This document shows positions 1 through 64,000 of a stretch of DNA of 64,000 nt, one piece after another. A program made the translations under genes and the position numbers. The notes beneath the pieces are model-generated. The model saw only the letters and a program-made list of their open reading frames with translations. It was not told where the DNA came from and did not search any database. Location: positions 1 to 64,000 of the IMG/VR virus record IMGVR_UViG_3300044652_000025. One strand, given 5' to 3'. This stretch comes from a virus. Lineage: Duplodnaviria > Caudoviricetes. Each line of letters starts with the position of its first letter. Position 1 is the stretch's first letter.

Positions 1-145
1 TGAAGTTGACCGCCGCACCGGTCGTGTTGCAGACCACGATCTCCTTGACGATCGTCGAGGTGGCGGCCGGGACCGTGTAGCCACCGGAGGCATAGCTGGT
101 CCCGGGCTGCACCTGGAACAGTTGCTTCGGGGTGAAGGTCGCCAA
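1..145 (-). CDS. Small virion/tail-associated protein (partial, runs off window)
   Basis: TTG start directly after the stop of 146..2746; reads MATFTPKQLFQVQPGTSYASGGYTVPAATSTIVKEIVVCNTT, a YTVP..T.IV..I.VCN pattern seen in phage tail accessory proteins. Confidence 0.6.
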   Translation of the reverse strand, partial: MATFTPKQLFQVQPGTSYASGGYTVPAATSTIVKEIVVCNTTGAAVNF

Positions 146-2746
146 TTAGGTCATGCCCCCCATCCAGAAGATCGGCTCGAACGTCGCGCCACCACCGCCA
201 CCCGTCGCCGCCTGCCAGGTGCCCACACCGGAGGCGTTGGCGGTGAGGACGTAGCCCGCCGTCGTGGCCGTCCCCAGCTGGAAGCTGCCGGGGATCATGA
301 CGGTGTGAGTCGGCGTACCGAGCATGATCTGGTTGGTGGCCGTCGTGGTGGCCCCGGTCCCGCCTGAGTTCGTGCCGATAGCAGTGCTGCCGTCGTGGAC
401 GGAGGCTGCGCTGTAGCCGAGAGCCAACCCCTGGGCGCCCGTCACGGTCGCCGACTTGCCGACGGCGGTGCCACCACCGCCGGTGCTGACGTTGGCTGCG
501 ACTCCGATGGCGACCGAGTTGGCTGTGGCTGCGCTGGCGACGAACCCGATGGCCACGGTAGCCGCGGCTGTAGCTGCCGCTCCGGCCTGCGAGGCGTCCC
601 CCGACCCGATGGCCACACTGTTGGCGCCCGAGGCCCGAGCCCCATTGACCGCCGCGCCGTTGCTGGCGCCGATGGCAATGGCCCCCTGCGCTGACGCCTG
701 GGGGGAGTCGGTGGTACTGGTGCCGCCGCCGATGGCGATGCCCTGGGTGGCCGAGCCGCCGGTCCTTGCGAATCCGCCGACGGCGACACCGCCGTTCGAA
801 AGGACGGCTGCCTGGTCACCTATGGCGACTGCCCGGCTCCCGGCGCCCTGGGCGCCCCGGCCGACGGCGATGGCGTAGTTGTTCGAGGCGTTGGCGCCAG
901 TGACGGTGAGGTCGCCGGAGCCGATGGCGACGCCGTTCGGGATGGACGCCCGAGCCCCGGCCACTGTCCCGGCATCCGACGCTCCGATAGCGATCGCGCC
1001 TTGGGCGGTTGCTTGTGGAGCGGCGGTCGTGTTGGTGCCGCCACCGATCGCGATGGCCTCATTCCCCGTCGTCGCCTGGGCGTTTGCGCCGATGGCGATG
1101 GCCTGGACCACCGAAGCCGTCGCCGCGTCACCGATCGCCACCACGTCGTTCGAGGAGCCAGTGGCCGACACACCGATCGCCACGGCCGTCCCGCCGCTAG
1201 CGGCGGAGGCATTCCCAATAGCGACAGATGAAGTTCCCGAAGCGTTAGCGCCGTTGCTCGCCCCCGACCCCCCGATGGCTACCGCGCCCGCCGCCGAGGC
1301 CCGAGCACCGTTGGCCGCTGCTGCGGTCGCTCCGATGGCGATAGCCGCCGTGCCGGTGGCCTGTGGCGCTGTGGTCGTGCTGTTGCCCCCGCCAACGGCG
1401 ACCGCGGCCGTACCTGTCGTGGCCTGGGCGTTGGAGCCGATGGCGATGCCCTGGACCGAGCCGCAGGTCGCCACCGCCCCGAGAGCCAGACCGCTGGCCG
1501 ACCCCACGGAGGAAGACCGGCCGATAGCGATGGTATCGGTGGCCGTGGCGGACGCCCCGGCCTGACCCGCCGTGCCGGTCCCCGAACCGATGGCCACTGC
1601 GCCCACACCGGAGGCCCTCGCTCCGAGGAGCCCGGTGAGGTCCGACGCCCCGATGGCGATCGCTCCTTGGGCCGAAGCGAGCGGACCAGCCGTCGCGCTT
1701 ATGCCACCACCGATGGCGATCGCCTCGTTGCCCGTCGTCGCCTGGGCGAAGCGGCCGATGGCGACGGCCTGGACGATGCTGGCGGTGGCCGACTCCCCAA
1801 TGGCAATGGCGTTGTTGGCCGAAGCCGCCGCTCCGTTACCAGCCGCGGCGGCGCCCGAACCGATGGCGATGGATGCCGTGCCGCTGGCCCTCGGCCCGGT
1901 GGCGAGACTGGACTCGCCGATGCAGATGGCGTCGGCTCCGGTGGCCGAGGGAGCGGCGGTGGCCGAGGTCTGGCCGCCGATGACGATGGAGCGGTTGTTG
2001 CTGCCCGCCGCGAACTGTCCGATGACGACCTGAGTGGTGCTACCCGCCGAAGAGGCGTAACCGATGGCGATGCTGCCGGTACCGGCCGACGAGGCCCCGG
2101 CGTTGGTGGCGTCACCGGATCCGATGGCGATAGCGCTGACCGCTGTGGCGCGGGCACCGTTGACCGCGGTGGCGTCGGACGCCCCGATGGCGATGGCACC
2201 CTGACTGGTCGCCTGGGGAGCTTGAGTGGTGGTCGCGCCGCCGCCGATGGCTATGCATTCTGACGTTGTCGCCTGTGCCGACGACCCGAGAGCGACGTTG
2301 AAACCGCTCGCTCCGACGGAGGCCGTCGCCTGGTAGCCAACAGCCACGGTGCGGTCACCCGCTGACGCGCTGAGCGCCCCGATGGCGATCGACCGACTCC
2401 CGGAGGCCGACGCACCGGCCAGTGAGATCCCACCCGAGCCCTGTCCGCCGCCGATGGCAATCGCCTGGTTGTTCGTAGCCCTGGGACCGGCCGTCGTCAG
2501 GCCGTCCGTAGCACCGATGGCCAGGGCGCCGAGGGCTGAAGCCAGCGGGCTCCCGGTAGCGGACTGGGCGCTGCCGACAGCGATGGCTCCCGTCCCTCCA
2601 AGGGCTCTGGCCCAGGTGCCGATCGCGATCTCGTTGATCGTCGTGTCGTCGCCGCCGAGGGCGTTCTCGCCGATGGCCAGCGCTCCGGTGGAGTCGTGGA
2701 GCGGGAAGCTGAGCTTCCTGACGCCGGACAGCAGGCCATTGTTCAT
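146..2746 (-). CDS. Tail fibre/adhesin with YadA/Hep-Hag-like head repeats (866 aa)
   Basis: Dozens of ~14-aa A(I/V)A(I/V)G..A.A repeats; C-terminal GYVLTANASGVGTWQ fibre motif; tail gene context. Confidence 0.75.
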   Translation of the reverse strand: MNNGLLSGVRKLSFPLHDSTGALAIGENALGGDDTTINEIAIGTWARALGGTGAIAVGSAQSATGSPLASALGALAIGATDGLTTAGPRATNNQAIAIGGGQGSGGISLAGASASGSRSIAIGALSASAGDRTVAVGYQATASVGASGFNVALGSSAQATTSECIAIGGGATTTQAPQATSQGAIAIGASDATAVNGARATAVSAIAIGSGDATNAGASSAGTGSIAIGYASSAGSTTQVVIGQFAAGSNNRSIVIGGQTSATAAPSATGADAICIGESSLATGPRASGTASIAIGSGAAAAGNGAAASANNAIAIGESATASIVQAVAIGRFAQATTGNEAIAIGGGISATAGPLASAQGAIAIGASDLTGLLGARASGVGAVAIGSGTGTAGQAGASATATDTIAIGRSSSVGSASGLALGAVATCGSVQGIAIGSNAQATTGTAAVAVGGGNSTTTAPQATGTAAIAIGATAAAANGARASAAGAVAIGGSGASNGANASGTSSVAIGNASAASGGTAVAIGVSATGSSNDVVAIGDAATASVVQAIAIGANAQATTGNEAIAIGGGTNTTAAPQATAQGAIAIGASDAGTVAGARASIPNGVAIGSGDLTVTGANASNNYAIAVGRGAQGAGSRAVAIGDQAAVLSNGGVAVGGFARTGGSATQGIAIGGGTSTTDSPQASAQGAIAIGASNGAAVNGARASGANSVAIGSGDASQAGAAATAAATVAIGFVASAATANSVAIGVAANVSTGGGGTAVGKSATVTGAQGLALGYSAASVHDGSTAIGTNSGGTGATTTATNQIMLGTPTHTVMIPGSFQLGTATTAGYVLTANASGVGTWQAATGGGGGATFEPIFWMGGMT

Positions 2747-2747
2747 C

Positions 2748-3152
2748 TCAGAAGTCCGCCCCGAGCGCCGTGACCTTCAGGATGCTGGCGTTACCGGCGA
2801 TGGAGTTACTGACCCGCAGCGACCAGCCATTGGGCAGAACGAGGTTGGTGTAGCGGTTCGAGGCCCGGAAGGGGACGGCGGTGGCCGAGGCGGTGATGGC
2901 CGTGACCAGGATGGTGTCGAAGAGGTGGTACGTCGTCCCGTCGTAGAGGAACAGGTAGAGCGCTCCGGCGACCGTGGTGGCAACCAGAGTGGTGGCACTG
3001 GCCTGGGCCACGACCTCTTCGATCTTCGAGCCGCTCGCCCCGGCGGTGAAGACGACCACGGCGGCGGCAGGGACCTGGAGGTTGGTCTCTGTCCCTGATA
3101 TAAGTGCCGAGGCTGCTCTTGGCGTTGCGGCGAATGCCGGTGCGGCTGCCAA
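2748..3152 (-). CDS. Small tail-associated protein (134 aa)
   Basis: Tightly packed between two fibre genes; beta-rich composition. Confidence 0.6.
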   Translation of the reverse strand: MAAAPAFAATPRAASALISGTETNLQVPAAAVVVFTAGASGSKIEEVVAQASATTLVATTVAGALYLFLYDGTTYHLFDTILVTAITASATAVPFRASNRYTNLVLPNGWSLRVSNSIAGNASILKVTALGADF

Positions 3153-3161
3153 AGCTCCCCC

Positions 3162-4973
3162 TTACCTGAAGGCCATCCGGTGGAAGGTGAGATCCATCAC
3201 CGCGGCCGCAGCCCCTCCAGCCACCTGCCAGCTGGCGTTGCCGGAACCGTCGGAGGTGAGCACCCGGTTGGCCGCCGCTCCGGTCGGGATGACAAGGGTG
3301 CCGGGGATGTTGACGCTGTGGGCCGACGTTCCCATCATGATCTGGTTAGTCGCCGTCGTGGCCGAGCCCTTCCCGAGGGCGATGGCGTTGGCGTGTCCGG
3401 CGTTCGCCCCGGCGGTCGCGGCGTCGCCAGACCCGATGGCGATGCTGTTGGCACCGGAAGCCCTCGCCCCGTTGACCCCGTTAGCAGCGCCAATGGCAAT
3501 AGCGCCCTGCGCCGAGGCGAGAGGTCCGGATGTGGTGTTCTGGCCGCCACCGATCGCGATCGCCTGACCCGACGTTGTCGCCTGGGCAAAGCGTCCGACG
3601 GCGACGTTCTCGGTTGCGCTGGCAGTCGCCGAACGACCGATGGCAACACAACCGGAGCCGCTGGCAGACGACGAGTACCCGAGAGCGATGCACACGGCGT
3701 TCGTCGTGGCAGCGCCATTCCCCATGGCGATGCTGTAACCGGAAGCGTCACAACTGGCCCCCGCCGTCGAAGCGTCTCCCGATCCGATGGCAATGCTGTT
3801 GGTGCCGGAAGCCCGTGCGCCGTTGACACCCGACGCATTCGACCCGCCGACGGCGATGGCGCCCTGAGCGGTGGCATTGGCCGCCGTGGTGTTCCCGGCG
3901 TTGACGCCCGTACCGATGGCGATGGCCTCGGCGGCGCTGGCGATGGCGCCCCCGCCGATGGCCGTGCTCCCTACCGCCGTGCTCCCCGAATCGGTTGCGC
4001 TCACGCCGATGCGGATGGCATACGAGCTTCCACTCGCCATCCCGACCGCCTGACCGACGGCGATTCCATTCGTCGCCGGGGCCGATGCCTGCGTGCCGAT
4101 GGCGACAGCGTAGGAACCGGACGCGCTGGCTCCGGTGAAGGTGGTATCCCCGGATCCGATGGCAACAGAACAAGCCCCTGAGGATCTCGCCCCGTTGATC
4201 GCCGCGCCGTCACTCGCCCCGATGGCGATGGCGCCCTGGGCGTTGGCCAACGGCGCCGACGTGGCGCTGATGCCGCCCCCGATAGCCACCGCGCCCGCTC
4301 CGGTCGTGGCCTGGGAGTAGGAGCCGACGGCGATGCCCTGAGCGATGCTCGCCGTGGAGCCGCCGCCGAAGGCGATCGAACTGCTGGCGCTGCTCGTACA
4401 ACTCGGCCCGATGGCGATGTTGGCCGACAGCCCCGAGGTCGCCGCGCTGTTGCCGATGGCGATCCCCTGGGTATTGGCCGCTGACGCAGAAGACCCGAGC
4501 GCCACCGAGTAGTCGCCGGTGGCCGACGCCCCGATGGCGAAGTCACCGCTGCCGATGGCCACGGCGCTGTTGCCGCTGGCTCGGGCGCCGTTGATGGTCC
4601 CGCTGTTGCTGGTCCCGATGGCCAGGGACCCCTGGCCGGTCGATTGGGGCGCCGCCTGGGCGGTGGTCCCCGAGCCGATGGCGATGGCCCAGCCGGTGGT
4701 GCTGGCCACGGCGTTGAGGCCGATGGCGATGGAGTCGGCCGACGAGGCGGTGTTGGTGTCGCCGGAGTGCTTGACGGAGATGGCGTTGGCGCCCGCTCCG
4801 TCGACCGATGCGCCCCCGCCGCCACCGGCCCCCAGCGCCGTGTCGACCCCGCCCGACGTCAGGGCGTGGAGGGCGTGGTCCGTCCCGGCGTAGACCGCGA
4901 GCAGCCCCGCCGCCGGAGTAGCCGGAGCGGCCTGCTCCAGGAGCAGCAGCGAGTCATTGCGGCGCAGCGGCAC
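3162..4973 (-). CDS. Second YadA-head-repeat tail fibre/adhesin (603 aa), paralog of 146..2746
   Basis: Same AIAIG repeats, shared TATNQIM.GT..H.V.IPG and VLT....G...WQ C-terminal blocks. Confidence 0.75.
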   Translation of the reverse strand: MPLRRNDSLLLLEQAAPATPAAGLLAVYAGTDHALHALTSGGVDTALGAGGGGGASVDGAGANAISVKHSGDTNTASSADSIAIGLNAVASTTGWAIAIGSGTTAQAAPQSTGQGSLAIGTSNSGTINGARASGNSAVAIGSGDFAIGASATGDYSVALGSSASAANTQGIAIGNSAATSGLSANIAIGPSCTSSASSSIAFGGGSTASIAQGIAVGSYSQATTGAGAVAIGGGISATSAPLANAQGAIAIGASDGAAINGARSSGACSVAIGSGDTTFTGASASGSYAVAIGTQASAPATNGIAVGQAVGMASGSSYAIRIGVSATDSGSTAVGSTAIGGGAIASAAEAIAIGTGVNAGNTTAANATAQGAIAVGGSNASGVNGARASGTNSIAIGSGDASTAGASCDASGYSIAMGNGAATTNAVCIALGYSSSASGSGCVAIGRSATASATENVAVGRFAQATTSGQAIAIGGGQNTTSGPLASAQGAIAIGAANGVNGARASGANSIAIGSGDAATAGANAGHANAIALGKGSATTATNQIMMGTSAHSVNIPGTLVIPTGAAANRVLTSDGSGNASWQVAGGAAAAVMDLTFHRMAFR

Positions 4974-4982
4974 GTCGTCTGA

Positions 4983-5180
4983 TTACTGGTCGGCCACCAT
5001 CGGCTCGGCGACCTTGGCCGCCCGAGAGGCCCGAGGCGAGTGGCCATTACCCTGAGCCATATCCGCCATCTGGGCCATCTGCTCCATGGCCGCCGCCTGG
5101 TCCTTGGCGTTCGCCTCCTGGATGACCGAGTACAGATCGGCGATGAAGGCCAACATCGCCAGAGCCTGCTTCCTGTCCAT
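4983..5180 (-). CDS. Hypothetical protein (65 aa), possible fibre chaperone
   Basis: Fills the gap between fibre genes; AG-rich SD-like sequence upstream. Confidence 0.55.
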   Translation of the reverse strand: MDRKQALAMLAFIADLYSVIQEANAKDQAAAMEQMAQMADMAQGNGHSPRASRAAKVAEPMVADQ

Positions 5181-5206
5181 GTAAGGACTCTCTTTCTAAT
5201 AGACCC

Positions 5207-7846
5207 TTAGCCAAGTACCACGGCGCGGTACGTCGACGCCGGGATGGTGGTGGACGAGCGGATGAGGACGGTGTTGGTCGTCGGCCGCTCGATCGAGAAC
5301 TCCTCGTCGGCGAAGACGCCCGCCGTCTGGTTGTAGACCCGGACGATGACGTCATTGGAGCCGAGGTTGTGGGTGATGGTTTCCGTGGTGGCACCTCCGA
5401 CGAGGGCCACGGCGTAGATCCAGGCCACCTTCTGGCCGTTGGTGGCCCGGTCGACGGTGATGCCCCCGGCGCCGACGGCCAGGCCTGGGTTGGTGCCGAG
5501 CTTGATCGACAGGGCCGAGCCGCCGCCGCCCTGGAGGCCGTTGCCCGCCGCGCCGGTGGAGATCCGCACGGCGTTGGAGGCGATTTCGATGCCGGTCCCG
5601 ACGTTGATGGCCGCCGCCGTCCCGCCACCGCCGGTGATCCCGCCCGTAGCTGAAAAGGCTCCCGTCGCCAGCTGCGTGGCGCCGATGCCGCCGTTGGTGA
5701 CCGAGAACTGGGTCCCGGTCAGGGTGATGGTGGTCCCGTCGGCCGTGTAGACGGTGTTGGTGTCCGAGGTCTTGACCCAGGTCACGGCGTCGGTGCCGAC
5801 GGTGGCCACCGTCGCGGTCTCGGTGTAGATGTCGCCGATCTGGGTGGTGCCGTTCTCGACGAGGACGGTGCCGTTCTTGAACTCGGCGGCGGCGTCCATG
5901 TCGGTGGCCCGGACCCAGGTGCCGTTGGCGCCGGTACCGACCGTCGACACCGTATAAATGCCGTTTTGGCTCGTCGTGGTCTGGTTCTTGACCAGGATCC
6001 GGTCCCCGGCGACGACGGTGTAACCGTCGACGACGTTGGGAGCGCCACCGGCCAGCGTGGCGATGTTGGCCGTGGTGGCCGCGGCGACGGGTTGCTTCCA
6101 GGTCTGGCCCTGGAGGATCGAGTTCAGCTGGCCGAAGGTGGCGGCGTCGGTGGCGGCCGTGCCGTCGACGAGGTTGGTGATCTTGTGGGTGTTCATTGAC
6201 AGGTCGGCCGTCGGCGCCGCCATCTGGTTGAGTGTCGACGTCCGGACCTGGGTGTCGAAACCGGAGATGTCGCCGGGGACGATGGCCAGGAGGGTCTTGG
6301 CCTGGGCGACGGTGATGTCGGCGGCGTTGGCCGTCGCGCCGGTGTTGTTGGCCTTGAACGTGTTGGCCGCCATCTGGGCCAACTTGGCGTTCGACACGGC
6401 GTTGTTGGCGATGGTCGTCGCGTTACCGTTCGAGGTAGTGGTGACATCGCCGGTCAGGTCGGCCCGTACCAGGGTCGTGCCCGAGAAAGCCAGGCTGGCA
6501 CCGAGGGTGATGTCGGAGGGAGCCGCTGGGCTGCCCGTCGGGTTGGCCTTGAGCGTCGTCGCGGCCATGTTGGCCATCTTGGCGTTGGTGATCGCCGAGT
6601 TGGCGACCGTCGGGTTCGGCAGCGTGCCGGTTAGGTCGCCGCCGACCGTAGCGTTACCGGGGGTGTAGTTGCTGGCCCCGGTACCGGCCGTCGGGATCTG
6701 CCCGAACGCCGCCGCGTCGGTGGCGACTGTGCCGTTGGCGAGGTTGGTGATCTTCTGACTGGAAGCTGTGATGGCCCCCGTTGAGGCATTGGCAGCAGCG
6801 ATCGTGGCCAGGGTCGAGTTGCCGACGAGCGCCGTCGTCGAGGTCGTCCCATAGTTGACGGCCAACGACCGGCCGGTGAGGGTGAGGCCGGTCCCCGCCA
6901 CCGGTGAGGTCTGGGCGAAACTCAGCGCGTTGGTGCCGACGACGCGGGCGGCGGTATCGGTCTGAATCCACTCCGTCCCGGCGTAGGTCGTCCCGGCGAA
7001 GACCGGTACCACGACACCCAGTACCGACAGGCCCGAAGCCATATCGGCCGCCCGGGTCCAGGCTCCCGTCGCCGCCACCCAGATACCGTTTTCCGTCGTG
7101 GTCGTCTGCCCGGTGAGCAGGACCCGGTCCCCGGCGACGAGGGTCACACCGTCGATGGTGAGGAGCGTGCCGGTGCCGACGGCCACATTGGCGGTGGAGA
7201 CCACCCGGACGGCCTGCTTCTGGGCCTGGTCGACGGCGACGGCCGTCTGGAAGTTGGCCGTGCCGCCGGTGGCGGCGCTGGCGATGGCCAGGGCGGTGCC
7301 TCCTGCCGCCTTGGTGACGTCGCCGGTGAAGGCCGCCGTCTGGAGGGTGGTGCCGGAGAACGCCAGGTCAGAGGCGAGCGTGATGTCGGTGGGAGCCGCC
7401 GCCGAGCCGGTCGGGTTGGCCTTGAGGGTGTTGGCCGCCATGTTGGCGAGCTTGGCGTTGGTGACCGCGCTGTTGATGATCGTCGCCGAGGTGGCGCCCG
7501 CCGCCTTGGTGATGTCACCGCCGGAGTACGCCGCCACCCGCAACGCCCCGCCGGAGAACTCCACGTCGGCGTTGAGGGTGATCTCCTCACCGGTCCCCGC
7601 ACCGGCGGTGGCCCGGCCGAGGAGGCGGGGACTGGCCGAGAAGTTGACCGACCCGGGGGTGACCGTCCCGGAGGAGATCGTCGTCCAGGCCCCACCGGCC
7701 CGCAGCCGCAGGGCACCGAGGGCGGTGGAGTAGTAGAGCCGCCCGTCAGCGACGTAGGTGGCAGGGTCGGCACTCAGGTTCTGCTGAATGACGTTCTGAA
7801 GCTCATTCCCCGCCAGGTCGATTGCGTCGTTGAACTTCTTCGGCAC
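5207..7846 (-). CDS. Tail fibre / minor tail protein (879 aa)
   Basis: Two KQ.V...(S/T)TAN(V/I)...DG.T.VAGDR(V/I)L...QT...NGI(W/Y) motifs, three NAK(L/M)A.MAA.T.KAN.TG repeats, KITNL..GT..TDAA.FGQ neck motifs, C-terminal ITHNLG. Confidence 0.8.
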   Translation of the reverse strand: MPKKFNDAIDLAGNELQNVIQQNLSADPATYVADGRLYYSTALGALRLRAGGAWTTISSGTVTPGSVNFSASPRLLGRATAGAGTGEEITLNADVEFSGGALRVAAYSGGDITKAAGATSATIINSAVTNAKLANMAANTLKANPTGSAAAPTDITLASDLAFSGTTLQTAAFTGDVTKAAGGTALAIASAATGGTANFQTAVAVDQAQKQAVRVVSTANVAVGTGTLLTIDGVTLVAGDRVLLTGQTTTTENGIWVAATGAWTRAADMASGLSVLGVVVPVFAGTTYAGTEWIQTDTAARVVGTNALSFAQTSPVAGTGLTLTGRSLAVNYGTTSTTALVGNSTLATIAAANASTGAITASSQKITNLANGTVATDAAAFGQIPTAGTGASNYTPGNATVGGDLTGTLPNPTVANSAITNAKMANMAATTLKANPTGSPAAPSDITLGASLAFSGTTLVRADLTGDVTTTSNGNATTIANNAVSNAKLAQMAANTFKANNTGATANAADITVAQAKTLLAIVPGDISGFDTQVRTSTLNQMAAPTADLSMNTHKITNLVDGTAATDAATFGQLNSILQGQTWKQPVAAATTANIATLAGGAPNVVDGYTVVAGDRILVKNQTTTSQNGIYTVSTVGTGANGTWVRATDMDAAAEFKNGTVLVENGTTQIGDIYTETATVATVGTDAVTWVKTSDTNTVYTADGTTITLTGTQFSVTNGGIGATQLATGAFSATGGITGGGGTAAAINVGTGIEIASNAVRISTGAAGNGLQGGGGSALSIKLGTNPGLAVGAGGITVDRATNGQKVAWIYAVALVGGATTETITHNLGSNDVIVRVYNQTAGVFADEEFSIERPTTNTVLIRSSTTIPASTYRAVVLG

Positions 7847-7860
7847 TTATCCCCCCTGAC

Positions 7861-8322
7861 TCAGCTGAGGTACGCCTCACCGGAGAAGGCCGCAGGATTG
7901 CCACCGGCAAAGAACGAGATCGAAATGGTGTTCATGTCGATGTAGGTGATGCGGCCTTCGTGCAGATCTCCGGCCGAGTCCTTGACCGTGACTCCACCGG
8001 GGAAGTACCCCAGGTTGTGGGTGATCGTCCAGACCGCGGCCGGGACCCCCTGGACGTGCCGGTAGAAGCTCGGGGCGGGGGCCGGGGCCTCACCCGCCAG
8101 CGGACCCCAGTCGACCCCCGACCACTTCCACGTCTTGCCGGTACTGGCCTCGTAGACGTGCTGGCCGACCCAGGGGTCGGTCACCTCAGAGAGGGTCCAC
8201 ACCACCCGAATGCCGGGGTGGGCGTCGATAGTGTCCATGGCGTCGCGGTACGGCTGGCCCCAGTTGCCGGAGCCGTCGTCGGGCTTGCCGAGACCGAGTC
8301 GATCGGTGGGTTCTGCCATCAC
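7861..8322 (-). CDS. Minor tail protein (153 aa)
   Basis: PTDRLGLGKP N-terminus and HVQ..PAAVWTITHNLG..P.VTV.DS motif typical of phage tail proteins. Confidence 0.65.
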   Translation of the reverse strand: MMAEPTDRLGLGKPDDGSGNWGQPYRDAMDTIDAHPGIRVVWTLSEVTDPWVGQHVYEASTGKTWKWSGVDWGPLAGEAPAPAPSFYRHVQGVPAAVWTITHNLGYFPGGVTVKDSAGDLHEGRITYIDMNTISISFFAGGNPAAFSGEAYLS

Positions 8323-8325
8323 TCC

Positions 8326-8703
8326 TTAGGGGGCGGCGGGTACCGCCCCGACAGGAGCGACAGACCACCGCCCGTCGAGCCCCTTGCCGTAGATCGTGAC
8401 CTGGTTGGCGCCGTGGAGGAGCATGTCGGAGTCGATCCGGACCGAGCCCTCGATGGTCGTCCCGGCCGCGATCCCACCGAAGGGGGCTGAGCCGAAAGCC
8501 ATCTGTCCGAAGCCGAGACCGGTGAGACCGCTGAGTGGCACCGCCTCGTTCCCGTCGAGGTGGGAGGTGGAGTTGATCCGTACCGCCCACTCCGTGACCG
8601 GCTGGTCGAAGGAGAACCGGACGATCACCTGATCGGTCCCAGGCCGATAGGAGAGCTTGGTGGCGGTGATCGACAGGACCGTGGCGACCGGCGGCTGACT
8701 CAT
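8326..8703 (-). CDS. Hypothetical structural protein (125 aa)
   Basis: Operon packing; GFGQMAFGSAPFGG motif. Confidence 0.55.
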   Translation of the reverse strand: MSQPPVATVLSITATKLSYRPGTDQVIVRFSFDQPVTEWAVRINSTSHLDGNEAVPLSGLTGLGFGQMAFGSAPFGGIAAGTTIEGSVRIDSDMLLHGANQVTIYGKGLDGRWSVAPVGAVPAAP

Positions 8704-8712
8704 CGAAAATGT

Positions 8713-9741
8713 CTAGTACTTGATCACCCAGTTGACACCCTTGTAAGGCGGGAGGTTCCGGTCGACCACGGTGTTGGAGGTGTTCGGGCCGGTCACGGTG
8801 TCGACCGTGTGATGGTGCCCGCCCTCATTGACGGCGAAGCTATGGCCATGGCCGCCGGTATTGCTGTCGATGCTGATGTTGGCGGAGGAATTGTCGATGC
8901 TGGTGTAGGTGACCGGCATCGAGGCGCCCGCCGTGTCCCGGGCGACCAGCCAGTCGTTGGCGTTGAGGAAGGTGCCACCCCCGGCGCCATCGGCCCGGAA
9001 GGCGATGTTGGGGTGTTCGCCGAGCCCACCGATGGTGTGATGGTGCTTGAGATCGATGACCCCATGGCCGTGGTTACCACCGCCGAGGGTGTGACCGTGG
9101 TAGCCGACCGCCGTCGTGTTGTTGTTGTCGGTCGTGTGGTTGTGCTGGAGGAGGAAGCCGTCCTTGTAGCCACCGGAGGCGCCGAGGGCCACGCCCGTCC
9201 CGCTGACGCCGGGCGAGTCACCTGCTCCCATGGGGAACGCCTGGCGCATGTCGGGGACGTTGAAGGTCGAGCCGTCAGGCAGGCCCCACGGCGAACTCGT
9301 CCCGCCGAGCGCGTTGAAGAGGTCTGGGTAGGAGGCCCTGGCGTAGGACGCTCCGTCACACCACAGGCATCCGGCCGGGAGGTTCGGACCGGGCCAGACC
9401 CACATCTCGCCGGAGATCTTGTGGTCTGTGGCCTGGTTGTTGACGTGCTGGTTGGCCTCGCGGAACTCGATGGCGCCCACGCAGTGCTCGATGGCCGTGC
9501 CGGGGGCGTGGGTGGTCCGGATCGTCCCGTCGTAGGCCCGGGTGACCGTGAAAGTCGTCGGGGACATGGCCGTGCAGAGACATAGCTCTTCGTTGGCCGT
9601 GCCGCGTTCGAGACCGAGTAGGAACGGCGGTGTCGGATACCCGGTCGTCGAAGTGACGGTGATGACGCTGGCCGCGGCGTCGATCCCGCCCGGCCCGGCC
9701 GCCAGCGGCGGAGCGGTGTTGACGTAGTTGCGGATCGCCAC
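8713..9741 (-). CDS. Phage tail collar domain protein (342 aa)
   Basis: GEMWVWPGPNLPAGCLWCDGASYARASYPDLFNALG...TFNVPDMRQAFPMG collar motif, His-x-His repeats, C-terminal NLPPYKGVNWVIKY. Confidence 0.9.
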   Translation of the reverse strand: MAIRNYVNTAPPLAAGPGGIDAAASVITVTSTTGYPTPPFLLGLERGTANEELCLCTAMSPTTFTVTRAYDGTIRTTHAPGTAIEHCVGAIEFREANQHVNNQATDHKISGEMWVWPGPNLPAGCLWCDGASYARASYPDLFNALGGTSSPWGLPDGSTFNVPDMRQAFPMGAGDSPGVSGTGVALGASGGYKDGFLLQHNHTTDNNNTTAVGYHGHTLGGGNHGHGVIDLKHHHTIGGLGEHPNIAFRADGAGGGTFLNANDWLVARDTAGASMPVTYTSIDNSSANISIDSNTGGHGHSFAVNEGGHHHTVDTVTGPNTSNTVVDRNLPPYKGVNWVIKY

Positions 9742-15035
<5,294 letters not shown>

Positions 15036-15038
<3 letters not shown>

Positions 15039-15071
15039 CCCTTCTGGCGGGAATCCGGTGGGGGTGACAGG
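15036..15071 (-). promoter_or_regulatory. Putative late promoter CCTGT-N22-GAAGGGGTG
   Basis: Bipartite motif shared with 27242, 55512 and 57480, all upstream of late or structural genes. Confidence 0.55.
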
Positions 15072-15082
15072 AAGATCCGTGC

Positions 15083-15111
15083 TTGACGTGCTCGCTTTGC
15101 TCGCTTACGCT
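15083..15111 (+). promoter_or_regulatory. SigA-type promoter TTGACG-17-TACGCT with tandem TGCTCGCTT repeats
   Basis: Read directly from sequence; upstream of a plus-strand gene with AAAGGAG SD. Confidence 0.6.
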
Positions 15112-15147
15112 TTGCGGACTCTCTAGGTAGTGAAAGGAGTACGTATC

Positions 15148-15669
15148 ATGCAGGTCACAGTCTCATTTGACCCTTCCACCCTGGCCTCGTGGCAGGAGGC
15201 CGAGGCCCTCCTCCAGCGCCTCAAGCCCGCCGAGCCGATTCCGGGCGAGGACTCCTGGATCGTGGAGGAGCCGGGCGACGGGTTCGCCGAGGCCACCCGC
15301 CATTTCCTGAAGACCCGCGCCCCGCAGAGCCTCTTCGGCGTCTGCCTCAGCTGGCTCAGCCGTCAAGACGAGATGGGCCGCACGCTCCGAATCGGCCTCT
15401 CGAAGACCAGTGACGACGGCTGGGGCAACTACATCCAGGTCCGCGTCCCGGGACCGATGGGGGCCTGTGCGGTCCTTACGCCCTCGACCGGCCGCATCGA
15501 CTTCCGGCTGCCGCCGTCATCGGCCCAGGGCTATGAGCACGCCGTGGCGAGGCCGGATGCCACGTCGGTCTACAAAGTCCAGTGCTACCTCACCAAGGCC
15601 AGCTACGACGAGTGCATCGCCCTTGCCGACGACGCCGCGGCTCGGGGCGTCCAGCAAGCCGATTGGTAG
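15148..15669 (+). CDS. Moron-like hypothetical protein (173 aa) on the opposite strand
   Basis: Own promoter, AAAGGAG SD, GC3-rich codons, exactly fills the gap between portal and head gene. Confidence 0.7.
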   Translation: MQVTVSFDPSTLASWQEAEALLQRLKPAEPIPGEDSWIVEEPGDGFAEATRHFLKTRAPQSLFGVCLSWLSRQDEMGRTLRIGLSKTSDDGWGNYIQVRVPGPMGACAVLTPSTGRIDFRLPPSSAQGYEHAVARPDATSVYKVQCYLTKASYDECIALADDAAARGVQQADW

Positions 15670-18531
15670 TCAGCCCGCCTCCTCGTCGAGGGGCACATCG
15701 CGCCGGACCCCGGCGTGGCGGCGCATCCCCACATGCCTCGGTCCCGAGATCAGGCGGCTCCGGCCCTCGGTGACCTCGATCTCCTCCTCCGAGCCATCCT
15801 CGGCGGTGACGATGATCTTGGCGGGCTTGGGCATCCCGGCCCGCATCTCGTCGCTCTCCGGCGGCCGGGCCGGATGCTGGAGCATCTGGTTCCGGGGGAG
15901 CGGGATGACCGCGCCCATCGGGGGCATGGCCTGAGGCGGCATCTCCCCACCCCCGGCCTCGGCCCCCTGAGCGGCAGCGGCCATCTCCTCCGGAGTCGGC
16001 GCCAGCGCCATCGTGGTAGGGGCGGTCATGCCTACGGTCGGGATCGGCTGCTCCTGGTCCTGGCCCGCCTGCTCCTTGGCCTGCATGGCCTTGGGCTCGT
16101 AGTCGGCCAGCAGGTCGTCGGGGATGTGCAGCCCCCGGGCCTTGAGTTCCTTGTAGGTCTCTTTCCTGACCTCTTCGGCCTCCACGGCCTGGTTGACCTG
16201 CTCCTCGTGGGTGCGCTCGACCTCGTCGTCCAGGTCGATGGGGACGTTGACCAGGCGGGTCTGCATGGAGATCGGGACACCACTGGCCCGGAGGGCCTCG
16301 TAGAACTGCCGGGTGGCCTCCTCGTCCTGCATGGACATGACCTTGATCTTGAGATCGGGGACGAGGAGCTTGGGTTGCTCCACGATGCGCTGCTCGCCGG
16401 TCTCCTCGTCGAACTCCAGGATCTCCTCCATGACCGGGTACCGCTTGCCGCCGCGCTCCTCGTAGTCGTAATGCTCCTGGGCCTCGGCGACGACGAGCAT
16501 CCGGTCCTTGACGAACTTCTTGATCAGCCGCTGGTAGGTGGTGAGCAGCTGGGAGATCAGATCTCGGTTCAGGGCATCAGCCGCGTAGGTCTCGCCCGAC
16601 CCGGCACCGGAGAGCATGGTCCGGCTCAGCCCGAAGGTCTGGAGGATCCGCTCCTCCAGACGGTCGAAGTCGTTGTCCATGTTGGGGATGACCTCGCGGC
16701 CCAGCACCGGCCCGATCTCCAGGGCGAAGTGGTGGACGAGGACCCGGAAGTCCCCGGCCAGGGCGGCGTCGAGGGCCTCCTCGAAGTCGGCCAGGTCGTC
16801 CTCGGTCGGCACCCACGGCTGGGAGGTGCCGAGGTCGCTGGCGCTGGCGCCGAGCTTGGCCACGATGAGGGGCGTGTAGAGCCGGTCGGCGACCGAGTCC
16901 ATGGCCGCCATCATCATCTCTTCCTGCATGACGGCCCGGAAGGCCCGCATGAGGATCGGGACACCCCGCGGGAAGAACGTGTCGGCCTTGAACCGCAGCT
17001 GCTTCAGCAGGACGTTGCTGACCGGCATCCGGGCCTGGTCCCCGAGGAAGTTCTTCAACTCGGGATAGGTCGCCATCAGCTGCTCGAACTCCCACTTCGG
17101 GGAGCGCTCCTGGATGATCTTCCTCAGCGTCTCAGGGAGGCGGATCTCGAAGCGGGGCTCTTTGAGGAACGGTGACCGTTTTACTTCAACATCGTCGGGG
17201 TTCAGGAGTTCGTCCGATTCCCAGATCCCGAGCATCTCGTTGAACGAGCCCAGTGGCCAGGCTTCACCGACGGTCCAGTACTCCCGCCCGACGTCGATGA
17301 GGTAGTCCTCGTAGCCAAGCTCATCGAAGAAGAGGTCGGTGTAGAAGTCGGTCAGAGCCTTGTCTTTGCAGACGAACTCCATCCCGGTGAGGGGATACTT
17401 GCTGAAAATATCGATCGCCGATGCGATGATCGGGTGGGTCATATATAGGAGCCTGCAATTGCGAGAGCCATAGCCCCAGGCGATGTAGTTGCCCGTCTCG
17501 GTCTGCATCGAGACGACCTCGCCAGGACCGATCGCCCGGACCTCAACGACGTGATCCTTCGACCCGGCGCACCCAAGCCGGTCGTTCCATGCCTGCTCCA
17601 CCTTGACCGACCACGGCATCCAGGTCCGCAGGCGAGCACGGTTCTCTAGGGTCCCTCGCAGAATCCAGAGACGAACACCTGGCGTCCGATCGTTGACTCG
17701 GTAGTCCAGACCCAAGACGTTGAGGGCCGCTTCGATACGTTCGCAGATGGCCCCATTGACCTCGGCCGACTGACCAATCCTGATCTCGCCGCCGGTCACG
17801 GTCCCATCGGCGTCGATGATGCCTGCCAGATACCCAGCGGCCTCGACATCCTTACGATTCACCAGAGGGGCCACCGGCTGCACCAGGCTCACCATGGTGT
17901 TGAAGCGCGTCGGCCCACCCGGGCCACCCTTTGAAGGACGAATCAGGGGCTCGTACTCGTTCGCCCCAGGCGCGCTGGCGTGCCAGTAGTTGGCCCATTG
18001 GTGGTCGGGGGTGCAACGGATGACCCGACCGCTCTCCATCGTGGCCTCGACCACCATGGGGGCTTCTCTCCGTTTCGTCGCCAGCACCTTGGTGGACACC
18101 ATGCGCTTACGCCGACGCTGGGGTCCGACCTTCCAGCCGATCACCTCGTCGCCGACGACCACCTCGCCGATGGGCTTGAAGGTTCCATCAGCCATGAGAA
18201 TGGGTGCATCTGGCGTATTGCAGTACTCCCTGATCTTGGGGAGTTCATCGTCCTTCGTGTAGTCGAAGGGCAGGTTGTTCTGGCGCCAGTAGAAGAGGGG
18301 ATCCCTCGGGCGGCCGGTGGCGAAGGAGACGCTGGGACCGCCGCCCCCGCCACCGCGGCCGTTCATGGCCTGGGCCAGCTTGGAGGCGATGCGGCGGTTG
18401 CGGGACATCTCGGCCCGGACACCGGAATCGTCGACGGGGCCTTCCTCCCGGCCCTTGGCCAAGGCTGCCTGCCAGGGGGTGAAACTGTGCGGCGCCGGGC
18501 GCCCGCTGATCTTCTTGCGCTCCTCAGCCAC
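15670..18531 (-). CDS. Portal protein (953 aa including intein)
   Basis: THPIIASAIDIFSKYP...GREYWTVGEAWP...RGVPILMRAFR...ADRLYTPLIVAKLG motifs recalled from large actinophage portals; head-gene position. Confidence 0.8.
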   Translation of the reverse strand: MAEERKKISGRPAPHSFTPWQAALAKGREEGPVDDSGVRAEMSRNRRIASKLAQAMNGRGGGGGGPSVSFATGRPRDPLFYWRQNNLPFDYTKDDELPKIREYCNTPDAPILMADGTFKPIGEVVVGDEVIGWKVGPQRRRKRMVSTKVLATKRREAPMVVEATMESGRVIRCTPDHQWANYWHASAPGANEYEPLIRPSKGGPGGPTRFNTMVSLVQPVAPLVNRKDVEAAGYLAGIIDADGTVTGGEIRIGQSAEVNGAICERIEAALNVLGLDYRVNDRTPGVRLWILRGTLENRARLRTWMPWSVKVEQAWNDRLGCAGSKDHVVEVRAIGPGEVVSMQTETGNYIAWGYGSRNCRLLYMTHPIIASAIDIFSKYPLTGMEFVCKDKALTDFYTDLFFDELGYEDYLIDVGREYWTVGEAWPLGSFNEMLGIWESDELLNPDDVEVKRSPFLKEPRFEIRLPETLRKIIQERSPKWEFEQLMATYPELKNFLGDQARMPVSNVLLKQLRFKADTFFPRGVPILMRAFRAVMQEEMMMAAMDSVADRLYTPLIVAKLGASASDLGTSQPWVPTEDDLADFEEALDAALAGDFRVLVHHFALEIGPVLGREVIPNMDNDFDRLEERILQTFGLSRTMLSGAGSGETYAADALNRDLISQLLTTYQRLIKKFVKDRMLVVAEAQEHYDYEERGGKRYPVMEEILEFDEETGEQRIVEQPKLLVPDLKIKVMSMQDEEATRQFYEALRASGVPISMQTRLVNVPIDLDDEVERTHEEQVNQAVEAEEVRKETYKELKARGLHIPDDLLADYEPKAMQAKEQAGQDQEQPIPTVGMTAPTTMALAPTPEEMAAAAQGAEAGGGEMPPQAMPPMGAVIPLPRNQMLQHPARPPESDEMRAGMPKPAKIIVTAEDGSEEEIEVTEGRSRLISGPRHVGMRRHAGVRRDVPLDEEAG
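17458..18222 (-). mobile_element. Intein (255 aa) with LAGLIDADG-type endonuclease motif, inside the portal
   Basis: N-terminal CNTPDAPILMADGTFKPIGEVVVGDEV (block A), RCTPDH (block B), YLAGIIDADG, C-terminal VVSMQTETGNYIAWGYGSRN followed by Cys+1. Confidence 0.9.
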
Positions 18532-18856
18532 GTCTCACCTCATACGCCTTCCAGCCCCGCAGCGCCAGCGCCCGAATCCTGTTGCCGAACTCGCGGCGTA
18601 CCGGCCAGGGAACCACACCGTCGTAGCGCTCCAGCAGCGCCAGGAGCACCCCCAGGTTGTCGGCGCAGGTGGCGCAGAGCAAGGCCGATTCGCCCTGAGC
18701 ATCGGGCGAGAGATAGACGTCACGGACCACCAACGGGGTCGGGGAGTGGAAGGCGGCGCCGACGCATTCTGTCTGCCGGGCGAACCATCCTTCGGCGGGG
18801 ACATCCAGTCCCAGGGCATCGAGCGCCTCGGCAAGCTTGGCGGGGAAGGACATCAC
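18524..18856 (-). CDS. Hypothetical Cys-containing protein (110 aa)
   Basis: Overlaps both neighbours; LCATC motif. Confidence 0.6.
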   Translation of the reverse strand: MMSFPAKLAEALDALGLDVPAEGWFARQTECVGAAFHSPTPLVVRDVYLSPDAQGESALLCATCADNLGVLLALLERYDGVVPWPVRREFGNRIRALALRGWKAYEVRRG

Positions 18857-19521
18857 TGCCGCCGCGATGACGCACCCCGGTTCTCGTCCCGCAGGATCTT
18901 GAGCACCGCCGACTTGTCGTCGGCGTGGAGGACGGCGAGATGACGCACGAACGTCTCGACGTCGCGGGGGATGCCGTCCTCACCGAGCAGGAAGCTCTGC
19001 TTGAACTGCGGCGGGATGTTGCTGTCATCACCGTCCTCGTCGCCGCCCTCACCCAGCAGTACCTCGAACTCGGCGTTGATGTCGCCCGGTGGCCCGCTGG
19101 GAACCGGCGCACCCTCGGATGTGGTCTGGCCGCCCTGGTCGCCGGTCGGCTCGCCGCCGCGTTCGCCGGGCATCCCCGGCATCTGGAGTGGCTCGCCGGT
19201 GAGGGGGTTGGTCTGGGGCTGGGACGGCTTCGTCGGCTGGACCTGGACGGTGAAGGCTGTATCGCAGAAGTCGCACTCGATGGTCCCGTCCGAGCGCCCG
19301 GTGACCTGGCCACCACCACACATAGGGCAGTGGTAGACGGTCGCGCCGTCGCCGGAGTCGTGGGCGACGGTCTGGAGCGAGCCGTGGAAGCCGATCGGAC
19401 GGCCTTCGCCACCCTTGCCCGTCGGATGGCATCCGGGGCAGAGCAGACGCCCGTCCTCGGCCCGCATCCGGGGCCGAAAGGCGGGCATACGGATCCCGCA
19501 CCCCTCACAGAGTCGAGCCAT
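18853..19521 (-). CDS. Zn-ribbon protein (222 aa)
   Basis: CEGC/CPGC and AHDSGDG...HCPMCGGGQV..RSDGTIECDFC motifs. Confidence 0.7.
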   Translation of the reverse strand: MARLCEGCGIRMPAFRPRMRAEDGRLLCPGCHPTGKGGEGRPIGFHGSLQTVAHDSGDGATVYHCPMCGGGQVTGRSDGTIECDFCDTAFTVQVQPTKPSQPQTNPLTGEPLQMPGMPGERGGEPTGDQGGQTTSEGAPVPSGPPGDINAEFEVLLGEGGDEDGDDSNIPPQFKQSFLLGEDGIPRDVETFVRHLAVLHADDKSAVLKILRDENRGASSRRQ

Positions 19522-19522
19522 C

Positions 19523-19984
19523 TCAGCCTCCGAACGCGTCGCGGAGCAGGGCCAGGGCGGCGTAGGACACGAAGCCTTCGGCCTCGTCGTCGTCGAGGCT
19601 GGCCAGGATCTCCTGGACGGCCGGATCCTCCCGCAGCTGGGCGGTCACGCTCATGAGGGCCTGCTCGGCCGCCGGGGCCACCGCGGCGAGATAGCCCTCC
19701 TCGGCCATGACGGCCAGCAGGCCCTGGTTGCCGCGCCGTTCGTAGACGTCGCGCACCGCGGTGGAGACCAGGCCCGGTCCCTGCTGCGCTCCCCCGGCGG
19801 CGAGGAGGTCGTGGTTGGCGGTGAGGGTGATCTCACCGCGGCGCTCGCCGGTCGACCACAGGACGTGGCAGGCCGACCCTCCGTTGGAGAGAATCTTGCC
19901 TTCGTCGCCGACGGTCAGGCGGTCGCCATTGAACTCGTCGCCGACGAACGAAACCCGAGCGCCCTCCCGGGGAGCCGTGCTCAT
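19523..19984 (-). CDS. Hypothetical protein (153 aa; start re-assigned to MSTAPREG)
   Basis: ATG 2 nt after the upstream stop; the upstream extension in the ORF track is shadow. Confidence 0.65.
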   Translation of the reverse strand: MSTAPREGARVSFVGDEFNGDRLTVGDEGKILSNGGSACHVLWSTGERRGEITLTANHDLLAAGGAQQGPGLVSTAVRDVYERRGNQGLLAVMAEEGYLAAVAPAAEQALMSVTAQLREDPAVQEILASLDDDEAEGFVSYAALALLRDAFGG

Positions 19985-19986
19985 CC

Positions 19987-21546
19987 TCAGGCCGACCTCT
20001 TCTGCACCATGTTCGGGTAGCGGGCGATGACCTGCTCGGCCACCCTGACGGCCTCCCGCTTGGGCAGGCCGGGATTGGCGGCCGTGATGCTGGTCGTGAT
20101 CTCGATGACCTTGGCGGTGATGGGATCCATCGCCGAGGTCCGGCGACGCTGGAGATTCTCGTCGTAGGTGACCTTGCTCCGGTCCACCGTCGTGCCGCAC
20201 TGGACGCAGCGGTAGTCACCCCGCTCGTCCCCATACATCGGCTTCATCCGGCCGTTGCAGTTGGGGCACTGGACCGGTGCTTCCCCGGCTGTTTTGGGAT
20301 CCATGGCAGAGGTCCGGGTGGCGTTGGCCTTCTCGGAGCCGGTGGCGACATGGCCGCACTTCGGACACTTCCAGTCGGTCATGCCCTGGAGGCCGCTCTC
20401 GGGGCGCATCCGGGTCCCGCACTGGGAGCAGGTGTAGCGGTAGGTGGCCGCCTCGACCTGGCCCGGCCGGTAGTCCTCGGGGTGCGCCGGGTCGCCCTTG
20501 GCCGCGAACGCCCCTTCGAGCGACCCCCCACCCTCGGAGTGGACGAAGTATCCGCTGGCGATCTCCTCGGGCAACAGCAGTCGCTTGAAGAACTTCATGA
20601 ACCAGCCGGGGATCTTCTCCCGGTCGGAACCGTTGCGGGCGGCGTTGATGGCTCCGGCGACCCCGGCGGCGAAGCCTCCGAAGCCGATCCCTCCGGCGCC
20701 GGGCAGGTCGGCCTCGACCTCCAGGCTGGAGTACCGCCCGAACTCACTCAGGTCACCGACGGGGCCATGGGCCGCGTCGTGGGCCTCGACGTAGCTGTCG
20801 GCCTGATCCTCGGAGAAGAAGCTCCGGACGACTTCACCACCGCCCATCACGACGTCCCACGATCCCTCGGGGGAGTGCTCGACGTGCATCAGCCCGAAGC
20901 CGAGCTTGCTGGCGTACTTCGGCTCGGTGTCGTAGCCGCCGCACTTGGGGCAGCGCACCTCGACCGTCCGCGGGCCGATCTTCTTCTTGAAGCTCCGGCC
21001 GCACTCGTTGCACTGCATCGGGGTGGGCTGGGCTTCGGCCTCAGCAGTCAGACTGGAGAAGCGGTAGCTACCCGGCGGCTGGAGGATGACGGGGTACCAC
21101 GTCTGGCCCAGCCTGGCGGCGGCCTCCCAGGTTTCGTTGGAGTCGGTGTATGGGCCGATGGCGACATAGCCGCGGTCGTCGCGGCCGATGATGACCCAGT
21201 TCCCGGCCACCGCCGTCTTCGACCCCGTCGCATGGGTGTTGGTCGCCCCTGCGGCCGAGACCGCCGACGATCCACACTCGGGGCAGTTGGGCATGGGCTG
21301 GGCCGGGTCGGTGGCTGACACCTGGAACTCCGTGAAGCAGTTCGAGCACCGGGCGGTCTGGGAGACCACGTTGGTGTTGTGGAGGGTGTCCATCGGAGGG
21401 TCGGACTCCCAGGCCGCGGTGGCCTCCAGGTCGTCGACCTCGATGTCGTCCGATCCGCAGGCACAGGCCCCGGTGGCCATCACCTGATCCAGGCTGGCGA
21501 GTCCCTCCTGGCCACAGGCGTGGCAGCGGATGGGGAGCTTGACCAT
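19987..21546 (-). CDS. Multi-Zn-ribbon head-region protein (519 aa; start re-assigned to MVKLPIRC)
   Basis: Five Cys-pair ribbons; start overlaps the upstream stop; KTA/EA linkers. Confidence 0.7.
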   Translation of the reverse strand: MVKLPIRCHACGQEGLASLDQVMATGACACGSDDIEVDDLEATAAWESDPPMDTLHNTNVVSQTARCSNCFTEFQVSATDPAQPMPNCPECGSSAVSAAGATNTHATGSKTAVAGNWVIIGRDDRGYVAIGPYTDSNETWEAAARLGQTWYPVILQPPGSYRFSSLTAEAEAQPTPMQCNECGRSFKKKIGPRTVEVRCPKCGGYDTEPKYASKLGFGLMHVEHSPEGSWDVVMGGGEVVRSFFSEDQADSYVEAHDAAHGPVGDLSEFGRYSSLEVEADLPGAGGIGFGGFAAGVAGAINAARNGSDREKIPGWFMKFFKRLLLPEEIASGYFVHSEGGGSLEGAFAAKGDPAHPEDYRPGQVEAATYRYTCSQCGTRMRPESGLQGMTDWKCPKCGHVATGSEKANATRTSAMDPKTAGEAPVQCPNCNGRMKPMYGDERGDYRCVQCGTTVDRSKVTYDENLQRRRTSAMDPITAKVIEITTSITAANPGLPKREAVRVAEQVIARYPNMVQKRSA

Positions 21547-24167
21547 CACATCCCTCCGGGACGCTGGGGCGGTGTCGGTGGCATCGTCTGGATCCCCATG
21601 CCCATCCCCGGCGCCTGAGGCGGAGGCGGAGGTGGCGGCTGCTGGGTCGACCCATCGGGTATGGTGCGGGGCTTGCTGGTCTGCGCCGGACCGGTGGGGG
21701 CCTGCTGCTGGGGCGCGGGGGCGGGCATGTTGTCGGGCTTGGCCGCCTCGGGGACGTAGGGGTTGTTGGCCGGGAGGTAGGGGTTGGCACCCTCGTGGCG
21801 CTGGCTCAGGTACTTCGGCGTCGGGAAGAGGCTGTCGACGGCGTTCTCGAACTTCTCGCCGACCTCGGCCGGGTCGAACTTCGGCCCCGAAGGGATGCCC
21901 TCGTCCTCGGCGGCCAGGACGACCTGGTGACCCCATTTGGATCCGGTGTGCCGCCAGGACCGCCCGTCCCAGCCGACGGGCTCGTCACAGACCGCGCACT
22001 TGGAGGCCGACACGCCGCCCCAGTTGTCGTGCTTGCGCCAGTACTCGGCGGCCCGGTCCTCCAGCGCCCTGGCGCGGGCGGGGTCGGTCAGCCGCAGGCA
22101 GTCGGGCTCGTGGGGCTGCTTCCAGTCGTTGCCGCAGTGGGGACAGTGGTCGCCCCAGACGCCGTACTCGGTGCCGTCCTCGTCGGCCTGCTTCTGGAGT
22201 GTTGACTCCTTCTTGTCCTCGGTCTCGTGTTTGATGCGCCCGCAATATGCCGACGGATCGTCTTTGTCTGAGTTCTTGCTGGTGCAGTCGTCGAAGTCCT
22301 TGTAGTCGGCGAAGGGTGCGCCCTTCCGCATGGTTGCCGTATTGGCCGTCGTATTGACGACGAGCGGATGCACCGACCCGGCGGTGGGATAGGTACCGTT
22401 CCAGGTCATGTAATAGGGCGACGATGAGTACGTCGTCTGGCCGATCTGCAAGCTCGCCGTCGGCTGTTGGGCCGGAGGAGCCGTAGGGGTCTGATCCGGG
22501 GTCTGGGTCTGGTCCGATCTGCTGTTGGCCCAGTCGATCAGCTTGGGCAGGGGTACGTCATCGAAGCGGGCCTGGTTGTCGGGGTTCAGCTGGCCGAAGA
22601 TGTCGATGAGGTTCTGGGCGGTGTCGACATCGACGAGATGGCCTTCGACGTCGGTCGGCTGCTGGGTCGCCACGATCTGCTGGAGGGCGCCGATCCGTAC
22701 CCCCTGGTCGCCATCACCTGAATCGGTGCCGTCATCACTTGAATCGGTCGAGCCGTCCTGCTTCTGGAAGGGCGGGGCGTCAGCCGCGGTCCGCGAGCCG
22801 AAAGGGCGGCGGCTCCTCGACGAGTGCTTGGGCTCCTCGCCCCGCTCCTCGTGGCGCTCGGCGTCCTCCTTGGCACCGGGCACGTTGACCATGAGGGCGC
22901 GCTGGTAGCGGAGGGCCTCGTCCTTGGAGTCGAAGGTGGACTTCACCTCACCGATGTGGTTGACGACCTTCCACCGGCCGCCGTCCTGCTCCAGGTGGTA
23001 GCCGCCGTGTTCCTCCGCCGTCCGTTTGAAGGAGCGCCGGTTCATGAAGTCCTCGTCGGCGACTTCGGAGTGGAAACGCCGCGAGGCCGCCTGGCCACAA
23101 TCGGCGCAGTGCATCTTCTTGTCGTAGGGCCAGTAGAAGGCCGACTCGCCGGGCTCGATGCGGCGCTTGCAGTTCCTACAGGTCGAGCCGTAACGGGTGG
23201 TGATCCACCGCGGGTCGCCCCGGTAAGAGGAGGCGGCCTCCTTGGTGTCGCCGACCTCGGGGCAGCCCAGTTCCTTGGCCCGCTTGTTGATGTGGGCGAT
23301 GACCGAGTCCTTGTCCTTGGTGCTGGTGCCGATGCGGTGCTTGGCGTCACTCACGTCACCGCAGTCGGCGATGGGGAAGGACCCGTCCGACATGGCCCAG
23401 CCCTTGGAGGCGTACTCCTTACGGGTGGCCTCGTCGTAGTCCTTGGCCTGCTTCTTCAGGCTGGCGGGGACGTAAAGGCTGGACTGGGAGGACATCTGTC
23501 CGACCTCGCCGGTGGTGGTGACGTCGTCTCCGCCACCGTCGGTGGTGCAGAGCGGACACTCATCTTTTGGGCCGACGTGGTCGCCACCCTCGGGCGTGTC
23601 GGCCGAGTGGGTGGTGGCCGCGTCCTCGGCCGTCTTGCGGGTGGCCTCGCGGATGATGTCGCTCTCATCCACGTCCACGCCGGAGAAGTTGCCCGCCAGG
23701 TCGCCAGTCAGGATCGAGGCCAGTTGCTTGGCGTCCGAGTCCGACAGGCGGAAGCGCACCGTGTTGCCTGACGAGTCCTTGCCCTTGGCGACGTTGCCGC
23801 CGATGGGGCCGTCGAAGCTGACGTTGGTGAGGCTGACAGCGGTCCGCCGGGCAGCCTGCTTGCGCTCAGCCACTCGACGCTTGGCCTCCTGGCGCAGCCG
23901 GTCCTCGTTCAAGATAGAAAAATCTCTGGCGTAGGCGGCGTTGATCTCGTTGCGGAGCACGGCGAACTCCGCCCCGTCGGCCAGGGAGGCGCAGACCGCG
24001 TCGATCCGGTCGGCCACGACCGCCAGGCGGTTCTCGAAGTCGGCCGGATGCTCCGCCGCGGCGAGGAAGGTCCACACCGGCGCCGTGGCCACGCGGGCGG
24101 CGGTGAAGCGTCGCTCCCTGGTCTCGGCTTCCACGTCCCTCGACGCCTCGGTCCAGAGATCAGTCAT
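21546..24167 (-). CDS. Modular head-region protein (873 aa)
   Basis: AMSDGSFPIAD..DV..A...IG...VIAHI.KRAKELG module and PFADYKDFDDC..KN.DKDDPSAYCG.IK module recalled from phage head proteins; Zn ribbons; RTA/KTA/KQA linkers. Confidence 0.7.
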   Translation of the reverse strand: MTDLWTEASRDVEAETRERRFTAARVATAPVWTFLAAAEHPADFENRLAVVADRIDAVCASLADGAEFAVLRNEINAAYARDFSILNEDRLRQEAKRRVAERKQAARRTAVSLTNVSFDGPIGGNVAKGKDSSGNTVRFRLSDSDAKQLASILTGDLAGNFSGVDVDESDIIREATRKTAEDAATTHSADTPEGGDHVGPKDECPLCTTDGGGDDVTTTGEVGQMSSQSSLYVPASLKKQAKDYDEATRKEYASKGWAMSDGSFPIADCGDVSDAKHRIGTSTKDKDSVIAHINKRAKELGCPEVGDTKEAASSYRGDPRWITTRYGSTCRNCKRRIEPGESAFYWPYDKKMHCADCGQAASRRFHSEVADEDFMNRRSFKRTAEEHGGYHLEQDGGRWKVVNHIGEVKSTFDSKDEALRYQRALMVNVPGAKEDAERHEERGEEPKHSSRSRRPFGSRTAADAPPFQKQDGSTDSSDDGTDSGDGDQGVRIGALQQIVATQQPTDVEGHLVDVDTAQNLIDIFGQLNPDNQARFDDVPLPKLIDWANSRSDQTQTPDQTPTAPPAQQPTASLQIGQTTYSSSPYYMTWNGTYPTAGSVHPLVVNTTANTATMRKGAPFADYKDFDDCTSKNSDKDDPSAYCGRIKHETEDKKESTLQKQADEDGTEYGVWGDHCPHCGNDWKQPHEPDCLRLTDPARARALEDRAAEYWRKHDNWGGVSASKCAVCDEPVGWDGRSWRHTGSKWGHQVVLAAEDEGIPSGPKFDPAEVGEKFENAVDSLFPTPKYLSQRHEGANPYLPANNPYVPEAAKPDNMPAPAPQQQAPTGPAQTSKPRTIPDGSTQQPPPPPPPQAPGMGMGIQTMPPTPPQRPGGM

Positions 24168-24171
24168 GGGG

Positions 24172-24285
24172 TCAGTCCCCTCCTCCGAGCTTGCTGATGA
24201 TGGCGAAGAGCCCGATGATCGCCAGCACCACGATGACGATGATCCAGACGATGGCCTTGCCGACGAAGGCGATGGGCAGGAGCAT
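24172..24285 (-). CDS. 37-aa single-pass membrane microprotein (not in ORF track)
   Basis: MLLPIAFVGKAIVWIIVIVVLAIIGLFAIISKLGGGD; TGATG overlap with the upstream gene; fills the gap exactly. Confidence 0.65.
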   Translation of the reverse strand: MLLPIAFVGKAIVWIIVIVVLAIIGLFAIISKLGGGD

Positions 24286-27218
24286 CACAACCTCCCGAGG
24301 TTGGCCTGGACTGTTTGCTTGAACCGGTCGGTCCGGGACGCCTTGAAGTGCGACGGGATCACCTGCTTGGCCCGCTCATCGGCCTCGGCGTAGGGATCGC
24401 CCTCGCGGGCACTGGCCTTGGGGTACGGCGGCGGGGTGGGCACGTCGGCCACATCGGCGGCGTCCTTCCCACCGATCTCGTCCTCGCCCTCACCGTCGGT
24501 CAGTTCCCAGGGCCACATCGGCTTGTCGTTCTCATCGCCGACCTCGACCTGGGGGAGCCCGGAGACGGCCTGACCTGACTGGTCGGCGTCGGAATCGGCG
24601 GCCTGACGACGGTGGCTCGTCACCCCGGGGAAGGGGCTGTAGTCGTAGCTGTCGCCCGTCGAGTCCTCCTCGTCCCAGTCGGCGACGTCGGGATCCTCCT
24701 CCGTCGGCTGGCCGGTATCCCAGTCGTCAAGCTCGGCCCGGCGCCTGAAGGCGGCGTAGCCCGGCTGGGTCGACCGCAGCGACTCCAGTTCGGTGACCTC
24801 GTCGTGGGTCAGGCCCTCGTCGTAGTCGACGGCCATACCCTCGGTGGCGATCCGACGCGAGGCGGACTTCGAGCGAGCGTGTTCCGTCCAAGCTGCCATG
24901 GGGTCCTGGCCCGGTGTGATCTTGTGCCGCCAACCACACCCCGGCTCTGTGCATCGGATGTGACTGGCGCCGACCCCAGGACGCACGTTCTCATACTCGA
25001 AGGAGCGCACAGAGGCGTAAGGATCATGGGCCGCCTCCTTCGAGCCCCGGTGCCCCCGGCCCATGGTCATGTGGTCCTCATAGTGGGACCGGGCACGCTG
25101 ACGGTCCTCCCGGGTGTCCATCGGCTGGTGCTGGCCGCAGATCGGGCAGGTCTGGGAGATGGAGATGTACTGCATCGCCGCCTTGAGCAGGGACTCCTTC
25201 TTGTCGTCGTCCTTCAGCCACGGCGGCTTATCTTCCGAGTCCGAATCCTTCTTGTCATCCGAGTCGTCATCCGAGTCGCTGTCGGAGTCGTCGGAGGACT
25301 TGCTGTCGGAGTCCTTGTCTGAGTCATCGTCGCCATCGTCGGGAAACCCCGGAGGGGACTTCTTGTCCGGATCCTCGACCTTGTCCTTCTGCTCCTTCAA
25401 TTCAGGCGGTAATTCACCGGCCGCGGTCTTGGCCGCCTCGGACTTGAGGTCGTCCGACCCGCAGTTCGGGCAGGACATCTTGTACTTGTTCCGGGTGCTG
25501 AACTTCTCACCGCAGGACTGACACTGGACACGCGCCGCCGTCTTGACGCTCTGCTTGTTCTCCTGGATGACCGGCGCCCGCTCAGAGGAGACCTCATGGT
25601 CACCCTCCGGCCAGAAGTCCTCGTCGAAGGTCTCGGTGTGCCCGGCCAGGGGGATCTCATGGGGCAGCTTGCTGACGGCCTCACCCGACTGGTCGGCGTC
25701 GAGTTCGGCGCCGGACTCGGCCACGCGGTGGAGATGGGCGACGTGATCCAGGTAGGCCTGGCGGGCCGCGGCGGCCCGTTCGCCGTAGCGTCCGGCCTCC
25801 CGCCGGGCCATCCCCATGGCCTGCTCGGCGAACTCCTCCCGGTCGGCCTTCACCTCACTGGACACCTTGTTGAACCACATGGTGGCCGCCGTCCGCATGG
25901 CGTTGGTCATCACACCATTTGATTCGGTGGCGCCGTCCTCCTCGGGGACCTCACCGATCCAATCGGTGGCCGCGGAGTGGAAGGTGTGCGTCATCACCGG
26001 CGTCAGGCAGTCCCGGATGTGGCTGTCGGCCAGGTCGACCTCCCGGGCCGCGGTGACCTGGGCCGACCGCTCGCGTCGAAGCTGGTCGAGTTCGAGGGCC
26101 AGGGCGCGCTGCTCGGCCAGACCGGCCTTGGCCATGGCGCGCAGGATCTGGGCCTCTCGGTTCATGGTGTTCCCCTTCCTGGCTGTCTTGACGAGGTCGT
26201 CGCTGGACCCCATCCATCCACAGTCGGCGCAGCGCGCCCAGTCGGCGCTGTAGACGTCGACATCGGAGTCGTCGTTGTCCTCGAAGAGGACGTCATCGGA
26301 GCCGCACTCGGGGCAGGTGTAGCCCTCGGCCTCGCGGGAGTTGATGGCCGTCTTCTTGGCCGTCGGATAGCCGGGCCGGACGCCGGGCGACAGCTGGTTG
26401 TCGGGCACGGTGCCGCTCCCTCCACACATCCCGCAGGGCTGGTCAGTGGCGAAGAAGAAGTCGTCGCCGTAGAGGCTCTCGCTGCCCTCCTGGCGGCCGG
26501 TGCCGCCACAGGCCGGGCAGGAGACGTACTCCATCGCGGTCTTCGAGGCCGTGCGGGCCGGATGGTGCTGGCCGTCCCGACTGGAGTCGCAGTGGGGGCC
26601 TCCAGCCCATGACTCCAGCGCCACCCAGGTCCCGTCTCGGTTCTCGATGTCCTCGCCGCAGTGACGGCAGAAGGCCATCTCGGCTGCCGTCTTGGCGCTC
26701 GCCTCCCGGCGGTACTCGCTGGGAGTCTGGGTGACCACCGACTCGCCGCAGTCGGCGCACTGGAGGACGTAGATGTCGCCACTGCCGCCGACCGGCTGGA
26801 GGTCGCCGCCACACTCGGGGCACACGAAGGCGCTGGCCGCTGTCTTCCGGTTCTGGCGGGCCTGCTTCTCGATGACCTCAGACTCGTCGCCCGCCCATCC
26901 GCAGTTCTCGCACGATGCCCGGCCTGTCATCGGACCCGGCCCATCCTTGCCCTCGCGGATGTCGTCCTCGAAGTCGATGGTGTTCTCGGCCCCGCACTGC
27001 GGGCAGATGTCGGTCACCGCCGCCGTCTTCTTCTGGCGGGCCTGCTGGCGGCGGGCTACTGCATCCCCTTCAATTCGCTGATTCCGCTGCTGACGCCTCC
27101 TGGCCTTCTTCATATCGCTGTCGGGGTTGCGCTTGAGCTTGGCGGGCCGCATGGGCTGCTGGACGGGGGCGTCCTGGACTGGACGCTTCGTCCCTTCCAC
27201 CTCGAACGCGAACTCCAC
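24285..27218 (-). CDS. Multi-Zn-ribbon acidic head-region polyprotein (977 aa)
   Basis: About 8 Cys-rich ribbons separated by KTA-type linkers; acidic D/S tracts; late-promoter motif upstream. Confidence 0.75.
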   Translation of the reverse strand: MEFAFEVEGTKRPVQDAPVQQPMRPAKLKRNPDSDMKKARRRQQRNQRIEGDAVARRQQARQKKTAAVTDICPQCGAENTIDFEDDIREGKDGPGPMTGRASCENCGWAGDESEVIEKQARQNRKTAASAFVCPECGGDLQPVGGSGDIYVLQCADCGESVVTQTPSEYRREASAKTAAEMAFCRHCGEDIENRDGTWVALESWAGGPHCDSSRDGQHHPARTASKTAMEYVSCPACGGTGRQEGSESLYGDDFFFATDQPCGMCGGSGTVPDNQLSPGVRPGYPTAKKTAINSREAEGYTCPECGSDDVLFEDNDDSDVDVYSADWARCADCGWMGSSDDLVKTARKGNTMNREAQILRAMAKAGLAEQRALALELDQLRRERSAQVTAAREVDLADSHIRDCLTPVMTHTFHSAATDWIGEVPEEDGATESNGVMTNAMRTAATMWFNKVSSEVKADREEFAEQAMGMARREAGRYGERAAAARQAYLDHVAHLHRVAESGAELDADQSGEAVSKLPHEIPLAGHTETFDEDFWPEGDHEVSSERAPVIQENKQSVKTAARVQCQSCGEKFSTRNKYKMSCPNCGSDDLKSEAAKTAAGELPPELKEQKDKVEDPDKKSPPGFPDDGDDDSDKDSDSKSSDDSDSDSDDDSDDKKDSDSEDKPPWLKDDDKKESLLKAAMQYISISQTCPICGQHQPMDTREDRQRARSHYEDHMTMGRGHRGSKEAAHDPYASVRSFEYENVRPGVGASHIRCTEPGCGWRHKITPGQDPMAAWTEHARSKSASRRIATEGMAVDYDEGLTHDEVTELESLRSTQPGYAAFRRRAELDDWDTGQPTEEDPDVADWDEEDSTGDSYDYSPFPGVTSHRRQAADSDADQSGQAVSGLPQVEVGDENDKPMWPWELTDGEGEDEIGGKDAADVADVPTPPPYPKASAREGDPYAEADERAKQVIPSHFKASRTDRFKQTVQANLGRL

Positions 27219-27241
27219 CTGACCCTCCTGATGCCCCGGTC

Positions 27242-27277
27242 CACCCCTTCAGAGGCCGCCGGGCAGCGACAGACAGG
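27242..27277 (-). promoter_or_regulatory. Putative late promoter CCTGT-N22-GAAGGGGTG
   Basis: Shared bipartite motif at the start of the head operon. Confidence 0.55.
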
Positions 27278-27283
27278 AGAGTG

Positions 27284-27835
27284 CTAGTGACCCAGAGCAG
27301 TGAGTTTCCGGCGGCCCTCGGCCGAGAGCACCCAGACGATGGCGTCCTGACCCCGCGTCGTGCGGCGGCGACGGCCGGAGTCCTCGATCCACTCCCCCAT
27401 CTCCAACTCCTGAGGCCGGGTGGTCGAGGCGCTGTAGCTCCAGTCGAAACGGAGCCGGATCTCCTCGTGGGTGGCCCCCCGCTCGCCCTGATCGCGGATG
27501 TAGAGGAGGGCCTCCCAGCGCTGGGTACCGGTCCGGGGCATGGTGGCGTAGAGCGCCGCCCGGCTGGTGTCGCGGGGCTCACGCTGGAGGGCGCCCGCCA
27601 GGACCGTCGGATCGTCGCGTAGCTCACGGCGCCCGGCCCGGATGGCCTGGGCCATGGCGGTCATCTGCCGCTGGCGGTCGGTGGGGGACATCGGGGCGAT
27701 CCGGGCCTGCTGGGCCTGGACCTCGGGATTGGGCCAGAGCCACTCCGGCCGGGCGTAGTGCTCGGTGTGGCGACCCTCAGGGGCCTCGCAGCGCACCTCG
27801 GGGTGGTCGGGGTGGGGGACGCCGCACAGGGTCAT
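27284..27835 (-). CDS. Putative wHTH DNA-binding protein (183 aa)
   Basis: GATHEEI...YSASTTRPQELEMGEWIEDSGRRRRT..G..AIVW winged-helix-like C-terminus. Confidence 0.6.
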   Translation of the reverse strand: MTLCGVPHPDHPEVRCEAPEGRHTEHYARPEWLWPNPEVQAQQARIAPMSPTDRQRQMTAMAQAIRAGRRELRDDPTVLAGALQREPRDTSRAALYATMPRTGTQRWEALLYIRDQGERGATHEEIRLRFDWSYSASTTRPQELEMGEWIEDSGRRRRTTRGQDAIVWVLSAEGRRKLTALGH

Positions 27836-28059
27836 TGGGGACCGTAGATGCCCACCCGGGCGATGCACTGGGTGCAGACCATGCCGTCGTTGCTGACCTC
27901 ACCCCAGCGCTCCATGTACTCCTTGGCGGCCAGGGTGTAGCCCGCCCGGAGGCGCAGGACTCGACCGCAGCACAGGGTGCCATCGGGCTTCTGGAAGTGG
28001 TACTTGAGGCCGTTTGAGGTGACCAGGCCGAGGACGGGAGACCAGCCGAGGCCACTCAT
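27832..28059 (-). CDS. Hypothetical Cys-containing protein (75 aa)
   Basis: ATGA-coupled; HF...GTLCCG...VCTQC. Confidence 0.55.
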   Translation of the reverse strand: MSGLGWSPVLGLVTSNGLKYHFQKPDGTLCCGRVLRLRAGYTLAAKEYMERWGEVSNDGMVCTQCIARVGIYGPQ

Positions 28060-28352
28060 ACTTCGATGATCTCCACGGTGTAGGCGGTCAGAGGCCTGTT
28101 GGGCTGGCCGTCGGGCCGATAGGGCACCCGCTTGGACTGCTGACGCCAGACCTCCATGGCGTGGAGCTTGGAGGGGAAGTGGTGGGCCTCGGCGATGTCG
28201 GCGGTCATGTCGGCCCAGGCCGACGGATAGCCGTCGTAGGCGTCGAGGTCCCACGCCTTGAGGTAGAGCGCTCCGACGTCGCCGTCCGGCCCGAGAGATG
28301 AGTAGTGCTCTCCAGAGGACTCCGACCGGTAGATCTTGATCACCGCGCTCAT
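28056..28352 (-). CDS. Hypothetical protein (98 aa)
   Basis: ATGA-coupled; RPDGQPNRPLTAYTVEI conserved-looking C-terminus. Confidence 0.6.
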   Translation of the reverse strand: MSAVIKIYRSESSGEHYSSLGPDGDVGALYLKAWDLDAYDGYPSAWADMTADIAEAHHFPSKLHAMEVWRQQSKRVPYRPDGQPNRPLTAYTVEIIEV

Positions 28353-28645
28353 GGGGCACCATCCAGTTTGAGACAGTTGCGATGGTCGGTCTGCCACATC
28401 CTCGGCAGCGCGGCCTGGAGATGCTGGACCGCCACACACTGCTGGTACGGCGAGGTAGTGGTCGTGACCATGGCAGGGGCGAGGACTGGGGTTGTATAGC
28501 TCGTCTCGCCGACCGCGTTGGTGTGCCACAGGGCGACGGCGCCGAGACCAAGAGCGATGGCAAGACCAGTCACCCAAATCACGCCGAAGAGACGGATCCA
28601 CCAGTGGATGGCCCGGAGGTGTCCGGTGTCGTCGGTCATCGCCAC
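28349..28645 (-). CDS. Membrane protein (98 aa)
   Basis: One hydrophobic segment. Confidence 0.5.
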   Translation of the reverse strand: MAMTDDTGHLRAIHWWIRLFGVIWVTGLAIALGLGAVALWHTNAVGETSYTTPVLAPAMVTTTTSPYQQCVAVQHLQAALPRMWQTDHRNCLKLDGAP

Positions 28646-28827
28646 TCCTCCGGCAGGATCCCGGTGATCAAGAACTCGGAGACCTTGCCGATGGCCGCCC
28701 TAGCCCGCTCTTCGTCAAAACCCGGCCCGGCGTGTTCCCGGCAGAACGCGATCATCTTCTCGACCTTGCCGCGGTCGCTGAAGGCCTCGAACAGAGCGGC
28801 CAGTTGTTGCATGCGGCTGTCGCTCAT
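28636..28827 (-). CDS. Hypothetical protein (63 aa)
   Basis: Operon packing. Confidence 0.55.
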   Translation of the reverse strand: MSDSRMQQLAALFEAFSDRGKVEKMIAFCREHAGPGFDEERARAAIGKVSEFLITGILPEEWR

Positions 28828-29093
28828 TGACTGGCCTCTTCCTCAAGGATCTCCCGTACCCGCGATCGCTTGATCTCCACCCGTTGGGCGATCTGCTCGA
28901 TCGAGTACCCCACTTTCATGGCGTCTTCGAGCGCCTCGCTACGGATGATCGCGAGCGAATTTGTCAAGTGCCGCATCTTGCGAAGAAGTTGGTGGGCGAT
29001 TTGAGCCCTCATGATGGGCTCGTCCTGCGGGGTGTTCGCGAGCAGAGCGAGAGCCTCACCGATGACGGTGACCTGATAGAGAGCCTCGCTCAC
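28824..29093 (-). CDS. HTH DNA-binding protein (~89 aa)
   Basis: GYSIEQIAQRVEIKRSRVREIL helix-turn-helix. Confidence 0.6.
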   Translation of the reverse strand: MSEALYQVTVIGEALALLANTPQDEPIMRAQIAHQLLRKMRHLTNSLAIIRSEALEDAMKVGYSIEQIAQRVEIKRSRVREILEEEASQ

Positions 29094-29458
29094 CACCCAC
29101 CCCGCAGGTTGAGCACCCAATCCTCGTCGAGGAGTGCGGCCTCATCGGTCAGGAGCGCCTTCTCGGCCTCCGTGGCGTCGGCGATCTCCGCATCGATGCG
29201 GGCGGCCTCGTCGCGCATGTAGGCGATCTCGGCGGCCAGGAGGTCGCTGATGTCCTCCATGTCGTCCTCCTCGGGGTAGGGGCAGCAAGGGCCGCCCTCG
29301 TCGAGGGCGTCGTAGACATGGCCCTCGGGGCAGACCGCCTCGCCGTCGGAGAGGTGGACCGGGCACACGTCGTCGTGGTCGATGAAGATGGACCCGCCGG
29401 AGGCCCCGGTGTAGGTCCCGGTGCATCCGGCGGCGGCGAGGTCGGCAGCGTGGCTCAT
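29090..29458 (-). CDS. Cys/His-containing acidic protein, probably leaderless (122 aa)
   Basis: ATG lies 7 nt downstream of the TAAGAT -10 box. Confidence 0.6.
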   Translation of the reverse strand: MSHAADLAAAGCTGTYTGASGGSIFIDHDDVCPVHLSDGEAVCPEGHVYDALDEGGPCCPYPEEDDMEDISDLLAAEIAYMRDEAARIDAEIADATEAEKALLTDEAALLDEDWVLNLRGGW

Positions 29459-29465
29459 CACGATG

Positions 29466-29494
29466 ATCTTATACCCTCTAGGGATTCCTGTCAA
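29466..29494 (-). promoter_or_regulatory. Early promoter repeat TTGACA-17-TAAGAT
   Basis: 30 bp identical to the copies at 31140 and 34443. Confidence 0.85.
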
Positions 29495-29496
29495 AC

Positions 29497-29940
29497 CTAC
29501 AGTTCGATCTCCTGGCCGGTGATGACGTTGACGACCTTGGCCCCGGGGCCGAAGGCGGCCCGCATCTCGGCCTTGGTCTCGGCGGAGTATTTCGGGGGGT
29601 TCTTGCGGTAGGCGGCCAGGAAGGCGGCGGTCTCGGCCTTGCCGATGGCGTTGGAGGCCGCGGCTTCGTCGGTGGTGATGTAGCCGACGATGGCCCAGAA
29701 GGTCACGATCTCGGCCGGGACGACGTGCTCGTTGCTCTTCCAGCGGTAGGCGCCGTTCCTGAAGTGATGCTTGTCCGAGAGGAACTCCTTGCTCCAGGAC
29801 TCGGCGTCGCGCTTGCAGCCCGGGTGGACCGTGGTGGAGAGGACGACCTCGGTGGCCTCGACGTCACGGAGGAAGTGGTGGGGGTTGAGGTGCTTGTCAC
29901 CCGCCACGCACACCGCGCACGACTCGATGGGGTAGCTCAT
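29497..29940 (-). CDS. Hypothetical protein (147 aa)
   Basis: GC3-rich ORF; EMRAAFGPG..VVNVITG C-terminus. Confidence 0.65.
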   Translation of the reverse strand: MSYPIESCAVCVAGDKHLNPHHFLRDVEATEVVLSTTVHPGCKRDAESWSKEFLSDKHHFRNGAYRWKSNEHVVPAEIVTFWAIVGYITTDEAAASNAIGKAETAAFLAAYRKNPPKYSAETKAEMRAAFGPGAKVVNVITGQEIEL

Positions 29941-30473
29941 CAGTTGTCTCCGGTCCCGCCGGGGATGTCGGCCAGGTGGCCGACGTACTCCAGGGCGAAG
30001 GGGTAGTGGCGGTCGATGACGTGGCCGTGGGAGTAGTGCTCGACGATCTTGAAGACGAGGTCGCCGTCGGTGACCACGTAGTCGCCGTAGTCGACGTCGG
30101 TCTCGGTCCCGGCCGCCCGGTTGCGGGCCGCCTCGGCGCCGGTGCCGCCGTAGTTGTCGATGCAGACGGCCAGGCCGTAGACGTAGCCCTCGGGCTCGGT
30201 GATGAACTTGCGCCCCATACCCGGCCCCCGGTTGACCCAGGTGTCGGCGTCGCTGTAGCCGAAGCCGTAGCGGTGGCCATCCATCACCAGGACGTGGTCG
30301 CTCTTGTGGGAGGCCATGACGCCCCCGGCGTTGGCGACGCCCTCGGGAAGGATGTGGCTCTCGCCGGTGGTGGTGACGTGGATGGTGCGGGGGAGAGTGA
30401 CGGTCAAGTCTGCCTCCTTAGTCGCCTCTCGGGCCTTGCGGCCCCAGTAGGCGAGTTGCTGAGCGGTGTTCAC
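29940..30473 (-). CDS. Hypothetical protein (177 aa)
   Basis: GC3-rich, coupled. Confidence 0.65.
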   Translation of the reverse strand: MNTAQQLAYWGRKAREATKEADLTVTLPRTIHVTTTGESHILPEGVANAGGVMASHKSDHVLVMDGHRYGFGYSDADTWVNRGPGMGRKFITEPEGYVYGLAVCIDNYGGTGAEAARNRAAGTETDVDYGDYVVTDGDLVFKIVEHYSHGHVIDRHYPFALEYVGHLADIPGGTGDN

Positions 30474-30598
30474 TGGACCCGGTTGAAATAGTCAGCGGCG
30501 ACGAGGGCGTCCCGCTTGCTCAGGTTGCCGAGGCGGATGGTTCCGTTTGGGCTGAGGACGTTGTAGCGGCCGAAGCCGTCGGGTTGGATGGTGTGCAT
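30470..30598 (-). CDS. 42-aa protein (not in ORF track)
   Basis: MHTIQPDGFGRYNVLSPNG...; GAGGAG SD downstream of promoter 30636. Confidence 0.55.
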   Translation of the reverse strand: MHTIQPDGFGRYNVLSPNGTIRLGNLSKRDALVAADYFNRVQ

Positions 30599-30635
30599 CT
30601 GTGCTCCTCAGGTCGCCGGGCCTGTCCCGACACTG

Positions 30636-30664
30636 ATATTATACCCGATCAGGAATCTTTGAAA
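30636..30664 (-). promoter_or_regulatory. Early promoter repeat TTTCAA-17-TAATAT
   Basis: Variant with the conserved GGGTA before the -10 box. Confidence 0.7.
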
Positions 30665-30909
30665 CCCATCGCCCGACGCAGCGCCTCCGCGGCGGCCGCC
30701 CGGGTCTCGAAGCCGACGACGAGCTTGGCGGTCGACGGCGGTCCGAAGCTCTTCGCCATCCACGACCCAGCCTTGGTGCTGCCGGGCATATTGGCGACGT
30801 AGCCGACGATCTCGCCACCGAAGCTCACGAAGTACCGGTGCAGTTCATGGCCGCAGGCCTGGGCCTGGGTGAAGATCATGCCCTTGAAGATCTCGCTCAC
30901 CCGCCCCAT
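30649..30909 (-). CDS. Hypothetical protein (86 aa)
   Basis: ORF in early cassette. Confidence 0.55.
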   Translation of the reverse strand: MGRVSEIFKGMIFTQAQACGHELHRYFVSFGGEIVGYVANMPGSTKAGSWMAKSFGPPSTAKLVVGFETRAAAAEALRRAMGFKDS

Positions 30910-30916
30910 CCCAGGA

Positions 30917-31102
30917 TCACTCGCTCATCATCCTTTCCCAGGAGATCGTGAAGGTGCTGGGGGCCTTCTTGACGGCGTAGGGGGTGCCCTTCTTGTCGGT
31001 GTAGAACTCGTAGCCGTTCCAGCCGCCCTCGAAGGTGTGGGACTTGGCGTGCTTCTCTCGAAGCTCGACCATCCGGCCGAGGAAGTCCTTGACCATCGCC
31101 AC
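30917..31102 (-). CDS. Hypothetical protein (~61 aa)
   Basis: First gene after promoter 31140, with AAGGGAG SD. Confidence 0.55.
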   Translation of the reverse strand: MAMVKDFLGRMVELREKHAKSHTFEGGWNGYEFYTDKKGTPYAVKKAPSTFTISWERMMSE

Positions 31103-31139
31103 GGTGACGCTCCCTTCTGGTGAGTCCCTCTCACCACTC

Positions 31140-31168
31140 AAGTTATACCCTCTAGGGATTCCTGTCAA
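31140..31168 (-). promoter_or_regulatory. Early promoter repeat TTGACA-17-TAACTT
   Basis: Identical 30-bp core. Confidence 0.85.
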
Positions 31169-31270
31169 ACCTGGGCCTGACCTGGGGCACCACTGGACAA
31201 TCTGCTCAAGTCCGAGCGGACGATTCGCGATAGGTTGTCCAGCCGACGATCGATCCGTTGAGCAGATCAC

Positions 31271-31570
31271 TCAGTCGAGCAGCTTCTCCTCGCCGGGGTC
31301 GGTCACCGGCGGCAGCGGATCCGGGGCACCGGGCGCGGCGATCCACACCTCGGAGTCCGCCGCCCGATGGGCCAGGATGACCACCGACTCGTCGAGCACA
31401 TGGCCCGACGTCGTCGACCAGGGGTGCAGCATCAGGATGTAGACCGGGTCGTCGGGCGCGGCGCGCTCGACGGTCCCCGACCGGACCTTGCCGTCCGGCC
31501 AGCGGGTCAGGATCTCCTCCCGCCGCTCGAAGGCCTCGCGGAAGCGTTCATCGGCCATCTCACTCGTCAC
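31271..31570 (-). CDS. Hypothetical protein (99 aa)
   Basis: Coupled ORF. Confidence 0.55.
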   Translation of the reverse strand: MTSEMADERFREAFERREEILTRWPDGKVRSGTVERAAPDDPVYILMLHPWSTTSGHVLDESVVILAHRAADSEVWIAAPGAPDPLPPVTDPGEEKLLD

Positions 31571-32321
31571 TCCAGGGCGAGCCCTCGAACAGCGGGGCCA
31601 GTTCGGAATTGAGGACGACCGAGAGGGCCTCGTACCGGGCGACGTTGAGCTTGGCGTCGTCGGCCGCCGAGATCAGCGACTCGAAGTCGTAGCGGGAGAT
31701 GTAGGTGTGCTCGTCGAGGCGTTCGAGTGCTTCCGTAGCCCGGCTCACCAGCCGCTTGAGGTTGCTGCGGATCTCGCTCAGGGCCTTCTCGTGCTCCGTC
31801 TTGACCTTCCACACCGCGTTGCGGACGTCGGGCTTGATGGCCTTGACCCGGGCCGCCTTGGCCGCCTCTTCGGCTTCACGCTCGGCATCACGCTTGGCGC
31901 GTTCGGCAACGGCCATGGCCTTGCCCACCGGCGACCCACGCTTGGCCTTGTCGAGGATCTCCTTGAGTGTCCGGTAGACCGGCGAGCCGCGGCGTCCGGT
32001 CTGGCGGTAGATGTACCAGGTGACCTCGCCCTCCTCGCCCGTCTTGTAGTACCGGGCGGCCCGCAGGTAGAGGTCGTAGCCACCCAGGAAGCGCCCCTCC
32101 TTGTCGAACTCGGCGGCGTAGCCGACGTGGGAGCCGTGGTAGCTGTAGCGGTTCGCGCTGGCGACGTAGGAGTGGTAGAGGTTGGCCACCTCGTCGATGT
32201 CGATCACGCTGGCGACGACGTCGGTGCTGTAGCGGTAGCCGTCGGTGCCTTCGGCATAGGTCCAGCCGGTGGTGGCGGGGGCCATGGCCAGAGCGAACTT
32301 CTCCAGGGACGTCTGCTTCAT
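31560..32321 (-). CDS. Hypothetical protein with C-terminal coiled coil (253 aa)
   Basis: GC3-rich; CCGACTACAGGGAG start-associated motif upstream. Confidence 0.7.
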   Translation of the reverse strand: MKQTSLEKFALAMAPATTGWTYAEGTDGYRYSTDVVASVIDIDEVANLYHSYVASANRYSYHGSHVGYAAEFDKEGRFLGGYDLYLRAARYYKTGEEGEVTWYIYRQTGRRGSPVYRTLKEILDKAKRGSPVGKAMAVAERAKRDAEREAEEAAKAARVKAIKPDVRNAVWKVKTEHEKALSEIRSNLKRLVSRATEALERLDEHTYISRYDFESLISAADDAKLNVARYEALSVVLNSELAPLFEGSPWSDE

Positions 32322-32506
32322 GATGGGCTCCCTGTAGTCGGGGCGGTGAGGGCCAGGAGGGCCTTCTCGACCTCGTCGGCGATGTAGCCCTTCGAGGCGT
32401 TGTTGAGGTAGCTCTTGTGGCCGGTGGAGTCGGCACTCAGTTCGTCGCCGTCCAACTCGAAGGTGACCGAGTGGCCGCCGTAGGCCACCGTGACGGTGGC
32501 GTTCAT
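32318..32506 (-). CDS. Hypothetical protein (62 aa)
   Basis: ATGA-coupled. Confidence 0.55.
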   Translation of the reverse strand: MNATVTVAYGGHSVTFELDGDELSADSTGHKSYLNNASKGYIADEVEKALLALTAPTTGSPS

Positions 32507-32648
32507 ATGGCCCGCACCCGCTTCACGGTGGCGCCGGGGTGGCAGAGAGCGGCCCAGCGCTTGATGTCGCCGTAGGAGCCGGTCACCCCGGCGATCTCCA
32601 GGAGGCGGTAGCGCTTGGTCTTGCCGATCGGGACGGCAGTGAAGGTCA

Positions 32649-32951
32649 TCAGGCAGCCTCCACCTTGCCGGGGTCCACGACAGCGTTGATCTTGAAGCCG
32701 CCGTTGGCGTAGGTGGCCACCAGGACCACCAGGTAGTCGTCGTGGATCTCGGTCAGCGTCCCGTAGACCCGGACGGCGAGCTTCTCCTTGCGGGTGGCCT
32801 TGACGATCGCCCCGCCTTCGGTGGTGAAGGTGACCCAGGCCCCGCCGGTGCGGACACCGGTGACCTTGCCGCCGTCGACCAGTTCATCGCCGACCTTGAT
32901 CTCCTTGGCGGCGGTCTTGGTGACGTAGCTGACCTTGGCGCCGATGTCCAT
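32649..32951 (-). CDS. Hypothetical beta-rich protein (100 aa)
   Basis: TGATG-coupled. Confidence 0.6.
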   Translation of the reverse strand: MDIGAKVSYVTKTAAKEIKVGDELVDGGKVTGVRTGGAWVTFTTEGGAIVKATRKEKLAVRVYGTLTEIHDDYLVVLVATYANGGFKINAVVDPGKVEAA

Positions 32952-33148
32952 CAGTTCACCCGCACCTTCGCCAGCACGGCGGCCATGGCAGCCTCGATCT
33001 CGGCGTCGGTCCCACCGGCCAGGGCGACGACCTCACCGGCCTTGTGGATGGGGATGAGGTCGAAGATGTCGACGACGACACCGTTGCCGACCTTGCCGTA
33101 GGCCGCGTTCAGCTTGGCGGCGAGGGCCTTCTTGCTCAGCTTGGCCAC
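32951..33148 (-). CDS. Hypothetical protein (65 aa)
   Basis: AAAGGAG SD after the stem-loop of promoter 33190. Confidence 0.6.
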   Translation of the reverse strand: MAKLSKKALAAKLNAAYGKVGNGVVVDIFDLIPIHKAGEVVALAGGTDAEIEAAMAAVLAKVRVN

Positions 33149-33189
33149 TGCTCTCCTTTCCTGGAGGGGGACCATCCCGCTCCAACTAC

Positions 33190-33218
33190 AGTCTACCCGC
33201 TCTACAAGGATTTTACAC
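33190..33218 (-). promoter_or_regulatory. Divergent early promoter repeat (-10 TAGACT)
   Basis: AATCCTTGTAGAGCGGG-TAGACT followed by the same stem-loop/SD leader. Confidence 0.55.
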
Positions 33219-33232
33219 ATCTTATAAGCAGC

Positions 33233-33733
33233 CTACAGCCCCGCCTTGTCGAGGAGGTCCTCCATGTCGGCGACGTCGAGGTGGTAGCCGCCGCTGGTGG
33301 CGTCGACCTTGAACCCACCGGCCAGGAGACGGCTCTGGATGGCGTGGATCCGGTCGGCGCGCTCCTTGCGCTGGCGGGCGACCTCGGCCTCGGCGGCCTG
33401 GCGGCGGGCCTCGGCCTCGGGGGTGGCCCAGCACTTGGCCTTCGGGCTCACGCCGTAGCCGCCGCGGTTGCGGACCTCCAGGACCAGCCCCTCGGCCTTG
33501 AGGGCCTCCAGCTGGCGCCGGACGGCTCCGGCGGCGATGGGGGAGTTCCGCTCGTAGACCTCGTTGGTGTAGGACAGCCCGACGAGACTGGCGACCTCCT
33601 GCTCCACCCGGCCGGTGTCGGGGGCCTTCAGGGCGTAGAGCAACTCGCCGTTGTACTTGGTGCGGTACTCCTCGGCGGCCCGGAGGGCCTTGAGGACCTC
33701 GTCCTTGGAGGGGCTGTAGCGCTTGGTCGTCAT
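33233..33733 (-). CDS. Hypothetical protein, possible wHTH (166 aa)
   Basis: AVRRQLEALKAEGLV motif. Confidence 0.6.
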   Translation of the reverse strand: MTTKRYSPSKDEVLKALRAAEEYRTKYNGELLYALKAPDTGRVEQEVASLVGLSYTNEVYERNSPIAAGAVRRQLEALKAEGLVLEVRNRGGYGVSPKAKCWATPEAEARRQAAEAEVARQRKERADRIHAIQSRLLAGGFKVDATSGGYHLDVADMEDLLDKAGL

Positions 33734-33736
33734 CGA

Positions 33737-34009
33737 TCAATGACCTCCGGAGGTGGCGTAGGGGTCCCAGTTGGTGCCGTCGGCGGCGACGAGGCGGACG
33801 CAGGTCCCCAGGCCGTGGATGGGGTTCGGGGCGCCGCCGAAGAAGTACTTGGGCTCGCCGTTGTCGACGCTGGTGTCCCAGACGCTCCAGTCCTCCTGCG
33901 CCCAGGAGGCCCGGGACTGGCTGGCGGCGAAGGCGATGGCGGACTCCAGCTTGGCGAAGGACCGGCGTCCCCCGCCGAGCTTGGCGACGCGGTACGGGAG
34001 CTTGGCCAT
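33737..34009 (-). CDS. Hypothetical protein (90 aa)
   Basis: Start re-assigned to MAKLPYRV, TGATG overlap. Confidence 0.6.
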   Translation of the reverse strand: MAKLPYRVAKLGGGRRSFAKLESAIAFAASQSRASWAQEDWSVWDTSVDNGEPKYFFGGAPNPIHGLGTCVRLVAADGTNWDPYATSGGH

Positions 34010-34404
34010 CAGTGACCCCACCCGTAGGCGGTCTCGTACTTGGGGGCGCCGCTCCAGCGGTGGGCGTTGGCGTAGCTCGCCACCTTGAAGTAGCTGTCCT
34101 TGGCCGGGTCGAAGTCGGCCCGCCACGAGGAGGCCTTGATCGTCTTGGTCATGACCTCGCCGAACTCGCGGGTCTTGTCGGGGCGGACGTAGTCGGTGCC
34201 CGACCCCATCTCGTCGCGGATCTTGCCGATCATCACGACCTTGACCCGGGAGGCCGTCTTGGCGACGACCTTGTAGAAGTCGACGTTGGTCTGGTCGTAG
34301 CCCCAGGAGGAGACGAAGACGTCGCCGACCTTGGTCGCCTCGAAGGCGGCCTTGTCGTTGGCGGCCCTGGCGGCCTTCACCTCGTCCCTTGTCATGTAGG
34401 TCAT
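34009..34404 (-). CDS. Conserved phage protein (131 aa)
   Basis: KVGDVFVSSWGYDQTNVDFYKVV motif recalled from many phage/plasmid hypothetical proteins. Confidence 0.7.
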   Translation of the reverse strand: MTYMTRDEVKAARAANDKAAFEATKVGDVFVSSWGYDQTNVDFYKVVAKTASRVKVVMIGKIRDEMGSGTDYVRPDKTREFGEVMTKTIKASSWRADFDPAKDSYFKVASYANAHRWSGAPKYETAYGWGH

Positions 34405-34442
34405 GCATCCCTTTCCGGTGGGGGACTCTCCCGCACCCAGTG

Positions 34443-34471
34443 ATCTTATACCCTCTAGGGATTCCTGTCAA
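34443..34471 (-). promoter_or_regulatory. Early promoter repeat TTGACA-17-TAAGAT
   Basis: Identical 30-bp core. Confidence 0.85.
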
Positions 34472-34611
34472 ACCTGTGCTTGCCTGACCGCTTGTAGACC
34501 TTGCCCGAGGGGATCGTCCGCGAGCGCGTCGCCCGGTAGGCATCGATCAGGGCGCCGTCGGCCTTGAGGGCGGCGCGGCGCCCGGCGCGGATCGCCTTGA
34601 TGTCGGCCTTG

Positions 34612-34818
34612 CTAGGCATCGGCCGGGGCGAACATGGTCACGGCCTGGGCAGCCAGATCGAGGGCGGCCTCCAGGGTGTCGGCCTTGAAGAGGGGCCAGG
34701 GGTCACCAGTCACCGGGATAGCAGCCCAAGTGCCGTCCTCCAGGCGACCGATGTTCACGTTGGCGACCCGATAGGTGTCGGCGTCCAGCCGGGTGATGGT
34801 GATCGGCAGTAAGGCCAT
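34612..34818 (-). CDS. Hypothetical protein (68 aa)
   Basis: CCGACTACAGGAGG SD upstream. Confidence 0.6.
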   Translation of the reverse strand: MALLPITITRLDADTYRVANVNIGRLEDGTWAAIPVTGDPWPLFKADTLEAALDLAAQAVTMFAPADA

Positions 34819-34866
34819 GGATCCTCCTGTAGTCGGAGCGGATGCCGGGGCGATCTCCCGACACTG

Positions 34867-34895
34867 ATGTTATACCCTCTAGGGTTCCTTGTAAA
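34867..34895 (-). promoter_or_regulatory. Early promoter repeat TTTACA-17-TAACAT
   Basis: CCCTAGAGGGTA spacer. Confidence 0.8.
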
Positions 34896-34918
34896 CCTCA
34901 GTCCTCACTTGGCTCCGC

Positions 34919-35281
34919 TTACGCGTCGACCTCGACGTCGTCATGCCCGCACTTGGCGCAGGTCCGGTGGATCTCGGACCAGGCGTGCTGGACCTCGTCG
35001 TGGGGTTCGTGGGGACCGACGTCGAGCCCGCAGTCGGAGTAGTGGACGTCGTAGGTCTTGCCCCGGTACTCCTCGCCCAGGATGGCGATGAGCCCCTCGG
35101 AGTACTCCTCGGGGCTGGTGTGGTCGACCCCGTCGCAGTGGAGGACGTCCTCCTTGTTCTCGACCAGGGTCGGCTTGAGGGGCAGGAAGGCCCCGCAGTG
35201 GCCGCACTTGGGATGGGGCGGCGGCTCCCAGTCCAGGGAGCGGTCGGTGGTGAGCCAGGCATCGAAGCCTCGCAGCGACAT
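34919..35281 (-). CDS. Cys/His-rich protein (120 aa)
   Basis: GAGGAG SD; CGHC, CAKC. Confidence 0.6.
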   Translation of the reverse strand: MSLRGFDAWLTTDRSLDWEPPPHPKCGHCGAFLPLKPTLVENKEDVLHCDGVDHTSPEEYSEGLIAILGEEYRGKTYDVHYSDCGLDVGPHEPHDEVQHAWSEIHRTCAKCGHDDVEVDA

Positions 35282-35292
35282 CGAAAATCTCC

Positions 35293-35457
35293 TCAGTGAG
35301 TAAGCCAACCGGAGGTCCGGCGGTAGGGCTCGGGGTCACGTCCCATGCGGACGTCCATCTTGGAGGCCGCCCGGTACGCCTGGTAGTGGGGGTGGCGGAA
35401 CGCCTTCTTCTCCTTGCGGAACCAGGCGGGCGGGTCCGCCTTGTAGGTACGGGCCAT
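35293..35457 (-). CDS. 54-aa basic protein (not in ORF track)
   Basis: MARTYKADPPAWFRKEKKAF...; AAGGAGG SD. Confidence 0.55.
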   Translation of the reverse strand: MARTYKADPPAWFRKEKKAFRHPHYQAYRAASKMDVRMGRDPEPYRRTSGWLTH

Positions 35458-35460
35458 GCG

Positions 35461-35685
35461 TTACGCCTCCTTCTTTGCCAGCCAGCGACGGGCCTCTCCG
35501 AGGCTCCTAAAGTCGTGCCAGGCGATGACTGCGCCGTTGGGGTCGGTGACGCTCATCTCCCAGCCAGGAGCGGCGGCGTAGCCGTCGAAGTCATCATCCC
35601 GACTGAGGTGGTAGAGGGTGCCGTCCGTCGCCGTGAAGGTGTAGGCACCGTGCCCGGCCCGCTTCAGCTTGATCACTTGGCCCAC
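35461..35685 (-). CDS. Hypothetical protein (~70 aa)
   Basis: ORF in early cassette. Confidence 0.55.
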   Translation of the reverse strand: MGQVIKLKRAGHGAYTFTATDGTLYHLSRDDDFDGYAAAPGWEMSVTDPNGAVIAWHDFRSLGEARRWLAKKEA

Positions 35686-35830
35686 CGCCGCTTGCGACCG
35701 GTGCAGCGGGCCGGGGCGCCGTGGGCGTCCTTGCAGTGGGAGTGGTAGCGGCGCTTGGCCGGGCGGCCGGAGCGGGTCATCGACTCGAACACCGGACTCC
35801 TTCCTGAGGAGGCCCTTCCTCCCTCCACCT

Positions 35831-35859
35831 TATTCATACCCTCACAAGAATTCTTGAAA
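35831..35859 (-). promoter_or_regulatory. Early promoter repeat (TTTCAA variant)
   Basis: GGTTTCAAGAATTCTTGTGAGGGTATGAAT. Confidence 0.65.
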
Positions 35860-35860
35860 C

Positions 35861-36106
35861 CTACTCGGCACCTGCTCCCAGCAGCATGCGGCGGATGGAG
35901 GCGGCGGCCTCTTCGGCCGTGAAGGCGTAGGTGGTCAGGGCGTGGGCCAGGATGCCGTCCTCGGCCGCCTCGGCCTTCCAGGGGGCGTAGAAGCCCCGGC
36001 CATCCGGCGGGGTGTCGTTGTGCTTGAAGACCCGGATCTTGTAGTTGGCCTCCGGGTACTCCTCGCCGTCGTACTCACCGGCCGGGATCGTGACCTCGAA
36101 CTCCAT
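35861..36106 (-). CDS. Hypothetical protein (81 aa)
   Basis: CCGACTACAGGAG SD. Confidence 0.6.
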   Translation of the reverse strand: MEFEVTIPAGEYDGEEYPEANYKIRVFKHNDTPPDGRGFYAPWKAEAAEDGILAHALTTYAFTAEEAAASIRRMLLGAGAE

Positions 36107-36299
36107 GCGCTCTCCTGTAGTCGGAGTTTGGATGGGCGGCGCCGCTCAGTCGACAGCCGCCCGTCCCCTAGTCAGCCTTTCCGGTCGCTTCCCCCCAGAG
36201 CGTCACCGAGGTGACGAGTACGGGCTGGCAGTTAGTCCGGCGTGACCGTGCAGAGCGGGGAGCCGGGAGGAGGAGTTTCCTGCTCCCCCCGACACTCAT

Positions 36300-36328
36300 A
36301 GATTACCCGCTACAAGAATTCTAACGCA
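36300..36328 (-). promoter_or_regulatory. Early promoter variant (-10 TAATCT)
   Basis: AGAATTCTTGTAGCGGG-TAATCT. Confidence 0.55.
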
Positions 36329-36417
36329 CCGATTACTCGGTCATATCGGGGCAGATCTACTGCCTCATCGAAAAATGATGGGTGGCCGAGACGAGGCCCG
36401 GCCACCCTGGTGCGACC

Positions 36418-36543
36418 TCAGCCCTGCGGCTGCGGCTGCGGCTGGTTGGGGTCCGGCTGGTTCGGCTGAGGCTGGTTCGGGTCCGGCTGCTGGGGCTGGT
36501 TCGGGTCAGGCTGGTTCGGCTGGTTCGGCTGCTGGGTGGCCAT
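36418..36543 (-). CDS. 41-aa Gln/Pro/Asn repeat microprotein
   Basis: MATQQPNQPNQPDPNQPQQPDPNQPQPNQPDPNQPQPQPQG with AGGAGG SD. Confidence 0.6.
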   Translation of the reverse strand: MATQQPNQPNQPDPNQPQQPDPNQPQPNQPDPNQPQPQPQG

Positions 36544-36616
36544 ATATGCCTCCTGATCGGGGTTTCGCTCCAGGATTCCCCAGCTGACGCCAGTCATCAC
36601 TCCAAGTGATCGCCCG

Positions 36617-36742
36617 TCAATAGCAGTGGCAGTGCGAGGTGATGCTCTCGCTCCGGCACCACATGCAGTTTCCCCGGCCCGCCGGGTAGTAGTACCGCTT
36701 GCAGAACCCACACCAGACCTGTCCGTCCTTCTTCTTGGCCAT
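36617..36742 (-). CDS. 41-aa Cys-rich microprotein (not in ORF track)
   Basis: MAKKKDGQVWCGFCKRYYYPAGRGNCMWCRSESITSHCHCY, 3 nt after the thyX stop. Confidence 0.55.
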   Translation of the reverse strand: MAKKKDGQVWCGFCKRYYYPAGRGNCMWCRSESITSHCHCY

Positions 36743-36745
36743 GGC

Positions 36746-37552
36746 TCACACCTTCTTATAGTCGGGAGACCAAACCCCGTCTTCACTGCGCTTGAAATCG
36801 ACCATGAGGGCTGGGGCTTCCTCGGTCATGATGTGGGCCACCTTGTCGAAGACGAGGCGGATCTCCTCCTCGGCCCCGGCGTCGGTGCGCTGCTGGATGA
36901 TCCAGCGGATGGCCCGGATGTTAAAGGTAGCCAGGATCGAGGTTGCGACACCGTCGGGGGCGAAGCGCCGCATGAAGCTGGTCTTGGCCTTCTTCTCGTG
37001 GAAGGGTACCCCAGGCTCGTCGAGGCCGAAGTGCCCGGCCATCCACTGCTGGTGGTCCTCCATCAGCCGCAGGAGGTGTTCGGAGCGGCTCACCAGCTGC
37101 TCATCCTCCAGCGCCCAGTCCGGGAACCAGAAGGGGATGTCGGTAAGGCGCACGAATCTCATTGACTCTTGCGAATACGCGCAGCCCGCTCTATGACGAA
37201 TCAACTCATGCGTTAGAACTCTGGACACATCCTGGAACACGAAGCTGTAGTTGGCGTGCTCCACCACACTGCCGTGGAGGGACCGCAGGATGTTCTCCAG
37301 GTAGTCGTCGTGGTCCTCCCGGACCTTGGTGACGTTGGGGTTGAGGCCGGGCTCCCAGGAGCGGTAGCAGAGCCGTCCCCCAAACTCGGTGAGGTACTCC
37401 CCCGCCCGCCCGTCGATGTCGTGGTCGTCGCCATAGGCCCGGAGCCGGTCCATCCAGGCGTTGCCCCGGATGTCGGTCAGGTACTGGTCCACCGCCACCC
37501 AGTCGATCTGGGGCTTGGCGATGAGCCGGACCTTGGGGTGGACGCGCTTCAT
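36746..37552 (-). CDS. thyX: Flavin-dependent thymidylate synthase
   Basis: GRLCYRSW, HGSVVEH, SRVLTHELIRHRAGCAYSQESMRF (RHR..x..S motif), AEEEIR; start re-assigned to MKRVHPK. Confidence 0.95.
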   Translation of the reverse strand: MKRVHPKVRLIAKPQIDWVAVDQYLTDIRGNAWMDRLRAYGDDHDIDGRAGEYLTEFGGRLCYRSWEPGLNPNVTKVREDHDDYLENILRSLHGSVVEHANYSFVFQDVSRVLTHELIRHRAGCAYSQESMRFVRLTDIPFWFPDWALEDEQLVSRSEHLLRLMEDHQQWMAGHFGLDEPGVPFHEKKAKTSFMRRFAPDGVATSILATFNIRAIRWIIQQRTDAGAEEEIRLVFDKVAHIMTEEAPALMVDFKRSEDGVWSPDYKKV

Positions 37553-37815
37553 TCGATCGGCTCCAAGTAGTCGCAACGGTCGAGGCTGCGGCGGGCGCCG
37601 CGCCGGGTGATCCCGAACCCGCAGCGGGTCATCTGGGGGCCGAGACTGGTGATCTTCCACTCGGTGACGTCCCACCGGAAGAGCGGCGCGATCGGGCTCT
37701 GGCCGCGGCGCTCGATGATGAACGACGACCCGGCCGGACGCTTCAGGGCCTGGCGGTACGCCTCGTCATAGGGCGGCTGGACCAGATCGCCCCGGATCCT
37801 GACGACCGCTGTCAC
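37549..37815 (-). CDS. Hypothetical protein (88 aa)
   Basis: Coupled ORF. Confidence 0.5.
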   Translation of the reverse strand: MTAVVRIRGDLVQPPYDEAYRQALKRPAGSSFIIERRGQSPIAPLFRWDVTEWKITSLGPQMTRCGFGITRRGARRSLDRCDYLEPIE

Positions 37816-38084
37816 TCCACCGCCTCGTAGGTGGCCTCGAAGACATCAGGCTTGCAGGGATACACCTCATCGGCCACTCCCCGGATGATCCAGTCGCCGA
37901 CCTCGGCGTGCATGGTCCCCTCCAGCGTGCGGATGTAGAGGTCGCCCGGGACCTGCCCGAATGACTGGCTGTCGGCGATGTAGCCGCCCCGGGTGCCGTC
38001 GAAGAGTCGCCAGACCTCCTGGCGGTTCTCGCCGGTCCACTGCACGGCCTCGATGACGACCGGCTTCTTGCGGTAGCGGCTCAT
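37812..38084 (-). CDS. Conserved phage protein of the RKKPVVIEA...YPCKPDVF type (90 aa)
   Basis: Recognisable widespread phage family motif. Confidence 0.8.
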   Translation of the reverse strand: MSRYRKKPVVIEAVQWTGENRQEVWRLFDGTRGGYIADSQSFGQVPGDLYIRTLEGTMHAEVGDWIIRGVADEVYPCKPDVFEATYEAVE

Positions 38085-38254
38085 GATCCATCACCGTCAG
38101 GGTGTGCGGCCTCTGGTCCTTGCCACATGCCGCAGGAGCCGCAGCGGTAGCCGTTCAGGGTCGAGCGTTCCCACTTGTCCGTCGCGCCGCATCTCGGGCA
38201 GGTGATGACCGGTTGCTTGGCCTCGGGGATGTACCAGTCAGCCTTCTCGGCCAT
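38081..38254 (-). CDS. 57-aa Zn-ribbon protein (not in ORF track)
   Basis: CPRCG...CGSCG; ATGA overlap. Confidence 0.55.
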   Translation of the reverse strand: MAEKADWYIPEAKQPVITCPRCGATDKWERSTLNGYRCGSCGMWQGPEAAHPDGDGS

Positions 38255-38777
38255 GCTCTCTCCCGTCGGTTAGTGCGGGGTCGAAGACGACGTAGTTCCC
38301 ATCCGCCAAGCGGTCCACGACCCTGAACGGGTGGCGAATCTGCACGTCACCACGGCGTTCGATCCAGCCCGCCTCGTACTGGAGCGGCGTGAGGATGAGG
38401 TAGCGGGGTCGCACGTACTCGGCGTCCTGGCGCTCAGTCGGACTCATCCCAGCCCTCCTTGAACAGCTCTCGGGCTTCCTCGCCGCAGAGTCGGCAGACC
38501 GCACCCTCGGCCAGCGACGGGAGCCCCTGCTCGGCGCAGTTCGGGCACACAAACTCGGCGGGGAGTCGCTCAGAATCCACGGTCGATCTCCCTGGTCCCG
38601 GCCAAGCGCCGCACCACGGCGATGGCCTCCTCCCACGCCTGCTTCGGGGTGATCGGGAGGGCACCGACAGGCAGGCCGACAGCCTCCCGAAGCTGGGTGA
38701 TGAAGAAGAACTTGTCGGGCTCGTCGGTGTGACCGGGGGAGCGACCGGCGGCGACATCATCGGCGGTCGGTCGCTGC

Positions 38778-39017
38778 TCACTCACCAGGGAGCTTCCCAT
38801 CGCGCTCGATCAACACCTGGGCCAGGTACTGGACGGCATCGATCAGTTCCTCGAAGAGGTCCCGCATAGCGTCGCGGCCGTTGTAGGCCTGAAGCGGGGT
38901 GCCGTAGCGCTCGATACCGACCTGCTTGCGACGCTCGATGTAGGCGATGACCTGATCCTGCACCGGCTCGGAGTCGTTCGCCGTCGGGAGGGCCTGGTCG
39001 CCCGGCCGGATCTTCAA
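38778..39017 (-). CDS. MazG-like/all-alpha NTP pyrophosphatase-like protein (79 aa)
   Basis: GIERYGTPL...RDAMRDLFEELIDAVQY acidic helix motif. Confidence 0.5.
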   Translation of the reverse strand: MKIRPGDQALPTANDSEPVQDQVIAYIERRKQVGIERYGTPLQAYNGRDAMRDLFEELIDAVQYLAQVLIERDGKLPGE

Positions 39018-39340
39018 GTGCGCCTCCTCTTCAGGGCCTTTACCATGACATCCTCGGAGGCGAAAACGCTCTTCTTCGCCCGGCGCACCGCCTCGTCCTT
39101 GAAGTCACCGCGCTTGGTGCCGGGCATGGCGTAGTCCTCGGGCTGGGTGTAGGCGTGCTTGGTCTGCCAGCCCAGGAGAGTGTCGTCACGCTGCATCCGG
39201 CACCGGACACAGCGGACCCTACGCTTCATCACCTGGCCGTGGCTGTCCCGGCCGTAGAAGTAGCCCAGCGTCCTCCAGGCATGGCCGAGATCGCGGCACT
39301 CCAGGTACCGGTCGTCGTAGTCCTCCATGGGGACGGTCAT
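39014..39340 (-). CDS. Conserved actinophage Cys/His protein (108 aa)
   Basis: YLECRDLGHAW...CVRC...Y.QPEDY. Confidence 0.65.
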   Translation of the reverse strand: MTVPMEDYDDRYLECRDLGHAWRTLGYFYGRDSHGQVMKRRVRCVRCRMQRDDTLLGWQTKHAYTQPEDYAMPGTKRGDFKDEAVRRAKKSVFASEDVMVKALKRRRT

Positions 39341-39753
39341 GAGGGGAACTCGATCAGCTTCTCGTCTTCGGCCGGGTTGGCGGCCTGCCAGTCGATGAAG
39401 TCGAGGAAGAGCTTGAACTCGGCCTGGAGGTCGGAGCGGACCCGACCGCGCCGGGCCAGATGCTGCTTGAGGGCCGCGCCCCCGAGGTCTTGCTCCTTGG
39501 CCAGTTCGCCCTCGACGATGGCCAGTGCCCAGCTGATGGCCTTGGCCTCGGACTTCCAGTAGCCGTAGCCGGTGGCGTCGGGATCGGCCTTCATCCGGCC
39601 TTCGAGGTAGGCCAAACGGTCCCGCAGGGCCTCGAAGTGCTTGTTGAACGGGACGTACTCCGGCGACGGATGCCGGAGGTGCTCATGCTCGCCTTTCGGC
39701 TTCTCAGGTATCGCAGTCATTTTTCGATCTTCCTTCTCCGCTGGAGCGTTCAT
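39337..39753 (-). CDS. Hypothetical protein (~138 aa)
   Basis: ATGA-coupled. Confidence 0.6.
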   Translation of the reverse strand: MNAPAEKEDRKMTAIPEKPKGEHEHLRHPSPEYVPFNKHFEALRDRLAYLEGRMKADPDATGYGYWKSEAKAISWALAIVEGELAKEQDLGGAALKQHLARRGRVRSDLQAEFKLFLDFIDWQAANPAEDEKLIEFPS

Positions 39754-40832
39754 CGGCCCAGCACGATCACGGTGTCCTTCTCGTCGGGATTGCCGCCACC
39801 CTTGACGAAGGCATCGATCCACTTCGGCTTGTGGCGGCCCTCGGAGGGATACCACTGGTTCCGGAGGTGACCCCGGACCCAGAAGCTGTGGCTGTAGCCG
39901 CGGCCCTCTCCGTCGCCTCTGGGGCGGTCCCAGGTGTCGTGGTCGTACTCCCGGCGGAGCATGACGACCTTGATGTCGTTGGCCGGGCCGTTGGCCCGCA
40001 TAGCCCGCTTGCGGACGACGCGGTCGAGCCCCATGGACGGGGTGATGACGATCTTCTGGTTGCAGAGGGTCCAGAAGGTGGCGACGATCCGCAGAAAGGA
40101 CTCCGAGCCCAGAAGGTGGGGGTCATCGGGGTCGGGGATCCGCTGATTGAGCATCCAGGTCTGGACGTGGAAGAGGGACAGCTTGTCGGGACTGGCCGAC
40201 TTGGCCTCCAGGACCGACGCGTCGTCCTCGCCCCAGCCCTCGTCGTTGGGGTCCCACTTGTCGGAGTAGACGAAGAACCGGACGGCCTTGGCCAGGGATG
40301 AGCCGTCCTCCCGGACGACGACCGGCGTCTGGATGACCGCGGCGTCCTCCTCTACGGCCCCCTCCCGCGGCTCGTAGTCCAGGGCGTAGGCCTGCTCGGC
40401 CTCAGCCTGGGAAATGGGCGCCGGTCGGGTGCCCTGCGCCGCCATGATCATCACCTCGGTCTCCCACGAGAACGCGGTGATGTTGCAGCGCTTGCCGTGC
40501 CGGTCGACGATGTAGATGGGGTGGGCCAGGAGGCAGAAGCCCCGGCGCGACGGGATGTCGCTGGCCCGGAGTTCGTAGCTCGGGAGCCGCTGACGTTGCT
40601 CGTCGATCATGTCGACCATGGTCGGGGTGACCCAGTAGGTGTCGGCCCGGTCGAGGTTGTAGGCCTCCCGGGCGGCGAACTGCTCCTTGGTACCCAGATC
40701 GAGCGACGGGCCGCCGTCGTCCTCACCCCTGAGCATGTCGACCCAGTAGGAGGCCAGCGCCGGGCCGTAGCGGCCCTTCCACAGGCGGATGAGATCCAGC
40801 TGGGCGTCGAGAGCCTTCATGTAGGAGCGCAT
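39750..40832 (-). CDS. Conserved phage protein (360 aa) with C-terminal H.FWVRGH.R.QW...WI..FVKG motif
   Basis: Motif recognition; start re-assigned to MRSYMKAL. Confidence 0.7.
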   Translation of the reverse strand: MRSYMKALDAQLDLIRLWKGRYGPALASYWVDMLRGEDDGGPSLDLGTKEQFAAREAYNLDRADTYWVTPTMVDMIDEQRQRLPSYELRASDIPSRRGFCLLAHPIYIVDRHGKRCNITAFSWETEVMIMAAQGTRPAPISQAEAEQAYALDYEPREGAVEEDAAVIQTPVVVREDGSSLAKAVRFFVYSDKWDPNDEGWGEDDASVLEAKSASPDKLSLFHVQTWMLNQRIPDPDDPHLLGSESFLRIVATFWTLCNQKIVITPSMGLDRVVRKRAMRANGPANDIKVVMLRREYDHDTWDRPRGDGEGRGYSHSFWVRGHLRNQWYPSEGRHKPKWIDAFVKGGGNPDEKDTVIVLGR

Positions 40833-41023
40833 CAGACCTCGCCCCGCCCGACGTGGTACTCCAGGTGCCGGAAGAGCCGCTCCTCCATCTTGTCGAGCTT
40901 GGCCTCCAGCTTCGTCTCGACGCGGTCGATCTTGGAGTCGAGCCGCAGGATCAGCGCGGCCAGGAAGCCGATGGCGGGGACCATGATCACCGCCACGGCT
41001 CCGACCTCGTGCCAGAAGTCCAT
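40832..41023 (-). CDS. Small membrane coiled-coil protein (63 aa)
   Basis: TM helix followed by heptads. Confidence 0.6.
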   Translation of the reverse strand: MDFWHEVGAVAVIMVPAIGFLAALILRLDSKIDRVETKLEAKLDKMEERLFRHLEYHVGRGEV

Positions 41024-41352
41024 CAGCCCTGGGCCTCGTAGGCCATGAGGGCAGCGGCCATGCGGCGGGTGGCGGCCGGGGTGCTGTCACGCACGCCGCT
41101 CCAGTCGTAGCCCTGCGGCGGGATGGTGCCCGGCTCCCCGTAGCCGTCGGCCAGCGCGTAGATCAGCGCACGCTTGGCCTTGTCACCGGAGAAGTAGGCG
41201 TCGTAGAGCGCCTTCATGAGCGGCCGCGTCTCGCAGTAGCCGCAGCCTGCCACATCACCGTCGGCCGGGTCGTGGTTGAGGTGTGCCAGCAACTCGTCGC
41301 GGTCGAAGTCACTCGACGGCGGGGCGATGGTGATCTCCAGGGGTTCATTCAT
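41023..41352 (-). CDS. Hypothetical protein (109 aa)
   Basis: GAGGAG SD; first gene after promoter 41392. Confidence 0.6.
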   Translation of the reverse strand: MNEPLEITIAPPSSDFDRDELLAHLNHDPADGDVAGCGYCETRPLMKALYDAYFSGDKAKRALIYALADGYGEPGTIPPQGYDWSGVRDSTPAATRRMAAALMAYEAQG

Positions 41353-41391
41353 CGAAGCGGCTCCTCTGGCGGTAGGAGGGGTTCGGACACT

Positions 41392-41421
41392 AGATTACTA
41401 CCCTCTAGGAAAGCTTGTCAA
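41392..41421 (-). promoter_or_regulatory. Early promoter repeat TTGACA-18-TAATCT
   Basis: CCTAGAGGGTA spacer. Confidence 0.75.
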
Positions 41422-41565
41422 ACCGTTCGGTTTCGATACGGTCCGCTATGCGACGGATCTCGTCGGCGTCGTCCTGTCGGCCCTCTTGTTCGAGAACCGT
41501 GGCCGCTGCCCGCAGGTGGGACAGCGCATAGCTGATCTTCACCTGCGGCGGCTTCGGGGTCGCCG

Positions 41566-42024
41566 TCACAGGACGACGGCCTCCTCAGGGCAGCCGCCAT
41601 CCTTGCGGAGGTACACCGGCCGCACGTTGACGGCGGTGTTGCCTCGGTAGTCGACGTAAGCCGGAGCCATCTCCGGAGCCTCGTGGAGGCCCATCTTGGC
41701 CAGCTTCGAGCGCGGACCTTTCTTGAAGGCCCCGACGAACGTCCCGGTGAACTTGCCGTTGGCATCCATCAGCGCCCAGCTGGTGCCGTAGGCGGTGTCG
41801 ATCAGCTTGGCCTTGACGCGGGTCCCGTCGGCAGTGAAGAGCCCGGGGAAGGTCGAGACCCCACCGGCGTCGAGCAGGTCGGCCTTCATGCGCTTCTCGG
41901 CGGCGGTCAGGCCGCTGGCCCACTGCGAGAGGAAGCCGTCGGTGTCACAGCGCTCAAAGGACTCGTAGGCGGCCGCGGCGTGGGCGGCGGCCTCGGCCCG
42001 GAGTTCAGTGGCGGTGGCGGTCAT
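41566..42024 (-). CDS. Conserved phage protein (152 aa)
   Basis: ESFERCDTDGFLSQWA motif; AAAGGAG SD. Confidence 0.7.
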   Translation of the reverse strand: MTATATELRAEAAAHAAAAYESFERCDTDGFLSQWASGLTAAEKRMKADLLDAGGVSTFPGLFTADGTRVKAKLIDTAYGTSWALMDANGKFTGTFVGAFKKGPRSKLAKMGLHEAPEMAPAYVDYRGNTAVNVRPVYLRKDGGCPEEAVVL

Positions 42025-42063
42025 CGGACTCCTTTCCCGGAGGGGGACTCTCCCGCTCCACAT

Positions 42064-42092
42064 CGTTTATACCCGATCAAAAATCCTTGAAA
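42064..42092 (-). promoter_or_regulatory. Early promoter repeat (TTTCAA variant)
   Basis: GGTTTCAAGGATTTTTGATCGGGTATAAAC. Confidence 0.65.
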
Positions 42093-42271
42093 CCTAATCC
42101 CAGACGCCGTAGGTGGCGTAATAGGCCGTAGTGCATCCTCCGGTCGGTGATGTGATCGGTCATCCGCTCGATCAGCTTGTCGATTCGGGACATGGTCTGA
42201 AGGTGCAGCCCGACGATCGTCAGCAGGATCGTGAAGGCTGAGATGATGGTGGTGACGACGGCGGCGGTCAT
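42077..42271 (-). CDS. Small membrane protein (64 aa)
   Basis: Hydrophobic N-terminus; its 3' end reads through the duplicated 27-mer. Confidence 0.5.
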   Translation of the reverse strand: MTAAVVTTIISAFTILLTIVGLHLQTMSRIDKLIERMTDHITDRRMHYGLLRHLRRLGLGFKDF

Positions 42272-42612
42272 CAGTTGCCTCCCAGCACGCGGTTGTCGCT
42301 GTCTTCGCAGGCCCGCTCGTAGCTGTCCACGAACCCTGACGGGGCACCGCCGGGAACGTTGCTGAAGTGCGCCTGGGCGGCCTCGGCGCAGTGGCTGTCG
42401 GGCAATGACGGGCTGGGGTCGAGCCCAGTGGCATGGGCGATGAAGCACACACCGAAGAAAGCGAAGATCGAGAAGACGACGATGGCGCCCTTACGGGCCG
42501 TCCTGCTGTCGGTCGGAGGTCCGTAGTGTCCACCGAGGCAGAGACGCCGGAACCCGAAGGCGGCCCCGGTACCGAGGAGCAAGGTGAGGATTCCAGCGAC
42601 CATCAGTCCCAC
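42271..42612 (-). CDS. Two-TM membrane protein (113 aa)
   Basis: Two hydrophobic segments, C-terminal Cys pair. Confidence 0.6.
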   Translation of the reverse strand: MGLMVAGILTLLLGTGAAFGFRRLCLGGHYGPPTDSRTARKGAIVVFSIFAFFGVCFIAHATGLDPSPSLPDSHCAEAAQAHFSNVPGGAPSGFVDSYERACEDSDNRVLGGN

Positions 42613-42636
42613 ACCTCCACAGTGTAAGGTCGTTTC

Positions 42637-43047
42637 ATGTTCGAGTTCCGCTTCTGGTCGAAAGTGCTGATCGGGGACGGGTGCTGGATTTGGACGGCCT
42701 CGCTCGACGGCAAGGGGTACGGGCAGTATTGGCGAGGCGACAGGAAAGTCATCGCCTCACGCCACGCCTACGAGATTTGGTGCGGGCCGTTGTCCTCCGG
42801 CGTACAGGTACTCCACCGATGTGACACGCCAGCTTGTGTGCGCCCGGACCACCTCTTCGAGGGCAGCCAGCGCGACAACGCGCAGGACTGCGTTGAGAAA
42901 GGACGGCACTACCTCACCCAGCGGACTCATTGCCCGGACGGCCATGAGTACGACGAGGAGAATACCTACTGGTACGGCACCAGACGGCGATGCCGGAAGT
43001 GTCTGGCGAAACACCAGCGAGCGAGCTACCGACGACGCCATAGCTAA
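42637..43047 (+). CDS. HNH endonuclease
   Basis: FWSKV...CWIWT....GKGYG...HAYE...VLHRCDTPACVRPDHL...N..D...THCPDGHEY...CRKC. Confidence 0.9.
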   Translation: MFEFRFWSKVLIGDGCWIWTASLDGKGYGQYWRGDRKVIASRHAYEIWCGPLSSGVQVLHRCDTPACVRPDHLFEGSQRDNAQDCVEKGRHYLTQRTHCPDGHEYDEENTYWYGTRRRCRKCLAKHQRASYRRRHS

Positions 43048-43229
43048 TCCCAGACGCCGTAGGTGGCGTAGAAGGCGGTGCTGCCGCGCTCGCCGCCCAT
43101 CCAGGCGTAGAACCCCGGGATGTGGCCGTAGTGCTCGTTGGCGGCGACGTAGGCGTCGATCGGGGTCTCGGCCTCGACTGTGAAGGTCACCGGCCCGTTG
43201 GCCTCCAGCCGGAACGTGTAGGTGGTCAT
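43044..43229 (-). CDS. Hypothetical protein (61 aa)
   Basis: ATGA-coupled; ends FYATYGVWD. Confidence 0.55.
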   Translation of the reverse strand: MTTYTFRLEANGPVTFTVEAETPIDAYVAANEHYGHIPGFYAWMGGERGSTAFYATYGVWD

Positions 43230-43573
43230 CGATCCATCTCCTCCTTGCGCTCGATGGCGCAACGCTCGTACTCACTGGCGTTCCGCCAGGACAGGATCCC
43301 GGCCCAGTGACCGGGGCAGGCACCCTCACCGGCCTTGACCAGGCAGCCGCAGCGGCCGTCGGTCGGGCCGTCCTCGGTCCAGATCTCCACGATCTCCCCG
43401 CAGAGCACCGGGACGGAGTGGCCGCCCTTCGGACCGGTCACGTAGGCGTAGCCGCGGGGGCTGGCGTGGGCGAGCATCCCGGCCTCAAGGGCCGTCCCGA
43501 GGTGGTCGACCAGGACGCCGGTGCGCCATGAGGAGCCGTAGGCGCCGGTGAAGTCGTCGAGGGTCTTGGTCAT
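43226..43573 (-). CDS. Cys-containing hypothetical protein (115 aa)
   Basis: AAAGGAG SD. Confidence 0.55.
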   Translation of the reverse strand: MTKTLDDFTGAYGSSWRTGVLVDHLGTALEAGMLAHASPRGYAYVTGPKGGHSVPVLCGEIVEIWTEDGPTDGRCGCLVKAGEGACPGHWAGILSWRNASEYERCAIERKEEMDR

Positions 43574-43726
43574 CGGAACGACGCTCCTTTGCAGCGGGGG
43601 AGGTGGCGGGCGGCCTCGGCGGCGGCCTTCTCGGCCCTGGCGTTGGCGGTGGTCCGCCATCCGCACTTCGGGCAGCTGACTCGCTCCATCGGTCCTTCCT
43701 GGGGGAGGCACTCCCTCCCTCCACTC

Positions 43727-43755
43727 AATCTATACCCTCTAGGGATTCTTGTAAA
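43727..43755 (-). promoter_or_regulatory. Early promoter repeat TTTACA-17-TAGATT
   Basis: AGAATCCCTAGAGGGTA spacer. Confidence 0.8.
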
Positions 43756-43756
43756 C

Positions 43757-44110
43757 CTAGATGTCCCAGTAGAAGGCGTCCCGCAGGCCGTACTCGGTGT
43801 TGTACTTCCAGCCCATCTCGTCGCAGATCTCAGCCAGGCGCTGGGCCACCCAGCCGTCGGGCTCGGTGTCGTGAATCTCGTTGTGCTCCTCGGCCACGGC
43901 CTTGAGGATCGGCGAGGCCGCCTTGAGCAGCCCGGCCTTGTTGCGGATGGTCAGGTCGGTCTCCACCTTGGCCTTGATGGCGGCGATGGCGGCGCGCACC
44001 GCGTCGTCGCCCTCGGTGGTGTACATCGAGGGGTTGTTGCCATTGAGGAAGATGTCGTTCTTCTCCTCGTCGGTCAGGCTCTCGAACCAGGCCTCGTCCT
44101 TGTCGGGCAT
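43757..44110 (-). CDS. Hypothetical acidic protein (117 aa)
   Basis: GGAGGTG SD. Confidence 0.65.
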   Translation of the reverse strand: MPDKDEAWFESLTDEEKNDIFLNGNNPSMYTTEGDDAVRAAIAAIKAKVETDLTIRNKAGLLKAASPILKAVAEEHNEIHDTEPDGWVAQRLAEICDEMGWKYNTEYGLRDAFYWDI

Positions 44111-44111
44111 G

Positions 44112-44381
44112 TCAGTTCACCTCCGGGCAGCGGCACGTCGTCAGGTAGCCGAGGATCTCGTCGTCGTCGCAGTCGGCGACGCGAGCGATGAGGATGGGCT
44201 TGACCTTGTAGGTCGGGTGGGGCGACAGGGTCGAGCGCAGCGTGGTGCGCGCCGTGCCCCCGGTGCCCTCGGCGAGGATCTCCATGATCACCCCGGCGTG
44301 GACGTCGCCGACACAGGCCCGGAAGATGCCATAGCGGCCATTGTCGAAGTCACCACTGGCGAAGCGGGAGGGGGTGGACAT
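44112..44381 (-). CDS. Hypothetical protein (89 aa)
   Basis: AAAGGAGG SD. Confidence 0.55.
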   Translation of the reverse strand: MSTPSRFASGDFDNGRYGIFRACVGDVHAGVIMEILAEGTGGTARTTLRSTLSPHPTYKVKPILIARVADCDDDEILGYLTTCRCPEVN

Positions 44382-44523
44382 TGGGTGGCCTCCTTTAGTA
44401 GGGGCGGATGGTGGGCTTGAGCGGCGGCAGTTCCTTCGTCTTCTCGGCAGGCCGCGGCTTACGCACCCGGATCCGCACCTTGTTCATCGGAGTCCCTCCT
44501 GGCGGGGCCTCTCCCCACCAATG

Positions 44524-44552
44524 AGTTTATACCCTCACAAGAGTTCTTGAAA
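44524..44552 (-). promoter_or_regulatory. Early promoter repeat TTTCAA-17-TAAACT
   Basis: GAACTCTTGTGAGGGTA spacer. Confidence 0.75.
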
Positions 44553-44813
44553 CCGAGCCGGTGAGAGATGCTCGACGCGGGCGCCCAGCAAACCGGCGAC
44601 GCGCTCGGCGGTGGTGACCGATCGCTGCTGGCCCCAAGAGCAGCCGAAGGCGACCGTGGCCTCGGGATGATCCACCAGGTACGCCAGCGCGCGGCTGACC
44701 AGCGACCGGTACACCGGCCTCGGATGGTAGGGCTCCTCCAGCACCCGGCAGTCGACGACGAGGTCGGCCTCCGGCGGGCACTGGAGGTTGTAGGCGAAGG
44801 TCAGGATCCTCAC
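44535..44813 (-). CDS. RapZ C-terminal-domain-like protein (92 aa)
   Basis: ILTFAY...PPEADLVVDCRVLEEP...VAFGCSWGQQRSV..AE matches the RapZ-C pattern SFG...P..AD.V.D.R.L..P...GC.GG.HRSV. Confidence 0.7.
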   Translation of the reverse strand: MRILTFAYNLQCPPEADLVVDCRVLEEPYHPRPVYRSLVSRALAYLVDHPEATVAFGCSWGQQRSVTTAERVAGLLGARVEHLSPARFQELL

Positions 44814-44814
44814 G

Positions 44815-45114
44815 CTATTTGACGGCCATGATGCGGGCCGTGCGCTCCAGATCGGTCAAGCTCTGGCACTCGTTCTCCAGGGCGACGGCTTTGTGGAGGG
44901 CACGCTCAAACAGCGCGTCGGCGGCGGCCTGCGCTTCCGGCGTCGCGTGGTCTTTCACCCGGTCGTAGTTAGCGGCGCTGGCGTCGCTGTCGGCTTGGTG
45001 CATGGCGGCGCAGACGGCGGCCGCGGTCGGCTTGGGATGTCCACCGCACCCGGCGAGGAGGACCGCGGTGACGGCCAGGGCGGCTAGATAGCGGGTCATC
45101 CTGGATGCCATCAC
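44815..45114 (-). CDS. Putative lipoprotein (99 aa)
   Basis: Signal peptide with LLAGC lipobox. Confidence 0.6.
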   Translation of the reverse strand: MMASRMTRYLAALAVTAVLLAGCGGHPKPTAAAVCAAMHQADSDASAANYDRVKDHATPEAQAAADALFERALHKAVALENECQSLTDLERTARIMAVK

Positions 45115-45317
45115 GCAGCTTTCCTCTCTCGTTCGATGAAGTTGGCGACCCCGGCGAGGTCGCCGAAGTAGGTGTTGGGCCGACGGGGGTGACTGACCGT
45201 GAAACGGCCCTCCCGGTCGGTCTCGAAGACCTCGAAGCCGTCCTCGGTGACGTGGAACGGCTCCCGCCCGGCAGCGCGGCCGGTGGTGCTCCAGGGCTTG
45301 AGGGGATCGCCGGTCAT
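45111..45317 (-). CDS. Hypothetical protein (68 aa)
   Basis: Coupled. Confidence 0.5.
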   Translation of the reverse strand: MTGDPLKPWSTTGRAAGREPFHVTEDGFEVFETDREGRFTVSHPRRPNTYFGDLAGVANFIERERKAA

Positions 45318-45667
45318 GCGCGCTCCCCGTCGAACCTGCGTACCTTCCGCAGTTTCTCGATGAGCGTGGTCATGGCCCGGGTGAACGCCCTGGCATCGGC
45401 GCCGTCGTAGGGGTCGTCGAGCATGTGCTCAGACATGACGATGCCGTCTTCGCACTCCTCGATGAAGTCGGCCAGCAAATGCGCCGGGACTGACAGGACG
45501 CCTTCTCGGATCGTGACGCCGACAGCCTCCCAGTCTCCAGTCCCCTGGTCGTGGCCGGGGATTTCCTCGGGGAGTGGTTTGCCCAACATCCAGTCTGCGG
45601 CGTCGAGTTGTCGGGGGCCACGCAGTTTCAGTGTGACCACCTCTCGGGTTTCGGCGGGGGTGCTCAT
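45314..45667 (-). CDS. Hypothetical protein (117 aa)
   Basis: Coupled, GAGGAG SD. Confidence 0.55.
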   Translation of the reverse strand: MSTPAETREVVTLKLRGPRQLDAADWMLGKPLPEEIPGHDQGTGDWEAVGVTIREGVLSVPAHLLADFIEECEDGIVMSEHMLDDPYDGADARAFTRAMTTLIEKLRKVRRFDGERA

Positions 45668-45903
45668 CTCGATGTCTCCTCTCGCTTGGCCTTCTTCTCC
45701 AGGTACTCGGCCAGGTCGTTCTCGGCCCGCTTCAGGAGTGCCTGGCGCATCGGCAGGGTCTGCTTGGTGGTCTGCTCGATCTGGGCCTTGGTGGCGGGGA
45801 TCTCGCCCTCCTCGGCCATGTTCAGCCGGTGTTCCACCCAGGCCAGATCGGCCTTGGCTTTCTCGACGTTGGCCCGGAGTCTGTCTTCGAGGCTCATGGT
45901 CAT
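45664..45903 (-). CDS. Coiled-coil protein (~78 aa)
   Basis: Start re-assigned to MTMSLEDRL. Confidence 0.55.
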   Translation of the reverse strand: MTMSLEDRLRANVEKAKADLAWVEHRLNMAEEGEIPATKAQIEQTTKQTLPMRQALLKRAENDLAEYLEKKAKREETSR

Positions 45904-46160
45904 CACCAAGCGAAGGGGGCAGGGACCCCGTTGAGGGTGGCCTTGCGGCTCATGGTCGAGCCGTAGTAGCCGACCTGCTCCAGGCAGTCGTAGAAGAAGT
46001 GGGGCGTCGCCTCCTCGGCGTACTCCTCGGGAATGGCGGCCTCGAAGGTGACCGTGCGGCCCTTCTGGACGATGTTGGTCTTCCAATGGCCGGGCTCGGC
46101 GATCTTCTCGGCGTAGCGCTTGGCGTCGGCCACGGTGAGGAACTTGGCGGTGTAGGTCAT
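45903..46160 (-). CDS. Hypothetical protein (85 aa)
   Basis: Coupled. Confidence 0.6.
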   Translation of the reverse strand: MTYTAKFLTVADAKRYAEKIAEPGHWKTNIVQKGRTVTFEAAIPEEYAEEATPHFFYDCLEQVGYYGSTMSRKATLNGVPAPFAW

Positions 46161-46399
46161 CGGTAGTCCTTCCAGTCGCCGTCGCGGGTGTTGACGTAGT
46201 CGCAGCCCTTGCAGGTCCGGTACTCGGTCACCGCGGTCCAGCCGGTGCGGGTGATCTCGCCGTCGAACTCCATCTCGACGTCGACACCGTGTTCGACGGT
46301 CCAGTCATTCGGACCCGTCCTGAGGAAGAGCCCGCAGTTCTCGCAGTGGAAGCGGCCGGTGGCGGCGCTCCCGCCGTCGATGATGGCTCCGGGCTTCAC
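46157..46399 (-). CDS. Zn-ribbon protein (80 aa)
   Basis: CENCG...CKGCD; AAGGAG SD. Confidence 0.6.
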   Translation of the reverse strand: MKPGAIIDGGSAATGRFHCENCGLFLRTGPNDWTVEHGVDVEMEFDGEITRTGWTAVTEYRTCKGCDYVNTRDGDWKDYR

Positions 46400-46438
46400 G
46401 GCACTCCTTCCGGGGGAGACCTGCTCTCCCCTCCACCG

Positions 46439-46467
46439 TGTTTATACCCTAACAAGGATTGTTGAAA
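46439..46467 (-). promoter_or_regulatory. Early promoter repeat (TTTCAA variant)
   Basis: GTTTCAACAATCCTTGTTAGGGTATAAAC. Confidence 0.65.
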
Positions 46468-46480
46468 CAACCCTTGCGGT

Positions 46481-46680
46481 AGCTGAGACGACAGGAATGC
46501 CCGTTTGGTCCAGGGCGTATCCTGTGAGCAGGTGAAACGGATGTCGTCGGGCTAACGTTGACCGTTTCAAGTGATCGTGAGCCGGGTGGCCGACGTCGGA
46601 CGAGACGGATCCACCGGCTCCACAGCGGCAGTGCCCGGTCGGATCCCGGCGGCCAGCTACGGCTCCGACCGGCACTGCCC
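46481..46680. ncRNA. Candidate structured non-coding RNA (three consecutive stems)
   Basis: GACGACA/TGTCGTC with inner CCGTTT/AAACGG; GAGCCGG(G)TGG/CCACCGGCTC; GGCAGTGCC(C)GGTCGGA/TCCGACCGGCACTGCC; no convincing ORF. Confidence 0.4.
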
Positions 46681-46719
46681 CTCAAACTTACCTCGTCGCT
46701 CGACCGATCGAGGCGATAC

Positions 46720-47043
46720 TCAGGCGTCAGCCCAGTAAATCTGAAGCGGATCGCTGAACTCGCTGGTGGCACCCCAGTAGTAGTGAACGATCGTTTCCGG
46801 ATCGAGCCTCTCCGCGGTCCAGTCGAGGGGTCCGAGCTTGGCCTCGACGCGGTCCTTGGCCTCCTGGAGCGAGGGCGCCCGGGTGAAGGGCTTGCCGTCG
46901 ACCCAGACCTCGAAGGTCCGGCGGCTCCCGGCCTTGTCGGTGGCGATGACCGCGTCGTGCTCGGTCCAGAAGAGTCGGCCGTTCTGGTAGGGCCTCCACG
47001 AGGGGAGTGCGGTCTTCCTCCAGGCAGCCCGGAGGTGGTTCAC
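46720..47043 (-). CDS. Hypothetical protein (107 aa)
   Basis: GTGA-coupled. Confidence 0.55.
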   Translation of the reverse strand: MNHLRAAWRKTALPSWRPYQNGRLFWTEHDAVIATDKAGSRRTFEVWVDGKPFTRAPSLQEAKDRVEAKLGPLDWTAERLDPETIVHYYWGATSEFSDPLQIYWADA

Positions 47044-47351
47044 GTCTCGGGGTGGGCCAGGGTCATCGGCGGCGAGTCGTTGGGCCGGTTGGCCCACGCC
47101 TGCTCGGCCAGCTTCTGGATGAGACGCGGGTACTTACGGGTGACGCCCCAGGCGGGCTTGCCACCGGCCCGGACGTAGTGGTTGAGCAGGTCGTGGACGG
47201 CGTCGTGGGCCGTGCCGCAGAGCGGGACGATCTCGGGCTCGACCGGCTTGGCCCCCTGAGCCAGCCAGGACTGGGGGACGACGTGGTGGTGCTGGACGTA
47301 GGCGGGCCTCGGGGCGTGGTTCTTGACGCAGGCGCAGGTCTCGTCGGCCAT
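47040..47351 (-). CDS. Small HNH-like protein (103 aa)
   Basis: HHVVPQSW...IVPLCGTAHDAVH. Confidence 0.6.
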   Translation of the reverse strand: MADETCACVKNHAPRPAYVQHHHVVPQSWLAQGAKPVEPEIVPLCGTAHDAVHDLLNHYVRAGGKPAWGVTRKYPRLIQKLAEQAWANRPNDSPPMTLAHPET

Positions 47352-47354
47352 GGG

Positions 47355-47588
47355 CTACTCCTCGTACTCGACCAGGGACACGCCGGTGGGTTCGTGACCT
47401 CCGGCGGCCACGATCTGCTCGGCGGTGAGCCGGGCGCCAGCGGGGTCATCCGCAGGCCAGTCGACGAAGACCCGGCTGTAGCCGCCCTCGACCTCACCCT
47501 CCTTGAGGGTGTCCTTATCGACGGCCCACATCACATCGAAGACCCAGCGGGCCGCCGCCCTGCGCCACTGACTCCTGAGATGCTCCAT
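47355..47588 (-). CDS. Hypothetical protein (77 aa)
   Basis: Coupled. Confidence 0.5.
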   Translation of the reverse strand: MEHLRSQWRRAAARWVFDVMWAVDKDTLKEGEVEGGYSRVFVDWPADDPAGARLTAEQIVAAGGHEPTGVSLVEYEE

Positions 47589-47753
47589 CCCGCCTCACAC
47601 ATGGGCGACCCCGATCCCGGAGGATGGGGCGTCGCGTACGGCCGTGCGCGCCACCCGTTGACTCGACAGGATCGGGGTGCGTAGCCGATCCTTCCCGCTG
47701 GGTGATGCTCTCAACACTTTAAGTGGTCAAAGTGGGGACTGATGTTCCATCCC

Positions 47754-48176
47754 TTAGGGCCGTCTCCAGGCCCTCCAGGCAGCGATCAGCCGGTCCCGGA
47801 CCGTCGGACGGCTGATACGGATACGCGGCTGACCGTCGGGCAGGTACTCACCGCCGGGGCCGTAATGCCAGCAGCGATGGGCATCCGGCCAGTCGTCGTC
47901 ATCGGGGTCGTAGTCGTCGAAGTTCACCGTCCCGAGCCCGGGAAAGCCGTAACAGGCGTGCTGGTTGAACGCCACGACGGTGGCACCGTCCCGCATGGTC
48001 ACCGCGAAGCCGAGCGGGGTGTCGATCGGGCGTTCGTCGACCTCGACCTCGGGGGTGAAGAGCAGGACGACCTCAGCCACCAATTCGACGTTGCAGTGCG
48101 GACAGGCCCTGGTGATGGTGAAGGAGTAAGGCCCAGTATCGCTGTAGGGACCGAGCGGGATCCCGGCGACCTTCAC
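47754..48176 (-). CDS. Hypothetical protein (140 aa)
   Basis: Start re-assigned to GTG overlap; CPHC. Confidence 0.5.
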   Translation of the reverse strand: MKVAGIPLGPYSDTGPYSFTITRACPHCNVELVAEVVLLFTPEVEVDERPIDTPLGFAVTMRDGATVVAFNQHACYGFPGLGTVNFDDYDPDDDDWPDAHRCWHYGPGGEYLPDGQPRIRISRPTVRDRLIAAWRAWRRP

Positions 48177-48391
48177 CCGATGATGTCCTCGATGCGCTTG
48201 ACGAATTCGATTGGGGAGCAGTCGGCCTCGATGAGCACCGACTCCAGGCCGACCTCGACCGACAGGAGAGCGAAGCCCTTGTGCTCGGGGTGCTGGCACT
48301 CGGCGATCCGCACGATGTGGTCGAAGCGGATCCACTCCTGACAGCCAGTATCGCGGTTGGTGAAGCCGATAAGGATGGGCTGTTCGCTCAC
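48173..48391 (-). CDS. Hypothetical protein (72 aa)
   Basis: Coupled. Confidence 0.5.
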   Translation of the reverse strand: MSEQPILIGFTNRDTGCQEWIRFDHIVRIAECQHPEHKGFALLSVEVGLESVLIEADCSPIEFVKRIEDIIG

Positions 48392-48693
48392 GTCGTGGGC
48401 ACCGGGGCGGCGGCGTAGGGATAGTCGGCGATGTAGCGGGCGACGTCTTCCGGGGCGGCGCCGACCGCGAGGGCGACTTCCTGGCCGGTGTGCATGTCAC
48501 CGCCCGGATCGACGCGGGTCCAGGCCCAGCCCTTGGGGTCTCCGGCGTTGGACCAGACGACCGTGGAGCCGTCGACCAGGGAGACCTCGATCCCGGTGTA
48601 GGTGTCGTTGCTGACCACCCTGGCGCCGATGTCCCCCGCGGTCAGGAGATGGGCGACGGCCTGGTAGTGGGGCCGCTCGTAGAAGTGGGGCAT
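48388..48693 (-). CDS. Hypothetical protein (101 aa)
   Basis: Coupled. Confidence 0.55.
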   Translation of the reverse strand: MPHFYERPHYQAVAHLLTAGDIGARVVSNDTYTGIEVSLVDGSTVVWSNAGDPKGWAWTRVDPGGDMHTGQEVALAVGAAPEDVARYIADYPYAAAPVPTT

Positions 48694-49112
48694 CAGGCGC
48701 GCTCCTTCACCCTCTCGGCCTCGCGTTCGGCGAGGTACTCCGTGTACTCCTCATCCCACTTGTACGGTTTCTCGAAGTAGTACAGGAGGTTGTCGCAGTC
48801 CGTGATGTGGAAGTTCTCGACCAGCCAGGATCCCATCGACCAGACCTCATCGGGGTTCTCCCACCAGTGCTGTCCCGGCGGCAGGGCGCGGGCGCGTTCG
48901 TCGAGGGCCTTACGGGCACGGCTCTCCAGCTGGGAGACGTAGGCCTGGGTCCAGCCCAGGATCCCGGCCACCTCGACCTGAGAGCGGTAGCCGCCCTCTG
49001 GTCGGTCCCAGCCCAGCCGGAGCGCCACCACGGCCCGCTCCTTGGGGTCGAGCTTGGCCAGCTTGCCCTCCCGGGCCAGCCTGGCGAGTTGGTTGAGTTC
49101 AGTGTTGCTCAC
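48693..49112 (-). CDS. Sigma-70 region-4 HTH protein with acidic C-terminal module (139 aa)
   Basis: LAKLDPKERAVVALRLG...RSQVEVAGILGWTQAYVSQLESRARKAL. Confidence 0.75.
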   Translation of the reverse strand: MSNTELNQLARLAREGKLAKLDPKERAVVALRLGWDRPEGGYRSQVEVAGILGWTQAYVSQLESRARKALDERARALPPGQHWWENPDEVWSMGSWLVENFHITDCDNLLYYFEKPYKWDEEYTEYLAEREAERVKERA

Positions 49113-49176
49113 GACCTGTCGTCTCCATCCGTTCTGCGTTCTAACCAGTCCACGGCGTCCCTGATCGTGTGGTCGG

Positions 49177-49389
49177 TCACGCCGCGTCCTCGATCTGACG
49201 TAGACGCAACCCCAGCGATCGCACCTCGTTCAGGAACGACGCCTCCATGACGCGGATCCGGTCCCTGAACTCATCGGAAAAGGCCTCGACCCGACGGTCG
49301 AGTTGAGTGATCCGGCGGTCCTGCTGATCCAGCTTGCCCTCGACAGAGTCGAAGCGGGCCATGATCTCGGCGAACTGCTCCTCGCTCAC
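49177..49389 (-). CDS. Coiled-coil protein (70 aa)
   Basis: RFDSVEGKLDQQDRRITQLDRRV heptads. Confidence 0.55.
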   Translation of the reverse strand: MSEEQFAEIMARFDSVEGKLDQQDRRITQLDRRVEAFSDEFRDRIRVMEASFLNEVRSLGLRLRQIEDAA

Positions 49390-49658
49390 ACCGATACCTC
49401 GCAGCCCTCGCAGGCGCCCATGACGGTCTCGATCTCGCCGTGCTGGCGGAAGCGGTCGATGAGGATCTCGACAGCCCGGCCGACGGCCAGGAGCTTGGTC
49501 GCCGCGTCCTCGGCGTCGTCGAAGTGTCCGAAGCTGACCTCGACCGTGGCCTCGGCCTGGTCGCCGTAGCAGCAGGGGTTCTGGCGGTAGACGCGGAGGC
49601 CGTAGTAGGCGGGGTTGTCGGCGATATCCCGAGCCATCTGCTCGACTGCGTCGCTCAT
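49386..49658 (-). CDS. Hypothetical protein (90 aa)
   Basis: Start re-assigned to MSDAVEQ. Confidence 0.55.
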   Translation of the reverse strand: MSDAVEQMARDIADNPAYYGLRVYRQNPCCYGDQAEATVEVSFGHFDDAEDAATKLLAVGRAVEILIDRFRQHGEIETVMGACEGCEVSV

Positions 49659-50035
49659 TGTTCGATGATTCCTCTCACCTGGCGGGGTCGTTGAGAGGAT
49701 CATATCATGATCGCTTATGGTCTGCAACTTTTCTTAGCAGACATAGATGGCATTCGCACCACACCAGCCGTGGATCACATCGCTCGTGTTCCCCAGCCAC
49801 ACAGGCATCACACCAGCGCTTCCTCGGCTTCTGGTTCATCCACCGGAGCGTGCCATACCTCGCACCCACACCCCAGGGCTCGGCAACGGGTCTCGCCGTT
49901 CCCATGAAATGAGCGGGCGTGTCCACACTCGGTACAGCGCGGTTGCAGCTTGCGAGCCATCGCTTCTTCCTCTCGACTGCACTAAAGATCCTTGTAGATC
50001 AAAGTTTACCGGGTGTGTCGAGCCCCTAAACGCGG

Positions 50036-50079
50036 CTCAGCCCCACCAGACCGGTCGTGAGTCGTCTGGTGGGGCTGAG
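50036..50079. repeat. Perfect 16-bp inverted repeat (hairpin) in an intergenic region
   Basis: CTCAGCCCCACCAGAC-12nt-GTCTGGTGGGGCTGAG. Confidence 0.85.
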
Positions 50080-50181
50080 AGAGAGGAACCCGATGCCCCA
50101 GGATGCACCTCGGAAAGCTGTCCTAGACCCCGCCAGAGATCAAGGACGGGTGCGTTGGATCGAGAGCCACTCGCTAGGGAC

Positions 50182-50210
50182 ACGATAAAGGTAGGCGCAA
50201 GGGTTTTCAA
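50182..50210 (-). promoter_or_regulatory. SigA-type promoter TTGAAA-17-TATCGT
   Basis: Read from sequence; points into the non-coding hairpin region. Confidence 0.5.
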
Positions 50211-50231
50211 GCTGGGACTTGACAAGGGGCA

Positions 50232-50594
50232 CTATGTCCCAAGCTCTTCCTCGACTCCCGTCGCCTTCCGGAGTGCGGCGATCTCTTCGGCCGTACCCTC
50301 GAACTCCTCCAGGACGTCGGCTAGGGCCTCAGTCATGGCGTTCAATTTGATGTGGACCGCGTCCTCGAAACGCTGAGAGGAGTTCTGGAGCAGGGCTACC
50401 ATGAGGAAGGTGATGATAGTGGTGAGGGTGTTGATGATCAGCTGCCAGGTGTCGACCGTCAGGCCCAGGAAGATGGTCGGCGCCCAGAGGACCACCAGCG
50501 CACAGCAGGCGGCGAAGAACCACGCCCGGCTGGCCTCTCGGCTGGCCACCTCGGCGAAGCCGTCGAAGACACCGCGCTTCTTGGCCTCAGGCAT
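50232..50594 (-). CDS. Low-affinity iron permease family protein (120 aa)
   Basis: F..FAE.AS......WFF......V.LW...DTWQLIINTLTTIITFLMVALLQN..QR....VHIKLN signature. Confidence 0.8.
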   Translation of the reverse strand: MPEAKKRGVFDGFAEVASREASRAWFFAACCALVVLWAPTIFLGLTVDTWQLIINTLTTIITFLMVALLQNSSQRFEDAVHIKLNAMTEALADVLEEFEGTAEEIAALRKATGVEEELGT

Positions 50595-53500
50595 TGACCG
50601 CCGTCCTCTGCATCCTGACCGTCTTGAACGGCCCCCACTGCCAGCGGACCTGGTACGAACGTGGCCCCTCCCAGTAGCGCTTCCAATCCTCCTCGGTCGC
50701 CGTGTTGCGGTCCGGCTCAGGGTTGGCCTCGACGGCTCGCTGTTGAGCCCGATCGAGGGGGACGGCCTTGGCCTGCTTCCAGCCGGTCATGAGCAGCGGC
50801 GTCCCCTTGGGAATGTCGATCTCCTGCTCCGAGAGGTAGCGCCAGTCGTTCGACGTGTAGAGCGTGGCCGGGCTGTTCATGTCGATCTCGGCCCGGAGGA
50901 CCGTCGGGACGTAGGGCTTGCTGGGGCTGTACTGGCTGGGTCGCCCCGGGACGTTCTGACCCTCGAACCCCGCCATGCCCCGCTCGGCGATGGCCATGGC
51001 CGTCTTCTCGCTGGTCGACCATGAATAGCCGGTCCCGCCGGTGTCGGCGTGGGCCGCCGTCGTGGGATCGGCTCCCGGCGGCAGGCTGATGCCGCGGTAG
51101 ACGATGGCGATGTGCGGCGCGTTCGGCTTGGTCTGGAGCGTCGGCCACCGGTCGAAAGTGCCCGGCGTCTTCTCCGGCACGATGCGGGCCATGTTGACGG
51201 CGATCGAGTACCACATGCCCTCGTTGTCCCGCTGGCGCCAGGCGTCGTAGAACTCACGGAGCGGCTGATCGTGGCCGTAGCCCTTAGGCTGGCCCCACTG
51301 CATGTTGGCGTCGGGCGCGGTCATGAGGATCCACCCCTGATCGCCCCCACCCTTGAGATGGAAGGTGGCGTCGGACCACGCCGGAGGCTTGCCTGCCAGA
51401 TCGCGCTTGGCGGCCTCGGTGACCTCCTGGATCGCCTCCATCGGATCCACCGTGAAGGGGAGCTTGAGGGTAGCCAGCTTGAAGCCCCCGAGACCGCCCC
51501 CGGCGCCAGGTCGGGGCTCGATGATCACCTGGAAACTGGGGTTGGCGTAGTCCCACCTCTTCTCGACGTTCCAGTCGCCCCACTCCTTGACCTTGAAAGG
51601 GGCCGCCGTCTTCGCCGTGACCTCGCTCCAGGCCCGGCCCTGGTCACTGAGCGTCTTGGAGTGGTGGAGGTCCGGCTTGACCTCCTTGGCCCGGCGGAAC
51701 AACTCGGTGGCCAGGCCCATCCTCTGGTACTCCGGCCGGACGTTGATCTGCATGATCTCGCCGTCCGGGTACCAATAGATGCGTCCGATGGCCATCTTGG
51801 ACGCCTCCCGCACCTCAGGGAGGTAGGCCGACACCGTGTTCTTCTTCACCTCGAAGTAGAGGTCGGGGATCGTCTTCCAGGCGTCGGACGCCATGGCCGT
51901 CTTCGAGGCTGCCTTGGTGTAGTCGAAGGACCGCAGGTAGTTCCCAAACTCGGCCCGGGACCCGAAGCGCCGATGGTCGTAGGGCTGGCCGTCCTCGCGG
52001 TTCACGTCGCAGTAGAAGTCCTTGAGGTCGTACTCCTGGATGAGGGTGGCGATGGCCCGGCGCTGATTCGGGGTGGGGATGATGAAGTCCTCGTCCTCCG
52101 ACAGCCGCCACTCCAGGCCCAGGTAAGGGTTCGCATACATCGATCGCCGCGGCTGGACGACGAAACGGATGCTGCCCTCCCGCCAGGCTTGGCTGTAGGC
52201 CGAGCGCCCGGATCCTGAGGCGCCGTAGTCCTCATGGGCATCGACGGCGACGATCTGGCCGTCGGTCTTGATCCAGCCCGGGACGGTGTTCTCGGGGAAA
52301 TCGACCTGGCCATCGGCCCACTCAATCCACTGACGGGCGGGCATGGTGCCGTGGAGCGCCGACGTGAAGCCCTCGGGGTGCTCGTAGGTGTAGAGCTTCC
52401 GCAGCGTCTGGTGGACCTCGGTGGCCAGGTTGTAGAACCGGTCGTCGTGGGTTGTCTCATCCTCGTAGCGGCCTGCGCCACGGAGCACATGGTCGAGGTG
52501 GTGGGCGAACTCGTGGGCGATGAGCCCTTCCAGATTCGAGTCCCGGAAGTTGAAGATCTTGATCTCCGGCACCCGGATCACCCCGCCGGTCGCCGCCTCG
52601 CAGTCGTAGTTGGCGGCCTGGCCGATGTTGCCGAACGACATGGAGATCCGCGGCTCGGGGACGTGGTAGTGGTCGGCCAGCATCTTGACCATCTGGCGGG
52701 CGTACCAGTCGGAGTCCATCTTCTCGTGCCAGGACGGCTCCTCGTAGTCCCCCCAGGTGTCGGCGAAGTTGGTGCCGTGCCACTCCCGGAGCTTGGCCCG
52801 GTCCCATGGCCCGGCCGCGGCCTTGGAGAGCCGGAGCCGTGACGGTGGGATCGGGTCGGTGGTGTACCAGGAGTAACCCTTGATCCCGACGCGGTCGCGC
52901 TCCTTCTGGGCGACGTTGTTGGCCGGGTCGGGCATGAGGGTCAACCCGTTCAGGTCGACCTGCCAGATGTCGACGGGGACGGTGGAGCGGTCGACGACCC
53001 TCTGGGCATCGGCCAGGTCATCGAAGACGTAGTTCCCCGCCGGGAGGAAGTCCTCGTAGAACCCCTTGAAACGATCAGTGCCCCGCGAGCGGTCGAGACC
53101 GTGCTGGAGGATCGAGTCGCGTAGATCGCGGCGGGTGACGTGGTAGCCGACCTGAGCGGCGGCGATCTTGGCGTTCTGGGTCTTGATGTAGGCGGGTTGC
53201 TCCAGCATCTGGACCGACTCGACGTAGCGGACCATGTTGCGGCCCTGGGACGGCGACCATGAGATCCCGTCCTGGGTGATGTACTTGCCGGTGGTCAGCC
53301 ACTTCACCAACTCGTCCCAGGACATCCCGCCCTTGAACTTGTAGTAGCCGCCGTCGCGGGCGATGACCTCGTCGGCCTGGCGCAGCACCGACTCCGGGAC
53401 GTCGAAGGTGATGAGGACCGGCCCGCCGCCGCGCTTGAGGATCTGCTCCTTCAGCCAGGGATGGAGGCCCTCGACCGTGGCCCCGAAGAAGTCCTGCTTC

Positions 53501-55509
53501 ACCCGCTCGGGATAGAGCGTGAGGTAGGCCGCCTTGAGGGCGTCGTAGAGCGGGGCGCTCCCGGCGTAGGCGTAGCCCTCGGCCCGAGCACGGTCGGCGG
53601 TGAGGTAGAGGTTCCTGGTCGTCCCTTCCTTACGACGCTGCTTGGACCAGTTCTGCTTCTTCCAGACCGACCCCCGGGGCAGCTTGAACTCGTCCTCGAT
53701 CTGGTGGCAGAGCTTGAGAGGATCGATCGGCGGCACGAAGCCGTTGCGCTTGATCTGCTCCCAGGCGTTGAGCGTCGTGCCGTGGTACATGACCAGAGAC
53801 GGCTCGTCAGGTGACTCGATGGAGACGGCCTCGACCGATGCAGCCCGCCGGTTGAGGTGCTCGGCCTCGGGGATGTCCGACATCTCCCGCGGTCCCCAGT
53901 CGGAGCGGGCGCCAACCACTCTCGACCAGGCCAGTCCCGCAGGGGTGCGGTCCGACTCGGGGGCGTGCTCGACGTGGCCGAGGTCAGCCCTGGCCCGCTC
54001 CAACATGGCGGTGGCGATCCCCTGACGCTGGTACTGCGGGTCCACCACGGCCCTGTAGATCTCCCAGCCTCCATCGATCTCCCTGAGCCGGAGGGTCCCC
54101 ACCGGCTGATCGCCGATCGAGGCGACGTAGGCAACCCCGCCCTCCCAAGGCTTGGTGGCGATGATGAGGTCGGCGCGGGCGGCCGTCAGCTTCTGGGGCT
54201 TGCGGTACTGACCCCCGAAGCCGTTCGGCCCGCTGTTGACCCGATTCCACGACGGCGGCATCGACTCGGCCAGGCCCTGGCCCTCGGGCGACATGAAGGC
54301 GCTCCAGAGCAAATAGGTGCCCTTGTTGACCTTGGCGTCGGACTGGTCTTTGGCCCACTGCGCCATGGCCTGGGCGATGCCCTGGCCCCGGAGTGAGGGG
54401 TCCACCTGGACGTGGTAGACCGACCAGCCCCACCGGCCCATGTACCACTGCCGCCAGAGGACGAGGTGGCCGATGGCCTGGCCGTCCTTCCACGCCTCGA
54501 CCACCACCTGATCGACCTGTGGGTCGAAGGGCGGGGTGGCCTTGAACGTGACCCCCGCCGGTGCCGTGAGCTTGGCCGCCGCCCGCCGGTTGAGGTGGTG
54601 CTCCTCAGGGATGTCGCTCATCCGCCGCTCGGCCTCGTCGTAGTCATGCTCGGGCAGGACGGCGTAGACATGGAGGGTGCCGTCGACATGGGGGTAGAGC
54701 AGCAGCCGGGACGGCCCTTCCAGGCGCACCCCGTAGGTCCCGGCCAGCGGGCCGGTCTTGGCTTCGAGGTTCGCCCGGCCCGCCTCGATGGCCTCGACAG
54801 CCTGGCGGACCAGCTTCTGGAGGTGGGGGTCGGCCCGCTGGAGATCCTTCAGGCCGACGCGGTCGAAGTTCACCTTCCAGGGCTGGTGCATCTCTCTGGG
54901 CGTGAGAGCGTCGTCCTTGAACTCCCAGGGGATGACGCCAGAGGACGGACCTGCCGTCCTCTGGCTGATTTCCTGCCCGTCCAGACCATGACACGGCCCG
55001 CGTCGCCAGAGCCTGACTGAACTGGCCCCGACTCGCCCAGGCTCCTCCATCATACGGCTTGCCTTTGTAAGATCGATCACATCTACTTCCATCGATCTCA
55101 TTTGGCGCAATATGCACCCTTCTAGCCGATGATGGCCGTCCCACAAAAAGAGCTTGCCGTCCGGGGTTCGGATAGCGATGGGGATGTAGCCGGGCCGGTA
55201 CCAGGCGCTGTCGCGGTCGAGGCCGTGGATCACCGCCGCGACCGATGAGCGCTTGAGGTACTGCTTGGTGGCGATGATCGACTGGGTCGGGACCATCATC
55301 CGCTTGCGGGGTAGCCGGTCGAGTTCGGCCTCGTCGAAGTCGTCCCGGATGTCGTCCTCGAAGGGGGCCGACCCTCGGATCGCGTCGTCGACCCACTCGC
55401 CGTCGACCATCATCCCGCCCATGGTCGGCTTGGACTTGAGCCGGGCCAGAGCCGCGGCCTGCTGGTCGTTTTCGGGCTGCCAGCGGTCGACCTTGGGATT
55501 GGGCGCCAT
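50587..55509 (-). CDS. Polyvalent multi-enzyme protein (1640 aa): ParB-like, RelE/ParE-like, 3x GNAT, 3x ADP-ribosyltransferase-like, HExxH metallopeptidase
   Basis: LWDGHHRL; WKVNF....KDL...GTYGVRL...RLLLY; VQVDPSLRGQGIA, VVDPQYQRQGIA, INVRPEYQRMGLA; MYHGTT..LYLT, GYHVT....SILQHGL, VYRG...SWS...EQE; IAHEFAHHLDH. Confidence 0.8.
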   Translation of the reverse strand: MAPNPKVDRWQPENDQQAAALARLKSKPTMGGMMVDGEWVDDAIRGSAPFEDDIRDDFDEAELDRLPRKRMMVPTQSIIATKQYLKRSSVAAVIHGLDRDSAWYRPGYIPIAIRTPDGKLFLWDGHHRLEGCILRQMRSMEVDVIDLTKASRMMEEPGRVGASSVRLWRRGPCHGLDGQEISQRTAGPSSGVIPWEFKDDALTPREMHQPWKVNFDRVGLKDLQRADPHLQKLVRQAVEAIEAGRANLEAKTGPLAGTYGVRLEGPSRLLLYPHVDGTLHVYAVLPEHDYDEAERRMSDIPEEHHLNRRAAAKLTAPAGVTFKATPPFDPQVDQVVVEAWKDGQAIGHLVLWRQWYMGRWGWSVYHVQVDPSLRGQGIAQAMAQWAKDQSDAKVNKGTYLLWSAFMSPEGQGLAESMPPSWNRVNSGPNGFGGQYRKPQKLTAARADLIIATKPWEGGVAYVASIGDQPVGTLRLREIDGGWEIYRAVVDPQYQRQGIATAMLERARADLGHVEHAPESDRTPAGLAWSRVVGARSDWGPREMSDIPEAEHLNRRAASVEAVSIESPDEPSLVMYHGTTLNAWEQIKRNGFVPPIDPLKLCHQIEDEFKLPRGSVWKKQNWSKQRRKEGTTRNLYLTADRARAEGYAYAGSAPLYDALKAAYLTLYPERVKQDFFGATVEGLHPWLKEQILKRGGGPVLITFDVPESVLRQADEVIARDGGYYKFKGGMSWDELVKWLTTGKYITQDGISWSPSQGRNMVRYVESVQMLEQPAYIKTQNAKIAAAQVGYHVTRRDLRDSILQHGLDRSRGTDRFKGFYEDFLPAGNYVFDDLADAQRVVDRSTVPVDIWQVDLNGLTLMPDPANNVAQKERDRVGIKGYSWYTTDPIPPSRLRLSKAAAGPWDRAKLREWHGTNFADTWGDYEEPSWHEKMDSDWYARQMVKMLADHYHVPEPRISMSFGNIGQAANYDCEAATGGVIRVPEIKIFNFRDSNLEGLIAHEFAHHLDHVLRGAGRYEDETTHDDRFYNLATEVHQTLRKLYTYEHPEGFTSALHGTMPARQWIEWADGQVDFPENTVPGWIKTDGQIVAVDAHEDYGASGSGRSAYSQAWREGSIRFVVQPRRSMYANPYLGLEWRLSEDEDFIIPTPNQRRAIATLIQEYDLKDFYCDVNREDGQPYDHRRFGSRAEFGNYLRSFDYTKAASKTAMASDAWKTIPDLYFEVKKNTVSAYLPEVREASKMAIGRIYWYPDGEIMQINVRPEYQRMGLATELFRRAKEVKPDLHHSKTLSDQGRAWSEVTAKTAAPFKVKEWGDWNVEKRWDYANPSFQVIIEPRPGAGGGLGGFKLATLKLPFTVDPMEAIQEVTEAAKRDLAGKPPAWSDATFHLKGGGDQGWILMTAPDANMQWGQPKGYGHDQPLREFYDAWRQRDNEGMWYSIAVNMARIVPEKTPGTFDRWPTLQTKPNAPHIAIVYRGISLPPGADPTTAAHADTGGTGYSWSTSEKTAMAIAERGMAGFEGQNVPGRPSQYSPSKPYVPTVLRAEIDMNSPATLYTSNDWRYLSEQEIDIPKGTPLLMTGWKQAKAVPLDRAQQRAVEANPEPDRNTATEEDWKRYWEGPRSYQVRWQWGPFKTVRMQRTAVNA

Positions 55510-55511
55510 CT

Positions 55512-55546
55512 CACTCCTTCAGAGGGGCGAGACCGCGTAGGGCAGG
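55512..55546 (-). promoter_or_regulatory. Putative late promoter CCTGC-N21-GAAGGAGTG
   Basis: Variant of the shared bipartite motif. Confidence 0.45.
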
Positions 55547-55556
55547 CCGTCCGGGA

Positions 55557-56057
55557 TTAAGGCTGGGCGGCCCCGGTTGGTCCATCCCCGGCGTGGAACG
55601 ACGACAGGCTGGATGTCCCGCTCTTGATGAACTCGTTGCAGAGGCTCTTGAGGGCCTGGGCCTGGGCCGGGGTGAGGGGGATCACGTCGGGCTGGTTGAT
55701 CTCGATGTGGTCGAACTCGGCCAGCTTGTCGTGGGCGTACTGGTTGGTGTGGCGGTGATCGTCCAAGTCGGCCAGGAGGCAGGCGATTCCGTCCTTCTGG
55801 ATACGGTCGTCGTGGGTCAGGATCCGACGGTCACTGGCCCGGACGAAGAACAGTGAAAAGATCAGGATCGTGTTGGCGATCAGCAGTCCAATCCCGACCG
55901 GATGACGGTGGGGCTGGGTCCCCGCCGCCGAGGCGCCACTGGCGGCGATCTGAGCCGATGCTTGCTCGATGACCCGGTCAATCATGTCGCTGGGCGGCAG
56001 CCCGGCCACCGGGATCACGACCTCCTTCTCGTCGTCGGGCGGGGGGATGTCGGACAT
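55557..56057 (-). CDS. Single-TM membrane protein (166 aa)
   Basis: Start re-assigned to MSDIPPPDD; one TM and a Cys pair. Confidence 0.6.
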   Translation of the reverse strand: MSDIPPPDDEKEVVIPVAGLPPSDMIDRVIEQASAQIAASGASAAGTQPHRHPVGIGLLIANTILIFSLFFVRASDRRILTHDDRIQKDGIACLLADLDDHRHTNQYAHDKLAEFDHIEINQPDVIPLTPAQAQALKSLCNEFIKSGTSSLSSFHAGDGPTGAAQP

Positions 56058-56377
56058 CAATGTCTCCCTGTGGCTTGGAGTACCTGCGTGATGATCGAGA
56101 CCAGCATGGTCAGGAAGGCCGCGATCAACATGAAGGTGAGCTTCGAGTTGGAAGATTCGAGCTTCGAGATGCGCTTCTCCTGAGCCTGGAGATTGGCGGC
56201 CACCGTCAACTCCCGCGCCTCGGTCAGCTTCTCGGTGGCGATCACTCGGTCCATGCAATTGCGCTCGACCGTCCTTACCTGCTCGACGGTGGCGATCCGT
56301 TCGTCCATCAGGTCTTCGACCCGCTGGACCCGGCGGGTGAGTTCACTGAGACTGGGGGATCCGTCGGGCGTGACCAT
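56057..56377 (-). CDS. Coiled-coil protein with C-terminal TM (106 aa)
   Basis: Start re-assigned to MVTPDGSP. Confidence 0.6.
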   Translation of the reverse strand: MVTPDGSPSLSELTRRVQRVEDLMDERIATVEQVRTVERNCMDRVIATEKLTEARELTVAANLQAQEKRISKLESSNSKLTFMLIAAFLTMLVSIITQVLQATGRH

Positions 56378-56379
56378 GG

Positions 56380-56883
56380 CTACTGCTTCGGCGGGCTGGC
56401 CGCTGCCACGGCCTTGGTGACGCAGGCGTCGAGCTTGGCCTGGGTCCGCTGATCCACCGGCAGCGGGAAGACGCAGTTGAGGTAGGTGATGAAGAAGGCC
56501 GACTGGTTGAGGACGTCCCCGCACTCGGCGGTGATCTCGGCCGCCGTCATGCCATCCGTTCGTTTCTGGAGGCAGACCTTGACGTACTGGGCGCTAGTGC
56601 TGGCGTCCTGGGACAGCTTGATGATTGTCTTGTTCTGGTCGTGGTTCGCCCGGGACTGGGCCAGCCCGAAGGCACTGACGATAGCGGCCACCAGCACCGG
56701 GCCGATGACGGCGGCCAGGATCTTGATCCGGTCCCGCTTCTGCTCGTTGGCCACGATGGAGGTGAGCCGCTCCTCCGACAGGTTGGTATCCAGCCGCTCG
56801 GTCAACCGGTCGATGCTCTCGACGACGGCGGCCAGGACGGTGGGGTCAGGCTTGCGGCGCTCCGGTCCCTGGTAGGTCATCAA
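56380..56883 (-). CDS. Single-TM membrane protein with 4 Cys (167 aa)
   Basis: YQGPERR N-terminus, TM, Cys-containing C-terminal domain; AGGAGG SD. Confidence 0.65.
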   Translation of the reverse strand: MMTYQGPERRKPDPTVLAAVVESIDRLTERLDTNLSEERLTSIVANEQKRDRIKILAAVIGPVLVAAIVSAFGLAQSRANHDQNKTIIKLSQDASTSAQYVKVCLQKRTDGMTAAEITAECGDVLNQSAFFITYLNCVFPLPVDQRTQAKLDACVTKAVAAASPPKQ

Positions 56884-57130
56884 CGCCCTCCTGTGGTGGC
56901 TCGGGCATCGCCTCGATCACTTGCTCCAACTCCTCGACGTCGCCGTAGATGTCATGGAGAGCCTCCTTCAGGCGCCGGGCCGCCGCCTGGGCCTGCGCCT
57001 TGACCGACGCCACCTCGATCGCCGTGGAAAGGGTCAGATCGACCGGGTCGATAGGTTGGCGGACCGAAGGCTTCGTAGCGGCCGACTTCTTCCGACGCAA
57101 ACGCACCTCGGCCCCTCCGTTCGTACTCAC
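56846..57130 (-). CDS. Possible coiled-coil protein overlapping 56952..57479 (94 aa)
   Basis: Helical acidic C-terminus fills the gap before 56883; AGGAG SD upstream. Confidence 0.4.
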   Translation of the reverse strand: MSTNGGAEVRLRRKKSAATKPSVRQPIDPVDLTLSTAIEVASVKAQAQAAARRLKEALHDIYGDVEELEQVIEAMPEPPQEGVDDLPGTGAPQA

Positions 57131-57479
57131 CGATGATCCACTCCTGTCTCTTCATGACATCCTCGACCCGGGCGAGCGCCGGAGCGAGCCGCTTCTCGTA
57201 GTCGCCCAGGGTGGGCAGGATCTCGGTGTGGTAGACGGCCAGGAGGGTGTCGACCAGCGCCCGGAGCCGGGCCAGTTCGGCCTCGGTGCGTTGGCGTTCG
57301 GCCTCCAGGACGCCCTGAAGGCGGATCAGTTCTTCTTCGGCCTGCTGGCGCTCGAACTCGACCGACTTGTCGGAATGAATTCTGCCCGCCAGGAACATGA
57401 TGACCCAGATCCCGGCCACCCCCGCGCCACCGATGAGGGTCTGGGTGGGGTCGAAGCTGGAGAGATCGGCGAGCACCAT
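56952..57479 (-). CDS. N-terminal TM coiled-coil protein (~175 aa)
   Basis: TM helix then heptads; start directly after the late-promoter motif. Confidence 0.6.
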   Translation of the reverse strand: MVLADLSSFDPTQTLIGGAGVAGIWVIMFLAGRIHSDKSVEFERQQAEEELIRLQGVLEAERQRTEAELARLRALVDTLLAVYHTEILPTLGDYEKRLAPALARVEDVMKRQEWIIGEYERRGRGAFASEEVGRYEAFGPPTYRPGRSDPFHGDRGGVGQGAGPGGGPAPEGGSP

Positions 57480-57515
57480 CACCCCTTCAAGGGGCGATGC
57501 CCGATGCGGCACAGG
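57480..57515 (-). promoter_or_regulatory. Putative late promoter CCTGT-N22-GAAGGGGTG
   Basis: Shared bipartite motif. Confidence 0.55.
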
Positions 57516-57530
57516 TGATTTCGGTGTGCC

Positions 57531-57794
57531 CTACGATGCCCGGCGGCGCAGCCGTTTGCGCTCCCGCTCCGACAGGCCGCCCCAGATCCCGAAGTTCTCG
57601 GGCTTGGTGAGGGCGTAGTCGAGACACTGGGGCCGCACGGAGCATTCGCGGCACAGCGCCTTGGGGATCTCCAGATCCTCGCCGCGGGTGGGATAGAACA
57701 ACTCGGTCTGGCCGAGGCAGGCGGCCTCCCGCTGCCAGACGTTGAAGCCCGCTTCGAGGTGGTGGTTGAAGCGCAGGACCTGCCCCATCACCAC
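57531..57794 (-). CDS. whiB: WhiB family Fe-S transcription factor
   Basis: WQREAAC...ELFYP...KALCRECSVRPQCLDYAL....FGIWGGLSERER. Confidence 0.95.
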   Translation of the reverse strand: MVMGQVLRFNHHLEAGFNVWQREAACLGQTELFYPTRGEDLEIPKALCRECSVRPQCLDYALTKPENFGIWGGLSERERKRLRRRAS

Positions 57795-57830
57795 TTCAAG
57801 CGGCGTCAGGGCGAGTTCGACAGGCCCCGG

Positions 57831-57968
57831 TCAGCCGCTGCGCTTCTGGTTCTTGTTGTTGCCGTAGATCCGTTGCGGCGCGGCCCGGGACCGGCGCTTG
57901 GCCTCGTTGTGGTACTGGCGCTTCTCCTCCGGGGTCATCTCGGAGTACTTCTTGCCCATCGCCATCAT
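57831..57968 (-). CDS. 45-aa basic protein (not in ORF track)
   Basis: MMAMGKKYSEMTPEEKRQYHNEAKRRSRAAPQRIYGNNKNQKRSG. Confidence 0.45.
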   Translation of the reverse strand: MMAMGKKYSEMTPEEKRQYHNEAKRRSRAAPQRIYGNNKNQKRSG

Positions 57969-57993
57969 CCCCTCGTCCTGACTTCAAACAAGC

Positions 57994-58701
57994 TTATCGG
58001 GCAAAGATGAGGAGCACCTCCGCCTCGGCCCGGGACTCGTGGTTGGCACCGCGCCTCATCCTGGGGGTGACGATCTCGTGGCGGGCGATGAGCGTGAAGC
58101 CGATCGACTCGCAGATCGATCGATGGGTCTCGACGACGGGCTCTCTCCGGCGCTGACCGCGGTGGGTCCGGTAGCAGTCGCTGACGTTGAGGACGAACGT
58201 CCCCGACCGGGTGAGGGGATCGTAGGGCCGCAGTACCCGATAGACCTCCTGCCAGGCGGCGTCGTGGAAGCGCCAGTAGGCGGGCTGCCAGCAGTAGAGG
58301 GTGCCGCTGTTGGCGGGATCCAGGAGCCGGGTCTCGTCGCCGGTCATCCGCCGGAGGTCGTGGGTGTAGCTCCGGCGGTGGGAGCCGTCCTTGGCCATGT
58401 GGGAGTCGGACATCCTGTTGCCGAACACCGGGCTCACCATGACCGCGTCGATGCTCTCGTCCTCGAAGGGGAGGGCCAGGGCGTTGCCCACCCGGGTGTG
58501 GGGGTGACAGGCCGCCCACTCCGGCTCGATCTCGATACCGATGGTCTCCCGCCCGGCCTGGGCCAGGTCATGGACGCGTCCGATGCCCGCCATGGGGTCG
58601 AGGACGACGCCGGTGTCGGGGAGGATCTGGTGGTTCGCGATGAAGCGGAGGATGGCCTGGCTGTACGGCGCCGGGTGGATGGGCTTGGTGGCGGTCGTCA
58701 T
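57994..58701 (-). CDS. DNA methyltransferase (N4-C/N6-A type)
   Basis: HPAPY, VVLDPMAGIG (motif I), GIEIEP, VMVSPVFGN (SPPY-like), EVYRVLRP. Confidence 0.8.
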   Translation of the reverse strand: MTTATKPIHPAPYSQAILRFIANHQILPDTGVVLDPMAGIGRVHDLAQAGRETIGIEIEPEWAACHPHTRVGNALALPFEDESIDAVMVSPVFGNRMSDSHMAKDGSHRRSYTHDLRRMTGDETRLLDPANSGTLYCWQPAYWRFHDAAWQEVYRVLRPYDPLTRSGTFVLNVSDCYRTHRGQRRREPVVETHRSICESIGFTLIARHEIVTPRMRRGANHESRAEAEVLLIFAR

Positions 58702-60719
58702 CGTCTCCTCCGGGCCGGTGACGTCGGCATCCCGGGCCTGCGCCTGCCCTTGCCGAAGCCCGAGAGGGCATCGTGGGTCTCGGTCTGCTGGCCACTGTGG
58801 GGCAGGCCACCCTGGGCGGTCCCTCCCACCGGTAGCTCGGCCAGGGTCTTGCCCAGGAAGGCCGCGATCTCGGTGCCGATGAGTTCGTAGGTGCAGATGG
58901 CCAGGCAGTCACTCACGTCTTTCGTTTGTACCGGTCCTGAGGTGGGGTGGTCAACCTTGTTTGTTCCCGCCTCCTGGAGGAAGGTCAACTCCAGGTCCGC
59001 CAGTTCGTGATACGGAGCATGGACGAGTCCCAATCCCAAGGCCGTTTTAAATGTTTCATACGTCTTCCAGTTCAAAGGACCAGTAGCGTCCCGCTCGTAG
59101 ATGGTAACCCGCTTCGGGTAGTTAGCGCTACGGGCGTGCTTACGGAGACGCTGGATCAAAGCCACAGAGTTCCACTGGTCGAAGGACAATTCGTTCGGCA
59201 TGAAGGCGTCCATGTCGACGATGATGTCGTCGGCGATGGCGTCGTAGTCGATCTCGTGGTTCTCGTAGTCACCCGGCAGCCAGGCGTGGATCTTGTCGAA
59301 GACGACGTGCGGGAGACCGCGGTCGTCGTGCCCGGCGACGTGGGCGATGGCCCAGCCGAAGTTGGCGCCGCTCTTGGACGGGTCGCCGTGGGCTCGGTAG
59401 GTCCGACTCAGGATCCCTTGGTGCTGCATCGTCAGGACGTCGCTCTCGGTCGGCCAGGGCTTCCACATGTCAGCGATCCGGTCCGGCCGGAGGTACGCGT
59501 CCAAGACGCTGGCCCAATGAGCGCGCCGCTCGACGGCGAACGTTTCAGGATTGGCAGCTTCTAACCGCTGCATCTCGGCGTCGAAGGTCTGGACCGCGTT
59601 GCGCAGGGCCGGGAAGAAGATCGGCCGCGACACCTGGGGGACGGCGTCGCGGATGTGGGCCGGGGGTGGGATCACCCGCTCCGGCCGGGCCTCCAGCCGG
59701 TGGTGAGGATCCGCGGTGCGCTCCCAGTCAACGTAGGTGTCCCAGCTTGCCAACTGGGCCATGAAGAGGGCCGGGAAGCTCGGCTTGCCGTCCTCATCGT
59801 GCTGGAGCGCCTTGCTGTAGTTGTCGAAGAACGCCCCCAGCCGCTGCCACGGCGACGACGCCTCCCACAGGAAGCCCCACTGCTGGAACTGGTCGAGGGA
59901 CGGGACGGCCGACTCGTAGACCTCGCTGGCGTCGGCCTTGGCCACGGCCCGGACGACGTGCGCCATCTCATCGAAGAACAACATCGCGCTGGCCGGGCCT
60001 CGGGCGGCCATCGTCGTTGCCTCTCTGGCCTCGATGATGAAGGTGGCCATGTCGGCCTCGGTCCCGATGCCTCGGTCGTGGCGGTCGAGCATCCTGATGA
60101 AGTCGTGCGGGGCGTAGACGGTGAAGCTCTCCCCCAGGACCCGGCTGATGTAGGGAGCGAAGCACGGCGCCCCGACGATGACGTTGTTCAAGTCCTTCCA
60201 CTGATGCGCTCGGGCCTGCTCCCGCTTACCGGCGAAGGCCATGGTGGCGATCTGCTTGTCGCGGTCGATTCCGAAGTGACCTTGCGGGTCTCCGAGCGAC
60301 AGGTAGTTCCACAAGACGTACGACCCGGCCAGGGCACCGAGGTAGCCCTTGCCGCCACGTCGACCGATGGGCAGGACCACCTCTCTGAACCACTTCCGGC
60401 CCTCGGCCTTGTTGATCTCGATCCGCTCGAAAATGTCAACAACGAGACCGTTGTTGCCCTCGCCCCGTTCGTCAGCCGACTCCCGGAACTTCGTCGTCCA
60501 TTCGTCAACGACCTCGTAGTCGTAGTCGGTCAGCAGGTCGTCACGAAGGAAAATCAACTTCAACAATGTGGCTTGCCTCGGGTACAGCGTCCGGCCCAAA
60601 TATGCGTCCGAGAGAATGAACTCAATCGGGTCCGGGACCTGAGCCTCAAATCCCGCGACGAGTTCAAAGACCCGCAGGGGGTCGAGGTCGGGCATGAATC
60701 GTCGGGTCCTGGCGGGCAT
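58698..60719 (-). CDS. terL: Terminase large subunit
   Basis: LYPRQ adenine-binding motif, IGRRGGKG Walker A, LFFDEMAH Walker B, HGDPS and KDVSD nuclease acidic residues, FDQWNS. Confidence 0.9.
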   Translation of the reverse strand: MPARTRRFMPDLDPLRVFELVAGFEAQVPDPIEFILSDAYLGRTLYPRQATLLKLIFLRDDLLTDYDYEVVDEWTTKFRESADERGEGNNGLVVDIFERIEINKAEGRKWFREVVLPIGRRGGKGYLGALAGSYVLWNYLSLGDPQGHFGIDRDKQIATMAFAGKREQARAHQWKDLNNVIVGAPCFAPYISRVLGESFTVYAPHDFIRMLDRHDRGIGTEADMATFIIEAREATTMAARGPASAMLFFDEMAHVVRAVAKADASEVYESAVPSLDQFQQWGFLWEASSPWQRLGAFFDNYSKALQHDEDGKPSFPALFMAQLASWDTYVDWERTADPHHRLEARPERVIPPPAHIRDAVPQVSRPIFFPALRNAVQTFDAEMQRLEAANPETFAVERRAHWASVLDAYLRPDRIADMWKPWPTESDVLTMQHQGILSRTYRAHGDPSKSGANFGWAIAHVAGHDDRGLPHVVFDKIHAWLPGDYENHEIDYDAIADDIIVDMDAFMPNELSFDQWNSVALIQRLRKHARSANYPKRVTIYERDATGPLNWKTYETFKTALGLGLVHAPYHELADLELTFLQEAGTNKVDHPTSGPVQTKDVSDCLAICTYELIGTEIAAFLGKTLAELPVGGTAQGGLPHSGQQTETHDALSGFGKGRRRPGMPTSPARRRR

Positions 60720-60740
60720 CGTTATCCACTCTAAGTGAAA

Positions 60741-60767
60741 CGGTCGAGGGCTTCATACCCTCGACCG
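60741..60767 (-). terminator. Intrinsic terminator closing pentamer array 2
   Basis: CGGTCGAGGG-TATGAAG-CCCTCGACCG followed by TTTCACTT on the minus strand. Confidence 0.7.
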
Positions 60768-60769
60768 CT

Positions 60770-61333
60770 CCACCCATGACTGCCATGCCGAACTCGAACC
60801 TGACGAGCATCGCCGCGCCAAGCCCCGCCGACCCACGCCTTGACTGCCGAGTCGAGACCAGCCTACGCCCGCCTAACCGCGGCGAACCCAGCCCTGACTG
60901 CCGAGCCATTCCACGTCCAGACACGCCGTGCCATGACTGCCGCGGCACGACCCGCCTCTCCTAGCCTACGCGTGCCTCACCTCTCCGAGGCTGCCGGGCC
61001 AGGCCCAACCATCGCTGGTCAAGCCCAGCCAAGCCGCACCCTGACTGCCTCGCCCTAACGGGCCATGCCTGTCCATGCACCTCCTCAACGGGCCGTACCT
61101 TGCCACTGCTGCCAGGCCAACGCCTGCCGTGATGTACCAAGCCCTGCCGAGACGAGACCGTCCCCTCCACACCGCTACTGCCCTGACCTACCGGGCCTAG
61201 CCTCTACACGCCCGTCCTAGCCATTGCTGGCGAGCCGAGCCGAACCGCTCCATGACCTTGCGCACTTGCCCTGCCATACCAAGACTGCCGAGCCTTGCCG
61301 CGGCCTGCCTAGCCTCACCAAACCGAGGCTGCC
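60770..61333 (-). ncRNA. Pentamer-phased array 2 (about 10 units; GGCAG-N4 followed by 6-12 G(G/T/C)(C/T/A)NN), candidate guide RNAs
   Basis: e.g. GGCAG TCAG GGCTG GGTTC GCCGC GGTTA GGCGG GCGTA GGCTG GTCTC GACTC GGCAG. Confidence 0.8.
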
Positions 61334-61337
61334 ATTC

Positions 61338-61364
61338 ACCGGGGCCGGTGGCTCCGACCCCGGT
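61338..61364 (-). other. 11-bp stem-loop at the 5' end of array 2
   Basis: ACCGGGGUCGG-AGCCA-CCGGCCCCGGU; fully paired (one G-U) only as minus-strand RNA. Confidence 0.6.
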
Positions 61365-61370
61365 CGCTGG

Positions 61371-61871
61371 CTAGACCGCCTCGGCCTCTCCGTCGTCGTC
61401 GTCGCGGTCGATGTCATCGAGCGCGGCCCAGACTCCGGCCAGAGCACTGAGGTGCCGGTACCGGCGCCGCAGAGCCTGGAGGGCGACCAACGCATCTTTG
61501 AGCATCTGATTTCTCAGATCCTCGCGGTCGACCACCGTCTGAGTGTTGGTGTAGCCACGGTCACCGTCCTTCCGGACCGAGACGAAGGCGACGATGGGTT
61601 CGTCACTGCCCTCGACCACGATGCGGATGTCTCTGATGATCCGGCGAGCCTGACTCAGCCAATACTGCTCGGCGGCGTGGTTTTTGTCCCACCCACGCCA
61701 GTCGGCCATGTTGTGCAACGGCGAGTTGCGCTTCTTGGCCTCGGCTACCAACGCGTGCGGGGTGCAGACACCGTCGCGGTCCTCGATCTTCTTGATCTCG
61801 CCGTAGACGATGTTGGCGTCGACACCATGGCTCTGCTTCCACGACACGAACGCTGTCGGTTCTCCACTCAT
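61371..61871 (-). CDS. Accessory protein of the RAMP/array locus (166 aa)
   Basis: AAAGGAGGTG SD; TP.ALV.EA....SPLH....WD...AAEQY.L.QAR.IIR.I motif recalled from phage proteins next to RAMP-like genes. Confidence 0.75.
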   Translation of the reverse strand: MSGEPTAFVSWKQSHGVDANIVYGEIKKIEDRDGVCTPHALVAEAKKRNSPLHNMADWRGWDKNHAAEQYWLSQARRIIRDIRIVVEGSDEPIVAFVSVRKDGDRGYTNTQTVVDREDLRNQMLKDALVALQALRRRYRHLSALAGVWAALDDIDRDDDDGEAEAV

Positions 61872-61894
61872 TTTTCAATCACCTCCTTTCGATC

Positions 61895-62929
61895 CTGCCG
61901 TGACAAGCCAAACCGATCCGGGCCAAGCCCAAACGGGCCTAACCGCGCCAAGCCACGACTGCCGTTACCAACCCGGACCTGCCTGGCCGAACCTGACCGG
62001 GACGAGCCTTGCCTGGACTGGCGAGGCTTGCCGGGCCGTAACACGACTAGACCGGCCTATCCCTGCCCTGACTGCCATGCCTAAACCTGCCCTGGCTTGC
62101 CATGACGACCTAGCCCTACCACTGCTGCCGTGACCAGCCTGGCCGGTCCACGACGCTCCTAGCCGAGCCGTACCTTGCCTCGTCTGCCACGCCCTGCGAA
62201 GCCATCGCTTGCCCATCCTGACCATGGCTGCCGAGCCGGGACCGTCCCAAGCCGGGCACACCTAGCCACTCCATGACTGCCAAACCGGGACCTGCCTGGC
62301 CTGGACACACCTGGCCGAGCCGACCCGCACCTTGCCACTGCTGCCATGACGAACCGCTCCATGCCGTTGCGTGCCGCGACCTGCCAAGCCTTGGCGAGGC
62401 TGCCGAGACCTGACTGGCGACGCCAAGCCGGGCCTGGACATCCCGCGCAACGCCCTGACTCGACTGCCCTGCCAAACCCATCCGGGCCGTGACATGCCAC
62501 CCGAGCCGTGCCTGGGCTGCCGTGCCGCACCTGACCTCGACGGGACCAGACCATCCTGGCCCAGCCAAGCGCAGACCCGCCTCGACTGCCCTACCTCGCC
62601 AAGCCCTGCCTCGGCCCGACCCGGAGATCCAGGCCGAGGCTGGCTGGCCACACCGTGCCTCGACGCTGCGAGACATGCACCGCCTAGCCCATCCTCTACT
62701 GCCATGACCGGCCATGCGTTGCCACGGCGAGCCTTGGCCGGACCGGACCTGACGATCCAAGCCCAACCATGGCTGCCGCTCCACTGCTGCCCTGACAAGC
62801 CTTGGCTCGACGTGCCCCTGCGGGAGTCGCCGGGCCAAGCCACTGCTGCCATGCCGTGACCCGCCATGACATACCGGGGCGCACACCGCCCATACATGAC
62901 CGGGCGAGCCGAGCCATGCCGTGTCTGCC
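61895..62929 (-). ncRNA. Pentamer-phased array 1 (about 18 units delimited by GGCAG-N4), candidate guide RNAs
   Basis: e.g. GGCAG TCGT GGCTT GGCGC GGTTA GGCCC GTTTG GGCTT GGCCC GGATC GGTTT GGCTT GTCAC GGCAG. Confidence 0.8.
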
Positions 62930-62954
62930 AAGGGGTCACTTACTGCTCCGGGTC

Positions 62955-63593
62955 CTAGTTGCTGACCTGGAACATTCCGTACGAACCGGACGCCGACTTC
63001 GGCGCCGACGGCCGCCACTCACCAACCCCACCGAGACCGGCGGCGTCGACCAGAGCGAAGACCGACGAGGCGTCGAGCATGTGCGGCAGGTACGTGACCT
63101 TGAGGATGGCCGACCACGGCCAGAAGCCAGCCCGGTAGCGGATGTCAGCGACACCCGACTCCAACCTGACCATGTCCTCACGCATGTGAGGCTCGGCCGA
63201 AATCGCCACCAGGTCGGTCCCCTCCTCGGGGTTGATGAAGAGGGCGGCCTTGGCCTGGACCATGGTCAAGCCGTCGAAGTGCCTCACGGCGCCGACGAGA
63301 GCGGCCTTGAAGGCGGTGGCGGGGATGGCGCAGCGGCCGTCGGGGAGCCGGTAGATGGACGACTCGTAGTCGGCCTGCGGGTCCTTCGGCTCCTTCTTCG
63401 GCTTGGTGCCGCGAGCCATCTGGCTCTCCAACATCATTCTCTTGGCCTTCTCGGACCAGCGGTGGGTGATCAACTCGGAGGTGCCCTCGATCGGGACCTC
63501 GATGGTGACGCGCTCCAGGCGCTTCAGGACGACGGTGGGACCCTCGGTGACGCCAGCGACCTTCCCGGCGCCATTGGTTTTGGTCATTGCCAT
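62955..63593 (-). CDS. RAMP superfamily Cas7/Csm3-like RNA-binding protein (212 aa)
   Basis: IEGTSELITH (first strand), IPATAFKAALVGA (like RAMP IP..S.KG), DIRYRA.F..W, Gly-rich loop AAGLGGVGEWRP...SGSYGMFQV; start at MAMTKT with ACAGGAG SD. Confidence 0.75.
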   Translation of the reverse strand: MAMTKTNGAGKVAGVTEGPTVVLKRLERVTIEVPIEGTSELITHRWSEKAKRMMLESQMARGTKPKKEPKDPQADYESSIYRLPDGRCAIPATAFKAALVGAVRHFDGLTMVQAKAALFINPEEGTDLVAISAEPHMREDMVRLESGVADIRYRAGFWPWSAILKVTYLPHMLDASSVFALVDAAGLGGVGEWRPSAPKSASGSYGMFQVSN

Positions 63594-63633
63594 TGGTTCT
63601 GCTCCTGTAGTCGGAAGTGAACTGTTGCAAGTA

Positions 63634-63661
63634 ACCTTAGCACGTATAACGGGTCCGTCAA
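63634..63661 (-). promoter_or_regulatory. Promoter TTGACG-16-(TGC)TAAGGT for the RAMP operon
   Basis: Extended -10 and -35 boxes ~40 nt upstream of the start. Confidence 0.6.
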
Positions 63662-63735
63662 CCGGGGTCCTTCGGACATATGGGCGCGAAAATGCCCCCT
63701 CCACTGGGGAAGGGGGCGAGATCCTGTCTTCTCTG

Positions 63736-63993
63736 CTAGGCGGCGTCAGCGAAGGCGGTGGCCATCGGGGTCCCGGCGTAGGCGGCGTTGGCGTCGTCGG
63801 TGCCGACCGTCACCCGGGGCGGATCGATCCCGCACGGCCACTCGGCGGTGATCCCCCAGGGGCGGCAGTCGCAGCCGCCGCAGCGGTAGTCGCCGTCCTC
63901 CCAGCCGCCGGTGTTGATGAAGTAGTGGGTCTTGCGGTTGGCCTCGATCTCCTCGGCGGTCCCGGGGAACGACATCGGCATGTTGACGGCCAC
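63736..63993 (-). CDS. Cys-containing hypothetical protein (85 aa)
   Basis: RCGGCDCRPWG...WPCG..PPR motif. Confidence 0.55.
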   Translation of the reverse strand: MAVNMPMSFPGTAEEIEANRKTHYFINTGGWEDGDYRCGGCDCRPWGITAEWPCGIDPPRVTVGTDDANAAYAGTPMATAFADAA

Positions 63994-64000
63994 AAGGCTC

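Follow-up and report, generated by a model that had tools for sequence, protein, structure and literature searches.

The DNA analysed here (the window) covers the first 64 kb of a viral record of 151,490 bp with 66% G+C, from a 151-kb soil actinophage. The locus contains two arrays of 5-nt repeats, which flank a gene for a 166-aa protein, downstream of a gene for a 212-aa protein and just upstream of the large terminase gene (Table 1). The order on the minus strand is vipr, array 1, vap-like gene, array 2 and terL, and all neighbour genes lie on the same strand. In a scan of the whole 151,490-bp genome, 5-nt periodicity is sustained only at 60721–61341 and 61841–62941. The genome's only other run, ~9–10 in-phase G[GT][CT]NN pentamers on the plus strand outside the window (G000:C1, ~137265–137320), could be a solo guide or a chance occurrence. 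A compound tandem repeat at 36433–36536 of the window, CGGCTGGTTCGGGTC-like and with periods of 15, 24, 30 and 39, is unrelated to the arrays. The hairpin 3' of array 2 is a possible transcript end judging by its letters; a consensus terminator scan left it uncalled.

Table 1. Features of the locus, with positions in the window
Feature	Position	Strand	Basis
vipr, 212-aa Cas7-like RAMP (P0121)	62955..63593	-	homologs, fold, Foldseek, phrog_4652
vrRNA array 1, 18 guide units A1.01–A1.18	61895..62929	-	dynamic-programming parse
unit A1.01	62847..62925	-	NN string fits P-x-M-R-E-D-M region of vipr genes
unit A1.18, final guide ahead of vap	61896..61959	-	near-match to own vap gene
vap-like accessory gene, 166 aa, own GGAGG ribosome-binding site	61371..61871	-	phrog_15946
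vrRNA array 2, ~11 units, array 1 grammar	60781..61333	-	dynamic-programming parse
unit A2.11, final guide ahead of terL	60781..60844	-	matches terminase motif
9-bp GC-rich hairpin 3' of array 2, stem GGTCGAGGG/CCCTCGACC, then GTTTCACTT; candidate transcript end	60742..60766	-	from sequence
large terminase (terL), next gene downstream of locus	58698..60719	-	~30% identity to annotated terminases

The proteins of the locus

VIPR is a CRISPR-related RNA-guided gene silencer with seven known types, which combines a minimal RAMP, named Vipr, with a vap gene and with vrRNAs of 9–16 GGY/NN repeats (10.64898/2026.04.26.720920). The 212-aa protein is predicted to fold as a Cas7/Csm3-type RAMP. Specifically, its AF2 model, calculated with a 44-sequence MSA, has a pLDDT of 87 and a pTM of 0.79. 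Foldseek returned 64 matches at E ≤ 0.001, with Csm3/Cas7-family chains leading (best E 5.9e-6), and among the matches listed all are CRISPR effector-complex entries; VIA Z is 10.3 over residues 25–212 of Vipr. A 249-aa ORF reaching 63704 is an upstream extension of the 212-aa gene that is absent from homologs. AF2 on this ORF alone, as a single sequence, gave no usable model (pLDDT 32), and a PDB sequence search gave no match. Vipr homologs number 5437 at E ≤ 1e-3 and are 195–223 aa long; tblastn of the phage collection found them only in actinophages and one cyanophage. The family has an invariant G-loop motif, GxGG[VI]G[ED]WR. In Vipr of phage SUSP1, D177-W178-R179 of the G-loop contact G1, G2 and Y3 of the repeat (10.64898/2026.04.26.720927), contacts that are echoed by the invariant ..G[ED]WR here.

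The 166-aa vap-like gene provides the accessory gene in the operon that is characteristic of VIPR. In 38 of 80 loci, vipr is followed downstream by a same-strand vap homolog, less than 100 nt away in 30 of those, and the pair of vipr and vap homolog is also present in Cheoctovirus mycobacteriophages and some Gordonia phages. Look-alikes of the 166-aa protein in an atlas search are viral hypothetical proteins only, in unnamed viral clusters. Pfam has no domain in vipr, vap or terL.

The product of terL is ~30% identical, over 93–98% of its length, to terminases of Gordonia, Rhodococcus and cluster C-type Mycobacterium myophages, and matches phrog_9 weakly; a single-protein terminase search of IMG/VR gave no match. 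Several of the related large terminases (P0014, P0030, P0041, P0073, P0076, P0115) are 900–1100 aa long and contain intein/LAGLIDADG domains (PF14528, PF14890). In a related phage contig of 127 kb (P0029 relative, Logan SRR11476867), a TROVE/Ro60 gene is placed 1.2 kb downstream of the terminase, and the gap between the two could hold a Y-RNA-like gene.

Repeat and junction grammar of the arrays

The repeat of the arrays, read on the minus strand, is a G-[G/T]-C-N-N pentamer. Position 1 is G in 92% of pentamers, position 2 is G or T in 90% and position 3 is C in 74%, and positions 4 and 5 are near random. The corresponding entropies are 0.33, 1.37 and 1.29 bits at positions 1–3 and 1.96 and 1.99 bits at positions 4–5. 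Position 2 is T in 26% of pentamers, which gives a relaxed 'GKY'. Lag-5 identity is 0.46 in array 1 versus 0.26 in the rest of the window, and self-identity at lags 5, 10 and 15 is 0.41–0.46 in array 1 versus 0.26–0.33 elsewhere in the window. Lag-3 identity is depleted in array 1 (0.21 versus 0.33), so array 1 is not coding. The RNA fold of array 2 has z = -1.99, at most a weak sign of structure.

All 16 kinds of variable dinucleotide (NN) occur, at an entropy of 3.88 out of 4 bits, and no pair of units has more NN in common in register than shuffles have. These values refute the low NN diversity that simple slippage would produce, the outcome that the sequence-only reading had named as fatal to its proposal of a multi-guide library. 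In a codon-class likelihood of the NN strings, wobble-containing classes fit worst and antisense codon positions 1–2 fit best, a weak trend in which no class is better than a uniform model.

We parsed the arrays into units by dynamic programming on the minus strand. Array 1 starts with a leader junction GGCA/G at 62929–62925 (the slash marks the boundary), followed by 18 units; array 2 starts with a leader junction GGCA/G at 61333–61329, followed by ~11 units. The 18 junctions of array 1 consist of 16 GGCAG and 2 GCCAG, and the phase slips by -1 at each. Most units contain 9–15 repeats and are 44–79 nt long. The parse recovered, in order, every junction that the sequence-only reading had listed (ACAC, CAGT, CAGT, CCAT, TAGA, CCTC, TCGA, CCCA, TCGA, CCTC, CAGT, TCAT, CCAT, ACGA, CAGT, TCAG, TCCA and TCGT), together with its two GCCAG junctions and its single-pentamer unit (62787–62774), and confirmed the NN string that it gave for the last unit. 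That list lacks two more -1 slips, neither of them at GGCA: gggt at 62502–62499 and ggtc at 62110–62107. They sit inside units 8 and 15, splitting otherwise normal units, and look like later 1-nt deletions.

The boundary between units is best taken to be a truncated repeat of 4 nt, GGCA, and the following G is position 1 of the next unit. GGCA precedes 15 of 19 slips, yet opens only 19% of pentamers (binomial P = 3e-8). So described, each unit of array 1 begins at the shared G and ends with the truncated repeat GGCA, and its first pentamer has the form G-Y-M-N-N. At every boundary a 4-nt repeat is followed by the G that opens the next unit; units abut directly, and the only constant element is GGCA(G). 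The junctions proposed before as 'GGCAG plus 4 nt' are real as positions, but the delimiter is better redrawn: because the G after GGCA opens the pentamer of the next unit, the '4 nt' ends in two guide bases, and the break itself is the truncated GGCA.

Other punctuation was searched for between and after the units. No structured 3' tail or pseudoknot of the type II, SUSP1-like kind follows the repeat tracts, and no hammerhead ribozymes lie between guides. Rfam has no match at E ≤ 1 in 60400–63800 other than a chance-level Chlorobi-1 match in the vipr gene. Arrays 1 and 2, the array of mycobacteriophage Donkeykong and 35 of 86 arrays of relatives start with GGCA right after a non-repeat leader, which argues that GGCA is itself a start or stop signal, not merely the tail of a preceding guide.

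The same arrangement is widespread among relatives. G-skewed, same-strand 5-nt arrays lie beside a vipr homolog in 75 of 80 IMG/VR loci. Over the 80 loci there are 710 slips of -1, 145 of +1 and fewer than 100 others; GGCA accounts for 482 of the 710 slips of -1 (68%), and units between two GGCA slips peak at 10–11 repeats, inside the published range of 9–16, most having 9–14. Other lineages have GGCC or GGCT (L085, L086) or GGCG/TTCA (L032) at their junctions. Since the letters differ among lineages, the constant element is the 4-nt length, and the letters are lineage-specific. The same grammar is found in cultured Mycobacterium smegmatis phages, including Donkeykong, Saal and Brocalys, in which the array is annotated as a protein gene. 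Specifically, the Donkeykong array with GGCA junctions (NC_051648.1, ~36870–37256; L088:3480–3866) lies just upstream of the vipr homolog gp49, near the immunity region, and is overlain by the annotated CDS gp48 ('hypothetical protein'), which is probably not a protein gene. A blastn search of the array against 50,697 phage records gave no match.

Comparison of closely related contigs shows how the arrays change. A contig from another JGI sample (L006) is ~98.5% identical and contains both arrays. Apart from one central segment, which lacks ~125 nt and has ~45 nt that differ, the arrays are distinguished by five substitutions only. The 127-nt in-register deletion in L006 (62476–62604) recurs in a contig from an independent metagenome run on rhizosphere (X11). 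It fuses two units in pentamer register and does not remove whole units. Because the units are joined in register, the change points to recombination between similar repeats and not to a process like spacer acquisition. Single contigs with short flanks have further joints of 87 nt (62242–62330) and 103 nt (60740–60844) and one of 1144 nt that joins array 2 to array 1. In four other soil or rhizosphere runs the DNA contigs are broken up over the arrays, with assemblies ending inside them, and they inform only on the parts that they cover.

Candidate targets of the guides

In published VIPR systems, the NN bases pair with DNA under a 1-nt skip rule, and the skipped bases are overwhelmingly wobble positions (10.64898/2026.04.26.720920). 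Each unit was scored by the skip-1 rule against its own genome and ~0.9 Mb of related loci, with 100 order-shuffles and skips of 0, 2 and 3 as controls. Three units, A1.01, A1.18 and A2.11, beat the 100 shuffles only under skip 1, and the skipped base is codon position 3 for all three. This bears out the suggestion, made from the letters alone, that one target base may be skipped per pentamer so that codon wobble positions are ignored.

A1.01 has 16 pentamers, counting GACAC and the GGCAG at its end. Against the phage's own vipr gene at 63172–63215(+) it scores 22 of 28 bases without the terminal AG, or 24 of 30 with the 5' AC, and against vipr of two relatives (L039, L040) 24 of 28 without the terminal AG. 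None of 100 shuffles reaches this match (shuffle maximum 22), and other skip rules give 19. A1.18 matches the own vap gene at 61543–61577(+) with 19 of 24 bases under skip 1 and 13 under skips 0, 2 and 3. A2.11 matches the terL motif ..RLE.ANPETF at 59539–59576(+) with 21 of 24 bases, in the own genome as well as in a relative (L004); shuffles reach at most 19, and the other skips 17–18. All three sites are on the plus strand, antisense to the target genes.

The matches also define the ends of a guide. The NN of the first pentamer (AC, GT, AA) pairs with the target in all three guides (6 of 6 bases), and the terminal AG of GGCAG matches at 0 of 6 bases on the phage's own copies. Because the first NN pairs and the terminal AG does not, the guide begins at the shared G and ends with the repeat that precedes GGCA.

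Each of the three guides near-matches the gene that it abuts: A1.01 follows vipr, A1.18 precedes vap and A2.11 precedes terL. The own copies of vipr, vap and terL match 79–88% of the NN of their guides and are among the best matches that these guides have. Published VIPR systems have no self match at ≥80% (10.64898/2026.04.26.720920), and the own-gene matches here differ from them in this respect and need explanation; they may reflect coincidence, kin exclusion or self-regulation.

The remaining 20 of the 23 testable units are at background in the ~0.9 Mb searched, in which no target has a perfect or ≥90% NN match. Exact-seed scans of IMG/VR with the first eight dinucleotides gave 12 matches for A2.11 and 17 for A1.01, all in unrelated contigs that have the short peptide motif in common, and neither scan gave a full-length target. 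The 5' half of A1.01 matches sites for A-P-[HQ]-[IM]-R-[DE]-[DE] in L104, L107, L108, L110, L112, L115 and L117, unrelated and mostly lower-GC viral contigs, which may contain vipr genes of other clades with the same conserved motif. When 350 units of relatives were scored against the ~0.9 Mb, 25 reached ≥85% under skip 1 versus 10–18 under other rules, a slight excess from a test too weak to build on. One clear match was found among the guides of relatives, from L045 on the vipr gene of L031 (19/20).

System assignment, mode of action and alternatives

We conclude, with a probability of about 0.9, that array 1 belongs to a phage-encoded VIPR system, as a vrRNA array of the staggered kind. The locus is a VIPR member by fold, array grammar and target rule, and is likened to published Vipr by description. 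Specifically, a RAMP lies beside the repeats, the pentamers are of the GGY/NN type in the 9–16-repeat range, three guides have skip-1 wobble targets with 79–88% matches, and consecutive units are offset by 1 nt with no spacer element, as expected for a staggered array. The proposal of a multi-guide library is likewise supported by the adjacent Cas7-like RAMP, the same junction grammar in relatives and the published VIPR systems. This kind of system, its pairing code and its staggered layout were already published in 2026.

The published staggered VIPR arrays (10.64898/2026.04.26.720920, fig. S18) share with this locus a Vipr RAMP, GGY/NN pentamers and an accessory gene, as well as head-to-tail guides with a 1-nt offset and no structured spacer. 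By comparison with them, the locus here is unusually large, with ~29 guides in 1.6 kb, and array 1 lies between vipr and vap, beside the terminase. Type II VIPR, known from Escherichia phage SUSP1 and a Pseudomonas fulva prophage, resembles the present system in its 9–16 repeats per guide, 1-nt skip, wobble skip bases, guides against other phages and other VIPR systems, and D/E-W-R G-loop contacts. It differs in its vrRNAs, which are ~100 nt long with an invariable 3' pseudoknot tail, whereas the units here are 44–79 nt long and end in a 4-nt truncated repeat only. The backbone proteins of class 1 CRISPR effectors (Csm3, Cmr4, Cas7) have a similar fold (Z ~10), with a thumb that periodically interrupts guide-target pairing. 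However, their period is 6 with 1 base flipped, compared with a period of 5 with 3 bases sequestered here, and this locus has a single small RAMP and no CRISPR repeats or spacers, Cas10, Cas5 or Cas6. Repeat finders show only the 5-nt periodicity, and the neighbours are vap and terL, which does not fit a class 1 CRISPR-Cas locus. TRAP bound to trp leader RNA in Bacillus is an analogy only: the oligomer reads a triplet ~11 times with 2–3-nt spacers, a 5-nt periodic pattern, but TRAP forms a ring with another fold, the spacers of its sites are uninformative and it does not target DNA.

In other VIPR types, one Vipr protomer binds each repeat, one protomer holding G1 and G2 and the next one Y3 (10.64898/2026.04.26.720927); protomer per repeat, GGY contacts, DNA targeting and transcriptional silencing are all known there (10.64898/2026.04.26.720920, 10.64898/2026.04.26.720927). 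By the same mechanism, vipr, array 1, vap and array 2 would be transcribed together from the minus strand, and Vipr would polymerise on the RNA with one protomer per 5-nt repeat, holding G1, G2 and Y3 and exposing N4 and N5. The exposed dinucleotides would pair with double-stranded DNA as NN-x-NN-x, the skipped base being the codon wobble in coding targets. A guide would comprise G, 8–14 repeats and the truncated repeat GGCA. Because the terminal repeat has 4 nt and not 5, the next GGY would come one base early, and the filament would fall out of register and end there. The transcript would in this way be partitioned into ~18 + 11 separate guide filaments, with the junction probably cut or trimmed, and the ~29 guides would silence the genes that they match in competing elements, and possibly also genes of the phage itself. 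We infer three of these steps: that the filament ends at the 4-nt repeat, that the junction is cleaved and that the system serves in competition with related phages. The suggestion made from the letters alone, that the junction is a processing site or filament boundary, is of the same kind and would fit GGCA/G.

Two readings of the junction within VIPR were weighed. The junction may be a mere register break with no sequence-specific cut at GGCA/G, the array remaining one long RNA that carries many filaments or being trimmed non-specifically by host RNases between them, which is possible though somewhat unlikely. Such a break would agree with the conservation of the 4-nt length and not of the letters across lineages, with the lack of a ribozyme or structured tail between units and with the fact that the published 'staggered arrays with overlapping vrRNAs' are absent from the architectures confirmed by sRNA-seq (10.64898/2026.04.26.720920). 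However, the letters are strongly fixed within a lineage, the GGCA that opens arrays after a non-repeat leader suggests a recognised signal, and the legend of fig. S18 speaks of 'individual processed vrRNAs' (10.64898/2026.04.26.720920). The fuller reading joins two ideas, and as a whole we regard it as rather doubtful: that GGCA/G is a self-contained, tail-less punctuation, and that the locus tunes its own or packaging genes or excludes very close kin. As punctuation, GGCA/G may cap a Vipr filament, nucleate the following one or set its phase, and mark the cut site; as for kin, the targets may be very close relatives with perfect copies and not only unrelated competitors.

Readings outside VIPR have little probability. 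An RNA sponge or decoy that titrates a competitor's Vipr or a TRAP-like host ring protein would be suggested by the 5-nt periodic triplet, which recalls TRAP binding sites, and by satellites whose solo vrRNAs reportedly exploit a phage's Vipr (10.64898/2026.10.15.759431). It is very unlikely, as vipr lies immediately upstream on the same strand, the NN diversity is maximal and not that of arbitrary filler, and three units have codon-phased skip-1 matches. An action as DNA (a terminase pac site, a replication origin or an R-loop-prone G-rich tract upstream of terL) is less probable still. The arrays do lie directly upstream of the large terminase gene, with a strong skew of G over C in the transcribed strand, but they follow vipr and not terL: none was found in the four loci looked up with terminase relatives of 55–69% identity and no vipr. 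Moreover, the -1 slips give a mean period of 4.9 bp, the wrong direction for the 10.5-bp DNA helix. The TRAP-like sponge, the R-loop origin and the pac site beside terL were dropped once the RAMP fold and the link of its protein family to arrays had been found. The probability that the stretch encodes protein, as 300-aa and 225-aa minus-strand ORFs or as a repeat protein, is negligible, even though long ORFs overlap it and callers put ORFs over the arrays of L006 and over that of Donkeykong (gp48). Lag-3 identity is 0.33 in genes, and the absent 3-nt periodicity rules coding out; the reading frame also shifts at every junction, and Pfam is empty for the array-overlapping ORF 61217–61495, the one scanned.

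The assignment to VIPR leaves the VIPR concept unchanged, since both the system and the code had appeared in 2026. What is added here is a clade-wide junction rule, the guide boundaries and a link to cultured mycobacteriophages. A large VIPR array of ~29 guides is now placed in a 151-kb soil actinophage, and the staggered layout, unconfirmed experimentally in the discovery paper, obeys a simple conserved rule: a 4-nt GGCA repeat produces a -1 slip every ~10–11 repeats, in at least 75 viral loci. Knowing that the shared G opens the guide and that the terminal AG is unread aids target prediction in this VIPR clade. If the reading of GGCA/G as tail-less punctuation is true, it would be a minimal form of multi-guide processing without a Cas6-like enzyme, ribozyme or pseudoknot. 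The cultured M. smegmatis carriers make array processing and targeting directly testable.
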